This document shows positions 1 through 64,000 of a stretch of DNA of 64,000 nucleotides, one piece after another. This DNA comes from Macrostomum hystrix. Lineage: Eukaryota; Animalia; Platyhelminthes. The stretch's first letter is position 1, and the number at the start of each line of letters is the position of its first letter. The position numbers and the translations under genes are program-made. The stretch is from positions 2,666,001 to 2,730,000 of the forward strand of contig CATNEN010000030.1 of NCBI GenBank assembly GCA_950097015.1, given 5' to 3'. The notes under the pieces were generated by a model. That model saw only the letters and a program-made list of their open reading frames with translations, was not told the DNA's origin and searched no databases.

Positions 1-1426
1 TTGTGCACTATCGACTTCTACGAAGGTTTGGGAAATCCCACCTCACTCAAATCCCCCACATTGAAATCCCACCTCAATGAAATCCCACCTCAATGAAATC
101 CCACCTCATTGAAATCCCATCTCATTGATATCCCATATCATTGAAATACCCCACATTGAAATCCCACCTCATTGAAATACCCCACATTGAAATCCCACCT
201 CATTGAAATACCCCACAATGAAATCCCACCTCATTGAAATACCCCACATTGAAATCCTACCTCATTGAAATACCCCACATTGAAATCCTACCTCATTGAA
301 ATACCCCACATTGAAATCCCACTTCATTGAAATACCCCACATTGAAATCCCACCTCATTGAAATACCCCACATTGAAATCCCAACTTATTGAAATCCCAC
401 CTCATTGAAATCCCAACTCATTGAAATCCCAACTCATTGAAATCCCACCTCATTGAAATACCCCACATTGAAATCCCACCTCATTGAAATACCCCACATT
501 GAAATCCCAACTTATTGAAATCCCACCTCATTGAAATCCCAACTCATTGAAATCCCAACTCATTGAAATCCCACCTCATTGAAACCTCACCTCATTGAAA
601 TCCCAACTTATTGAAATCCCAACTGATTGAAATCCCAACTTATTGAAACCCCACTTCATTGAAATTTCACTTCTTTGAAGTATCACCGGTGCACTTCTGC
701 CCACCTCAATCAGCCGGTATTTGTGCTCACACGTTGCAGAGCAGGGCCGCATTGATGGAGCTGTCTGTGAGCACACCTGGGAGCAGCGTAATCAGTTCCT
801 CCGTCGAGCCCACGATGCAGGAGTGCGCAACATCGAAATGGAGTCTCTGGCACTGGCTGCATTTACAAACCGGCTGGGCATTCGAGGTACTCAAGGATCA
901 GGGATATTTGCTGGGGATTAGCGGTTCATCAAAGGATATTTAGTTGAGCACAGGTGGTTCATCAAAGGATATTTAGATAAGGACAAGCGGCACATCAAAG
1001 GATATTTAGTTAAGGACTGGCGGCTCATCAAAGGATATTTAGTTAAGGACTGGCGGCTCATCAAAGGATATTTAGTTAAGGACTGGCGGCACATCAAAGG
1101 ATATTTAGTTAAGGACTGGCGGCACATCAAAGGATATTTAGTTAAGTACAGGCGGCACATCAAAGGATATTTAGTTAAGTACAGGCGGCACATCAAAGGA
1201 TATTTAGTTAAGGACAGGCGGCTCAGGAAAGCAGCTTGTCCCACAAAAGCCAGCGGACACCGGATTAGCATTTTTAACCTCCTCAGCTGCCTGCATCGCG
1301 GTGACACTGCTGGACAGGTTCCAGCAGGACCAGGTGAAACACGAGCCAGGTGAAGTGGCCAGATTTGAGCGCCGAATGCTGCTCATCGTGGCGGCCTACG
1401 TCAGGCGCAGAGGAATCTGCAGTTAG
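1..1426 (+). CDS. UPP1: Uridine phosphorylase, 3' part (exons <1-25, 740-886, 1287-1426)
   Basis: Spliced translation LCTIDFYEEQGRIDGAVC...GVRNIEMESLALAAF...AACIAVTLLDRF...* matches the eukaryotic UPP motifs DFYEGQGRLDG / RNIEMES / VTLLNR. GT donors at 26 and 887, AG acceptors ending 739 and 1286, phases consistent, TAG at 1424-1426. UPP1 vs UPP2 not resolvable. Confidence 0.92.
48..690. repeat. Intronic minisatellite, ~16-bp unit (gaaatcccacctcatt / gaaataccccacatt)
   Basis: Tandem copies read directly, inside the UPP intron. Confidence 0.95.
926..1222. repeat. Intronic minisatellite, 33-bp unit (catcaaaggatatttagttaaggactggcggct)
   Basis: About 9 tandem copies in the UPP intron. Confidence 0.95.
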
Positions 1427-1466
1427 GACTTGAGGCGACATGTACGTTCTTGAATACTTCACAGAT

Positions 1467-1972
1467 CTCCCAGCTGTCCTACAGCACCCAGATCCAGCTG
1501 TCCTACAGCACCCAGATCCAGCTGTTCTACAGCACCCAGTTCCAGCTGTCCTACAGCACCCAGTTCCAGCTGTCCTACAGCACCCAGTTCCAGCTGTCCT
1601 ACAGCACCCAGTTCCAGCTGTCCTACAGCACCCAGTTCCAGCTGTCCTACAGCACCCAGTTCCAGCTGTCCTACAGCACCCAGTTCCAGCTGTCCTACAG
1701 TACCCAGTTCCAGCTGTCCTACAGTACCCAGTTCCAGCTGTCCTACAGTACCCAGTTCCAGCTGTCCTACAGTACCCAGTTCGAGCTGTCCTACAGTACC
1801 CAGTTCCAGCTGTCCTACAGCACCCAGTTCCAGCTGTCCTACAGTACCCAGTTCCAGCTGTCCTACAGTACCCAGTTCCAGCTGTCCTACAGTACCCAGT
1901 TCCAGCTGTCCTACAGTACCCAGTTCCAGCTGTCCTACAGCACCCAGTTCCAGCTGTCCTACAGCACCCAGT
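1467..1972. repeat. Minisatellite, 24-bp unit (cccagttccagctgtcctacagca)
   Basis: About 21 copies just downstream of the UPP stop; source of the PVPAVLQH and CCRTAGTG pseudo-ORFs. Confidence 0.95.
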
Positions 1973-2577
1973 TTTATTTATCTGTTGCCAAAATGATTCC
2001 GCAGACTCGTGGTAATGCTGTAACTGCATAAGTCAAGCCTGCACAGAATATCGCGAAAAAATCAATGCTTTGTAAGCATCTCCGAATTGATTGACATCCT
2101 GCGTGAAATAGAAACATTGCAAAGTACAGCCGAAGTTAGCTTACCCACATTACTACTGTAACAGTAGAGACTTAGGTTTTTTGTTTCAGTCAAATTATCA
2201 TATTGAAATGCTTTACGTCAATGTTACTTTACACTTTTTGCTTCCTGAAAAGTGCATAATTAACTGCATGATTGATAACAATAAACACGAGTATAAAACA
2301 CAATGTTTGTGCTCTAGTAACCATTGTCTTGCTTACAAACAGTGCACAATTGAAAGCAGCGAGTTTATATCAATATAATATGAGCTATAAGAAGTTAATT
2401 GTATGCCATCGACCGGGACGGTAAATGAGATTAGAAAAATACCTAAAAAGCATGCAAAAATATAGCTCACTCACAAAAATATACTGCGACAGACATACGA
2501 AATCTACTCGCTTAGTTTTTTGACAGAAAATATCAAAGCAACGTACTAGCAAGGATAGATTATAAGTTTAAGTTTAC

Positions 2578-3182
2578 TCTCTCTCTGACTCTCATTCGAT
2601 CCTGACTCTCATTTCTGAGTCTCATCCCAACTCTCTGACTCTCATTCCTTCTCTCTGACCCTCATTCCTTCTCTCTGACTCTCATTCCTTCTCTCTGACT
2701 CTCATTCCTTCTCTCTGACTCTCATCCCAACTCTCTGACTCTCATTCCTTCTCTCTGACTCTCATTCCTTCTCTCTGACTCTCATTCCTTCTCTCTGACT
2801 CTCATTCCTTCTCTCTGACTCTCATTCCTTCTCTCTGACTCTCATTCCTTCTCTCTGACTCTCATTCCTTCTCTCTGACTCTCATTCCTTCTCTCTGACT
2901 CTCATAGCTTCTCTCTGACTCTCATCCCTTCCCTCTCAGCCTCATTCCTGACTCTCATTCCTGACTCTCATTCCTGAATCTCATTCCTGACTCTCATTCC
3001 TGACTCTCATTCCTGACTCTCATTCCTGACTCTCATTCCTGACTCTCATTCCTGACTCTCATTCCTGACTCTCATTCCTGACTCTCATTCCTGACTCTCA
3101 TTCCTGACTCTCATTCCTGACTCTCATTCCTGACTCTCATTCCTGACTCTCATTCCTGACTCTCATTCCTGACTCTCATTCT
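2578..3182. repeat. Compound minisatellite: 20-bp unit (ctctctgactctcattcctt) followed by 13-bp unit (ctcattcctgact)
   Basis: Read directly; the 13-mer is a deletion derivative of the 20-mer. Confidence 0.95.
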
Positions 3183-3277
3183 GCTTCCACGATCAGGCGA
3201 GCGTCCGTCAAGGCAGTGGTAGAGAGTTTCTAATCTTTCGCAAAATTGACTAAAAGCAGAAGACGGTTCTGAGGCGG

Positions 3278-6200
3278 TCAGCTCAGCGGGTGCCAGAAGG
3301 CCAGGGTGACCCCAGGTCGGTCGGCCAGCTGGTCCCAGTGGGCGCGCCCGCTTCCGTAGCAGCTGGAAGAGAACACGACGAAGCCAAGGCAGGCGTCCAG
3401 ATCCGGACGGACTTGGCGTCGCTTCTGGCTGCAGGTCATGACGGAGACGATGAGGCTGACGCGGTCCAGCTTGCGCCTTGGTAGGGCCAGGCTTACGGAC
3501 TCGTTGTAGACCGGGCGCGGCGAGGCGTCGAAAATGCGGCTTCGCTTTCTGAACACCGGAGAGGCTGAGGCTGGCGACAACAGCGCCAGGTGCAGATAGG
3601 TGGCTGCAATGCGTTGGTGGACTGGCGGTCAGGCTGCAGCCAGCGGATGGGCTGTCAGCTAATGGGAGTGTCAGGGGATGGCGGTGTCAGGGGATGAGGT
3701 GTCAGGGGATGAGGTGTCAGGGGATGAGATGTCAGGGGATGGGAGTTTCAGGGGATGGGAGTTTCAGGGGATGAGGTGTCAGGGGTTGGTGGTGTCAGGG
3801 GATGGCGGTGTCAGGGGTTGGGAGTTTCAGGGGATGGTGGTGTCAGGGGATGGGGATGTCAGTGGATGGTGGAGTCAGGGGATGACGGTGTCAGGGGATG
3901 GTGGTGTCAGGGGATGGTGGTGTCAGGGGATGGTGGTGTCAGGGGTTGGGAGTTTCAGGGGATGGGAGTTTCAAGGGATGGCGGTGTCAGGGGATGGGAG
4001 TTTCAGGGGATGAGGTGTCAGGGGTTGGTGGTGTCAGGAGATGGTGGTGTCAGGGAATGGTGGTGTCAGGGGATGGCGGTGTCAGGGGATGGGAGTTTCA
4101 GGGGATGGTGGTGTCAGGGGATGGGGGTGTCAGTGGATGGTGGAGTCAGGGGATGGCGGTGTCAGGGGATGGTGGTGTCAGGGGATGGTGGTGTCAGGGG
4201 ATGGCGGTGTCAGGGGATGAGGTGTCAGGGGATGAGATGTCAGGGGATGGGAGTTTCAGGGGATGGCGGTGTCAGGGGATGGGAGTTTCAGGGGATGAGG
4301 TGTCAGGGGTTGGTGGTGTCAGGGGATGGTGGTGTCAGGGAATGGTGATGTCAGGGGATGGCGGTGTCAGGGGATGGGAGTTTCAGGGGATGGTGGTGTT
4401 GGGATGGTGGTGTCAGGGGATGGCGGTGTCAGGGGATGGTGGTGTCAGGGGATGGTGGTGTCAGTGGATGGTGGTGTCAGGGGATGGCCGTGTCAGGGGA
4501 TGGCGGTGTCAGCTAGGGGACGGTAGTGTCAGCAGATGGTGTCAGCGAATGGGAGTGTCAGGAGATGGTGGTGTCAGGGGATGGCGGTGTCAAGGTATGG
4601 GGGTGTCAGGGGAGTGTACACTGACTGACGATGAGAAGGTCAGGGCAGATGTGTTCTCAAAGGCAAGAGTAATTCGCAGAATCGGCTTTTTTGCTGGCTG
4701 CCGGTCGACTTTCGCCTGAGACTGAGATCATTAAATAGCTCGTTGACTTACACGGCACAGTTCCATCAGCGCAGCGGATATCGCTGGCCTTGAGAAACAT
4801 GACGTCCAGCCTCTCAGCTGATGGGATGTAGCGAAGGGCCACCAGCAGCTCGCACGATTCCAGCTGAAAGCAATTCCTCATTTCATGAGAACACTCGACT
4901 CAGTTATTCTGCCAATCCCCCTAACTCGCACTCACCTGTGGCATCTGCGTGGGAAGGCAGGTGTATTCAATGGCGACTCCCAGCTCTGCCGGCAGCGGCA
5001 GTAGGGCCTCGCCAACGATTCTTTCCCGGCTGAAGCGGTCGAAGTCCAGGCAGCGCAGCAGGAGGCGAGCAGCTTCCGGGGGTGCGGCACCGTCTGGCTC
5101 GGCCAGCGGCAGCACCAGAGTCTCGTTGAACACTGGCGAGGCCGTCTGGGCCACGATTCCGGTGCGCACAGCTTCTACAGCGTCGAAACATTCGCCGATA
5201 TTGACCAGCTGGACCTGGGCACGGGGATCGAGGGAGGGGTGAATTATTAGTGCATTCTGGAGTGAATGGGAAGGAAAGAAGAGGGAGGAAGCGGGGGTAG
5301 AGGAGTGAGGAAGCGGATGGGGCAGAGGAGGGAGGAAGCGGAGGGGGCAGAGCAGGGAGGAAGCAGAGGGGGCAGAGCAGGGAGGAAGCGGATGGGGCAG
5401 AGCAGGGAGGAAGCGGATGGGGCAGAGGATAGAGGAAGCGGGGGGCAGAGGATAGAGGAAGCGGGGGGCAGAGGATAGAGGAAGCGGAGGGGGCAGAGGA
5501 TGGGGGAAGCGGATGGGGCAGAGCAGGGAGGAAGCGGAGTGGCAGAGGAGGGAGGAAGAGGAGGGGCAGAGGAGGGAGGAAGCGGAGTGGCAGAGGAGGG
5601 AGGAAGAGGAGGGGCAGAGGAGGGAGGAAGCGGAGGGGGCAGAGCAGGGAGGAAGCGAAGGGATCAAGAGAGGGAGAAAAGGAGCGGAGAGCTTCACCTG
5701 GGCGAAGTTGCAGTGGCACAGTCCCAGCCGGGGTCCTGGAGTGTCCTCGGCGCTGTACAGATGCACAGCCAGGCAGTCAGTCTGCCTGGTAACAGAGAAG
5801 GTCAGCGTCACTGGGGGCGCCTGGGCGGCCGACAGGCGAAGCTGGCTCGGCTCCATCATCTGCTGCTCCTCGTGCAGCGGCTTTCTCGCCTGCGTTTGCT
5901 GCTTCTGCTGGTGAAGGGCTGCGCCGTAGACTGCCTCGCTAGCATTGCCCACCTGCAAATTTCAGGTGTCAATTGTTTAAAGCTGTCACTTTGAAGAAAG
6001 CAGAAAAATGCACTGCTGCCTACTCATTAGACTAATTTAGGGAAAAAACCCACTAAATTAAATTTTTTAGTTGCCGAGGCTTTCTGTTCTTCTTCATTGT
6101 TGCAGTCGAAGCAGCAGCAGCAGCAGCTACGAGCAAATGGGCCTCGCTTGCGAATTGGCGAATGCGCTGTGGGATTTGATGGATAATCGAGAAATTTTGG

Positions 6201-8149
6201 GAGACTGAGCACATGCGATTCCAATCAATCCCCCCAATGAACACACTGAACTTCCTCACATTTCCCTCTTGTCCAGCAATCTAATCCAATATTCACTCCT
6301 CTAACCCAACATTTCCCACCTCTAATCCAACATTTCCCTCAGCTAATCCAACATTTCCCTACGCTAATCCAACATTTCCCTACGCTAATCCAACATTTCT
6401 TTGTCGAATCCAACATTTCCCTCCGCTAATCCAACATTTCCTTGTCGAATCCAACATTTCCCTTCCTTTATCCAACATTTCCCTCCTCTAATCCAACATT
6501 TCCTTGTCGAATCCAACATTTCCCTTCCTTTATCCAACATTTCCCACCTCTAATCCAACATTTCCCTCCGCTAATCCAACATTTCCCTCCGCTAATCCAA
6601 CATTTCCCTCCGCTAATCCAACATTTCCTTGTCGAATCCAACATTTCCCTCCGCTAATCCAACATTTCCCTCCGCTAATCCAACATTTCCTTGTCGAATC
6701 CAACATTTCCCTTCCTTTATCCAACATTTCCCTTCCTTTATCCAACATTTCCCTCCTCTAATCCAACATTTCCCTCCTCTTATCCAACATTTGCCTCCTC
6801 TAATCCAACATTTCCCTGCTCTAATCCAACATTTCCCTCCTCTTATCCAACATTTCCCTCCTCTTATCCAACATTTGCTTCCTCTAATCCAACATTTCCC
6901 TCCGCTAATCCAACATTTTCCTCCTCTTATCTAACATTTCCCTCCTCTTATCCAACATTTGCCTCCTCTAATCCAACATTTCCCTCCGCTAATCCAACAT
7001 TTTCCTCCTCTTATCTAACATTTCCCACCTCTTATCCAACATTTCCCTGCTCTAATCCAACATTTCCCTCCTCTTATCCAACATTTCCCACCTCTTATCC
7101 AACATTTCCCTCCTCTAATCCAACATTTCCCTCCGCTAATCCAACATTTTCCTCCTCTTATCTAACATTTCCCTCCTCTTATCCAACATTTGCCTCCTCT
7201 AATCCAACATTTCCCTCCGCTAATCCAACATTTTCCTCCTCTTATCTAACATTTCCCACCTCTTATCCAACATTTCCCTGCTCTAATCCAACATTTCCCT
7301 CCTCTTATCCAACATTTCCCACCTCTTATCCAACATTTCCCTCCTCTTATCCAACATTTCCCTCCGCTAATCCAACATTTTCCTTGTCGAATCCAACATT
7401 TCCCTCCGCTAATCCAACATTTCCTTGTCGAATCCAACATTTCCCTCCTCTAATCCAACATATCCCACCTCTAATCCAACATTTCCCTCCGCTAATCCAA
7501 CATTTCCCTCCGCTAATCCAACATTTCCCTCCGCTAATCCAACATTTCTTTGTCGAATCCAACATTTCCCTCCGCTAATCCAACATTTCCTTGTCGAATC
7601 CAACATTTCCCTCCGCTAATCCAACATTTCCCTCCGCTAATCCAACATTTCCTTGTCGAATCCAACATTTCCCTCCTCTAATCCAACATATCCCACCTCT
7701 AATCCAACATTTCCCACCTCTAATACAACATATCCCACCTCTAATCCAACATTTCCCACCTCTAATACAACATTTCCCACCTCTTATCCAACATTTCCCT
7801 CCGCTAATCCAACATTTCCTTGTCGAATCCAACATTTCGCTCCTCTAACTGAATTAGTTTCCGCACTTAGGCAATCTTATCATCATTTCAATGACGCCTT
7901 TTTTGTTTTTTTCTTCCGTTATTTTCCCTGTCCAACAATGTCCTCCCATGCAGTAATAGAATCTTGCTCACGGTAGCCGCCGTCGCCCAGGCTCGCGATC
8001 CTCTGTCGCCGCCTCAGCCGAGACCTCAGCGGGCAGGCCGGACAGGCCAGGCACAGCAGCAGCACGCCGGCGCAGATCAGAAGGCAGCCGAAGGCAGCCG
8101 TCGCGCAGCCGATGGCAATCGCCGAGCTGACAGACATGCTAGCCGGCAT
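3278..8149 (-). CDS. Synaptotagmin-like protein, TM-C2A-C2B, ~420 aa (exons 8149-7972, 6166-6054, 5952-5698, 5214-4936, 4863-4752, 3603-3278)
   Basis: N-terminal hydrophobic segment (IAIGCATAAFGCLLICAGVLLLCLAC); C2A motifs SPVFNETL and DFDRFS..IVGE; C2B motifs ELLVALRYIPSAERLDV, PVYNESVSL and GSGRAHW...AFWHPL*. All six exons join in frame with GT-AG. Exon 2 (poly-Cys) is the least certain. Confidence 0.85.
3665..4610. repeat. Intronic G-rich minisatellite built on ggtgtcaggggat
   Basis: Tandem variant units fill the last synaptotagmin intron. Confidence 0.95.
4611..4652 (+). mobile_element. Short internal fragment of tRNA-SINE family B
   Basis: gtgtacactgactgacgatgagaaggtcagggcagatgtg matches the internal segment of the full copy at 37327-37689. 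Confidence 0.7.
5280..5660. repeat. Intronic GA-rich minisatellite (gcagagcagggaggaagcggatggg-like)
   Basis: Tandem purine-rich units in synaptotagmin intron 5215-5697. Confidence 0.9.
6290..7845. repeat. Intronic minisatellite, 21-bp unit (tccaacatttccctccgctaa)
   Basis: About 70 variant copies in synaptotagmin intron 1. Confidence 0.95.
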
Positions 8150-9468
8150 TCTTCGCTGTCAGAGCGCAGGCCATCCAGCCGTGGATTCCGTGCTCAACGG
8201 ACTCTGAGATAGTGCAGTATTGAGCAGTGCACCACAACGCGTACCGCAAGTAGGCGAGTTATTACAGTGGGGGGCAGTGTAGCGAAGGCTTGGCTATGTG
8301 AGATTATGACCATCGAAATTAGACACACAGAATGAGAGAAAGAAAGATAGAAGGCAAGAATGGGCACGACTGTTTGTGTGCGAGCTGGCATATTGTCTGG
8401 AGCAGTGTACCCAAACCCACCTCCTCAGAGCCCGGGCCGGTGACACGTGCGACCCCCGAGCTCGTGAGGCGCCGAGTTGCCACACACAATGCGCGGAGAG
8501 TTTGAGGCGCTCGTGTTTCTGGGGAATATCAATTTTGACTAAATGAAGCATAGGCTAAGTGAGAGTAGAGAGACTGTCGGTTGGGTCTCCATTTCTGTCA
8601 CGCACGCCTCGTCTCCGCCCTTGAAGACCGTCAGCCGTGTCATTTCATCCAGGTGGCGCAGGTGTCAAATTTCGTGCCATCTTGATAGCTGATTTGCCAG
8701 ATTTTTGATTGACACCAAATTATCTGGCGAATTGAATGGTGTCAATTACTCAAACGAGTTTTGCCACGAAATGAGTTCGAGCAGTGGCGACTGTTTTAAG
8801 AGTCGTCTCATTCGAAAAGAACTTTCTACTTTGAGTAGTCAGCAATGTCCGGTCCCAATTTTTGTGCAGATTGCGTTATGAGTCATAGCGGATGGACCGA
8901 TGGGACAAAGTTGCAACCAGGGTGGGCACAGGAAGTCACCACAGCCAGAAAAATAGACAGAATCATGGCAAAAATTATTTGCTTAAAAAAAGCAAATGTT
9001 TCCAATCTTTGAACTAAAGGGCCAATGAAAAACAATACACCGGGACCTAGAAAGTACCCACAGCGAGCTTCCACCATGCGTTCTCCAGTTTCACTTAATC
9101 ACAGCCTGGCAACAGAGCCTGGCTCAACAACCCGGCCATTTAGCGAGACCATGCGATAGAGAATAAGACCAATGTAGGAAGTGCTAATAGGCGCATCAGG
9201 CAGCTCGCTTAGGCAGAAGCGCAGAAGGGGACAGGGGGGTGCGCCTGGCATAAATAGACCGCACGGCCATGCACCGAGGTATCGAGGCCCAGCTAAATGT
9301 TGATCTGCTCAGACCAAAAGCCACCCTGCGTGGCTATCTTTGGTTTTCTAGCTGTATGACTGAGTTCAGAATGACCGATCATAAAGCTAGCCTACCAAAG
9401 TAGTCACGACAGACTAAGCAGCATTGGATTTTTGGTGAGCGCTGTTCTCAACTCCCCGTTGCATGCCT

Positions 9469-9977
9469 TTACCAATCATCACTCAGATTCACTGATTCAC
9501 CAATCATCACTCAGATTCACTGATTCACCAATCATCACTCAGATCCATTGATTCACCAATCATCACTCAGATCCATTGATTCACCAATCATCACTCAGAT
9601 CCACTGATTCACCAATCATCACTCAGATCCATTGATTCACCAATCATCACTCAGATCCACTGATTCACTGCCACTATGAATCACTGATTCATCAATCATT
9701 ACTCGTACTTTGATCAATTTATTCACCCACTGTCTCTGACATATCAGATCTGTTGGTTCACCCACTGTCTCTGACATATCAGATCTGTTGGTTCACCCAC
9801 TGTCTCTGACATCTCAGATCTGTTGGTTCACCCACTGTCTCTCACATCTCAGATCTGTTGGTTCACCCACTGTCTCTGACATATCAGATCTGTTGGTTCA
9901 CCCACTGTCTCTCACATCTCAGATCTGTTGGTTCACCCACTGTCTCTGACATATCAGATCTGTTGGTTCACCCACTG
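9469..9977. repeat. Two adjacent minisatellites: 28-bp unit (accaatcatcactcagattcactgattc) and 35-bp unit (cacccactgtctctgacatatcagatctgttggtt)
   Basis: Tandem copies at ~9469-9670 and ~9722-9977. Confidence 0.93.
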
Positions 9978-10523
9978 CTGATGAGCAAAAGACATCAACA
10001 AGCAGTGAATAAAGTTCCAAGCATTTGTAGTCTTGGCAAACAGTACAGCAATAAAATATGAATCGAAAATGCGCAAGATGTTTAGCCTTGCACATATCAG
10101 ACTTTTTGTAGCTGCGCAGTTGTTGAAATAATTTGGCGTTGCTGCAGAGTGCAAGCAGGCAGCTAGGTGACAGTCAGTGCAGTCTACTTTCTCAGTATAA
10201 CAGATCCGATTTTGTTCCGGCGCAAGACTATGCAATGTTTCATCTCATGCAAACACAAATACTAAACAGCCATGTGCAGCATTCTCACTTTGCTAGTTCG
10301 GGAGGACAGATGCAGCCTCTTAAAATACAATAGAAATGATATATTCATAAACTAGGAAGCTACCAGTGGCAGACATAAGCAACGATAAATTAATATTGCA
10401 AACACTGGGAATGGATGAAACAGATCTTGAACTTCGCTGCTATATTACTAAACAAATATAGTTGCTTAACATAATTATGCTTCTGTCCACAGTATCCTCA
10501 CAGAAAAAAGCGAAACAGAACCT

Positions 10524-11778
10524 CTAGAATCGAAGCAGGAGCTGTATATGGTAGAATCGAAGCAGGAGCTGTATATGGTAGAATCGAAGCAGGAGCTGTA
10601 TATGGTAGAATCGAAGCAGGAGGTGTATATGGTAGAATCGAAGCAGGAGGTGTAAATGCTATAATCGAAGCAGGAGCTGTAAATGCTAGAATCGAAGCAG
10701 GAGCTGTAAATGCTAGAATCGAAGCATGAGCTGTAAATGCTAGAATCGAAGCAGGAGCTGTAAATGCTATAATCGAAGCAGGAGCTGTAAATGCTAGAAT
10801 CGAAGCAGGAGGTGTAAATGCTAGAATCGAAGCAGGAGCTGTAGCTATAATCGAAGCAGGAGGTGTAAATGCTAGAATCGAAGCAGGAGGTGTAAATGCT
10901 AGAATCGAAGCAGGAGGTGTAAAGGCTAGAATCGAAGCAGGAGGTGTAAATTCTAGAATCGAAGCAGGAGGTGTAAATGCTAGAATCGAAGCAGGAGGTG
11001 TAAATTCTAGAATCGAAGCAGGAGGTGTAAATGCTAGAATCGAAGCAGGAGCTGTAAATGCTAGAATCGAAGCAGGAGCTGTAAATGCTAGAATCGAAGC
11101 AGGAGCTGTAGCTATAATCGAAGCAGGAGGTGTAAATGCTAGAATCGAAGCAGGAGCTGTAGCTATAATCGAAGCAGGAGGTGTAAATGCTAGAATCGAA
11201 GCAGGAGGTGTAAATGCTAGAATCGAAGCAGGAGGTGTAAAGGCTAGAATCGAAGCAGGAGGTGTAAATTCTAGAATCGAAGCAGGAGGTGTAAATGCTA
11301 GAATCGAAGCAGGAGGTGTAAAGGCTAGAATCGAAGCAGGAGGTGTAAATTCTAGAATCGAAGCAGGAGGTGTAAATGCTAGAATCGAAGCAGGAGCTGT
11401 AAATGCTAGAATCGAAGCAGGAGCTGTAAATGCTAGAATCGAAGCAGGAGCTGTAGCTATAATCGAAGCAGGAGGTGTATATGCTAGAATCGAAGCAGGA
11501 GGTGTAAATGCTATAATCGAAGCAGGAGGTGTAAATGCCAGAATCGAAGCAGGAGCTGTAAATGCTATAATCGAAGCAGGAGCTGTAAATTCTAGAATCG
11601 AAGCAGGAGGTGTAAAGGCTAGAATCGAAGCAGGAGGTGTAAATGCTAGAATCGAAGCAGGAGCTGTAAATGCTAGAATCGAAGCAGGAGCTGTAAATTC
11701 TAGAATCGAAGCAGGAGCTGTAAATGCTAGAATCGAAGCAGGAGCTGTAAATGCTAGAATCGAAGCAGGAGCTGTAGC
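10524..11778. repeat. Minisatellite, 27-bp unit (tagaatcgaagcaggagctgtaaatgc) with shorter variants
   Basis: About 46 copies; source of the 446- and 474-aa repetitive ORFs. Confidence 0.95.
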
Positions 11779-12066
11779 AGCCAGAACAGAACTGGCAAAA
11801 AAAAGAAAAAAACAAACAAGGTTATGATTGCTTGTTAATGGTAGACACAATCTACCAGTGCGCGAAAGGGACACAAGAACAATGCGATATTTTAGCAAGA
11901 AGTAGTTTGTATATTTTTTCACAGGCAGCTCGTGCTAAGCGCCAGAATTGAAGCGACGAAAAATAGGAAAATTACGAGTACGTTGGAAAACTAGTGATAG
12001 ACTAATTGACAAGCAACAAATTTTGACATCTGTCACTGATGCGAACCGGCAGCTTAAACTGTCAAT

Positions 12067-12864
12067 TCAACCAGCTGCCACCTTCTGTGCCACCAGGGCG
12101 TAGCTAAGCGACAAGTCCGGAGTCCATGACCAGCGGCCGTTGAGGGGGTTAAGCCACATGCCGACGGTCAGGCGAGTCTCCAGTCCGCACTTGGCCAGCT
12201 GCCAACGCAGCTCATTCGGCTGCACAAACCGCTGCCAGTCGTGTGTCCCGGGTGGCACCAGTCGAAGCAGCTGCTCGGCTGCCACCACGCCGAGCCAGTA
12301 TGACGCTGGCGTCCGGTTGACGGTGGTGACAGCCAGGCAGCCGCCTGGACGGAGCAGGTCGGCCGCTGATCGGAGAAATTCCGGCCAGTTGTCGACGTGT
12401 TCGATGACTTCGCTGGCCACGGCCAGATCGAATCCGGCGGGCCGCTCGGCCGCCAAGTCGGACACCGACTGGCATCGGTAGGTCAGCCGTTCGGCTGCTT
12501 TGGCGCTGAGGCCGGCGTCTCCGCTGTCGCGTCGAGCTGCGGCCGCAGCCACCGACTCCGCCACCGGGTCGATGCCGACAACCCGAGCGCCGAGGCGGGC
12601 CAGCGGCTCGGCGAGGAGGCCGCCGCCGCAGCCGAGGTCGGTCAGGCTGGCACCGTTGAGGCCGTCGGAGCCCCTGGCAAAGGTGGCTGCGGAGCGAACC
12701 AGAGGCACCCGGAGGCGGTTCAGCGAGTGCAGCGCCTGCAGGGGACCGGCACGATCCCACCAGCGGTCGGCGAGGCGGGCGAACTTCTGCGCCTCGTCAG
12801 CGGTGGCTGCAGCGGAGGAGGCGGCGGCCGTCGAGAACAGGCGACGAAGTGCCGCCGACTGCAT
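12067..12864 (-). CDS. COQ3: Ubiquinone biosynthesis O-methyltransferase COQ3, single exon, 265 aa
   Basis: Arg/Ala/Ser-rich transit-like N-terminus; WWD..GPL..LHSLNRLRVP, SAM motif DLGCGGGLLAEPLARLGA, SEVIEHV, VPPGTHDW and NPLNGRW motifs of COQ3/UbiG. Confidence 0.95.
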   Translation of the reverse strand: MQSAALRRLFSTAAASSAAATADEAQKFARLADRWWDRAGPLQALHSLNRLRVPLVRSAATFARGSDGLNGASLTDLGCGGGLLAEPLARLGARVVGIDPVAESVAAAAARRDSGDAGLSAKAAERLTYRCQSVSDLAAERPAGFDLAVASEVIEHVDNWPEFLRSAADLLRPGGCLAVTTVNRTPASYWLGVVAAEQLLRLVPPGTHDWQRFVQPNELRWQLAKCGLETRLTVGMWLNPLNGRWSWTPDLSLSYALVAQKVAAG

Positions 12865-12894
12865 TCGAGCTGCAGATCGAATGGGGATTTGTCT

Positions 12895-13083
12895 GTGTTG
12901 GGATGTGATGGGATTTGTCAGGATCTGATGGGAATTTGTCAGGGGGTTGGGATCTGATGAGATTTGTCAGGGGGGTTAAGATCTGATGGGATTTGTCAGG
13001 GGGGTTAAGATCTGATGGGATTTGTCAGGGGGTTAAGATCTGATGGGATTTGTCAGGGGGTTAAGATCTAATGGGATTTGTCT
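12895..13083. repeat. Minisatellite, ~27-bp unit (gatctgatgggatttgtcagggggttaa)
   Basis: Tandem copies directly upstream of the COQ3 start. Confidence 0.9.
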
Positions 13084-13500
13084 TCGTAGGGAATAAAATT
13101 TTGGATCTTAAAGAGTTGGGAACTGACCGTTGGTTGGATCTTGAAGTAATGTTTGAAGCTAAGATCCAATCTATGATGCATATGCAAGAGCCAGTGAAAT
13201 TACTTGGACAAAAATCTGTGCATCTGGTAATATTGCAGATCCTGTAATTGATGCGGCAGTGTATTTACAAAACAAGTTACACAAAACGATCGCAGCTGAT
13301 TGACCAAATTAAAAGTAGAACAATGATGTACCATATGCTTTTAAACGCTTCATGGCCAAGTTTATTACTAGACAGGCACACGGTCATATTACATAACAGT
13401 ATATACAGCTTTCGGAAGCACCAAGCAAGGCTAGGTACGAGAATAATTTCTATCGATCCTATACCATTGTACTATGACGATGCATTTGGCAAACTCAATT

Positions 13501-14239
13501 CTAGTCCTGAGACCGGCTGTAGTCTCTGAGCAGCCAGTGGGGCAGGAAATAGAACGGAGACGCCGGCCCGTGCCGCGACACCAGCACCCGGTCCATGCCG
13601 GGCCGCCAGTAAAACACAAACGCCGCGGCAGCGTCCTCGGCCGTGGCGCACACCTTGGTCACGTGACTGAGAAACCGGTGCGCCCAGTCCAGCCCGGCCT
13701 CGGCGCTCCATTCGTCTGGCCGGAGGTGCCCGCGCCACATGGCCGGCAGCTGGTTAACAGGCAAGCGGTTGACATCGCGGAGACGGCCGCCGCCGTCGCG
13801 GAAGCCGGCCAGGATGGCGGGCACGCCGAGCAGGAAGCTCTGCGCCCACCAGCGCGGCAGCCGACGGAGCCAGGAGCCCTGCTGGCTTGTCAGCTTCAGC
13901 TCCATCTGCGAGACCGAAAGGTAGACAATGGGAAAGATAGACAATGGGAACGGTAGACAATGGGAAAGGTAGACAATGGGAAAGGTAGACAATGGAAAAG
14001 GTAGAAGTATGAAAGGCAAAAGAGGGAATCTGATGAGATTTCAGAAAAAATTCTGCACTAAATGCTAAAAACAAGCTACTAATTAGTAGCATGACGAGAA
14101 TGGCACTCGGAAATGTATTTACAGCATCGTCGCCATCGCAGCAGTCCACCTCGCCGAGGTACAGCAGCCGAAGGTTGCGCAGACGAGCCTCGACAACTTC
14201 GCAGTAGCGACCACCTGCGCCGTCACCTCCGCCCCCGGT

Positions 14240-14282
<43 letters not shown>

Positions 14283-15316
14283 GTGGCCAGAGATTCAAAA
14301 GCGAGGCCCCAGGCGGCCATCAGGCGATCCCGGCGACTTCTGGCCGCGTCTAGTCGCTCGCACTCGGCGCCGCGGAACTGGCAGAGCAGCACGCCGCCGC
14401 CTGGCAGTCGAATGGCGGCCACGCACAGGTCCTGCTGCCGCTCCAGCTGCTGGCAGGTCAGGCGAGTCAGCAGACCGCGGCAGCAGATGAGCCGACCGGC
14501 CAAGCTGGGCCGGGGCCGGGCGAGCCGCAGCCAGGCCAGGAGGTCGTCGATGTCGCGCTGCCATGGCGGAGTCTCAGCGGCTTCCCAGTCAGCCGGGCCG
14601 CCAGGCAGCCAATCGGAGAGGTCCAAGCCTTGCCAGCGGCGTGGCAGGCGGAACCGTTTTAACTGACTGGCGTCGGGGCGCGCGTCGGCGATGCCCGATG
14701 GCGGAACTGAGAGGCCGCCGATGCGGTGCGGACGACTGAACTCGGGTAATTCGAGATCGGGATCCCAGGCGGCTGGCAGCGGCAGCGACAAGTCCGGTAG
14801 AGACAGGAGTTGAGCGGTCTCCAGCGACATCGGTTCGTGCTGGCGCATCGGAGGCGACTGTCGCTGCCGACCATCCGCCGACTGGGAAATTGGAGCGGAT
14901 TTGTGGGCGGGTTCGGGGGCGGAAATTGGAGCGGATTTGTGGGCAGGTTCTGGGGCGGAAATTGGAGCGGATTTGTGGACGAGTTCGGGGGCGGAAATCG
15001 GAGCGGATTCGCGGGCGGGTTCGGGGGCGGAAATCGGAGCGGATTCGCTGGCGGGTTCTGGATTGGATTTGTGGGCGGGTTCGGGAGCGGAAATTGGAGC
15101 GGCTTTTTGGGCGGGTTCGGGGGCGGATTTCTGAAGAGAAGTGGCAGGACCGGGTGTACTCATTTTGGAACTCAAACTACCCAAATCGTCGATTGGAATA
15201 GGTTGAGTAATTGTTGTAGAGGCCGAATTTGGCACGGACTGCAGAAGATCGGATACGAGGACACTAGCTGAAGTGGGTGCAGGAGGGGACAGGCCGTAGG
15301 CTGGGTGAGCACTCAT
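13501..15316 (-). CDS. DXO: Decapping and exoribonuclease protein DXO/Rai1/Dom3Z (exons 15316-14123 or 14881-14123, and 13905-13501)
   Basis: Motifs RPHRIGGLS, CRGLLT, WGLAFE, GEVDC, MELK, WWAQSFLLGVP.ILAGFRD and FYFLP.W match DXO/Rai1 motifs. GT donor at 14122, AG acceptor ending 13906, phase 0. The start site is uncertain (see findings). Confidence 0.92.
14884..15130. repeat. 36-bp minisatellite (reads SAPISAPEPAHK) in or upstream of the DXO 5' end
   Basis: About 6 copies, open in the DXO frame. Confidence 0.88.
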
Positions 15317-15554
15317 AATGTCACGACCTTGTCCGTGTCAGATGTAGGAATGCCGTCAGTTAAATGTGTTGCTACTTGAGGTCTGGAGTTTTTATTTCGG
15401 GTAACACTGCAATTTTTGTGATAATTATTCGACGTAATAACTCAATCCTTTAAAATAACTAGATATTCAACACGAGGGTAATAAAAGCCAGGAAAAACAG
15501 CTTATATACTCATGCTATCGTCCTTCAAGTGAAAATTTCTCTGGCTGCCAAAAT

Positions 15555-16225
15555 CCCAATTGCTGGAATGGAATCATTCTGCTCGAAACCATCCTTGTGG
15601 AAACCATCTTGCTAGAAACCATATTGTTGGAAACAATTAGCTGGAAACCATCCTGCTGGAAACAATTTTGATTGGAAACCATCTTGCTGGAAACCATCCT
15701 GCTGGAAACCATCCTGCTGGAAACCTGCTTGCTGGAAACCTTCTTGCTGGAAACCATCTTGCTGGAAACCATCTTGCTGGAAACCTTCTTGCTGGAACCC
15801 TTCTAGCTGGAAACCATCCTGCTGGAAACCTTCTTGCTGGAAACCAACTTGCTGGAAACCATCTTGCTGGAAACCATCTTGCTGGAAACCATCTTGCTGG
15901 AACCCATCTTGCTGGAAACCTTCTTCCTGGAAACCTTCTAGCTGGAAACCATCCTGCTGGAAACCATCTTGCTGGAAACCATCTTGCTGGAAACCATCTT
16001 GCTGGAAACCTTCTTGCTGGAAACCTTCTAGCTGGAAACCATCTTGCTGGAAACCTTCTTGCTGGAAACCATCTTGCTGGAAACCATCTTGCTGGAAACC
16101 TTCTTGCTGGAAACCTTCTAGCTGGAAACCATCCTGCTGGAAACCTTCTTGCTGGAAACCATCTTGCTGGAAACCATCTTGCTGGAAACCTTTTTGCTGG
16201 AAGCCTTTTTGCTGGAAGCCATCTT
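15555..16225. repeat. Minisatellite, 15-bp unit (gctggaaaccatctt)
   Basis: About 44 copies. Confidence 0.95.
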
Positions 16226-16769
16226 GTCTATTATTAATGCAAGGAAAATAAAATGACAAGACAATTGTTTTTTTGACAAAAAGTAACATTAATCCGAGAA
16301 AGTGAATTCTGAGTTTGAATTACAAGTTCAAATAACTGCGATTCTAATTAATTGTGTCTGATAAAAATATAAAGCCTTAAAAAACAATTTTGATAAATGT
16401 TATGTGGCTTTTTGTAGTAACACTTGTCCGACAACATTCATTAAAGTCTAACCAAATTGAATATAATTTATATACAGAGTTATTTAAAAAAGCAAGTGAA
16501 ATTATCAAATTAATTTACAACAGTAATAACAAGCACTAATACTGACAGACATCAGAACAGAATCTAAGCTTAATCATCAGTCAAAACAGTTATAACATTG
16601 CAAGACCTGACTAAATAAAACTTTTCATATACAGAATTCTACAAAGAAATGCATTTTTTAATTCAAAACGACAAAACAGGGTAACTCATTCTTTACAACA
16701 AATATTAACATGAAGTCGACTAACATAAAATATGAGAAATTGGATTTATGAGTAATTGGTAATTAGTAA

Positions 16770-17430
16770 TTAGAGAGTACAGGAGAAATTGGTCAGCATT
16801 TCAGTGGGAGTACAGGAGAAATTGGTCAGCATTTCAGTGGGAGTACAGGAAAAATTGGTCAGCATTTCAGTGGGAGTACAGGAGAACTTGGTCAGCATTT
16901 CAGTGGGAGTACAGGAGAAATATTGGTCAGCATTTCAGTGGGAGTACAGGAGAACTTGGTCAGCATTTCAGTGGGAGTACAGGAGAACTTGGTCAGCATT
17001 TCAGTGGGAGTACAGGAGAACTTGGTCAGCATTTCAGTGGGAGTACAGGAGAAATTGGTCAGCATTTCAGTGGGAGTACAGGAGAACTTGGTCAGCATTT
17101 CAGTGGGAGTACAGGAGAACTTGGTCAGCATTTCAGTGGGAGTACAGGAGAAATTGGTCAGCATTTCAGTGGGAGTACAGGAGAAATTGGTCAGCATTTC
17201 AGTGGGAGTACAGGAGAACTTGGTCAGCATTTCAGTGGGAGTACAGGAGAACTTGGTCAGCATTTCAGTGGGAGTACAGGAGAACTTGGTCAGCATTTCA
17301 GTGGGAGTACAGGAGAAATTGGTCAGCATTTTGGTGGGAGTACAGGAGAACTTGGTCAGCATTTCAGTGGGAGTACAGGAGAAATTGGTCGGAATTTCAG
17401 TGGATGTCAGGAGAAATTGGTCGGCATTTT
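16770..17430. repeat. Minisatellite, 33-bp unit (ggtcagcatttcagtgggagtacaggagaactt)
   Basis: About 20 copies. Confidence 0.95.
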
Positions 17431-17792
17431 ATGGCAAATTAAAGAAATAGATTAGCATTTGGAGTTAGTGAATAACGAACAGTATTACAAGATTTGGACA
17501 CCGAGATAGATCAATGCAAAGGCGATATGATTGTAACGTATGTTGCAGCTTATACCTTATGTTTTAAAGCTAGTTACTATCAATACTCTAATAATCCCAG
17601 TATTATAAGCTTGAACAAAGACTGCGAAAGAAGGCAGCGCTTGATAATCCTGAGAGCGAGGACAATAACAATTTCTTATAAATGTTCGATTTGTCCGTAA
17701 AAGAACATTGAATGCGTAGATAGAATAAAAAATAAAATCCAGACCGACAAGCTAAAACTAGATTTAAGAAGTTCACATGAGGGCGGCGGGCA

Positions 17793-19788
17793 CTACGCAG
17801 CAGTGATATAAAGCTTAATTCGGTCAGGCAATGGCAGCCGGCAGATCTCATCGTTGCTGTACATTCTAAGAATAGCCAGCAGGCACAGATCTGTGAGCGG
17901 CGGCAGGCGCTGACAGGTGGGTATAATTCGCACCTGTTTAGTCTTGCCATAGACGTCGACAACTGCGAAATGATCGCGGCCCTTGTAGGGAAACGGCTGC
18001 TCGTCCGGGCCCATGTCGACGCCGTTAACAACCAGGTGCAGTCTGGCTAGGTCGGCGCCCTCCTGACCGTCGGCTTCTGGCATAAAGTACACGCCGATTC
18101 TGGCGCCCTTGTCCGTGTCCGTGCCGTGCTTGAGTGTGTGCCTTGGCACCAGTCTGGGATAGTGCACAAGGCCGCAGGGTGATTGGACTACGTTTCCTCG
18201 CCGGCGCAGCAGAGGTGACGGCGAGGCGACTGCGGCTGCTGACACGGCGGAGGACGAAGACCCGCCGACTGTGCGGACGTAGGAGCGGCCGAATCGACTG
18301 CCGAGATCGGGCACGGCAAACTTTGGCAAGCTGGACATTGCGTCTGGCCGGACCTGCGGAGGGCGTGGGATTAGAGTATAGGACTACAGTCTACTGCTTT
18401 ACTCTTCATCAGTATTATCGAGGTAATATATGGAAAGGGTGCAGAGACACTGATGAATGAAGGTCTGGTACACTGAAGGATGGGCTGGTCACATTTTCTC
18501 AAGGATTCGGGTTAGGAACCCTGATTCGGGTTGGAGATCCTGAAGGATTCGGGTTGGAGATCCTGACGGATTCGGGTTGGAGATCCTGAAGGATTCGGGT
18601 TGGAGATTCTGAAGGATTCGGGTAGGAGATCCTGAAGGATTCGGGTAGGAGATCCTGAAGGATTCGGGTAGGAGATCCTGAAGGATTCGGGTTGGGGACC
18701 GAGAAGGATTCAGGTTGGGGACCGAGAAGGATTCAGGTAGGGGACCCAGAAGGATTCAGGTTGGGGACCCAGAAGGATTCAGGTTGAGGACCCAGAAGGA
18801 TTCAGGTTGGGGACACAGAAGGATTCAGGTTGGGGACACAGAAGGATTCAGGCTGGGGACACAGAAGGATTCAGGTTGGTGACCCAGAAGGATTCAGGTT
18901 GGGGACACAGAAGGATTCAGGTTGGGGACCCAGAAGGATTCAGGTTGGGGACCCAGAAGGATTCAGGTTGGGGAACCAGAAGGATTCAGGTTGGGGACCC
19001 AGAAGGATTCAGGTTGGGGACCCAGAAGGATTCAGGTTGGGGACACAGAAGGATTCAGGTTGGGGAACCAGAAGGATTCAGGTTGGGGACCCAGAAGGAT
19101 TCAGGTTGGGGACCCAGAAGGATTCAGGTTGGGGACACAGAAGGATTCAGGTTGGGGAACCAGAAGGATTCAGGTTGGGGACCCAGAAGGATTCAGGTTG
19201 GGGACCCAGAAGGATTCAGGTTGGGGAACCAGAAGGATTCAGGTTGGGGACCCAGAAGGATTCAGGTTGGGGACCCAGAAGGATTCAGGTTGGGGACACA
19301 GAAGGATTCAGGTTGGGGACCCAGAAGGATTCAGGTTGGGGACCCAGAAGGATTCAGGTTGGGGAACCAGAAGGATTCAGGTTGGGGACCCAGAAGGATT
19401 CAGGTTGGGGACACAGAAGGATTCAGGTTGGGGACCCAGAAGGATTCAGGTTGGGGACCCAGAAGGATTCAGGTTGGGGACCCAGAAGGATTCAGGTTGG
19501 GGACCCAGAAGGATTCAGGTTGGGGACCCAGAAGGATCCCAAGTTCGGGCCAATCAGGAATGACCGAATGAGAAACAGCTAAATGCCAACCTGAGTGATG
19601 CCAACCCTGAGGTCGCCGCTCCAGCCGGACTCAGTCTGAGTCACCTCAATCAGAAACAGTTCGCCGGCGCGCAGTGGCTCTGCGCTAAACGTGATGCCGT
19701 GGGCGAAGCTGCGAGTCCGGGTGGCTGTCTGGCCGCCGTTGCTCAGCCGAATGAAACGGCCGTGACGCTGGTGGAAAGCCTGCGACAT
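17793..19788 (-). CDS. NEURL2: Neuralized-like protein 2 (NHR domain plus SOCS box), ~252 aa (exons 19788-19591, 18353-17793)
   Basis: FHQRHG..IRLS...ATR..SFAHGITFSAEPL...GWSGDLRVGIT, then GARIGV, NGVDMGP, FAVVDVYGKTKQVRI and a C-terminal SOCS box LPPLTDLC...LPLPDRIKLY. Phase-0 GT-AG intron. Confidence 0.92.
18505..19538. repeat. Intronic minisatellite, 23-bp unit (gaaggattcaggttggggaccca)
   Basis: About 45 copies filling the NEURL2 intron. Confidence 0.95.
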
Positions 19789-19950
19789 TGACCTGCAAGG
19801 TTGAATCGACAAATGGCTGGAACTGAACTTTAAAAGTTATCAGCTACTTTGAACTACTTAAAATCTCAATTGACCTGGGGAATCACCCGACCATTTTCAT
19901 TGGCTACCCAAGCAGATATGTCGCTATTGGCTCAGAGCTATCACGTAACA

Positions 19951-21350
19951 CCGCCGCGCTTGCGGACCTGATGGCGAGGCTCGACCTGGTGTCAGCCAAC
20001 ACGCGCTTCCGCAAACCGCCCAACCGGCTGGCGACCTTCGCCGGCTGCAAGCGAAGGAGGCGGAACGCGCGAGGCCGATTCGCTAGGACCCGCTTGGCGC
20101 AGCTCGACCACGTGCTGATTCGCCATCGCGAACGCAGCCGGCTGCAGAACTGCGACACAATGGAACCCCTGGCTGTCCGGTCCGACCATCGCCTGCTCTA
20201 CTGCGACCTGAGGCTCTCTGATCCGCTGTACCGACCACCAAAACGCCCTAGAAGAAGGTACTTCCGCGCCTTGCAAGACCCAGGCACCCGCAGCAGGTTT
20301 GCGTACGCCTTCGCGACCGCCCTGGAATCAGCGCAGGCGCCGGACTACAGCACAATTAGCTCAGCCATCGCCACTGCCGCTGCCAAGACTCTGCCGCTTA
20401 TGGAACCCGCGTCACGGCAACTTCCAGTTTGGGCGAGCGACCCGGAGGTACGTGAGGCCCGCCGCACTGTCGAGCAGCTGCGGCGAGCCAGGCGACTGAC
20501 ATCCGATGCCGAGAAAGCCCTGTCAGACGCCTACGCAAGTCGACAGAAAGCCGAAGGCGAAGGCGCCCAACGGCTGCTGGATGGCCTGACTGCGGCGGCG
20601 GCGAGGGTCGGCCTCGCTATCAACGCCATGAAGACCGAGGTGCTGACGGTGCCGCAAAACCTACCTGCCGAGATTCGACTAAGAGACGGTGACGGCCCCG
20701 GGACCGTGCTCCCGAAGTGCCGTCAGTTCGTCTACCTCGGCGGACTGGTGCCTGACGTGGGCGACGACCTGGCGAGACGACGCGGCAAGGCCTGGGCCGC
20801 CTACCGTTCTGTGCGGGCGGTGCTACTCTCCGAGGCCCTGTCGAACGGCGCCAGGTCCCAGCTGTTCCAGGCAGTTGTCGAGACCGCCCTCTTGTACAAT
20901 GCTGAGACCTGGACGATGACCGGGGCGCTCGAGGCGCAGCTCGACGCGGCGCATGCGGCCCTAGTTCGCGCCGCTTTCGGCGCCCGCCGCGGCCCTGGCA
21001 GCGAGACAACCGAGTCCCTGTACCAGCGTGCGCGCCTAACGCGGCCTTCTGTCCTGCTGAGTCAGCGGCGACTGCGGCTGGCCGGGCATGTCATCCGCGC
21101 CGAAGCCTACTGCCCAGAGCCGCTGCAGAATGTCCTGCTGTGGACCTCGCAGGGACCGCGCAGGCGCGGCCAGGGACGAACAGCCCGCTATATTGACCGC
21201 CTTTTTGAAGACGCCCGAGCACCCAGCCAGGCGGCAGGCGTGAAGCACGTCAGAGACCTGGCACTGAAACGCGCGTTTTGACGCTCCCCCCTCTTGGCCA
21301 CTTCTGTGGTCGGCGTGGAGTGTAACTATTATTATTATTATTATTATTAT
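19951..21350 (+). mobile_element. RTE-like non-LTR retrotransposon, 5'-truncated and internally deleted, with (TAT)n tail
   Basis: ORF 19971-21281 has APE endonuclease C-terminal motifs (ANTRF, QLDHVLI, SDHRLL), then post-YADD RT motifs (AQRLL..L...A..VGLAIN..KT, FVYLG) and an RTE-type C-terminus (RLRLAGHVIR, RRRG). (tat)n tail at 21325-21350. Possible TSD tatcacgt(a/g)aca at 19939-19950 and 21351-21362. Confidence 0.88.
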
Positions 21351-21633
21351 TATCACGTGACAATCCTTTCATATCACAAAACCTCACAAAACCTCGTAAA
21401 TTTTACATTAACAGTAATCTATCTTTCATCCACACATAAAGATCAAGCTTATTTATTGCTATATTGTGTTGCTGCTAATCATTAATTTATTGTAATAGTT
21501 TTATATTTGTCATGAATAGCTATTGTACTATCTGATAACACAGAAAAGTATTGATATGGGACAAAAACTGTTTAAATTTTTATATGACTAGTTACCCAAG
21601 AAAATAACACTTTATAAAATGTGTTTCTATCAT

Positions 21634-21948
21634 AAGGTTGTAGCATAGTGGTTAGGGCGTCGGACTCACGACTTGAAGGTCGGGGGTTCGATTCCCGACT
21701 CCACTGGAACAATTTGCGTGCTTTAGCAAGACACTTAACTCTGCATTGCTTCAGTTCACCCAGCTGTTAAATGGGTACAATCATCAGCTGGGATAATTGA
21801 AGGTGGGTGTGGCATCCCCCCAGTCCGTGGACTGAACAGCTGTATGCAGCCTTCAGATGCGCCGTGCATTAGCTGCGGCTGTGCTGTCGGCTGCACATCT
21901 GACCCAATTGGGGCAGGTGTAATCAATTATTATTATTATTATTAATTA
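21634..21948 (+). mobile_element. tRNA-derived CORE-type SINE (family A), full length with TSD
   Basis: Box A TAGCATAGTGGTT, box B GGTTCGATTCC, CORE-like segment GCAAGACACTTAACTCTGCATTGCTTCAGTTCACCCAGCTGTTAAATGGG, (ATT)n tail, 9-bp TSD ttctatcat at 21625-21633 and 21949-21957. Confidence 0.88.
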
Positions 21949-24228
21949 TTCTATCATCAATACAAAAAGTAGTTGCTGTTTTTGCTTGATTCCACACATA
22001 GAATGTCAGTTTTGCAAGTTTATGTCATTGTCTCAAATTGAAGAAGAATATACAAACAATCTTACAGCAAAACCAATATTCTGTGTGGAATAGTGCCAAA
22101 AATTGAGAACAGGAGAAGATTGAGAACATATACAAAAAATGTTTATATATGAAAAAACTTAACTTTAAAAGGCTAATTATGCACTTTTATGTTTATATAA
22201 TATATTCTAATTGACTATAAACATATACCCTTACTAGTTTGCCTTTCTGTATATAAAATAGCTGATATAACAGCAATAAGTTGAGAATTATTTTGGTATA
22301 AGTATGTATGAACTATGAAGGTAAAACATTGCGCTCAATATAAATAGCCAATTGTATATATCCTTTATAGGAATACAGGATATAGTACACAGTATACATA
22401 AATGAACAAGTGAATAAGCAATGTCAAAAATGTACTAGTAAGTCACTATAAATGCTAAACTTTATAAGAAGCTATTTAAATAAAAGTTCTTAGTTTCAAA
22501 AAGTGATCAAACTCAAAGGGCCTAGCCTATCTACCTTAGTGATCTACCTTAGTGACCAAGTAAGTAGAACAAGGGTTTCCTCATTCTCAAGACTATAGTT
22601 TCACATATATATCACATAAGTCATAAGAAACTGAAAAAAACTACCTCTGTTTTCAGTTTTAAATTATAATTGAATGACATGACTGTCTTAAAACCCACCC
22701 TTGTACTAGACCACCACCAAACTCACATCTACCCACCTTAAGCTATCCAATAAATACCCTATATTAGACTAAGACCATCAGTCATGGTCACTCCCTAGAT
22801 GCGACACTCCCTAACTGTGGCAGTCTTGGAGCGCGGCTGTCTTTGTTCTACACTGTAGCCTAGCATGTTGTAGAGAAAAAGTCTTGGGACATGTGGCATA
22901 ATTTCATAAATGCTGCATATGTAATGTATTTTCAACTGTGAGCCGAAATATATAGACTTATTTAGTCATAAAAACGGCAGGTTTTAACTCTAAAACTAGC
23001 TGTATGCTAACTACGGAACTGTAGCCTACGACTGCAGGCTAGGGTTCAGAAAACATTGAACGGTAGCCTCTGGCATAAAACACAGCCTGCTGGTAATGTT
23101 TTTTTCTGGAGCAATTATTAGCTTCTAAGAAAAATATGTTATTCAAAATAATTATTAGGTAAATCAAAGCCTCTTTACTACTTCCTTTGTTTCTGATAAA
23201 ACAGAAACTTATTTCTATTTATAAAATGTAATCGTTTATTTTGCTGATATTTTCATTTCCCAATATTCGCTGTTAAGTGTATCTATGCACTTAATTAACA
23301 TTTCGAGTATGAAATTTCCAGTTTTTTACCAGTTTACTCGGTGGTACAACAGTTTATTGCACTCTATGCTGTTAATATATAGTAAAGATCTACAAAGAAT
23401 CTGGGAAAATGATATTTTAATAGAGACATTCATTTTTTTCTCCATGTAGAATTAAGAAATAGTTCCTGTAAAAAAACACAGCGTCTGCAGTGGGCATGTG
23501 TTACTTGTTAAACACTAGCATCTATGCACGTAGAAAAATATTAATGGCGTGCTTTGAATTCTAGTTTCTATATTTTCTTTTTATTATAACTATACTTTTT
23601 ATTTTACTATACCATACACTGTAACTTCGTAATTGAAGCTAGAGAGCGCCTCAACTTCCCGGCACAACACAAATTTGATATGTCACATGTCAAAGTCAAA
23701 ACGATAATATGGGTTCTTAAGTAGTTTTAGCGAAGTTAAGTAACAATAACTTAACATGTACACCAAAGCTAAAGTTTGCTGCTTTATCTGTGATTAGTTG
23801 TTTTTACATTTTTTTCTGAATGCCACTCACTATAAATATTGTAGGCGCTTCTCATGAAACTTCCAAGTATATATAATTTATTTATTGCTGTCATTTAACC
23901 TATTAGAGTGTTTGTTCTAGTTTTTATTCGTTATGAGTTAACGATAATTATCTATACCAATGAAACAAAGCTTTTTGATAAGAACGAAAAAAATTGGCTT
24001 TCAAAATCACCTTTTAAATATGTCATCATAAAGCATGTCAATTAATGTCAGTTTGATATTTTCAGCAATTTCAGAATAAGTTTGATGACAAACTAATTAC
24101 AAATTTAACTATTTGTATTCCGGCTCATTAAAAAATTATCACATTTCTCCAGTTCGTCACTGATTGTTAGTTCGTTGTATTACAATATGATAAGAAAAAT
24201 GTTACCCACTGAACTGTCTCCATTCCAG

Positions 24229-27196
24229 ATGTCCGACACGCAGAGCCACAAATCGTCGCAGCCGCAGACGCCGGTGCCAGATGCGGCACAGGAGCCCAGC
24301 AGCAAGGAGCAGAATTATTTCACAGACAAGACCTACCTGCTCTCCACCACCAACGCTTCGGGCATCAACCTGTTCGATCACCTGGTAACCTGCCTACGAA
24401 AAATCCTAGAGGAGCGTCCTCGTGATGCCGTTGACATCTTCGAGGACATCAGCAAGGAGTGCAAGCGATCGCGGCTAGCCGGCGAGGCCGACAGTATGCG
24501 CAGCAAGCTGGACCGCAGCACGGAAATCGCCCTGGCGGAGATTCAGAAGCGGTTGTTCGGGGTAAGCGCCAATAATAAAAGCCCAGCGTTAAGCTTAAAA
24601 AAGCGCTGTTTAGTCAGACTGGAGCCGAGGCCAGATTGGGCCAGATTTACAACTAGTGGCACAGCTGCAGCTCTGCAAAGTGGCATCTAAAGGCTTGGTG
24701 CAGCATTACAGTCCGCGGACTGGACCAGCTGATGTTGGTACCCGTTTTCCACGTTTTCCCGTTTACCACGTACTGAACCAGAGACTCAGAATCGTGTCTC
24801 TAACGGCCTGACATCATTGGATAAATACTCCCACTTAGAGCAATGACAAAAAACAGGCATCTGCATTGACAGTTAGACATCATTTGAGTTAAAATCATAG
24901 AGGGAAAACCAATTAAGTAATCAGATGATTCAGCCGCTGAATCAGATTGCGCTGCGCCTTTCAAACAGAAGCCCGACGGAGAGGAAGACGAAGCGATGGG
25001 CGAGGACGACGCGGATCCAAGGCTGCCCAACCTGCTGCAGCTCGCCTTCTTCTTTGAGCAGGGCGGCGTTGGTGAGTTACTTGTCGGGATTTCCACTTGA
25101 AAAATGAAGTTTAGGCCATCGACCACAAGTGTCTGGGGAGGGAGTGGCGAAAATAGCCGATAAGGACAAGACTGAGCTTCCAGTTTCTTGCGAAACCCGA
25201 GGCACAGCATGCAGTTCTGGCCGAGTTTTCACGCACCATATGAAAATGACATTTAGGCATCGACCGGGATGAGATCTACCGCATCTGGCTGTCGCTGAAG
25301 AAGCTGGTCGATGAGAAGCCGATTGAGAAGCTGCGCTTCTGGGGCAAAGTGCTCGGCACAGAGCAGAACTACTACGTTGCCGAGGTGGAGTTCCGCGAAG
25401 GCGAGGGTGAAGAAGAGGCCGAGGAGGAGGCCGAGCCCGAGCGCGACGACAAGGACGACGAGGAGGGCGAGGAGGAGGAGACCGAGGACGACACCCCAAA
25501 GCCGAACTTCAAGCCAGCGCCGCCAGTGCCAAAGGAGGACGCTGGTACCGGCGCCAACAAGTACGCCTACTTCGTGTGCAACGAGCCGGGCAAGGCCTGG
25601 GTCCGCCTGCCCCACGCCACCCCAGCCCAGATCCAGGTGGCGCGCCGCATCAAGAAGTTCTTCACCGGCCGGTTGGACGCCCCGATCGTCACCTATCCAC
25701 CGTTCCCAGGCAACGAGGCCAATTACCTGCGCGCCCAGATCGCCCGCATCTCGGCCGGTACTCACGTCTCGCCAAAGGATTTCTACACCTTCGGCGAGGA
25801 AGAGGAGGAGGAGGAGGACGGCGCCGGGCACGAGTCGTGCGCCGAGAATCCCGAGTACGAGCCGCCGCCGGTGCGCGCTCTGGCCGACCCGGAGGCGTGG
25901 GCGCACCACGTGCTGCACATCCTGCCGCAGGGCCGCACCCGCTGGTGGAACCCAGTCCAGACTGACGAGGAAGAGGAGCTCGACGACGAGGAGGAGGAGA
26001 AGGAGGAGGCGCCGCAGCCCCAGCCGGAGGTCGGGCCGCCGCTGCTGACGTCGCTGTCCGAAGACGCCCACATTGACGGCATGCAGCCCTGGACTGTGCG
26101 GCTCTCCTCCGGCCTGGTGCAGCGATTCGCTGTGGCTATTGTCTCCTCCAACCTGTGGCCAGGCGCCCACGCCGTTGCATCCGGAAAGTAAGTGAAATGA
26201 GACCCCTGATGGACAACTCATCTGCGCAATAAACCAACCAGGGAAGTCGCCAGAAAATTTGAGAAACTCTTCGCTTACCAACTATAGATCTGACAACACT
26301 TATAATGACAAGTTTTAGCGCAGCAATTAATGTTTTCTTCAATGAAAAACCCAGCATAAATTAGATATAAAAATTAGAAAGACAAGACGAGAAGAAAGAA
26401 ATCACGACTTAGGAAAGTAAGTTGGTTTGGTTATTTGGTTTGAATTCAAACACTTGAAAAACACAAAATATCTCAAAAGCACATTGACACGACAAAATTT
26501 TGAAATGATGCAAATAAGAATATACAATATACAATAATAAATAATTAAGAATTTATTATTTAAATAATTGCAGGTGGGCCGCGGGCGAAGGCACACTCTT
26601 AGGTGACCCTAGACCCGCAGCCAGCGAGGAGGCAATTCTGCCCATTTCGCTGACTCCTGAGCACACACGCACACAGATACTGTACGCAGGCACTCGGTTA
26701 CACAGGTGTGTACATCTGCCCTGACTTTCTCATCGTCAGGCAGTGTACACTTCACTGTGCCTTGGAGATTGGCCATCAGGGGCGTAAATTGCACGACAAG
26801 CCCCCAAGCCTTCTCTCCGCGGTTGCGCTGCAGAATCGAGCTCAGAGTCCTTGGTGCGAGTGGCAGACACATTATTTAAACCGGGCAAAACATCTGCAAT
26901 CAGATTTTCGGCTTGCTCTTTGAGAGGCCATTTCTCCAAATTCTAAGCCCGGATTATCCACCCGCAGGGTGTGCGAGAACGTGTACATCGGCTGGGGTCA
27001 CAAGTTCACGTCGGAGAACTTTAGCCCGGCGGCGCCTCCGCCCGTCATGACGGAATTCGTCAGCGACGTTCAGCTGCTCGAGGCCGACGATCCGACCCCT
27101 GAGGAGGAGGCCGCTCTCAAGGCGCTGCTGGCCCAGGCTGAGGAGGGCGAGGAGGAGGGCTTCGGCGACGAGGAGGGCGGCGAGGACGACGACTGA
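24229..27196 (+). CDS. RSPH4A: Radial spoke head protein 4/6 homolog, ~531 aa (exons 24229-24561, 24969-25071, 25257-26187, 26968-27196)
   Basis: Motifs [77 protein letters not shown] and [10 protein letters not shown]. All introns GT-AG with consistent phases. RSPH4A vs RSPH6A not resolvable. Confidence 0.95.
26556..26868 (-). mobile_element. tRNA-SINE family B copy in RSPH4 intron 3
   Basis: Reverse complement aligns along most of the 37327-37689 copy; head partly deleted. Confidence 0.88.
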
Positions 27197-27624
27197 GAGC
27201 TGACGGACGCTAGCAGTAGATGGGTTGAACACCGCTATATATTGTTTCTTATTTCTTTTCTTGTTTACAAAGACTGACCTTTGTTTTGAAAATCTAATAC
27301 TGCGTGGCATTGTTACGGAATCAAGCGTACGTAGCTATGAGGAGAGTACAGATTTAACGACTTATTAGTTAAAAATATAAGCGTTTAATTTTGGTCTAAG
27401 TTTTACTTTTAACCATATTTGGGCATTGTGACAAATACAGTTTTAAAGTATCCAGTACGTCAAGTGATGCCCAGTTTATGCTGTGATTTAGTTTTAAAAG
27501 AAAAACTTAATAAAAAAATAAATATTGAAATCGTTCTTTTTCTAAAAGCGCGAAAGCATCGCACAACACTTTTTTCCTATATCGGTTCATAAATTAACTT
27601 TCTTTCAAGAGAATTCTGCTAGCG

Positions 27625-27770
27625 GAATTCCACCAGGGGGATTCCGCCATGGGAATTCCGCCAGGTGAATTCTACTAGGGGGGATTCCGCCATGGGAATT
27701 CCGCGAGGGGATTCCGCCAGGGGAATTCTGCAAGGGGGATTCTGGCAAGGGAATTCCACCAGGGGAATGC
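27625..27770. repeat. Short degenerate tandem repeat (ggaattccgccaggg-like)
   Basis: About 9 variant units. Confidence 0.75.
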
Positions 27771-28285
27771 CGACTCAGATTTCAAATCGTAGTCTTGAAG
27801 CATCCTTTATAGGACCAAATAATTAGAAGCTAAGCAGGCGAGTCGTATTTTTATTCTGGATATTCGATGAATATAAGTAAATAATAAGTTTCTTGCTTGA
27901 AGCGATTTGTATACAAAATAAAAATAAAGAGGTGGAGATAGTGGAGATTTTAGCAAAACAAAATACCTAAAACAAAAACTAAACATAAAGGATAAGACAG
28001 TTTAGCGAAAAAACGGCTCTTTATGGTTTTGCGAACGGTTGTGCATAGTGCTCCAAGAAGGCGACCGAAAGCTACGAGTAAATAAAAATATTTGTTTAAC
28101 TTACAATCTGACAGTCGTTCCTTAACTGAATACGAGTATCACAGACAAGCCGAAGTAAAGGTTTTTAATTATCGCAAAAAAAAATAAAAATGGAGAAAAT
28201 CTAAGAGTACAGACATTTAAACAAATAGCAATGCTGTATATAATTCTCAAAACGCGAAGATTCGTCACACAAACATGTTGGCTGT

Positions 28286-30983
28286 CTACAAGTATCTCGC
28301 TACTAGGAAGCAAGCAGAAAACGGTAAAGCCGCCAAACACCAGTGAGCAGTTACCAACGACCCACTCGACATCACCTTCGTTGGCGCATATAATTTGTTG
28401 TTGTTGTTTCCAGCGGACGGAGGTGACTTCGGGGGTATGCCCCCGATGAGCTTGGCGATGACCAGGGCCTGGAAGGCGGTGCCGTCGGTCTGGAAAAACG
28501 TCAGGTTCGATGCTACGTCGGACTGAACAGAAGCCACAGCTCCGCTGTGCAGGCTAATAACAACTCTGACAGCGAAGAAGGACACCTGGTAGTCGCTCAT
28601 GATGCGGCCAATGTCTCCCCAACGGTCATTTCGCAGAGCGTCGACGAGGCTGAGAGAGATGACGCCTCTGCTGTAGATGGCGTAGGCGCTGTCGAGGTCG
28701 GCCTGCTCGTTGGGGTACACGAACACGTTGCGGCAGAACACGATGACCGTATCACCGAAGGCCCTGCGGCTCCGGTAGCAGACGAAGCTGTCAGCGCTCA
28801 CGATCTGCATGGCCGCGCCGAACGCGTCCGTGATGCTGATGGAGCGGGTGTCGTAGGGGATGGCGATCGCCGCCGTGCGAACGTACCAATATTTTTGTGT
28901 AAGCAAACTGCTCACACTGCCGATGGCATCTGACGGTGACTGCTCAGCCGAGCTGCTCAGCTTGCTGTTGATGTCATCGATGTAGAATCTGTACCAGCCA
29001 GTCATCACTAAATCGGTTCCGACCTCCGTCATCAATTTGATAATCTAGGGAGCGAACGAATTCCAGAGCCGCATAATAATAACGTTAATAATAATAACGA
29101 CTAATTATTATTATTAACAATAATCGAACATCAATGGTGACACCAGACCCGCAGATCAGCGAGGAGGCAATTCTGCCCATTTCTGACTCCTGACTCCTGA
29201 GCACACACACACGCAGATACTATACGCAGGCATACGCTCACACAGGTGTCAACATCTGCCCTGACTTTCTTATCGTCAGACAGTGAACATTCTCACTGTG
29301 CCTTGGAGGTTGGCCCTTGAAGGCGAAAATTTCACGACAAGCCCCCAATCCGCGGCTGCGCCTCAAATAAATGTGGTCTCGCCATGGAATCAAGCTTAGG
29401 GACATTGGTGCGAGAGGCAAGCGCGTTAACCACTCTGCCACGTACCTCCCCCCTGGGCCTTTTACCATTCGTTTAAAGTTGTTTAAATGCAGAAAACTCT
29501 CACCGAGCTTGACTGGTTTCTCCAGAACTCGCGGTCCGTGTCCAAAGTGTCCTTTGACAGGTTGAACAAACGAATTTTGGCCGCGGTGTCCAGGATGATC
29601 GCCTGCTTGAATGTGTGGTGCAGCTCCACCATCATCTTCAGGTATTCAATCAGATCTCCTCGAGCGCAGTCGTTTAGCAGTTTAGTGTACAATGTCTTGT
29701 CCCTGAGCATCTGACGCAGTTCCAGCAGGACCTTTGAGCTCTGGTACTGGGCTGTTTGAGCAATTGGTATACTATAAATCATTGTACGCCGCTACGAGCA
29801 TAAAATTTATCCGAGATGATTGACAGCAGAAAGTCCACGGAGTATTTATCCCCGTGGACTCTACCCAGGGAGAAATATAGCGTGGTAGTTCTTACTACTG
29901 CTAAGAATTTCGAGCTTTGTACTCCTGATGGGCATTGTTAGGTAATCCCTGACAGTTTGAACTCACGCAGCTCGGTGTCAAATATAGCCAGTGCCTGGCC
30001 GCGATCTGTCTGAGCTCGCTGAAGCATCTCCTTGTATCTGTTGAAGAAACCGGCCACGGATGTCTGGTGCTTTCGCAAGTTGCCTGTGACCTGACCGCAC
30101 AGTACAACACTCTTTAAGTCCTTGATAGCGTGAAAATTGGCCTCGATCATGGCATTCACCTGAGGAATCATAGGAGTGGATATAAAAAGCTTCAGGGCTG
30201 AAAATGTAACTTGTATTGAATCTGTTGTGATCTTCTTTGAAGAATGTGATTAACTTTTACGGTTGACACTACTTCTTTATTATGCCGCAGAGTAGTAACG
30301 TTTCTTCACTTACTCTAATAAAAAGGATGCTTAATCTCTCCCGCCTCATCTCTTCCCTGTCTCATCTCATTACTGTCTCAACTCTCCACTGTCTAATTTA
30401 TCCTAATCTCACCCTGCGTCATCTCTCCCCTGTCTCATCTCTCCTCTGTCTCACCTCTTTCATATCTCTCCCCTGTCTGATCTCTCCACAATGGTTTAGA
30501 AGTTGCAAATGTAAGCTACATACTCGTAGCTCTAGAACACAAAGTATTATAGTCAACTGGAACAATATCACCAATCAGGCTTACCTGAATAAAATTTCGC
30601 TCCAAATAAGCGTACAGATCGGCGAACTGATCGTTTTGGGAGAAGAGAGTCAGGCCCAGAATATCGGCCACGACAGACAGAATGGTGAAAATGGGGGACA
30701 GGATCTTCAGCCGGCCGGGCAACTCGGCGAAGACAGTCCCGAGGGAGGAGGCGACCCTAGCGGTGACGCTGAGAACAGCATTTGGGATTTCTGTGGCCAA
30801 CGCGGTGCTCACGTTAGCCCGAAAGGTGGGCCGATCATTGTTCCGCCAAGAGACCGAGATGCTGCTCTCCAGGGCTGCCAGCTGTTGCAGCAAACTGGAA
30901 GGGCTCAGCTGACTGGAGCTGCTCGGCAGTCGCACTAGCAGCAGAATTAGGAGGCAAACAGGTCTAGGCGACATGATTGACAT
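28286..30983 (-). CDS. Secreted, probably GPI-anchored rapunzel/SE-cephalotoxin-like protein, paralog A, ~532 aa (exons 30983-30585, 30159-29967, 29751-29504, 29044-28286)
   Basis: Signal-peptide-like N-terminus, four in-frame GT-AG exons mirrored exactly by paralog B, C-terminal small-residue plus hydrophobic tail. The gene model is solid; the family assignment is inferred from a motif pattern. Confidence 0.8.
29100..29450 (-). mobile_element. tRNA-SINE family B, full-length copy in paralog A intron 3
   Basis: Head gggaggtacgtggcagagtggttaacgcg (box A) on the minus strand, body and tail matching other family B copies. Confidence 0.88.
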
Positions 30984-31485
30984 GCAAGGATTTTCTATCG
31001 GAGAACACTGCGCTAGTATTTACGCATAGCCGCATAGCCGTTGATATTGTGCTAAATATGTGTCTTCTCACACTTTCTCAGAATCTGGTAAACATGTTGA
31101 CAATAAACTTTGACAAATGTACACAATAGAATTAGGAACTTCTCCCCACCCTCCGACCTATCGCTCTATCCTGCGAGCTCAGCTTCGTGTGCACATGAGC
31201 ACACAAGCACGTACTCATTAAAATAGAACTTCCACTTAGCAATTTGCACATTGTTTAGCTTAGCTTAGCTCGTATGAGACTAGATTATGTAGTAAGTGCA
31301 AAATGGAAGTTGAAAACGAGGTCCAATTCCTTTTTAAGTGCAGTTGGAATATGTATAGCGCCGCACGTTCGAATTTTGAAAAGAACATTTCTAGGAAAAC
31401 TCCCAAATTCGCACCCTTAACAGCAGAAGAGAAATCTAACTACATAATGGCACAAGACAATAGTGAAACCACTGAAGCTTTAGCG

Positions 31486-31762
31486 AAGTACATCATAGCA
31501 AAGTACATCATAGCAAAGTACATCATAGCAAAGTACATCATAGCAAAGTACATCATAGCAAAGTACATCATAGCAAAGTACATCATAGCAAAGTACATCA
31601 TAGCAAAGTACATCATAGCAAAGTACATCATAGCAAAGTACATCATAGCAAAGTACATCATAGCAAAGTACATCATAGCAAAGTACATCATAGCAAAGTA
31701 CATCATAGCAAAGTACATCATAGCAAAGTACATCATAGCAAAGTACATCATAGCAAAGTACA
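31486..31762. repeat. Perfect 15-bp tandem array (aagtacatcatagca) x18
   Basis: 18 identical units at 31486-31755 plus a partial unit. Confidence 0.97.
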
Positions 31763-32403
31763 GCCGCGCTGAAGCTACGAGCTCGTATTAATATTTAACA
31801 ATATATATTTCATATTTTTTTATTCCTGGTGTCCCTGCTTTTTTTACTGCTCTTATTTTTAATATCTTTGCTTTCCCCTTCCCAGCTCAATAGTTGAATT
31901 CTACAAAACTTCGCTTTTTATGAATTTTGTTGTCCAGTAAAATATTTGTTGTAAAAATATATGAAAGAATAAAAACAGCATCAATAGATGGCGTGCGCGC
32001 TTTATTAATAATAATTATTAATAATCCTAATTTTATAGCAATTCCAACTGAAGTCTATGTACGTATTTATTTTTTTTAAACCGACAGCAACAACTTAAAA
32101 CAAGTACTATTACTTTCAGATGCATATTAGTCAGTGATTTCCTTGAATTTTCAAATTTATTAAATTACTAGTAGAAATTAAAAATTCTTGATTAAAAACA
32201 ACCTATAGTTCTTGATAATTTACACAGAAATCAAAGCAACCCAAAAGTGAAAGATGGGATACTGAAAACAATAGACTGGTAACTCGACGAATCGAAAAAC
32301 TCTGAAATATATACGAGTGGAGCATGCTAAAGGGCGGAAAGACGAAATTTTAGACCTGGGCTATAAAAACGGGCAGGAGTAAAACTGAATATTAGAAAAC
32401 TTT

Positions 32404-35072
32404 TCAAACATTGGTGAACAATGTACCAACCGCCACGAAGGCAGCTGCTACCACAGGCCATCCAGAAATGACCGCAGACCCTCCGGACTGCACTTTGCTG
32501 GGAGGGACCACCTTGTAGACGGCCGACGGCGACCCTCCCACCAACTTGGCGATGACCAGGGCCTGGAAGGCGGTGCTGTCGGTCTGGAAAAACGTCAGGT
32601 TCGATGCGGCACTCGACTGAGCGGTGGATACCTGACCGCTGTTCAGGTACGCCACAACTCTGACAGCGAAGAAGGACACCTGATAGGCGTTCATGATGCG
32701 GCCAATGTCTCCCCAGCGGTCATTGCGCAGAGCGTCGACGAGGCTGAGAGAGAGGACGCCTCTGCTGTAGATGGCGTAGGCGCTGTCGAGGTCGGCCTGC
32801 TCATTGGGGTACACGAACACGTTGCGGCAGAACACGATGACCGTATCACCGAAGGCCCTGCGGCTCCTGTAGCAGACGAAGCTGTCAGCGCTCACGATCT
32901 GCATGGCCGCGCCGAACGCGTCCGTGATGCTGATGGAGCGGGTGTCGTAGGGGATGGCTATCGCCGCCGTTCGTACATAGAAGTACTTGGCCGCGAGAGC
33001 ATTGCTCAAAGCGCGCACAGCGCCCGATCCGGCCATTGATGCCGTGCTGCTCAGCGAACTGTCCACATCCTGCTTGTAGAAACTGTACCAAGCTGTCGTC
33101 ACCAAATCTGTGCCGATCTGAGTCATCTGATTGACTACCTAAAATGAGTTTTTCAATGCTTTGATTAAATCATGTTGACTATGATAATAATAATTGCAGC
33201 AGGGCTGCGGGCAATGGCACATCGTTTGGTGACACCAGACCCGCAGCCAGCGAGGAGGCAATTCTACCCATTTCTGACTGGAAAAACATCCAAACAATGT
33301 AGCAATTAGCTACATATTACTTTGACTTTGATTCCGAGTCAAAGCTGCAAAAGTATTGCAATGAAATGAAACGAGTCAATGAAAAAATTGAATAAAAATA
33401 TTTTTTGTACCAGTTGATAGAAATCAATATAAATCTAGGACACCACAATAGGCTAATGGAGCAGCAGATCTCACCGAGCTTGACTGGTTTCTCCAGTACT
33501 CGCGGTCAGAGTCCAGCACTTCCTTGCTGAGCTTGAACAGGCGCACCTTGGCCGCGGTGTCCAAGATGATCGCCTGCTTGAACGTGTGGTGCAGCTCCAC
33601 CATCATCTTCAGGTACTCTATCAGATCACCTCGAGCGCAGTGGGTTAGCAGCTGGGCGTACAGTGTCTTATCTGTTAGTATCTGACGCAGTTCCAGCAGC
33701 ACCTTTGAGCTCTGGTACTGGGCTGTTTGAGCAGGTAAGAGGTTGATGAGGAGGAGACAGTGCAACACGAGTGAATTATATGGATGCTTCACACAGCGGG
33801 GCAGAACTCACGCAGCTCCGAGTCAAAGATGGCCATGGCCTGGCCGCGATCAGTCTGAGCCCGCTGCAGCATCTGCTTGTAACGATCGTAAAATCCGTTC
33901 ACTGAGATTTGCAACGACCGGACCTCATTGGATACCTGGCCGCAGAGTACCACGCTTTTCAAGTCTTTGATAGCGTGGAAATTAGCTTCTATCATTGCGT
34001 TTACCTGGCAATGTTGATTTAGAAAACTGAAAACTGATTGATAGGTTGATAGAAACGACACCTAGCCTCAGGTAGGCCAGATGTGCAGCCAGAGGAACAT
34101 GCACTGCAGCGCTTCCAAAGCCTGCGTACAGCTGTCCAGTCCATGGACTGGGGAGGCTGTCACACCCACCCAAATTTCTACCCGAGCTAATGCCGATGCC
34201 CATTTCACAGCTGGGTGAACTGAAGCATCATGGACTAAGATTCCCTCCGGCAAAGATTCGAACTCTCGACCTCTCGTCCTAATAAATCGAATTATACGCA
34301 GTTCTATAAAAAGTAAGCTTCTTGATAGCCTTGCCAATACGAGAAACTACGCAGCCTTGTTTATATATGACTTTCTCATCGATAGACACCGCATCTGTCA
34401 GTTTTGCATTCCTGATCCTGACCCTTACTGTGAGAGATACAATTCAGACTACTGACAACAGTAGAAAAGCAAAGACTTGGCTGCAAAACTCTCACATAAC
34501 ACTAAAAAAGTATCGCCATAAAAATGGCAAGCTTAAAAGAGACTTCTGTGCACACTAAGAGTGGTGGGAGAGGACTGCGTGTGGCTATGGCTGACTGACG
34601 AAGGCAAACAAGCCAGAAACCGGTCTCGGTCTGCCAGCGCGAGGTTCGTTCCCCACTTTTAGTGTGTTACACTTACCTTAATAAACTCATCCTGCAGATA
34701 GGCGTACAGGTCGGCAAACTGGTCATTCTCTGAGAACAGAGTCAGGCTGAGAATGTCGGCCACAACAGACAGTATGGCAAACACCGGGGTCAGGACGCTC
34801 ATAGCCTTGATGCGGCTGCGCCCCTTGGCGAAGGTCTCCACGAAGGCCGAGGTCACGCTAGACGAGATTGAGGCTAGTGCCTTGGGTATCTCGGAAATCA
34901 AAGCCGTGTTAACACCTTCCTCGAACGTTGCCTTATCATTGTTGCGCCACGCAGTGGAAATATTGGCCTCCAAAGCCAGCAGCTCATCAAGAGGACTGGG
35001 AGTTGGCACTAGCTGGCTGAAGCCGGCGGGCAGGTTCGCCAAGATCAGGAGGATGACATTGACACGAATCAT
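32404..35072 (-). CDS. Secreted, probably GPI-anchored rapunzel/SE-cephalotoxin-like protein, paralog B, ~523 aa (exons 35072-34677, 34004-33812, 33722-33475, 33138-32404)
   Basis: Same intron positions and phases as paralog A (internal exons 193 and 248 bp in both); signal peptide MIRVNVILLILANLPAGFS; hydrophobic C-terminus. Confidence 0.8.
33183..33280 (-). mobile_element. 3' fragment of SINE family B in paralog B intron 3
   Basis: Tail segment gcagggctgcgggcaat...ggtgacaccagacccgcagccagcgaggaggcaattct. Confidence 0.85.
34060..34285 (-). mobile_element. Diverged relative of CORE-type SINE family A in paralog B intron 1
   Basis: Reverse complement has box B gagttcgaatc, gcttcagttcacccagctgtgaaatggg, ccagtccatggactggacagctgta and ggctgcacatctg shared with 21634-21948. 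Confidence 0.8.
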
Positions 35073-36073
35073 AGTACCACTTTAGCAGTAATGCTGTCTG
35101 CCTAAATCCAAAAATCGACGCCTTTCTCACAGCTCATTTGCACCTGGCTGCCACTATAATAGGCTCGCTTCTTGAGCACAGGGTATGTACATTGTTGTCC
35201 AATAAGTAACCTACTGTAGACACAATTGTGCAAATGAAGGTGGAACTACCATATCATGTTTGTGTAGTTAATTTTTGTTTTCCTCACATAAATAAGTTCG
35301 CAAGAGAGACTTAAAAGTTCAAATAATAATAATAATAAACACCCAAATGGCGTGACGAAAATATTTCTTGGGTTGCAGCCTTTTGGTTAGAGCTTCGGGC
35401 TCATTCGCAAAAATAATACATAAAAAACTGAATTTAAGAAACAAAAACAGTCGGCTTAATTTGTGTCATTTTTTACAATAATTCAAAATTATTTCGAGGC
35501 AGGTAAGGCAGTTGATAAATAGGTGTATTTGCAGCCTGCAAACAGGGTGTGCATGCCTGGTGTGCACTGCACCATTCACAAAACTAATAGCAAGTGGTGA
35601 GCCCGATTCCAAAATTACCCTCAATAAAGTATTGGTTTGTTAGAGCACTGGCGACACCGGAAAGCAAAATTAGAGAAATAAAAAATAAATTAAGCATATT
35701 AGGCCCTGCCCGTGTACAAATAGAAGCTAGAAGGATAATGGAAGCTCCGCAACAGACAAATGCAACAGACAGGCCTGACAATGACAGACCCGCTACAGTG
35801 CTAGAATTTCATATCAGTACGGTGCGAAAATCTTGGCCTAACGAGTTAGAAAATCATTGAAACAATTGATTCTGTCATTAAAAAAATTATTCAATTCAAC
35901 ATTAAAAATATCTGATATGGAAAGGTTTGTCATTCCGATGCTAAGCAAATCATACTACTTAGGCAACAGGTCAGAATACAGTAGTATACGAGCGTATAAG
36001 CAAATTTCGTAAACAACAGCTAATTGACTAATAGAGTGAATAGTTAATAAAAGCGGATTGTGCGGACAAGCCC

Positions 36074-39000
36074 TTAGCCGAGCACGTGCTTCTGCAAATA
36101 CTGCAGAAATTCCAAATAGGACATGCTGGAATCGGTCCGATCCTCGATCAGAAATGGCGCCAATGGTGCCAGAGACGCGGCTGACGGCGTCAGGGTTAGG
36201 GTGGTCAACGGAACAGCACCTGGTCGATCCATCCGCAGTCTGTCTGCGAAGGCGCGAGCTCTCGACGTTAGGCGTTGAAGCCGATCGCTGTTGGCGCCGT
36301 CGGGAGAGGACGCTGGTAGGGCTAGAATTAACCGATGGCCAGCGTCAAGTAGGTAGGCCCCGCCAGGGTCGATTTGGCTGGAGCTCGGCTGCAGGCGTGG
36401 AGGAGGCAGAGGCGGCTGCGACTGATGCGTCTCGGTGTCCTGCTGCGATTCTGGCCACAGGTGCAGTGCGTACAGCGACGGTAACAGCTGTTGCAGAAGT
36501 GAGCGCAGTGGGCTAGTTCGCAGCTGCAGTTTAGAGGAAAGAGGATTCTCATTAAATGAGTGGTCATGAATGGTAGCTTGATGATTGGACAACAATGGGC
36601 TGCGGTGATTGACTGCGGTGACAATGGGCTGCGGTGATTGACTGCGGTGACAATGGCCTGTGGTGACAATGGGCTGAGGTGACAATGGGCTGCGGTGACA
36701 ATGGCCTGCGGTGACAATGGGCTGCGGTGACAATGGCCTGCGGTGACAATGGGCTGCGGTGATTCACTGTGGTGACAATGGGTTGCGGTGACACTGGGCT
36801 GCGGTGACAATGGGCTGCGGTGACAATGGTATGTCGTGATTCACTGTGGTGACAATGGGCTGCGGTGACAATGGTCTGTGGTGATTCACTGTGGTGACAA
36901 TGGGCTGCGGTGACAATGGTCTGCGGTGACAATGGTCTGCGGTGATTCACTGTGGTGACAATGGTCTGCGGTGATTCACTGTGGTGACAATGGTCTGTGG
37001 TGATTCACTGTGGTGACAATGGGCTGCGGTGACAATGGTCTGTGGTGATTCACTGTGGTGACAATGGGCTGCGGTGACAATGGTCTGTGGTGATTCACTG
37101 TGGTGACAATGGGCTGCGGTGACAATGGTCTGCGGTGACAATGGTCTGCGGTGATTCACTGTGGTGACAATGGTCTGCGGTGATTCACTGTGGTGACAAT
37201 GGTCTGCGGTGATTCACTGTGGTGACAATGGTCTGCGGTGATTCACTGTGGTGACAATGGTCTGCGGTGATTCACTGTGGTGACAATGGTCTGCGGTGAT
37301 TCACTGTGGTGACAATGGTCTGCGGTAAGGGGGTCGGTGGCAGAGCGGTTATCGCGTTTGCCACTCGCACCACGGTCCCTAAGTTCGATTCCACGGCGAG
37401 GCCACATTTATTTGGGGCGCAGCCGCGGAGAGAAGGCTTGGGGGCTTGTCGTGCAATTTACGCCCTTGTGGGCCAACCTCCAAGATAACACTGCCTGACG
37501 ATGAGAAAGTCAGGGCAGATGTACACACCTGTGTGAGCGTATGCCTGCGTTCAGTATCTGTGTGCGTGTGTGCTCAGGAGTCAGCGAAATGGGCAGAATT
37601 GCCTCCTCGCTAACTGCGGGTCTAGTGTCACCAAATGATGTGCAATTGCCCGCAGCCCTCCTGCAATCATTAATATTATTATTATTATTATGGTCTGCGG
37701 TGACAATGGGCTGCGGTGACAATGGGCTGCGGTGACAATGGTCTGCGGTGATTCACTGTGATGACAATGGGCTGCGGTGACAATGGTCTACGGTGATTCA
37801 CTGTGGTGACAATGGGCTGCGGTGATTCACTGTGGTGACAATGGTCTGCGGTGATTCACTGTGGTGACAATGGGCTGCGGTGATTCACTGTGGTGACAAT
37901 GGGCTGCGGTGATTCACTGTGGTGACAATGGTCTGCGGTGATTCACTGTGGTGACAATGGGCTGCGGTGATTCACTGTGGTGACAATGGGCTGCGGTGAT
38001 TCACTGTGGTGACAATGGGCTGCGGTGACAATGGTCTACGGTGATTCACTGTGGTGACAATGGGCTGCGGTGATTCACTGTGGTGACAATGGGCTGCGGT
38101 GATTCACTGTGGTGACAATGGGCTGCGGTGATTCACTGTGGTGACAATGGTCTGCGGTGATTCACTGTGGTGACAATGGTCTGTGGTGATTCACTGTGGT
38201 GACAATGGTCTGCGGTGATTCACTGTGGTGACAATGGTCTGCGGTGATTGACTGTGGTGACAATGGGCTGCGGTGATTGACTGTGGTGACAATGGTCTGC
38301 GGTGATTGACTGTGGTGACAATGGGCTGCGGTGATTGACAGTAGTGACAATGGGTTGCGGTGATTCACTGTGGTGACAATGGGCTGCGGTGATTCACTGT
38401 GGTGACAATGGGTTGCGGTGATTCACTGTGGTGACTGTTAAATATCAAACTGACCACAGCAATAGCAGCCGCCCTCTCATCTTGCTGGTTAACATCCGCC
38501 CTGAATGCAGGCCACTTCAACAGTGCCAGAATGAGCAGCGGCAGCAGCCGCAGTCCAGTTGGCAGCCAGAGGCCGCCGGAGCCGCGCTGACCGCTAGCTC
38601 TGGCGTAGGCAGCCAGAGGATCGGCTGCCGCGTTCACCAGGGCATCGCGGGCGTCAGTGAGACGGCTGGCGCCGGTCAGAACCCGCTCCGCGCCCAGCTG
38701 GGCCAGCAGGCCGGTGATCTAAATTTGTGAGGAGCAGCAAATAAAGCTTAATCAAATTCGTTATGATCAGTTTCAGGTGGATTCAGATTCGTTATGAGCA
38801 TTTTTAAGAGAATTTAGATTCGTTATGAGCAGTTTCAGGTGGATTCAGATTCGTTATGAGCAGTTTCAGGTGGATTCAGATTCGTTATGAGCAGTTTCAG
38901 GTGGATTCAGATTCGTTATGAGCAGTTTCAGGTGTAGTCAGATTCGTTATGAGCAGTTTCAGGTGTAGTCAGATTCGTTATGAGCCGCTTCAGGTGGATT

Positions 39001-42000
39001 CAGATTCGTTATGAGCAGTTTCAGGTGGATTCAGATTCGTTATGAGCAGTTTCATGTGTAGTCAGATTCGTTATGAGCAGTTTCAGGTGTAGTCAGATTC
39101 GTTATGAGCAGTTTCAGGTGTAGTCAGATTCGTTATGAGCAGTTTCAGGTGTAGTCAGATTCGTTATGAGCAGTTTCAGGTGGATTCAGATTCGTTATGA
39201 GCAGTTTCAGGTGTAGTCAGATTCGTTATGAGCAGTTTCAGGTGGATTCAGATTCGTTATGAGCAGTTTCAGGTGTAGTCAGATTCGTTATGAGCAGTTT
39301 CAGGTGTAGTCAGATTCGTTATGAGCAGTTTCAGGTGTAGTCAGATTCGTTATGAGCAGTTTCAGGTGGATTCAGATTCGTTATGAGCAGTTTCAGGTGT
39401 AGTCAGATTCGTTATGAGCAGTTTCAGGTGTAGTCAGATTCGTTATGAGCAGTTTCAGGTGTAGTCAGATTCGTTATGAGCAGTTTCAGGTGTAGTCAGA
39501 TTCGTTATGAGCAGTTTCAGGTGGATTCAGATTCGTTGTGAGCAGTTTCAGGTGGATTCAGATTCGTTATGAGCAGTTTCAGGTGGATTCAGATTCGTTA
39601 TGAGCAGTTTCATGTGTAGTCAGATTCGTTATGAGCAGTTTCAGGTGTAGTCAGATTCGTTATGAGCAGTTTCATGTGTAGTCAGATTCGTTATGAGCAG
39701 TTTCAGGTGTAGTCAGATTCGTTATGAGCAGTTTCAGGTGTAGTCAGATTCGTTATGAGCAGTTTCAGGTGTAGTCAGATTCGTTATGAGCAGTTTCAGG
39801 TGTAGTCAGATTCGTTATGAGCAGTTTCAGGTGGATTCAGATTCGTTATGAGCAGTTTCAGGTGGATTCAGATTCGTTATGAGCAGTTTCAGGTGGATTC
39901 AGATTCGTTATGAGCAGTTTCATGTGTAGTCAGATTCGTTATGAGCAGTTTCAGGTGTAGTCAGATTCGTTATGAGCAGTTTCATGTGTAGTCAGATTCG
40001 TTATGAGCAGTTTCAGGTGTAGTCAGATTCGTTATGAGCAGTTTCAGGTGTAGTCAGATTCGTTATGAGCAGTTTCAGGTGTAGTCAGATTCGTTATGAG
40101 CAGTTTCAGGTTAATTCAGATTCGCTATGAGCAGTTTCAGGTGGATTCAGATTCGTTATGAGCAGTTTCAGGTGTAGTCAGATTCGTTATGAGCAGTTTC
40201 ATGTGTAGTCAGATTCGTTATGAGCAGTTTCAAGTGTAGTCAGATTCGTTATGAGCCGCTTCAGGTGGATTCAGATTCGTTATGAGCAGTTTCAGGTGGA
40301 TTCAGATTCGTTATGAGCAGTTTCAGGTGGATTCAGATTCGTTATGAGCAGTTTCAGGTGTAGTCAGATTCGTTATGAGCAGTTTTAGGTGTAGTCAGAT
40401 TCGTTATGAGCCGCTTCAGGTGGATTCAGATTCGTTATGAGCAGTTTCAGGTGGATTCAGATTCGTTATGAGCAGTTTCATGTGTAGTCAGATTCGTTAT
40501 GAGCAGTTTCAGGTGTAGTCAGATTCGTTATGAGCAGTTTCAGGTGTAGTCAGATTCGTTATGAGCAGTTTCAGGTGTAGTCAGATTCGTTATGAGCAGT
40601 TTCAGGTGTAGTCAGATTCGTTATGAGCAGTTTCAGGTGTAGTCAGATTCGTTATGAGCAGTTTCAGGTTAATTCAGATTCGCTATGAGCAGTTTCAAGT
40701 GAATTCAGATTCACTATGAGCAGTTTCAAGTGAATTCAGATTCGCTATGAGCAGTACCAAGTCTAATACAAAATCGTCACGATCTCTAGAAAATATTTTT
40801 TGTTGCTACGAGCAGCTTAAAGGTCGATTATTATCTAGCATGAGCAGTGATACTGAGCAGAAGCTTACAGCCCGATGATCGGCGCACGCGAACACGGTAT
40901 CTATGCGGGTGGTGGCAGGCAGGCCCAGTGTGTGCACCCGGATCCGCCTGTCACCCTTCCGACCGGTGTACAGCAGGGCAGCCTGGAAGACAATGGGTTC
41001 CGAGCCAGCGCTGGCGTTGGTGGCTCCATCGCTGATGCCCAGCTGAACAGCGAACCCGGCGTCAGGACTAGCGCAGGGCAGCACCACCAGGTCTGTGGCG
41101 CGGACGAAGCAGGAGCCATAGAATGCGGCCACATTATAGCCGTTCGAGCAGCGGATTCGTAGCACAGCCTTGGAGGGTGCAAGCAAATCAAGCTGAGATT
41201 CACAGATTGGTTCGATTCGTACACCAAAAAGTGAATGAGGGTCCTAATCCTCCTGATCCTATAAAGACAGGATACTGATCCTATAAAGACAGGATCCTGA
41301 TCCTATAAAGACAAGAACCTGATCCTATAAAGACAGGATCCTGATCCTATAAAGACAGGATCCTGATCCTATAAAGACAGGATCCTGATCCTATAAAGAC
41401 AGGATCCTGATCCTATAAAGACAGGATCTAGATCCTAAAAAGACAGGATCCTGATCCTATAAAGACAGGATCCTGATCCTATAAAGACAGGATCTAGATC
41501 CTAAAAAGATAGGATCCTGATCCTATAAAGACAGGATCCTGATCCTATAAAGACAGGATCTAGATCCTAAAAAGATAGGATCCTGATCCTATAAAGACAG
41601 GATCCTGATCCTGTAAAGACAGGATCTAAATCCTAAAAAGACAGGATCCTGATCCTATAAAGACAGGATCCTGATCCTTTAAAGACTGGATCCTGATCCT
41701 AAAAAGACAGGATCCTGATCCTATAAAGACAGGATCCTGATCTTAAAAAAAAGACAGGATCCTGATCCTATAAAGACAGGATACTGATCCTATAAAGACA
41801 GGATCTAGATCCTAAAAAGACAGGATCTAGATCCTAAAAAGACAGGATCTAGATCCTAAAAAGACAGGATCTAGATCCTAAAAAGACAGGATCCTGGTCC
41901 TAAAAAGACGGAATCCTGATCCTCTAAAGACAGCCTTTTTCGATGCAAAAAATCGCAATCCCAATCCCTAGAAGCCTGACTACCTCGACACCCAGCTTGC

Positions 42001-44738
42001 GGGTTAGGTGTCGGGTCAAATCGGCAGACAGCTTGTCGGCGTCCTCTGGCATGCGCGGGTAGCGGTGCACCCGGCCAGACGTGTACAGAGCAGCGGGCAT
42101 CACCGAGGCCAGGTCAAGCTGGCTAGCACCGATGCAGAATAAATCTACAGACAGCTGGACATTGCAATATTCCAACGCCTGTCTCTTGTAGTAATCTGTG
42201 ACCGGCTGGCCGGCCGTCTGGTCAGTGTCGCTTTCCGTTGGCCGGGCGGCGAGGGCGCCAGGCTCAATTGACGGCCGAGAGGCTAGGAATAGCAGCAGGC
42301 GGCCTCCACTGGACTGGGCCATTCTGTTACAAAGATGGGATGAATTGGGAATTTAATTTATGCAGCCATAAGACAATATGTGTGGAGGAATGAGATGCTG
42401 TATGTGGGAGAATCCCTATTATAAAGCTGAAGAATGAGATGCTGTGTGTGGAAGAATCCCTATTATAAGGTTTAGGAATGTGAGGCTAGGTGTATAAGAA
42501 TCCTAATTGGGATAAGGGAACGGAAGGCTGGGTGTATAAGAATCCCAGTGGTGATAAGGGAACGGAAGACTGGGTGTATAAGAATCCCAGTGGGGATAAG
42601 GGAACGGAAGGCTGGGTGTATAAAAATCCCAGTGGGGATAAGGGAACGGGATGCTGGGTGTATAAGAATCCCAATGGGGATAAGGGAACGGGATGCTGGG
42701 TGTATAAGAATCCCAATGGGGATAAGGGAACGGGATGCTGGGTGTATAAGAATCCCGCTGTCGCACCGGTGGGCGGTGGCCAGCGCTGCTCCGAGACAGC
42801 AGCCGGGCACAGGCGGAAACTTTATCTGAGGCAGAGTTTCCAACAGTTCAACGATGGCATCGCGACATTCGGAGATCGGCACCAGCAGGCCCTCAGGTGT
42901 TGGCAGGGAAGCGTCGCCATCAAGATCTGGTATCGCCAGCAGCCGCGGCCGCGGTCCATCTAGTCGGTACAGATGCAGGATGCCGTTGAAGGTGATGACA
43001 GACAGCTGGGTGCGGGCATCGCCAGGCAGCTGGTCCAGACAGCGGAGCAGGGTGCGCGTGACGGCCGTCAGGTAGGCGGTGGCGGCCTTGGCAACGGCAG
43101 GGTCAGGTGACAAAGTCTGGGAGACATCCAACGCTATAATGTAAGTGGCCGGAGGCGGTGGCCGAACCGAATACTCCTGGGTGGCAACGAACTCCACAGT
43201 GCCGCAGCGAATCTCCGGGCGTCGGCTAGGATCGCCGAAGTGCTAAGTTGGATGATTAAAAATAGACGCCTTAACTTGGTCCACTTAATTACTCCGTTGA
43301 ACGTATAGTTACCCCAGGACTGCGCGTCATTGGTTGTAAAAGACATTTTAGGGTCATTGAACCTATAAAATTGCACCTGCTCACGAAACTAACTAATTTA
43401 TTAGGAATTTATCGCAGACCATGGTAACTCGTATTAAACATAGTTTACCAAAAAAAAGTCGTCTAGTTATAGTTTACACACTTGGTTTCTGTGCGCGTGT
43501 TTCTCGCTGGCTGCGGGTCTAATGTCACCAAGTGATGTGACAGTGTCCACAGCCCTACGCAATTACTATTATTATTATTATTCTAAGGACGTCACTTGTA
43601 CATTGATTATGTAATTATACACATTATAACACAATATGTTTGCTAGTCGCACCTGTGAGACAGGATCGTATAGAAACTCTTCGGGCAGATCGTTCTCAAG
43701 ATAGCACAGACTGCAGCGCCACCTCCTCTGGCTGGGGAAGCGCACATAAGGATTGATGTAGGCCCGGCAGGCCTGGCAGCGCACAATGACGCTGGCCTGA
43801 ATAACTGGCAGGCTGCGCAGGTCTTTAAACGGTTGCGTCACCAGGCCAAGCGGGAGGCGGCATTTGCGCAAAAGTTCCGCGCTAGACGGCACAGCGTTTA
43901 AAGTGCAGCACATCACATCCGGGTCGCAGTTGGCATCGGCGGGAAAAGGATGGCCAAGCGGCGGCGGGGTGGCCGTCTCCACAGAGTCCGGGCCGTGTGG
44001 CTGCAGTAGCAGACGTTCGCGCAGCAGATTCACAGAGTTATCGGAACTGCTCATCTGCTGGAACTGTGGAGGCTGCAGAGCAGGCTGTGGCGGACCAATC
44101 GGCGGAGGCTGCATCGGTAACGGCGGTGCCATTAGTTGGGCTGCTGCCGACACAAAGGATGGAGGCGCTGATGGGTATGAAGCCACTGGAGGCCTTGGCG
44201 GCGGGGGCGGAGGACCAACAGGAGGCCGCTGAGCAGGCGACATAGGAGGAGGCAGAGGCACGCGGGTTGTCGCCATCGGAGGCATGGTCGGCGGAGGTGG
44301 TCCAACAGTTCGCGCGCCTGGAAACACCGGTGGAAACGGCTGGCTAAAAGCAGCGGAGCCAACGATATTAGGTCTTACTGGTGGCGGCCCTAGCGGCGGC
44401 TGTGGCGTCCCAACTGGAGCAGGCCACACTGGCGATGGAGCAGAGAAATTCTGCTGCTTTGGCGCCAGAGTTGGACCTTGGGGATAAATTGTATGGGGCT
44501 GATTGCTGGGTAGTGTTGGCCTAACAGGTGTCGGATACGGAAGAGCCATATGCTCAGAAGCAAACTGAGGCCTGATAGAGGCTGTTGCTGCATGGCCCAG
44601 CTGGCCAGCAAAGCCAGGTGTGGCCACACCTACAGCAGCTGGAGCAGTTGCTATTGGAATGAAAGATCCAACTGGTTGAGCAGAGGACATTTGACTGACA
44701 CCATTCGACAGTGGTTCATGTTGCTCTGGCTGCTGCAT
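36074..44738 (-). CDS. SEC24B: COPII coat subunit SEC24, A/B type, ~970 aa (exons 44738-43653, 43242-42767, 42323-41984, 41168-40869, 38718-38455, 36523-36074)
   Basis: Pro-rich N-terminus; zinc finger RCQACRAYINP...WRCSLC; trunk RPP.PATYIIALDVS; AVLRIRCS; FQAALLYT..GDRRIRVHT; C-terminal IEDRTDSSMSYLEFL. Six exons join in frame. Start uncertain (acceptor at 44776-44777, first ATG at 44738). SEC24A vs SEC24B not resolvable. Confidence 0.93.
36590..38432. repeat. Intronic minisatellite of mixed 13/16-bp units (ggtgacaatgggctgc / ggtgattcactgt), interrupted by a SINE
   Basis: Fills the last SEC24 intron. Confidence 0.95.
37327..37689 (+). mobile_element. tRNA-SINE family B, full-length reference copy
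   Basis: Box A GGTGGCAGAGCGGTTA, box B AGTTCGATTCC, (TTA)n tail; flanked by atggtctgcggt at 37315-37326 and 37690-37701. Confidence 0.92.
38755..40755. repeat. Intronic minisatellite, 31-bp unit (tcagattcgttatgagcagtttcaggtgtag)
   Basis: About 64 copies in a SEC24 intron. Confidence 0.97.
41245..41922. repeat. Intronic minisatellite, 22-bp unit (gatcctataaagacaggatcct)
   Basis: About 30 copies in a SEC24 intron. Confidence 0.95.
42487..42756. repeat. Intronic minisatellite, 42-bp unit (ctgggtgtataagaatcccaatggggataagggaacgggatg)
   Basis: About 6.5 copies abutting the SEC24 donor at 42766. Confidence 0.92.
43490..43580 (+). mobile_element. 3' fragment of SINE family B in SEC24 intron 1
   Basis: ctcgctggctgcgggtctaatgtcaccaa...cagccct followed by (tta)n. 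Confidence 0.78.
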
Positions 44739-46405
44739 TAGTGTATTGTCTTTAATAGCATATGCTAGTGGGTTTCTGAAATTGGTTAGCAAATATTTCA
44801 TGTACTAGAGCTCATTTTCATTGACTTCTGCTTTTAATTAAGTTAATTGATATGAAAATCTTAGAGATTTATTATATTTATAATAGATGTTTAGATTATG
44901 TTAATTGGGTTTATTTAGTGACATACTTTGCAAACTATAGATGTTCATATTAAATGTCAGAAAACTTTAAATCTAAGTAAAATTTATTTATATTTTTCTG
45001 TTGATTAAAATGTATTTACATAAAAATTGGTAATAATAATTTTGCAAATGTCTCTGGGATTTTAATTTAAGAATATAGAACTGAATGAACTTTAATTAGA
45101 AGAGTTCAGTGTAAACACAAAGAAGATTCAGCAATACAAGTAAAATATTAGGTAGCTAGCTTACTTTTTCTGGTAGCCATGCTAGACATTATAAATAACT
45201 AGCTAGGCCTACCTAATATGGTCAAGGCTTTAGCAGGAGGTCAATGAGTGCACTATGTTGTTTAAACACAATGCAATATCCAGGTAAACATTTTACAAGT
45301 GATAGACCTAAAATTATAACTTGGCCTACTGCACAATCAAATAGGCCCCTAATCACTAAAATAATAATTTCTCAAAAGTTTTAGGGCAATATCAAACTGA
45401 TTATATATGTTAGTGGTTGCCACAATCAGCCTGATCAGCAGTTTTACATACATTAATGGATCTAGCAAGATTTCCCAATGGCATTAAAATTCCCAGAAAA
45501 CTTTGAACTTTTAGAATAATTGACAGGTTGTAGTGCTTCCATGTTCTTTCTACTCACACAACTATTTCAAAGCCACAATCAAGTAGCAGCTATTATTTCA
45601 CGTGGTCAAGGCTGAACTAGACAGTTTACCTCCAGCAATGACCCTCTATCAATGGTGAGTTGCTGCATGAACCCCAATTGTGAAGGAATTTACTGGTGTG
45701 GTTGCAGCAGCCAACTGTGGCATTTGGGACTGCCAGATAGTGTGTTTCATCCCTAGAAGCATTGCAGGAGATGTAACTTTATAAAAATTTATAAAATCAC
45801 AACATACATAACAAATTAGAACTCGGGACTACTTAAGTCCTTGAGGCAATAAAATTAAAGGATGGTGTTTCTTATCACGTTCCTGTTATAGTTTCTTTTC
45901 TTATGTTTTTGTTTTGTGTTACTCACAAATTAGGCCAAAAACTATAATGCTACATTTATTCCCAATTATGTGACGTCATGAGCTCTGTGATCTATATAAG
46001 TCAAAATATCGCATCGCTAGAGTATAGGTATAATGATTGCTTTGATGAAGAGGAATTCCGTAATCCGTACCTCTTCTACAAAACAACTCTAGAGTCTACA
46101 GACTACATTGCTTTGCCTCTAATCCTACAGTTTTCTAAAAAAATTGTATATACTTTTAAATTCTCTTTATACTATGCTTAAATAAACTCATATTTACATA
46201 TGCGTTCAATAACCTTAATCGGCACTGATAACTCTCATTCAAATGAAATCCTAGGCCTTCGAACACGTACGTCGTGTACGTCATCATTTAATTTTCTTTC
46301 TTAGCTTTATTCGATTTTAAATTGGCGCTAAAAAGCGTCACGATATTACAATCACATTCAAACCAAGCCATTCATTGATTATATGAGGCCTTAGTACGCT
46401 CCGAC

Positions 46406-46435
46406 CACAGAATACACAGAATACAGTATTCTGTG
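46406..46435. mobile_element. 30-bp micro-MITE with 10-bp TIRs and 8-bp TSD
   Basis: cacagaatac-acagaataca-gtattctgtg flanked by perfect gctccgac at 46398-46405 and 46436-46443. Confidence 0.65.
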
Positions 46436-47347
46436 GCTCCGACGTTCTTAAAATCACTCTTTAGCTTTATTTCTGTGTGTAGAGAGGACCATGGGTTTGT
46501 CACACACTTCTGTCTAGTGTGTACCTAGTGTGTAAAGAAACGATCACGAAAACTCGCGTCTTGCCAGTCAGTTCAAATTTAAAATTTTAATGTTAAATAT
46601 CACAAAATAAACTGTCGTTTCTGTGGATTTACTGGTATTAATGTAGAACATAGAAGTCCAAGATAATACCATTGCGTCATGTCGCAGTTAAGCAGATGGA
46701 ACTAGAACTTTTCATGAATCATGATCAACGATAAATCGACGACGATTTTGAGAACTAAAGTTATGGCTTGGCCATGACTTATGCCATGACTTAAAGTATT
46801 GCCTAATCTGTCTATGCCTTCCTAGCTATTCTTCCATGAATCCATGGCAATAAGTCGGCAATTGTTGCCTTAAAATTATTTTAGAAGATGTAGGCCTAGG
46901 AGCCTTTTTTATGGTTGGAGCATTCAATATGGACCTTTTGCCATGGACTAGTAGTACTGTAACTGTAACAATGGTCTGCAAGTTATTGGCACAGAACCAT
47001 GTCAATAAGCACTGCCTATTAAACAAAATTTATGGCTTAGATCGACCTGTAGGTAGTACAAAATAGACCTAGAAGGTTTATTTCAGGTCAGTTAGGGCCT
47101 ATTCCATTGGCATAGGCCCTAGTCATAGGCCTAGTGGTTTCCAGTCTTTTTGTCTGCCATAATCTTCTCTGCTATTATGCTAACTTACGCTACCTTTAAA
47201 AGAAAATTTGTACAAGCTTGTCTAGGCCTAGACTACCATAAGAAAAATTAAAGTAAATTTGTCTGTTATCGCTTTTATTATCACAATAATTTTTTTGTAT
47301 TGATTAGTTAAAATGTGCATACCAGGGAATTAGCTTGTGGTTTGTGG

Positions 47348-48289
47348 GGGTCCTAGTCGTTTCGTCAACTGCCGTTTTGTCAACTGACCATTTCGTCAAC
47401 TCGAGTTTTACATTGGTTGTTTCGTCAACTGGTTAATAAGATGCTCTCCAACCTTGGTCACTTCATTAACTGTCGAATGGGGATCTCTACAATCTTGGGC
47501 ACTTCGTCAACTGCCAATGACAATAGCTAATTATTCCATTAACTTCTCCGAGCTCCCGACTTCAATGCGCTTTCGTTATCTTAACAAAAATGATCTTAAC
47601 AACGATATCTTAGAAAATATATATAGATATCGTTGTATATAGAACATTCTATATAGAAAAAATGGCGCTTTGGGCCATTGGGGTGCTGGACTTAGCACAG
47701 ACTTAGAGACGATTGTACAATACTCTCCTTCTCCGAATGAACTGCATAATACGACTTAGCGTATCGAAATTCTGTTACTTCTTAATTGCTTGGGTTCCGC
47801 TCAGCCAGCGGAGGAGGGAGGAGGGGGAGTGGGGGAGGGTCCAGGGACATTTTTTGACTCGTGTGTGATATTAGCACCAGGGTGCGAGCCCGCGGGGATA
47901 GCAACCCCGGACTTCGTCAACTGCCAGTGATGGGGCCCAAACATGTTGGTCACTTCGTCAACTGCCAGTGATGGGGCCCAAACATGTTGGTCACTTCGTC
48001 AACCGCCAGTGATGGGGCCCAAACATGTTGGTCACTTTGTCAACCGCCAGTGATGGGGACCAAACATGTTGGTCACTTCGTCAACTGCCAGTGATGGGGC
48101 CCAAGCATGTTGGTCACTTCGTCAACCGCCAGTGATGGGGCCCAAACATGTTGGTCACTTCGTCAACTGCCAGTGATGGGGCCCAAACATGTTGGTCACT
48201 TCGTCAACTGCCAGTAAGGCCGCCCACGCATTTTGGTCATTTCGTCAACGAGTTGGGGAAATGGCTAGTTGATGAAGTGACCATCACCC
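47348..48289. mobile_element. Non-autonomous TIR DNA transposon, 942 bp, 8-bp TSD
   Basis: Imperfect 23-bp TIRs GGGTCCTAGTCGTTTCGTCAACT / GGGTGATGGTCACTTCATCAACT (17/23), TSD gtttgtgg at 47340-47347 and 48290-48297, dispersed ttcgtcaac motifs and an internal 41-bp array. Confidence 0.82.
47912..48215. repeat. 41-bp tandem array inside the TIR element (cttcgtcaactgccagtgatggggcccaaacatgttggtca)
   Basis: About 7 copies. Confidence 0.92.
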
Positions 48290-48448
48290 GTTTGTGGGAA
48301 GGTGTTGCCCTTTGTAAGTAGGCCCTAGAATGCCAAGAGTAGGGCCTACAAAGCCATCAAATCAAATGCTTAATTCTTAGTAGTAACTTTAATAATTTTT
48401 GTGCTAGGCCTATCTTAAATCTTACTACTTAGTATTCAAATAGGCAGA

Positions 48449-49107
48449 GCTTATTCCCATTATCCCGTGCCGATAATTTCAATTTTATCCACACGGAGCT
48501 GTGCCAATAATTTTCTGTTTATCCACATGGCAGCTTGTATGAATAGGTCTAAAACTCTTTATATATGCCATGCCGTTAATTTCAATTTTATCCATGTGGT
48601 TCTGTTCTTTGAAATGAGGCCCTTTCGGGTTTGAATGTTTTGCTGAACCCTCAAGCCAATAGATTGACAAAGTTCCCAGTGGTTTATGACAGTGTTCTAC
48701 ATTTTGACCTACATATTCATTAACCGACATTAGTGTCATCCTTTTTAATTTTTGTAATAACAACTTACTAAATCTTTTGTCATCGTTATGTGTTTTCATT
48801 CGAATGGTATTGACTTAGAAAGTAAGAAGTCAATCGAAGAAAATCATATGAGTCAACCAGCAGAATTCTAGTCAGCACCAAACTCATGACACATATTATA
48901 CATCATTTTTATTATTTTACACTATGCATTGATAGTGTACACTACACACTATACTCTGAAGCAAAATCCTTATGCTCAGAGAAGAATAGGTAGGGACTTG
49001 AAAGTAGACCTATTCATACAAGCTGCTGTGTGGATAAGCAGAAAATTATTAGCACTGATCCATGTAGATAAATTTGAAATTATTGGCACGGGACCGTGGG
49101 AATAAGC
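48449..49107. mobile_element. MITE-like element with ~100-bp imperfect TIRs
   Basis: 48449-48551 aligns to the reverse complement of 49005-49107 (gcttattccca...cagcttgtatgaataggtcta). No clear TSD. Confidence 0.72.
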
Positions 49108-50660
49108 ATTTCCATTTAAATAACCAAAAAACCTATAAAAATAAAAATGTGAATAGTTCTATAAAATTGTCAAGTCCTATCCCTACATCCCTATATCCCC
49201 TCAGAAGATATTCTGAGGCTGTTTGATTACGTTATAGGCTGTTTGAACTAGGTATAGCCTATCCTATATCGTAACCCTCTGATTTTTCATTTTTGGGCCC
49301 CTTACTTTATTAGGTTGATAGGGCCTACTTGTTACTAATTCAATTTACTTACTTTAACTTAAATCTATAAATGTTTAGCATTTTTTGTAAGTTTTAATAA
49401 AATTTCTGAGTGTTAAACAATCAAACTGGAAGGAATGATGCTATCATACAAAAAAGTTTCTAAAAACTTAGAATTGTTCCATTTTTATTCATTTGGCCTT
49501 TTATGCATGCAAATATCATGCCATTAAAAGGGAACATGGATAGTGATACAAAATAACTAAAAGTGTAATTACAAATTAGTTATGAATGATGTCTTGACTC
49601 TTGCCAATTTGCCTAGACTGCTTTGCCCCTGTAGGCCATTTAGAAGAACATGTGCATATGCTCTAATGTTTGATATTGGCACTTACTACAGTTGAGACTA
49701 GTGCCCCAATAGCTAAAACAATTGCTTTTTGATTAATAAAAGGCCAACCCCTTAGTCATAATTTATTGTCCCCAGTTACAATTTGTGGCTAAGGCTATGC
49801 TGAAAAATCTTTTTTTGTAACAATGTGACTTTATGGTTTTCTTATATTACTTGGTAAAGCTCTTCTGATTGAAGATCATGATAAAATATTTATAGGAATG
49901 CAGTGTGAAGTTATACCGTATATTCATCTATAAGTTTGTTTGTAATTATATTACAAGATTATTGCATTCATTTATTACAATTTTTTTGCATATTATACAT
50001 ATATCCCCATATGTCTCCCACAGAAAATTCTACTTTTGCTAATACTTCATTGGCAACCCCCATATGTTTAATTTGTCATACTACGTAGGTAGTAGATTTG
50101 GATATAAAATGAAAAACATCTAGAAAGAACAGGTAAATATCACTTAATGTCTAAATTATTGTGTCGTAATAATCACGCTATAAATTTAGATTCTTAGTAA
50201 AAAGATCTGATTGATGTATTTTTAGGATACCACAAAGTAGAAAGGCACTTTTTCATCAAGAAAATGTAATTGTAACAAGATAGTTTAGAAATGAATTTGT
50301 TGAAGTTTATTTAAATTAGCCAGATCCAGTCTGTATTGGTAGCTTTTTGTATTTTGTATAATAGTATTAGCATGTAAGTTTTACAATTTAGCTCAAATAT
50401 ACTCTACACACAGTAAGCAGATTGTGACATGGCATGCTTGTATGTATTGTAAATATTGGGTTAAATAGTTTATTATCAATGCTGTTTTCTAAAATCCAAT
50501 GCTAATAACCTTAAGTTCACCTGCTAGTAAAGATCTAGATAGATCTTTATAAAGGCTATTTCAAACTATACTCAAAGTTTAGCAGGTATAGTCTAGAATA
50601 TGTGATGGCAAATATTTAGCTGGCAGAATTGTGTAAATTTATCGAATTTCCTATTTGCAG

Positions 50661-51200
50661 GACTCAGACGAGCACTCTGGCTCCGGCTTCGGAGCAGCAA
50701 CGCCTGGCGCAGCGGGCGGCGGTGCGGCTGGAGGCGGCGGCAGCCTCGATGACAGCCGGCCAGTTGGGCGGTGTTCGCCAATTCGTGACCAGGACCGCTT
50801 CCTGCCCATAGCCAACATATCTAAGATTATGAAGCGCACAATACCGGAGACTGGCAAGATTACCAAGGAGGCCAAGGAGTGCGTACAGGAGTGCGTATCC
50901 GAGTTCATCTCGTTTGTCACCTCCGAGGCTTCGGACAGGTGCCAGGAGGAGAAGCGGAAGACAATGAACGGTGAGGATATTCTCACGGCGATGCAGGCTG
51001 TGGGACTGGACAGCTACATTGAGCCATTGAAGCTCTACCTGATGAAATATCGAGAGGCCAACAAGCTGGAGGCGGCCAATGAGAGAGCCGCTAATCCACA
51101 GGCTGGCGGCGCTGCCGGTTCCGCTGGCGGCGGCGACGATGGCAGTGGTCTAGGCGGTGGCGGCGACGGCACACAAACTGTTTATGTCTCATTCAACTGA
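50661..51200 (+). CDS. NFYB: Nuclear transcription factor Y subunit B (histone-fold CCAAT-binding factor); start codon not in this exon
   Basis: [17 protein letters not shown]...[61 protein letters not shown]. The exon begins at acceptor ctatttgcag|GAC (50661); TGA ends at 51200. Confidence 0.95.
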
Positions 51201-52225
51201 CTCAGTGCTGGGCTGAGCTAGCCTGATTCCAGCTGCATCTGAATGCTGACGTCCTCACTATGGTCACTGCAGTTAGCCTAATTTATAATTGTCAAATCAT
51301 TATATGTGTAGATATTGGCGTTACATACGGTAGCTTCTGTAATTTTATAATGCCCAACCACACCTTGTATTGAATGTTGCTTTACTGTGCTTATCAGAAT
51401 TGTTTTCATTGTGTTTAAATATTTGTGTTTCTGCGAATTGTAATTGAAATTTGTATTTAAGCATTAGTTTCTCTCAAATCAAAAATTGTTTCCTTACTGT
51501 TGTTCATTTTTAGCTATGAAATTAAACACACACACATCATTGTCTGTTTTCTCCAGATCAATCTCTGCATTTCTTCGCAATCCCCCATATTATTATTGGC
51601 TGCTTTAGTTTATCTATCCATCATTGTTTTTGTTAACTTACATTGCTAACAGTTTTTGGGTTGTTCGCTAGCCCATTGTTTTTTGCTGCGGATTTCTTGA
51701 TGTCGTTTCTTACTGTTCTTATGTTTGTTAGGAACTAATTATTATCAATAATAATAGTAATGTCTGAAATGATGCACACAGTTGCACTGGCTTCTGTAGC
51801 GATTTGTACAGTTCAACTGCCCAGATGTAAGCTTTATTTATTTAATGTGGTTGATAAGATTTGCGTGTTTTAAGGTTGATTTTCTGGACACTACTATGAG
51901 TAAGCAATCTCTAATATTTGGGTCCTTAACAGCAGAAAGAAAACGCTGTTTTTCCGCCTGGGTCAAGACAACGGGGTTGTTTCAAATACAAATTTAACCT
52001 GGCAAGTTTACCTACCTGAGTCGAAGACCCTGGCAACAAGGACAAATAACATTGCTTTGTATAAACCTCTTTGGTGAATCCATATCGGTTTAAAATCGTA
52101 TAAATTAACAATATTGTTTAAAATAGATAGTTTTTATATTGTAGCAAATATAACGGTCCTATTGTAATATAATTCGGTGACAAATCGGGGTCTGTAATAG
52201 GAAATTGTGCTCCATTCCAGACAGA

Positions 52226-54994
52226 ATGCCGGACTACTGCCAGTGCAATGCTTCGTCCACACCACTGGCCTCCGTCTATGCTGCCGGCTTAAAGGTGGCC
52301 CGTGTAAATCAGTCGCATGTACGCGAGCTGTTCTCTCTAGCTGGCCGAGTTGTTGGCGTTCGCATCTGTATGCCTAAACGCGATTCTAATCAGACGTAAG
52401 GTTGCTCAGCATTTGTGATTTCTCATACCAGTTTGTGCTGTGTTTCTTGGACCAGTTTATGCTGTGTTTCTGGGACCAGTTTATGCTGTGTTTCTGGGAC
52501 CAGTTTATGCTGTGTTTCTGGGACCAGTTTATGCTGTGTTTCTGGGACCAGTTTATGCTGTGTTTCTAGGACCAGTTTATGCTGTGTTTCTGGGACCAGT
52601 TTATGCTGTGTTTCTGGGACCAGTTTATGCTGTGTTTCTGGGACCAGTTTATGCTGTGTTTCTGGGACCAGTTTGTGCTGTGTTTCTGGGACCAGTTTAT
52701 GCTGTGTTTCTGGGACCAGTTTATGCTGTGTTTCTGGGACCAGTTTATGCTGTGTTTCTGGGACCAGTTTATGCTGTGTTTCTGGGACCAGTTCATGCTG
52801 TGTTTTTGAGACCAGTTTATGCTGTGTTTCTGGGACCAGTTTATGCTGTGTTTCTGGGACCAGTTTGTGCTGTGTTTCTGGGACCAGTTTATGCTGTGTT
52901 TCTGGGACCAGTTTATGCTGTGTTTCTGGGACCAGTTTGTGCTGTGTTTCTGGGACCAGTTTATGCTGTGTTTCTGGGACCAGTTTATGCTGTGTTTCTG
53001 GGACCAGTTTATGCTGTGTTTCTGGGACCAGTTTATGCTGTGTTTCTGGGACCAGTTCATGCTGTGTTTTTGAGACCAGTTTATGCTGTGTTTCTGGGAC
53101 CAGTTTATGCTGTGTTTCTGGGACCAGTTTGTGCTGTGTTTCTGGGACCAGTTTATGCTGTGTTTCTGGGACCAGTTTATGCTGTGTTTCTGGGACCAGT
53201 TTATGCTGTGTTTCTGGGAACGGTTTATGCTGTGTTTCTGAGAATGTTTCTGGGAACAGTTTATGCTGTGTTTCTGGGACCAGTTTATGCTGTGTTTCTG
53301 GGACCAGTTTATGCTGTGTTTCTGGGAACAGTTTATGCTGTGTTTCTGAGAATGTTTCTGGGATCAGTTTATGCTGTGTTTCTCGGACCAGTTTATGCTG
53401 TGTTTCTAAGAATGTTTATGGGACCAGTTTGCTAAAAAAGTTTCTGATGCTCAATGGAAGCAATTTCTGCTGTTCTTGGAAGCAGTTTCTGCTGTTCTTG
53501 GAAGCAGTTTCTGCTGTTCTTGGAAGCAGTTTCTGCTGTTCTGGGAAGCAGTTTCTGCTGTTCTGGGAAGCAGTTTCTGAGAAAGAAGAGTTAGAAATAC
53601 TTTTGGCTGCTGAGTTAGACGCGTTGAAACCTCCTGGTGGTACAATAGCAAGTTAGATAAGTTTATATAAAAAATATCAAAGCCATGCATCGCCTGGTCC
53701 TCGCCTGCACAATTCAGACTAGGCTACGCCTTCATCGACTTCGCCTGTCCTCACGGCGCCTACGCCGCCGTTCTGCGCTTCAACGGGGTTGAGCTTCGCG
53801 GCAGCAGCCTTCAAGTCCGGCTGGCTGAGACCGGCCTGCGAACCTGTCTAGTGCCGACGCGCTGGTCGCTGACTAGCGGCGATAAAGTCAAACGTGACCA
53901 ATCGAGAGAGTCTAGCATCTACATGGTGAATGCGCGCGCTATTAGCCGATCTCACCTGTACACTGAGATTCTCAAATTAGTGAAGCCCTTGGCTCCTATT
54001 AAAGAGATTAAAATTAATTGGAATCCGTGCCGTAATCTGTGGAACGCGTTTGTTTATTCGCCTGGTGAGTAGTTGATCTAGATTCATTCAGTTTCCTTTT
54101 ACAAGAACACAAATCGTCTGCTTTGATAAGTCCGAAGCTTTAACCACAGAGTTTTTAAGTTCCTTTATTTCATAAAACCCATTTATTTGGCTTGTTAAAC
54201 CAACTGGTTTGGGAGCTATCGTGAAGTAGGCAGTGGGTATTTGAAATAACCCAGCGGTTTTTCTACTGTTAAAAAGAAGGCTTTGTGCGTAAGTTTGGTC
54301 TCGCTGCAGATACGAACCCAGTACCTTAGGTGTGCTTTTATCCTCCGGCCTCTCAGACCCCAGCTTTGCCGAGCGCGCCGTAGCCCGGCTGAAAGGTATC
54401 CGCCTGCTGGACTCCGAAGTCGATGTCGGCGCCTTCAAGCCGTGCAAGTCGCGCCAGATCGCTCTGACGCCCAGCCAGCCGGCGAAGTTGCCAGGCGGCC
54501 AGCTGCTGTGCCTGCCAACTGAGGACGAGGAGCTTCATCGGCGCCGTCTGGCCGCCGAGTCTGGCATCGGCACAGGCAGAGATAATCCGCTACTGATGAA
54601 CAGTCGGGCTAGTCAGCGACTTAAGCGAGTCGCGCATCAGTTAGCCGACCTGCTGAAGTTGCCGCCCATCCAGACCTACCGCCTGCTGCTGCTGCCAGAC
54701 ACTGAGCCCCCGCCGCCGCCGCCTCCCTTGACAAATTCGAATAAGTCGCCGAAGACGCTCCTGAGATCAAAGAGTGCGGATCAGAAGCCCTGTTCAGGCG
54801 CCGTGTCATCGACCTCTCTTTCGCGGCTGGCCGGTTCAACTGACGACGCCATCGAGCAGTTGGAGCTCAATTATCGTCTGTTTTGCGCTGAGGAGCACTT
54901 TGCCCGCTCATCGGACCTGCTGGCCGCGCACTGCCGCGAAGATCAGCTTGTCGCCGGTGTTGCCGCTACCGAACCGTCAGAGAAGCTGATTTGA
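52226..54994 (+). CDS. RNA-binding protein with two RRMs and a low-complexity tail, ~384 aa (exons 52226-52395, 53718-54064, 54357-54994)
   Basis: RNP2-like SVYAAGL, ELFSLAGRVVGVRI, RNP1 LGYAFIDF, NGVELRG; a second degenerate RRM (SIYMVN...AERAVARLKG). GT-AG phases consistent. Confidence 0.8.
52432..53580. repeat. Intronic minisatellites: 24-bp unit (gtttatgctgtgtttctgggacca) and 21-bp unit (gaagcagtttctgctgttctg)
   Basis: About 41 copies at 52432-53432 and about 6 copies at 53455-53580 in RRM intron 1. Confidence 0.95.
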
Positions 54995-55194
54995 ACTCGT
55001 GTTGCATTCTGTTTTTAGATATTTGCTTCGTTTTTCGCAGCTGTTCTTGTTGTTGTTGCTGTTGTTGTTGTTGTTGTTGTTGTGCTTTGGGCTTCTAACC
55101 TATTATTACCTTGGAGTTTCATTAGAGTATGGCTAGATTGACCAAGCGTGGCTAGATTGGTTCTCGATATTTGTCTGTCAGTCATTTTTAATTT

Positions 55195-56350
55195 TAGGCT
55201 ACAACCCCCTACTAGGCTACAACGCCTACTAGGTTGCAACCCCTACTAGGCTACAAACCCCTACTAGGCTGCAACCCCTACTAGGCTACAACCCCCTACT
55301 AGGCTACAACCCCCTACTAGGCTGCAACCCCTACTAGGCTACAACCCCCTACTAGGCTACAACGCCTACTAGGCTGCAACCCCTACTAGGCTGCAACCCC
55401 TACTAGGCTGCAACCCCTACTAGGCTACAACCCCCTACTAGGCTACAACCCCCTACTAGGTTGCAACCCCTACTAGGCTACAAACCCCTACTAGGCTGCA
55501 ACCCCTACTAGGCTACAAACCCCTACTAGGCTGCAACCCCTACTAGGCTGCAACCCCTACTAGGCTGCAACCCCTACTAGGCTACAACCCCCTACTAGGC
55601 TACAACCCCCTACTAGGTTGCAACCCCTACTAGGCTACAAACCCCTACTAGGCTGCAACCCCTACTAGGCTACAAACCCCTACTAGGCTGCAACCCCTAC
55701 TAGGCTACAACCCCCTACTAGGCTACAACCCCCTACTAGGCTGCAACCCCTACTAGGCTGCAACCCCTACTAGGCTACAACCCCCTACTAGGCTGCAACC
55801 CCTACTAGGCTACAAACCCCTACTAGGCTGCAACCCCTACTAGGCTACAACCCCCTACTAGGCTACAACCCCCTACTAGGCTGCAACCCCTACTAGGCTA
55901 CAAGTCCTACAACCCCCTACTAGGCTGCAACCCCTACTAGGCTACAACCCCCTACTAGGCTACAACCACCTACTAGGTTGCAACCCCTACTAGGCTACAA
56001 CCCCTACTAGGCTGCAACCCCTACTAGGCTACAAGTCCTACAACCCCCTACTAGGCTGCAACCCCTACTAGGCTACAACCCCTACTAGGCTACAACGCCT
56101 ACTAGGTTGCAACCCTTACTAGGCTACAAACCCCTACTAGGCTGCAACCCCTACTAGGCTACAACCCCTACTAGGCTACAAACCCCTACTAGGCTGCAAC
56201 CCCTACTAGGCTGCAACCCCTACTAGGCTACAACCCCCTACTAGGCTACAACCCCCTACTAGGCTACAACCCCCTACTAGGCTGCAATCCAGGCTGCAAC
56301 CCCCTACTAGGCTGAAACCCCCCACTAGGATGCAACCCTCACTAGGCTAC
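55195..56350. repeat. Minisatellite, 17-18-bp unit (ctactaggctacaaccc)
   Basis: About 65 variant copies. Confidence 0.95.
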
Positions 56351-56364
56351 ATAAAACAATATTT

Positions 56365-56810
56365 AAAAACACAAAAAATCGGCATCGTCGAGATGTTTAA
56401 CGATTTTCGACGGGGTTTCTGATGGCAAAAACCACCAATAAAGGCATAATTTTTCTGCTCACAATACTTCATAATGTAACCATATCGGCTATTATTGTTG
56501 ATTATATTGATAATTTTTCATTTTAATCAACATGGATGCGCCATAGAGTTTAATGCAGACCAATGATAGCTGTCCTTGTCACCAGGGTCTTCGACGAGAA
56601 TCGCTGAATATCTCGCCGATGCTGACGTCGGACGGGTTAGATAGTTACGAGTTCATTGTAATGGGAGGAAAATTTTGTTAAAAGTGGTGGAATTTCACGA
56701 AAATCGGTCATTCGGTTTGGGAGCTGTCGTTAAGTAGGCAGTGGGTGTTTGAACTACACCTGTGGTCTTCTCCCAATGTGGAAATAGCGTGGCCTCTCCA
56801 TTGTTAAATG
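56365..56810. mobile_element. Dispersed repeat, family C, long form
   Basis: 56370-56510 aligns with 63555-63690; 56710-56810 aligns with 54200-54272; contains the aatttcacgaaaatcggtc motif. Confidence 0.65.
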
Positions 56811-57771
56811 TGTTTTGCACTCAAGTCATTTTTTTATTTTGTTTTTTAAACACCCTGCAGTTTCAAAAAAATTTATGTACGCTTAGCTCTACTTAAGTTA
56901 GTAGCGCGTTGCGAAACTTTCCGAGTTGCATTTGCTCTGCTGTTTTTGCTATATATACTTCAAGTAATACAATTTGTATATACATGGCCAGCTCAATTCA
57001 AATTTGTTTATTTAGTTCGTGAATACAAATTTCACACGGCAATATGTAAATAAACTTTGCATTTCTTCATAACTGAAATTATATTTAACGCTAAAAATAA
57101 TGTATGTCTTTGTATTTCCTTAATTATACTAATAAATGATATTTACCAGAGCAAGATACCGTAACCAAACTTGTTTACCGTACAGGCATGCACACTATAA
57201 AATAAACATCGTTAGCTAGCTACTGTACAAATCGAACACTTATTCTACATGCAATTTCTGTAATTAAAGCATTACTGCTAAACAGTATGAGTATGAGTCT
57301 ATTTTACCTGCTCAATGACATTCAAGAGGTAGATGAACAAAATCGGTTGTAGGTTAGTCACGCAACTACAGTAGATGGGTAAGAGAGAATCATATGAGGA
57401 AGAGTATGTGCTCAAATTGAGAATGCTATGTATGCTACCCCATTGCAGCAACTCCAAGACAAAATACTGTACTATAAACATAAAAATACTCAGTCCAATA
57501 CAGTGTAGCTAGTTTATTCCTACTGCTGCGTGAGGCCCCCGTACTGGCCTTCTTAGAAGTATCGAGCTTAACTCCATTTACAATTGTGTATCACAAATTA
57601 GTCTTGGTGCGTACTCCAAGTGCAGAATGAGAGAAAGCTTAGCTCTGAGTTCATAGGCAATATGGCTTGTGAGTGAGCAATTTAGACAGGCAAGATGCAA
57701 AACACTGGGTAAGCAGCAAAGATTTTATACTTATACGAGCATTATCAAAAACTTTTTACAGATCAATGTAA

Positions 57772-57985
57772 CTTGTTGACCAGTGGTTAAAACTTTGGAC
57801 TTTTGACAGAAGCGTCGTGAGTTCGAATCTCAGCCTAAGGGAAAACTGTTTATGGGTGTCAGCATCAGATGCGGTAGAAAGTCAGTTGGTATGGTGGCCT
57901 CGTCAGTCCATGGACAGAGCAGTTGTTCACAATAGCTGCGGCTGTGCCCCTTGCTGTACAGCTGGCTCAACTAGGGCTAAGTGCA
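57772..57985 (+). mobile_element. Diverged tRNA-derived SINE related to family A
   Basis: Box A tgaccagtggttaa, box B gagttcgaatctc; cagtccatggac and tagctgcggctgtg shared with the family A 3' part. Confidence 0.68.
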
Positions 57986-58072
57986 ATTTACGAGTATTTC
58001 TATCTGTCTAGTTTGATGCATAGGAGATAAGCAAATATAATGTATTTTATGTAGGAATGTAATGTGTATTAA

Positions 58073-58305
58073 CAGTAGGACTACCAAGCACCCGTTTTTA
58101 TACCAAGGGGAGAATTTCCTCCCCCCCCCCTGAAATTTTTGGCAGCGCCTGAATGCTAAAAGTGTTGGATATCTGGATGGTCTGAAGGCCTGGCGACTTG
58201 AATCTTGTTTCAGAAGATACACGTTCTTGAGTTTCGTGTGCTTGCGTTGCTCCGTTCAGGTGCAGCACAAAAAATAGTCGCCCCACACCCTTGGTAGTTC
58301 TACTG
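58073..58305. mobile_element. 233-bp MITE with 16-bp TIRs flanked by TTAA
   Basis: TTAA(58069-58072)-CAGTAGGACTACCAAG ... CTTGGTAGTTCTACTG-TTAA(58306-58309); one mismatch between the TIRs. Confidence 0.85.
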
Positions 58306-58525
58306 TTAAACAGGTATCTTTAAGTAATCATTTCCATATTTAGTGACTTTAGACTTTAGCAGATCTCATTTCGTGTCTGGTTCAGCTGAATAAGTCATAC
58401 TGTGTACACGTTTAACACCCGAATTGTGTTCCTAAAGAGGACCAGAGCTGGGTATAAATGTTTTGAACAAAAAGTTTACTCAAAATGTCAGACGCCATGG
58501 TAATCCGGCGCTGGCTGAGGTCTGC

Positions 58526-60641
58526 TCATGGTGAACTCCGTGTTGTAACGACTGACGCGCTTCGCCGTACCCGAAGCCGACGGTGCTGATGCGGATGACT
58601 GCCCGATTCCGTTAGAACCATTCGTCTGCCCATAGACCTTGAGGTTTCCTCTCTGCTGCTGATGCGTCTGAGGGTTTGCAGTAGATCATATTGTTGGGAT
58701 GAGAGGGACAATGGACACTACCATAAACAACAACAACAACAATAACAACACAAAGTTTCTTGATTAATTTTGACCTTTATACATTGATTGATTAAAGAAG
58801 GCTGTACTGGTCATGGATTGATTTCTTTAGAAATAGTTATATAGGCCATCCTATCACAGCCTAATCTCACCATCACCTGACTTAGGTTTGTCAGAAAAGT
58901 TAATAATAACTGTTGCAGTCAGGGCTGCGCGCAATGACACAACATTTGGTGACAGTGGACCCGCAGCCAGCGAGGAGGCAATTCTGTCTGTTCCACTGAC
59001 TCCTGAGCACACGCGCACTCAGATGCTATACGCAGGCACACAGGTGTGACTTTCTCATTGTCAGACAGTGTACACATTCACTGTGCATCGGAGGTTGGCC
59101 GTCAAGGGCGTAAATTGCACATGTGGCCTTGCCGCGGAACCGAGCCTAGCCCCTAAGTTAGGTGTGAGACTAGGTCTGAGTAGACTATAGCTCTAGCCTG
59201 AGTAACTAGCAAGAATTTCAGTACGCAAATAGTTATCCATTCCGTGAAGTTGATGTAGCTGCAAGCTACACAAGCCGATAGACCGAGAAGTTACAACGGG
59301 GTACAACTCACCTTGGCATAGGAATACTGCTGCAGAGGCTGGTAAGTGTGCATTTTTGTATCATTTTGAGCGAACGGGTGAATGCTTTTTCCATTGGCTT
59401 CTCCGACGCCGACGCCACCGCCGCCACCGCTTGGCGCTCGCGGTCTTAACTGTGACGTCGCTGTCATCGCTGACGGCGTAGCCGATGCTGATGAGCGAGA
59501 GCGCGACACGGAGCTGCGACTCGATGGCTTGATGTGCAGCAGGCGGCGCAGGGAGAAGCCTTTTCGAGAGGACGACTTGCTGCCGTTACCGACGACGCTG
59601 CCTCGGTTGGTGGCGACATCGGCTGCCTCTGAAGCAGGTATCCTTGTTGTCGCCTTTGACAGCTCATGCTGCCATTGTGTCGACTGCACACCGCGCTCAT
59701 TGGACATCGATGGTGATGCAACCAGAGGGCGAGTGTGAGCCATCCGATGTAGAACGGCTGGCTGCCGCCCGCTGAGCATTTCCTGACCATCCGAAGCGAC
59801 CACCGGCATAGGAACATGACCAGCCGGGTTGGGCCACGGTCCGCGTGGTCTTAAATTGAAGAGGACTCGACCGCCTCCCGTGTCCATCTGGAATGAGCAG
59901 CATTTACGAGTACAACTTGTACGCTTTATTCGTCTTTTTTTCTACTGTTCCATTCAGTAAATCTTTATTATTTGTCGTTTTTATTGCATCCCTGGTTGTG
60001 TAGCCTTTTAAAATACGTTTTCTACTTTTCTAGGGGGAGTCTAGCAGCCTCTAAAAAGACTGAAGATTCCATCAGAATCTGTGTGGATTCCATGAGAATC
60101 TGTGTAGATTCCATGAGAATCTGTGTGGATTCCATGAGAATCTGTGTGCATTCTATAAGAATATATGTGGATTCCATGAGAATCTGTGTGGATTCCATGA
60201 GAATCTGTGTGGATTCCATGAGAATCTGTGTGGATTCCATGAGAATCTGTGTGCATTCTATAAGAATATATGTGGATTCCATGAGAATCTGTGTGGATTC
60301 CATGAGAATCTGTGTGGATTCCATGAGAATCTGGATTCATTTTGAATCTTGTCTTCTCTCAAAAGTTGCCAAACCTCGAATTCTCTGTCAGCGTCGCTTC
60401 GTCCCAGTCCGTCGCCGAAGCTAATTCGTGCCTGGTCATCGCTGTGTCTCGCCCGCTTCTCTTCGACGAGCTCCCCAGGCAGTTGCAGCCAGGGGCCGCC
60501 GCCAAGCCGACATCCCGCACTAACGCCCGTAGCTTTTGCCGGCGCAGCGACGAGCGTCACGTCATCATAGCGACGTTCGTCTGCCGAGTTTGTCGGTGGA
60601 AATGACGACGCCCATGAGCGCCTGCTGTTGGCTGTCCACAT
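58526..60641 (-). CDS. Hypothetical low-complexity protein (candidate exons ~60641/60631-60375, 59887-59312, ~58717-58526)
   Basis: GC-rich open frames with GT-AG boundaries that join in phase 0; no recognisable domain; first and last exons uncertain. Confidence 0.45.
58900..59148 (-). mobile_element. SINE family B copy with internal deletions
   Basis: Tail and body match the reverse complement of 37327-37689. Confidence 0.85.
60072..60335. repeat. Intronic minisatellite, 21-bp unit (tgtgtggattccatgagaatc)
   Basis: About 12 copies. Confidence 0.93.
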
Positions 60642-61750
60642 GCCCGAATAGAGCAGAAAATCAGAACTGACTAATTGAAATTAGACAACAACGGTTCTTC
60701 TTCTTCTGCAGTTGCGCTCTCACTTTTTCTCTCTCTGGGCGTTTCTGTCCCTGCTCTAGCTTTGTGGCAAGAAATAGGCATTCGACTGTGCCAGTCGTAT
60801 ATGCTCAGGGTTGCACACCAAGTGAGTACTGGCTAGGTGGATTGGTATAGAACAACGTAGTGAGCCTTCCATTCTGAACTGGAGACAAAACAATCCAAGT
60901 ATTGCAAGCTCACGCTCTGTCGACTCAGCCTGCCCCGACCCACACCCTCCTCACCGCATGGCACTATTATAGGTGAGGGGGTGATTTACAATGCCGAAAC
61001 ACCCACCCACCCACCTGCAGCTGCTGTCGCTGCTAGGCCTCACCCGCACGCATGGAGCCAAGGCGGAGAGAGACTGAATCACTGCCGAGTGAGGCTTTTC
61101 ATGAAGCAAAGAAAGAGAATGAAAGAGAGGCCGCATGCCTTAGGCCAACGGCTCATTGTCTTCAGGGGAGCAGAAAATGCCTGAGTTAAAAATCATTTCA
61201 TCAACCCTCCTGTAGCTGAAGGCATTAGGCGGGTTGTTCAAATAGAACAAAAGATTTAGCTTTGAATCGTTAAACAGGAGAATTGCGCTAGTTAATGGCA
61301 TTTGTTTGTGCTATTCTGTGATTTAGTCTTTTGTTCGGGTCATGTTTGGTTTGGACAGATACAGATAACGAGTGAAGTGGCTCTACTTGGTTGGCTCTGG
61401 AATGCCCTCTCCTGACCCTTGAGATTATTCTGCAGCAGTGTACTTTGCATAGCTGCTGGAGTACAGTGCGACAGTACTGGGGTTTGAAGTTCAAATCGCT
61501 CATCGTTTCTCAGAGTAAAAAGCAGGAAAAATATGACGAAAATCAACAATGACTGCTTAAATGATCACTTTCATTCCAACTTAGTCGGTCATCTTTCAGT
61601 TTAATTTAGTGTATTTTACATAAAAACAATTTTTTTTAAGAAAATTTTGCTATTACAGTGCAGATGCAGAATAGTCATGCAACGTGCCTTTGCTTTTGAG
61701 GCCAATATAGAGAAATTCAATTATGTTTTTTATGACTTCGATTTGATGTA

Positions 61751-61966
61751 GACACACGCACACAGGTGTGTACATCTGCCCTGACTTTTTAATCGTCGTC
61801 AGGCAGTGTACACTCTCACTGTGCCTTGGAGGTTGGCCCTCAAGGGCGTGAATTGCACGACAAGCATCTAAAGCCTTCTCTCCGCGGCTGCGCCCCAAAT
61901 GAATGTGGCCTCGCCGTGGAATCGAGCTCAGGGACCTTGGTGCGAGAGACCGCTCTGCCACTCACC
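61751..61966 (-). mobile_element. SINE family B copy lacking the 3' tail
   Basis: Head (ggtgagtggcagagcggtc, gagctcgattcc on the minus strand) and body match family B. Confidence 0.85.
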
Positions 61967-63207
61967 TTCTGTAAGAAACTTAATTGGAGAAGCAATTCGT
62001 TGACGCAGTGTTGAACTGGATTGAAATTGTTGCCTTAAAAATTCAGCCTATCTTGTCTTTAATCTCATTGTAAAAATAGCCCACACGTCAGGCAGTGCTA
62101 AATATAACCTTGACTCCGATTGCGACAGGGCTGATAACATTTTCCGCATAATACGAGGTATAAGCATATCAAAAATAGTTTTGAGTCCACTGGACTCTAG
62201 GTACCAGGTCGGCAGTTGCACTTTTAGTTTCTTTTTTTTAGGTTTTGCCAGAAAAAATGCTGTGCTGCAATACCCAAAAAGGTGTATGCTGGACACGTAA
62301 TACGATAGAATCATATATTTTTGAGCTTGACTCAATCTAATGTCATTTCAGATTGCACAAATTCAATTCTGAGGATATATTTGCTGAGTCACAAGTGAAT
62401 TCCATTTTTAAGTCCGCAGATTACAAGTTGGAAAATATTTATTTACAGGAACAATTGAAAGCAACGCGCAGTGACATTGTGGCGCCCTGACCTGCCCTCG
62501 TGCGAGCATGCAGAGCGAGGGCCTGCTCAAAGCTCAATGCAGGATTTCATCCACAGGAAGCATTTTCCAGGCATTGAGTATTTGCGCAAAACAGTAGAGC
62601 AAACAAAGGAAACTAGGCTATAAGCAAAAGGATATCACAAGTATTTACAGGGTTTAATTAGCCGACAATTAGTTCTGTCTCAATAAACATTGCTTGTGTA
62701 GGGAATCTGAAAGCATTATGAGGAATGGAACGACACAAAAAAGCAGAAATTTACTTAAAAACTTACTTTATGAGGTAAATTAGAAATAACAAATTTTATA
62801 GAAATTTCTTTTGGTGAAGTTTAAAGAGAAGCTTCATCATGTCTTTACAATGACAATTCTATATAGGTGATTGAAGATTGCAAAAATGTTTGAAGTATAA
62901 AAAACGAAAACTATGACAACCTTTAATATTTAGGGTGCAGTGATGTTAACAAGCCAGCATGCACTAATGCACATCTTTAACCATTGCACGTCAGTCATAA
63001 GTAAAAATGAAGAGTATAAAATGCTATAGCGTTGGGTCAAATGTCGCTGGCCATCGATTAAAAAATGATATTTACATTTGTTAGTGGAGAACAATTGTGA
63101 CAAGATAGTACAAATGGAGGCGGAGTGAGAACAGACTAGCAAAGTATTGCATAAAGTATTCCCCAAACGATCATTGTCGGCTCCTTCGCAGTCATTTATT
63201 CGCTCAT

Positions 63208-64000
63208 TCAGCGCTCCTCCTGTTCATCGACGTCCTCAGCTACCGGATCCGGCGGCGGTCCGACAATGTCGGCGCCGGAGAGTCGCCGGTAGATGGAGGC
63301 GCTGAAGTCCATCAAGCTGCTGAGCCAAGACGATTCGGTGCTGGCAAAGTCCACGCTGCTGCGGCGTCTCCTGCTCTCGCTCAGGGTGTTCTGCGGAGGT
63401 CATTGAAGGCGAATTGGTTTCTTGACCGTTCAGAGCGAGACTAACATGAGACCATTTTGCTGTATCTCCCGAAATATTCAACCAATCGCCCTGGAAATCA
63501 AGAACTCGGGTTAAACTATTCCGCTCTATCCGATGAAACAACTTCTAGAATCTCAAAGCATCGGCCTCGTCGAGATGTTTAACGATTCTTGTCGTGGTGT
63601 CTGTGGCGAAAACCACCAATATAGGCCTAGTTTTTCTGCTGACAAAATTTCATCATTTAACCTTGTCGGCTTATATTGTATTGATTATACAGTTAGTTAT
63701 TATATTAGGACAGTTAGGACAACCAGATCGTAAGTATTCGAAATACCCCCGTGGTCCTTCCCCAAGGAGAAGGATAGGTCGGTCTTTCTACTGTTAAAGC
63801 ATTCCGGGATTCCTACACACCTTCCTGACTGGACTCCTGGTCTCATTGTAGTCGTCGCCGAACTGTTTCAGCAGAGAGCCAATCGACTGGTTCTGCTGCA
63901 CCGTCTGCAGCGACGGCACAGAGAAGCTGCGCTGCCTAGGATCTTGCAATGTCCGCCCATTCCGTCTGGCCAGTTGAATCGCCAACGGGGGCGGCTGCTG
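63208..64000 (-). CDS. 3' end of an unidentified gene (exons >64000-63821 and 63390-63208)
   Basis: QQPPPL...RSPVRK|NTLSESRRRRSSVDF...DVDEQEER*. Donor gtgtgt, acceptor ctccgcag, phase 0; AATAAA shortly after the stop. Confidence 0.55.
63552..63797. mobile_element. Family C repeat ending in TTTCTACTG-TTAA
   Basis: Aligns with 56370-56510 and ends with the same terminus as the 58073-58305 MITE. Confidence 0.68.

What the first reader, a model, noticed from the sequence alone, without database searches (positions are those of the whole stretch)
50640..50720. NF-YB has no start codon of its own; the spliced-leader AUG would complete it exactly
Seen: the NF-YB exon opens at a clean acceptor (ctatttgcag|GAC TCA GAC GAG CAC) in phase 0. 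The first in-frame ATG lies inside the histone fold (KIMKR), so starting there would truncate the conserved core, and I found no convincing upstream coding exon. Established: flatworm spliced leaders end in AUG, which can act as the initiator Met in schistosomes. Inference: SL trans-splicing gives [10 protein letters not shown]..., which resembles natural NF-YB N-termini. A core transcription factor would then depend on trans-splicing for translation.
Basis: partly seen in the sequence, partly recalled or inferred. Interest (0 to 1): 0.78.

Follow-up and report, generated by a model that had tools for sequence, protein, structure and literature searches.

The report
NF-YB start codon from spliced leader
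In this Macrostomum flatworm the gene for transcription factor NF-YB has no start codon of its own, and transcript contigs show the trans-spliced leader, which ends in AUG, joined exactly in frame to its first codon; this is a well-supported new example of a mechanism known in flatworms since 2006.

Summary
A single exon (50661-51200, +) opens after the acceptor ctatttgcag| and encodes a 179-residue NF-YB (Pfam PF00808, E 1.5e-26; solved NF-YB cores, E 1e-42).

- **No start in the genomic DNA:** an in-frame TAA lies 27 nt upstream, with no ATG between it and the exon. The first ATG in the exon (50749) is out of frame and gives 20 aa. The first in-frame ATG (50829, Met57) lies 16 residues inside the crystallised histone-fold core.
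- **The junction is seen in RNA:** in all four public runs laid (two studies), one contig covers the exon and carries, just before 50660/50661, the last 23-27 nt of the published 35-nt Macrostomum lignano spliced leader. The mRNA reads ...UUGCAUG|GAC UCA GAC. No contig lies on the 1.4 kb upstream.
- **The layout is conserved:** the M. lignano orthologue and a diverged paralogue have the same arrangement (cag|GAC TC., no ATG), and both GenBank models are marked "partial". Homology to M. lignano begins 6 nt before the exon.
- **The N-terminus is coding:** codons 1-39 show dN/dS of about 0.09.

Trans-splicing is shown. Use of the SL AUG is a strong inference; no translation data exist. The kind is known (Cheng et al. 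2006). First readers of this scan left 22 similar, unchecked notes elsewhere in this genome. This is a new member of a known kind.

The parts
50634..50636 (+). First in-frame stop codon (TAA) upstream of the exon; no ATG lies between it and the acceptor
50646..50660 (+). Pyrimidine-rich tract and AG trans-splice acceptor (atttcctatttgcag). In the mature mRNA, position 50660 coincides with the G of the SL AUG
   Evidence: sequence; SL-bearing contigs start to fit at 50660 in 4 runs; DNA homology to M. lignano L001 begins at 50655
50661..51200 (+). Single coding exon of NF-YB: 179 sense codons (DSDEHSGSG...VSFN) plus TGA. The Met codon is supplied in trans by the spliced leader
50749..50811 (+). 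First genomic ATG in the mRNA. It is out of frame and opens a 20-aa ORF ([20 protein letters not shown]), so it would trap ribosomes that skip the SL AUG
   Evidence: an equivalent out-of-frame ATG (26 aa) is present in M. lignano L001
50781..51056 (+). Histone-fold core (residues 41-132), aligned end to end with crystallised NF-YB cores (1n1j, 4awl, 6qmp, 9r4d)
   Evidence: E about 1e-42; PF00808; dN/dS 0.005/1.1 against M. lignano
50829..50831 (+). First in-frame genomic ATG (Met57, in KIMKR). Starting here would delete 16 residues of the conserved core, including most of helix alpha-1
51201..51706 (+). 3' untranslated region as far as transcript contigs reach. The main contigs end at 51391-51458; separate contigs cover 51467-51706. 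The poly(A) site was not determined
   Evidence: table 8

Best explanation
This is the NF-YB (CBF-A/HAP3) gene of a Macrostomum flatworm, in a single coding exon. Its pre-mRNA is SL trans-spliced at the AG ending at 50660. The 35-nt spliced leader ends in AUG, and that AUG lands directly in front of GAC (50661), in frame. It is the first AUG of the mature mRNA and the only one that gives a complete protein: [10 protein letters not shown]..., 180 residues.

Shown: the gene identity, the lack of a genomic start codon, the SL-exon junction in RNA-derived contigs, the frame, conservation of the layout in a second species and in a paralogue, and purifying selection on the codons right after the junction.

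Inferred: that ribosomes start at the SL AUG, and that a transcript which is not trans-spliced cannot make functional NF-YB.
For: 1. Junction. In runs X1-X4 (two studies) one contig per run fits 50660 onwards with 0-3 mismatches over 308-799 nt. Each has 22-26 loose letters in front, (TACT)GCGAAGACTCAATTTATTGCAT, which match the 3' part of the published M. lignano SL (PMC8629364). Depth is zero over 49217-50657 in all four runs, so the contigs derive from RNA, not DNA.
2. Frame. SL-AUG followed by GAC TCA GAC gives MDSDEH... The SL tail seen has no other AUG, and the published SL as read has none either.
3. No alternative start. An in-frame TAA lies 27 nt upstream. The next AUG (50749) is out of frame. 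The next in-frame AUG is Met57, 16 residues inside the region aligned to solved NF-YB cores.
4. Conservation. The M. lignano orthologue L001 reads tttcag|GAC TCA GAC GAG CAC, and the paralogue L002 reads cttcag|GAC TCG AGC. Neither has an in-frame ATG in the exon before the KIMKR Met, and both GenBank proteins are flagged "partial".
5. Homology between the window and L001 starts at 50655; nothing upstream is conserved by blastn or tblastx.
6. Codons 1-39 have dN 0.114 and dS 1.28, so they are translated in this frame.
7. In the alignment, orthologues from other animals have their Met one column before the position of D1.
8. Precedent. The flatworm SL 3'-terminal AUG serves as initiator Met. 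[quoted passage not shown] 2006, as summarised in PMC9851317).
Against: There is no ribosome-profiling, N-terminal proteomic or reporter evidence for this gene or species. The runs were available only as assembled contigs, which drop rare variants, so a minor cis-spliced or unspliced isoform cannot be excluded. The record does not state that the runs are RNA; that is deduced from the coverage pattern. In the M. lignano orthologue, an in-frame ATG lies 24 nt upstream of the acceptor in the outron; it could in principle serve unspliced transcripts there, but it is not conserved in the window.
Confidence: 0.85

Rival explanations
1. A cis-spliced upstream exon (or an alternative promoter with its own first exon) between about 45760 and 50600 supplies the ATG, and the SL form is only one isoform.
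For: Sharing of acceptor sites between cis- and trans-splicing is reported in parasitic flatworms (PMC12582326).
Against: All four runs give the SL form as the assembled 5' end, and none has a contig on 49217-50657. Contigs on 48431-49216 are short, mostly 90-95% alike, and belong to a repeated element. No conserved sequence, by blastn or tblastx, exists upstream of 50655 against either M. lignano locus. The M. lignano gene models also start at the acceptor and are marked partial.
Confidence: 0.06
2. The mRNA is trans-spliced, but translation starts downstream (Met57 or a non-AUG codon), so the first 56 codons are 5' UTR and the SL AUG is bypassed or opens only a regulatory upstream reading.
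For: The Kozak -3 position of the SL AUG is weak (U). Authors note that not all SL AUGs that are in frame need be used (PMC3510090).
Against: Codons 1-56 show dN 0.073 against dS 0.92, and codons 1-39 show 0.114 against 1.28; this is the signature of a translated frame. Starting at Met57 removes 16 residues of the conserved core, [16 protein letters not shown]. An out-of-frame AUG at 50749 precedes Met57 and would capture scanning ribosomes.
Confidence: 0.05
3. The locus is a non-functional processed copy (intronless and without an ATG) of an NF-YB gene located elsewhere.
For: It is a single exon with no start codon. The M. lignano paralogue L002 has an intron in the fold, whereas this copy has none.
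Against: It is expressed in four runs. The ORF is intact, with core dN/dS of 0.005/1.1. It lies in conserved synteny (Sec24 on the minus strand, NF-YB, then an RRM gene) with M. lignano scaffold NIVC01001371.1.
Confidence: 0.02

Closest known systems
[quoted passage not shown] The ORFs it creates are called "slORFs" in PMC9851317
   Same: The SL ends in AUG and is joined in frame to an exon that lacks its own start codon, and the SL AUG is required for a full-length protein. The mechanism is the same.
   Different: This is a different lineage (a free-living macrostomorph, not a parasite) and a gene not named in any of the papers I could read. Use of the AUG is inferred here, whereas Cheng et al. 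tested it experimentally; I know that paper only through secondary citations, because it is not in the held library.
Macrostomum lignano SL trans-splicing (35-nt SL; about 30% of genes; PMC8629364) and the M. cliftonense / M. hystrix annotation (PMC10468722)
   Same: The SL letters seen match the published SL. PMC10468722 states that the SL probably includes the final ATG as a translation start codon, and left it on the reads for that reason.
   Different: Those papers do not analyse which genes depend on the SL AUG. NF-YB is not mentioned there. The M. lignano GenBank models of both NF-YB paralogues are simply left "partial".
NF-YB / CBF-A / HAP3 histone-fold subunit of the CCAAT-binding factor (human NF-YB structures 1n1j and 4awl)
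   Same: Residues 41-132 align end to end with the crystallised core at E about 1e-42, and the alignment shows about 70% identity across that stretch.
   Different: The start codon is not encoded in the gene. Gly/Ala-rich tails flank the core.

Membership tests
NF-YB (CBF/NF-Y histone-fold subunit B) | CBFD_NFYB_HMF histone-fold domain above the curated threshold | tested here: met
   PF00808, 92.9 bits against a cut-off of 21.4, E 1.5e-26, residues 47-111
NF-YB (CBF/NF-Y histone-fold subunit B) | Full-length match to the conserved core of experimentally solved NF-YB, not to NC2/Dr1, POLE3 or core histones | tested here: met
   The best PDB matches are all NF-YB/HapC chains (9r4d_B, 6qmp_B, 4awl_B, 1n1j_A), E about 1e-42, query 41-132 against chain 2-96. 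The top database hits are named NF-YB.
NF-YB (CBF/NF-Y histone-fold subunit B) | Forms a dimer with NF-YC and a trimer with NF-YA on CCAAT | not testable with these tools
   Needs biochemistry; inferred from homology only.
SL-AUG-initiated mRNA (flatworm SL 3'-terminal AUG as initiator Met) | The mature RNA carries the SL joined at an AG acceptor | tested here: met
   Loose 5' letters in 4 runs from 2 studies, at 50660/50661; they match the published SL.
SL-AUG-initiated mRNA (flatworm SL 3'-terminal AUG as initiator Met) | The SL ends in AUG, and this AUG is in frame with the main ORF | tested here: met
   ...TTGCAT + g50660 + GAC TCA translates as M-D-S-D-E-H....
SL-AUG-initiated mRNA (flatworm SL 3'-terminal AUG as initiator Met) | No genomic AUG can give the full-length conserved protein | tested here: met
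   In-frame TAA 27 nt upstream; first exon AUG out of frame; first in-frame AUG is Met57, inside the core.
SL-AUG-initiated mRNA (flatworm SL 3'-terminal AUG as initiator Met) | The region between the SL AUG and the next AUG is translated | tested here: met
   Indirect: dN/dS of 0.114/1.28 for codons 1-39 and 0.073/0.92 for codons 1-56, against the M. lignano orthologue.
SL-AUG-initiated mRNA (flatworm SL 3'-terminal AUG as initiator Met) | Initiation at the SL AUG observed directly (ribosome footprints, N-terminal peptide or reporter) | not testable with these tools

The most novel reading that the evidence does not exclude
The genomic start codon of NF-YB was lost before the duplication that gave the two Macrostomum paralogues, so both copies have long been obligately dependent on the SL AUG. 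Trans-splicing would then act as an on/off gate for NF-Y: unspliced transcripts meet only an out-of-frame 20-26-aa ORF. The perfectly conserved first 24 nt of the exon (against dS of about 1 elsewhere) would be a nucleotide-level element that favours acceptor choice or initiation at the poorly contexted SL AUG.
Probability: 0.25. Interest if true: 0.55.

Novelty: new member of a known kind. Interest (0 to 1): 0.38.

Why it matters
**Annotation.** Gene finders and GenBank pipelines that demand a genomic ATG leave such genes "partial", as happened to both M. lignano NF-YB models, or truncate them at an internal Met. Here that would remove part of the histone fold. First readers of this scan left 22 similar, unchecked notes in the same genome, so the effect on the proteome annotation may be wide.

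**Biology.** NF-YB is required for spermatogonial stem-cell maintenance in the planarian Schmidtea mediterranea (PMC4909293). In M. lignano, 85% of neoblast-specific genes are reported to be SL trans-spliced (PMC8629364). A core transcription factor whose translation depends on trans-splicing is a clean, testable case for the debated function of SL trans-splicing of monocistronic genes.

**Limits.** It does not change the known picture of the mechanism.

Tried and rejected
- **SL RNA gene in the window:** a search with the 23-nt SL tail at up to 3 mismatches found none. The SL comes from elsewhere in the genome, as expected.
- **Upstream cis exon:** blastn (word size 9) and tblastx of 44801-50660 against the regions upstream of both M. 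lignano NF-YB genes found nothing.
- **Cheng et al. 2006 (PubMed 16230357):** not held in the library. Its content is cited only through PMC9851317, PMC12582326, PMC5832876 and PMC3510090.
- **Supplementary tables of PMC8629364:** these might list Mlig011607.g1 and Mlig001526.g10 as trans-spliced, but they are not held.
- **Wudarski et al. 2017 (PMC5730564):** says nothing on use of the SL AUG.
- **Region not laid with reads:** This does not weaken the main result, because an exon there would have appeared as non-SL loose letters at 50660.
- **Species of the window:** run and organism names are coded, so the species cannot be named. It is a Macrostomum whose NF-YB coding sequence is about 81% identical at the nucleotide level and 90% at the protein level to the M. 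lignano orthologue.
- **Pseudogene or retrocopy reading:** considered and rejected (see rival explanations).

Full report
**Observation.** The window reads ...atcgaatttcctatttgcag|GAC TCA GAC GAG CAC TCT GGC..., with the exon's first base at 50661. From there a single open frame of 179 codons runs to TGA at 51198-51200.

- The product is NF-YB. Pfam PF00808 (CBFD_NFYB_HMF) scores 92.9 bits, E 1.5e-26, over residues 47-111.
- Residues 41-132 align end to end with the crystallised cores of human NF-YB (1n1j, 4awl, 6qmp, 9r4d) at E about 1e-42.
- Upstream in the same frame, a TAA lies at 50634-50636 and no ATG lies between it and the exon.
- Within the exon the first ATG (50749) is out of frame and opens a 20-codon ORF.
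- The first in-frame ATG is 50829 (Met57 in ...ISKIMKR...), 16 residues inside the stretch that aligns to the solved core.

**Organism and synteny.** The best database relatives are two Macrostomum lignano proteins, BOX15_Mlig011607g1 (P0001, 90-92% identical) and BOX15_Mlig001526g10 (P0002, 75%). GenBank marks both as "partial".

P0001 lies on scaffold NIVC01001371.1, between a Sec23/24-family gene on the opposite strand and an RRM gene on the same strand. The window has the same order:
- A Sec24 zinc-finger exon lies at 43578-44801 on the minus strand (PF04810).
- NF-YB follows at 50661-51200.
- Homology to the RRM gene lies at 53722-54934.

Nucleotide identity in the NF-YB exon is about 81%. 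The window therefore comes from a different Macrostomum species, or from a deeply diverged copy. It cannot be named because run and organism labels are coded.

**The decisive test: RNA.** I laid the contigs of four public runs (X1 from one study, X2-X4 from another) on 48300-52200.

- In every run one contig fits from 50660 onwards. The ranges are X1 50660-50967, X2 to 51458, X3 to 51416 and X4 to 51391, with 0, 3, 0 and 0 mismatches.
- In every run that contig carries loose letters in front of 50660: GCGAAGACTCAATTTATTGCAT in X2-X4 and TACTGCGAAGACTCAATTTATTGCAT in X1.
- Together with g50660 these letters equal the last 23-27 nt of the published 35-nt M. lignano spliced leader, CGGTCTCTTACTGCGAAGACTCAATTTATTGCATG (PMC8629364).
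- The fit extends to 50660 only because the G of the acceptor AG is the same letter as the G of the leader's AUG. With a canonical AG acceptor, the junction is SL...AUG|GAC(50661).
- None of the runs has any contig on 49217-50657. The material therefore behaves as RNA, although the run records do not say so.
- The contigs on 48431-49216 are short, mostly 90-95% alike, and belong to a multi-copy inverted-repeat element rather than to this gene.

**Frame and start codons.** SL-AUG followed by GAC TCA GAC gives M-D-S-D-E-H-S-G....

- The part of the leader seen contains no other AUG, and the published 35-mer as read has none either. The leader's AUG is therefore the first AUG of the mRNA, 32 nt from the cap.
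- Its context is UUGCAUGG, weak at -3 and good at +4.
- A ribosome that skipped it would first meet the out-of-frame AUG at 50749.

**Conservation.**
- In the M. lignano orthologue the sequence is ...caaacacaaatttcag|GAC TCA GAC GAG CAC TCT GGC TCC GGG... (L001, exon from 5986).
- In the paralogue it is ...gcaataacttcag|GAC TCG AGC CTG GAC... (L002, exon from 3481).
- In both, the exon has no in-frame ATG before the KIMKR methionine.
- The paralogue is only 75% identical in protein and has acquired or kept an intron inside the fold. The layout is therefore older than the duplication.
- DNA similarity between the window and L001 begins at 50655, six bases before the exon. Nothing upstream is conserved, either by blastn or by tblastx. 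This is what is expected if no coding exon lies upstream.
- A Nei-Gojobori count against the orthologue gives dN 0.114 / dS 1.28 for codons 1-39 and dN 0.073 / dS 0.92 for codons 1-56. The histone-fold core gives 0.005 / 1.11. The stretch right after the junction is thus under protein-level constraint in this frame, and that needs a start codon at or before the junction.
- In an alignment with NF-YB proteins of other animals, their initiator Met sits one column before D1 of the window's protein (MEGTDNGDE, MESHDGSDD, MENGDN...).

**Mechanism.**
- Shown: the gene is NF-YB, it has no genomic start codon, its mRNA is SL trans-spliced at 50660/50661, the leader's terminal AUG is in frame, and the arrangement is conserved.
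- Inferred: ribosomes start at the leader's AUG and make a 180-residue NF-YB, and transcripts that escape trans-splicing cannot make a functional protein.
- I put the whole statement at about 0.85. The remaining doubt is the lack of translation data, and the fact that assembled contigs hide minor isoforms.

**Rivals.**
- A cis-spliced upstream exon (0.06). It is disfavoured by the four SL-bearing contigs, the empty upstream coverage and the absence of any conserved upstream sequence.
- Initiation downstream, with the first 56 codons as untranslated leader (0.05). It is contradicted by the dN/dS values and by the damage to the fold.
- A dead retrocopy (0.02). It is contradicted by expression, constraint and synteny.

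**Comparison with what is known.** The mechanism is established.
- All reported flatworm leaders end in AUG (PMC12582326).
- Cheng et al. 2006 showed that the AUG can serve as initiator Met. According to PMC9851317, it is in frame in 28% of trans-spliced S. mansoni transcripts and more than 40 cDNAs need it.
- In Echinococcus granulosus, 143 of 187 SL-bearing clusters were predicted full length using the SL ATG (PMC3510090).
- None of the papers I could read names NF-YB, and the M. lignano trans-splicing study does not treat AUG donation.
- First readers of this scan left 22 similar, unchecked notes elsewhere in the same genome, for example on CHMP6, NDUFA5, SFMBT, PPP2R3C, DPH7, NSA2, HYI and NUDT12. 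I did not test these.

**Verdict.** It is a new member of a known kind and of moderate interest. Its main value is as a clean, conserved, experimentally tractable example, and as a warning for annotation.

Noticed in passing
window 50661-50684 vs L001 5986-6009: The first 8 codons after the trans-splice site are 100% identical at the nucleotide level between the window and the M. lignano orthologue, although dS is about 1 in the rest of the gene (about 5.3 synonymous sites; rough chance about 0.01, post hoc). The paralogue shares only GACTC. This may be a nucleotide-level constraint near the acceptor or start. The exon start GACTCA also occurs inside the leader (GAAGACTCAAT), which is probably coincidence.
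   Followed up: partly
L001 5962-5964: In the M. lignano orthologue an ATG lies in frame 24 nt upstream of the acceptor, inside the outron (ATG CTA TAC AAA CAC AAA TTT CAG|GAC). It is absent from the window (which has TAA in that stretch) and from the paralogue, so it is probably chance, but it could serve unspliced transcripts in M. lignano.
   Followed up: partly
P0001 / P0002 (M. lignano GCA_002269645.1, NIVC01001371.1 and NIVC01000777.1): Both GenBank NF-YB models of M. lignano are flagged "partial" and start 15 nt and 3 nt after the predicted trans-splice acceptor. This looks like an annotation artefact of the SL-donated start codon.
   Followed up: partly
window 48440-49120: An inverted-repeat (MITE-like) element. 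Many short transcript contigs at 90-95% identity pile up here, with summed depth up to about 190 per bin and about 300 at single positions. One contig gives an "opposite strands" joint at 48484/49037. It is a multi-copy family, transcribed somewhere in the genome.
   Followed up: no
window 47911-48249: A tandem array of a 41-bp unit, 8.3 copies, 93% matches (ACTTCGTCAACTGCCAGTGATGGGGCCCAAACATGTTGGTC). Related TTCGTCAACTG motifs are scattered over 47358-48280 in the Sec24/NF-YB intergenic region.
   Followed up: no
window 52427-53579: A large minisatellite: a 24-bp unit in about 34 copies (96% matches), with derived 36-108-bp higher-order units, then a 22-bp unit in 6.4 copies. It lies between NF-YB and the part of the downstream RRM gene that is homologous to M. 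lignano (53722 onwards). It creates long spurious ORFs in several frames.
   Followed up: no
window 52205-52399: A candidate exon after an acceptor (ttccag|ACAGA ATG CCG...), with its own ATG at 52226 and a GTAAG donor near 52395, about 1 kb downstream of the NF-YB stop on the same strand. Pfam finds nothing in this 57-aa piece. It may be the first exon of the downstream RRM gene and, if trans-spliced, an operon partner of NF-YB.
   Followed up: partly
window 43578-45760 (minus strand): A Sec24-family gene runs divergently from NF-YB. It has a Pro/Gln-rich N-terminal exon with the Sec23/24 zinc finger (PF04810, 1.6e-14). A probable further 5' exon near 45600-45760 was read by eye only. The synteny is shared with M. 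lignano.
   Followed up: partly
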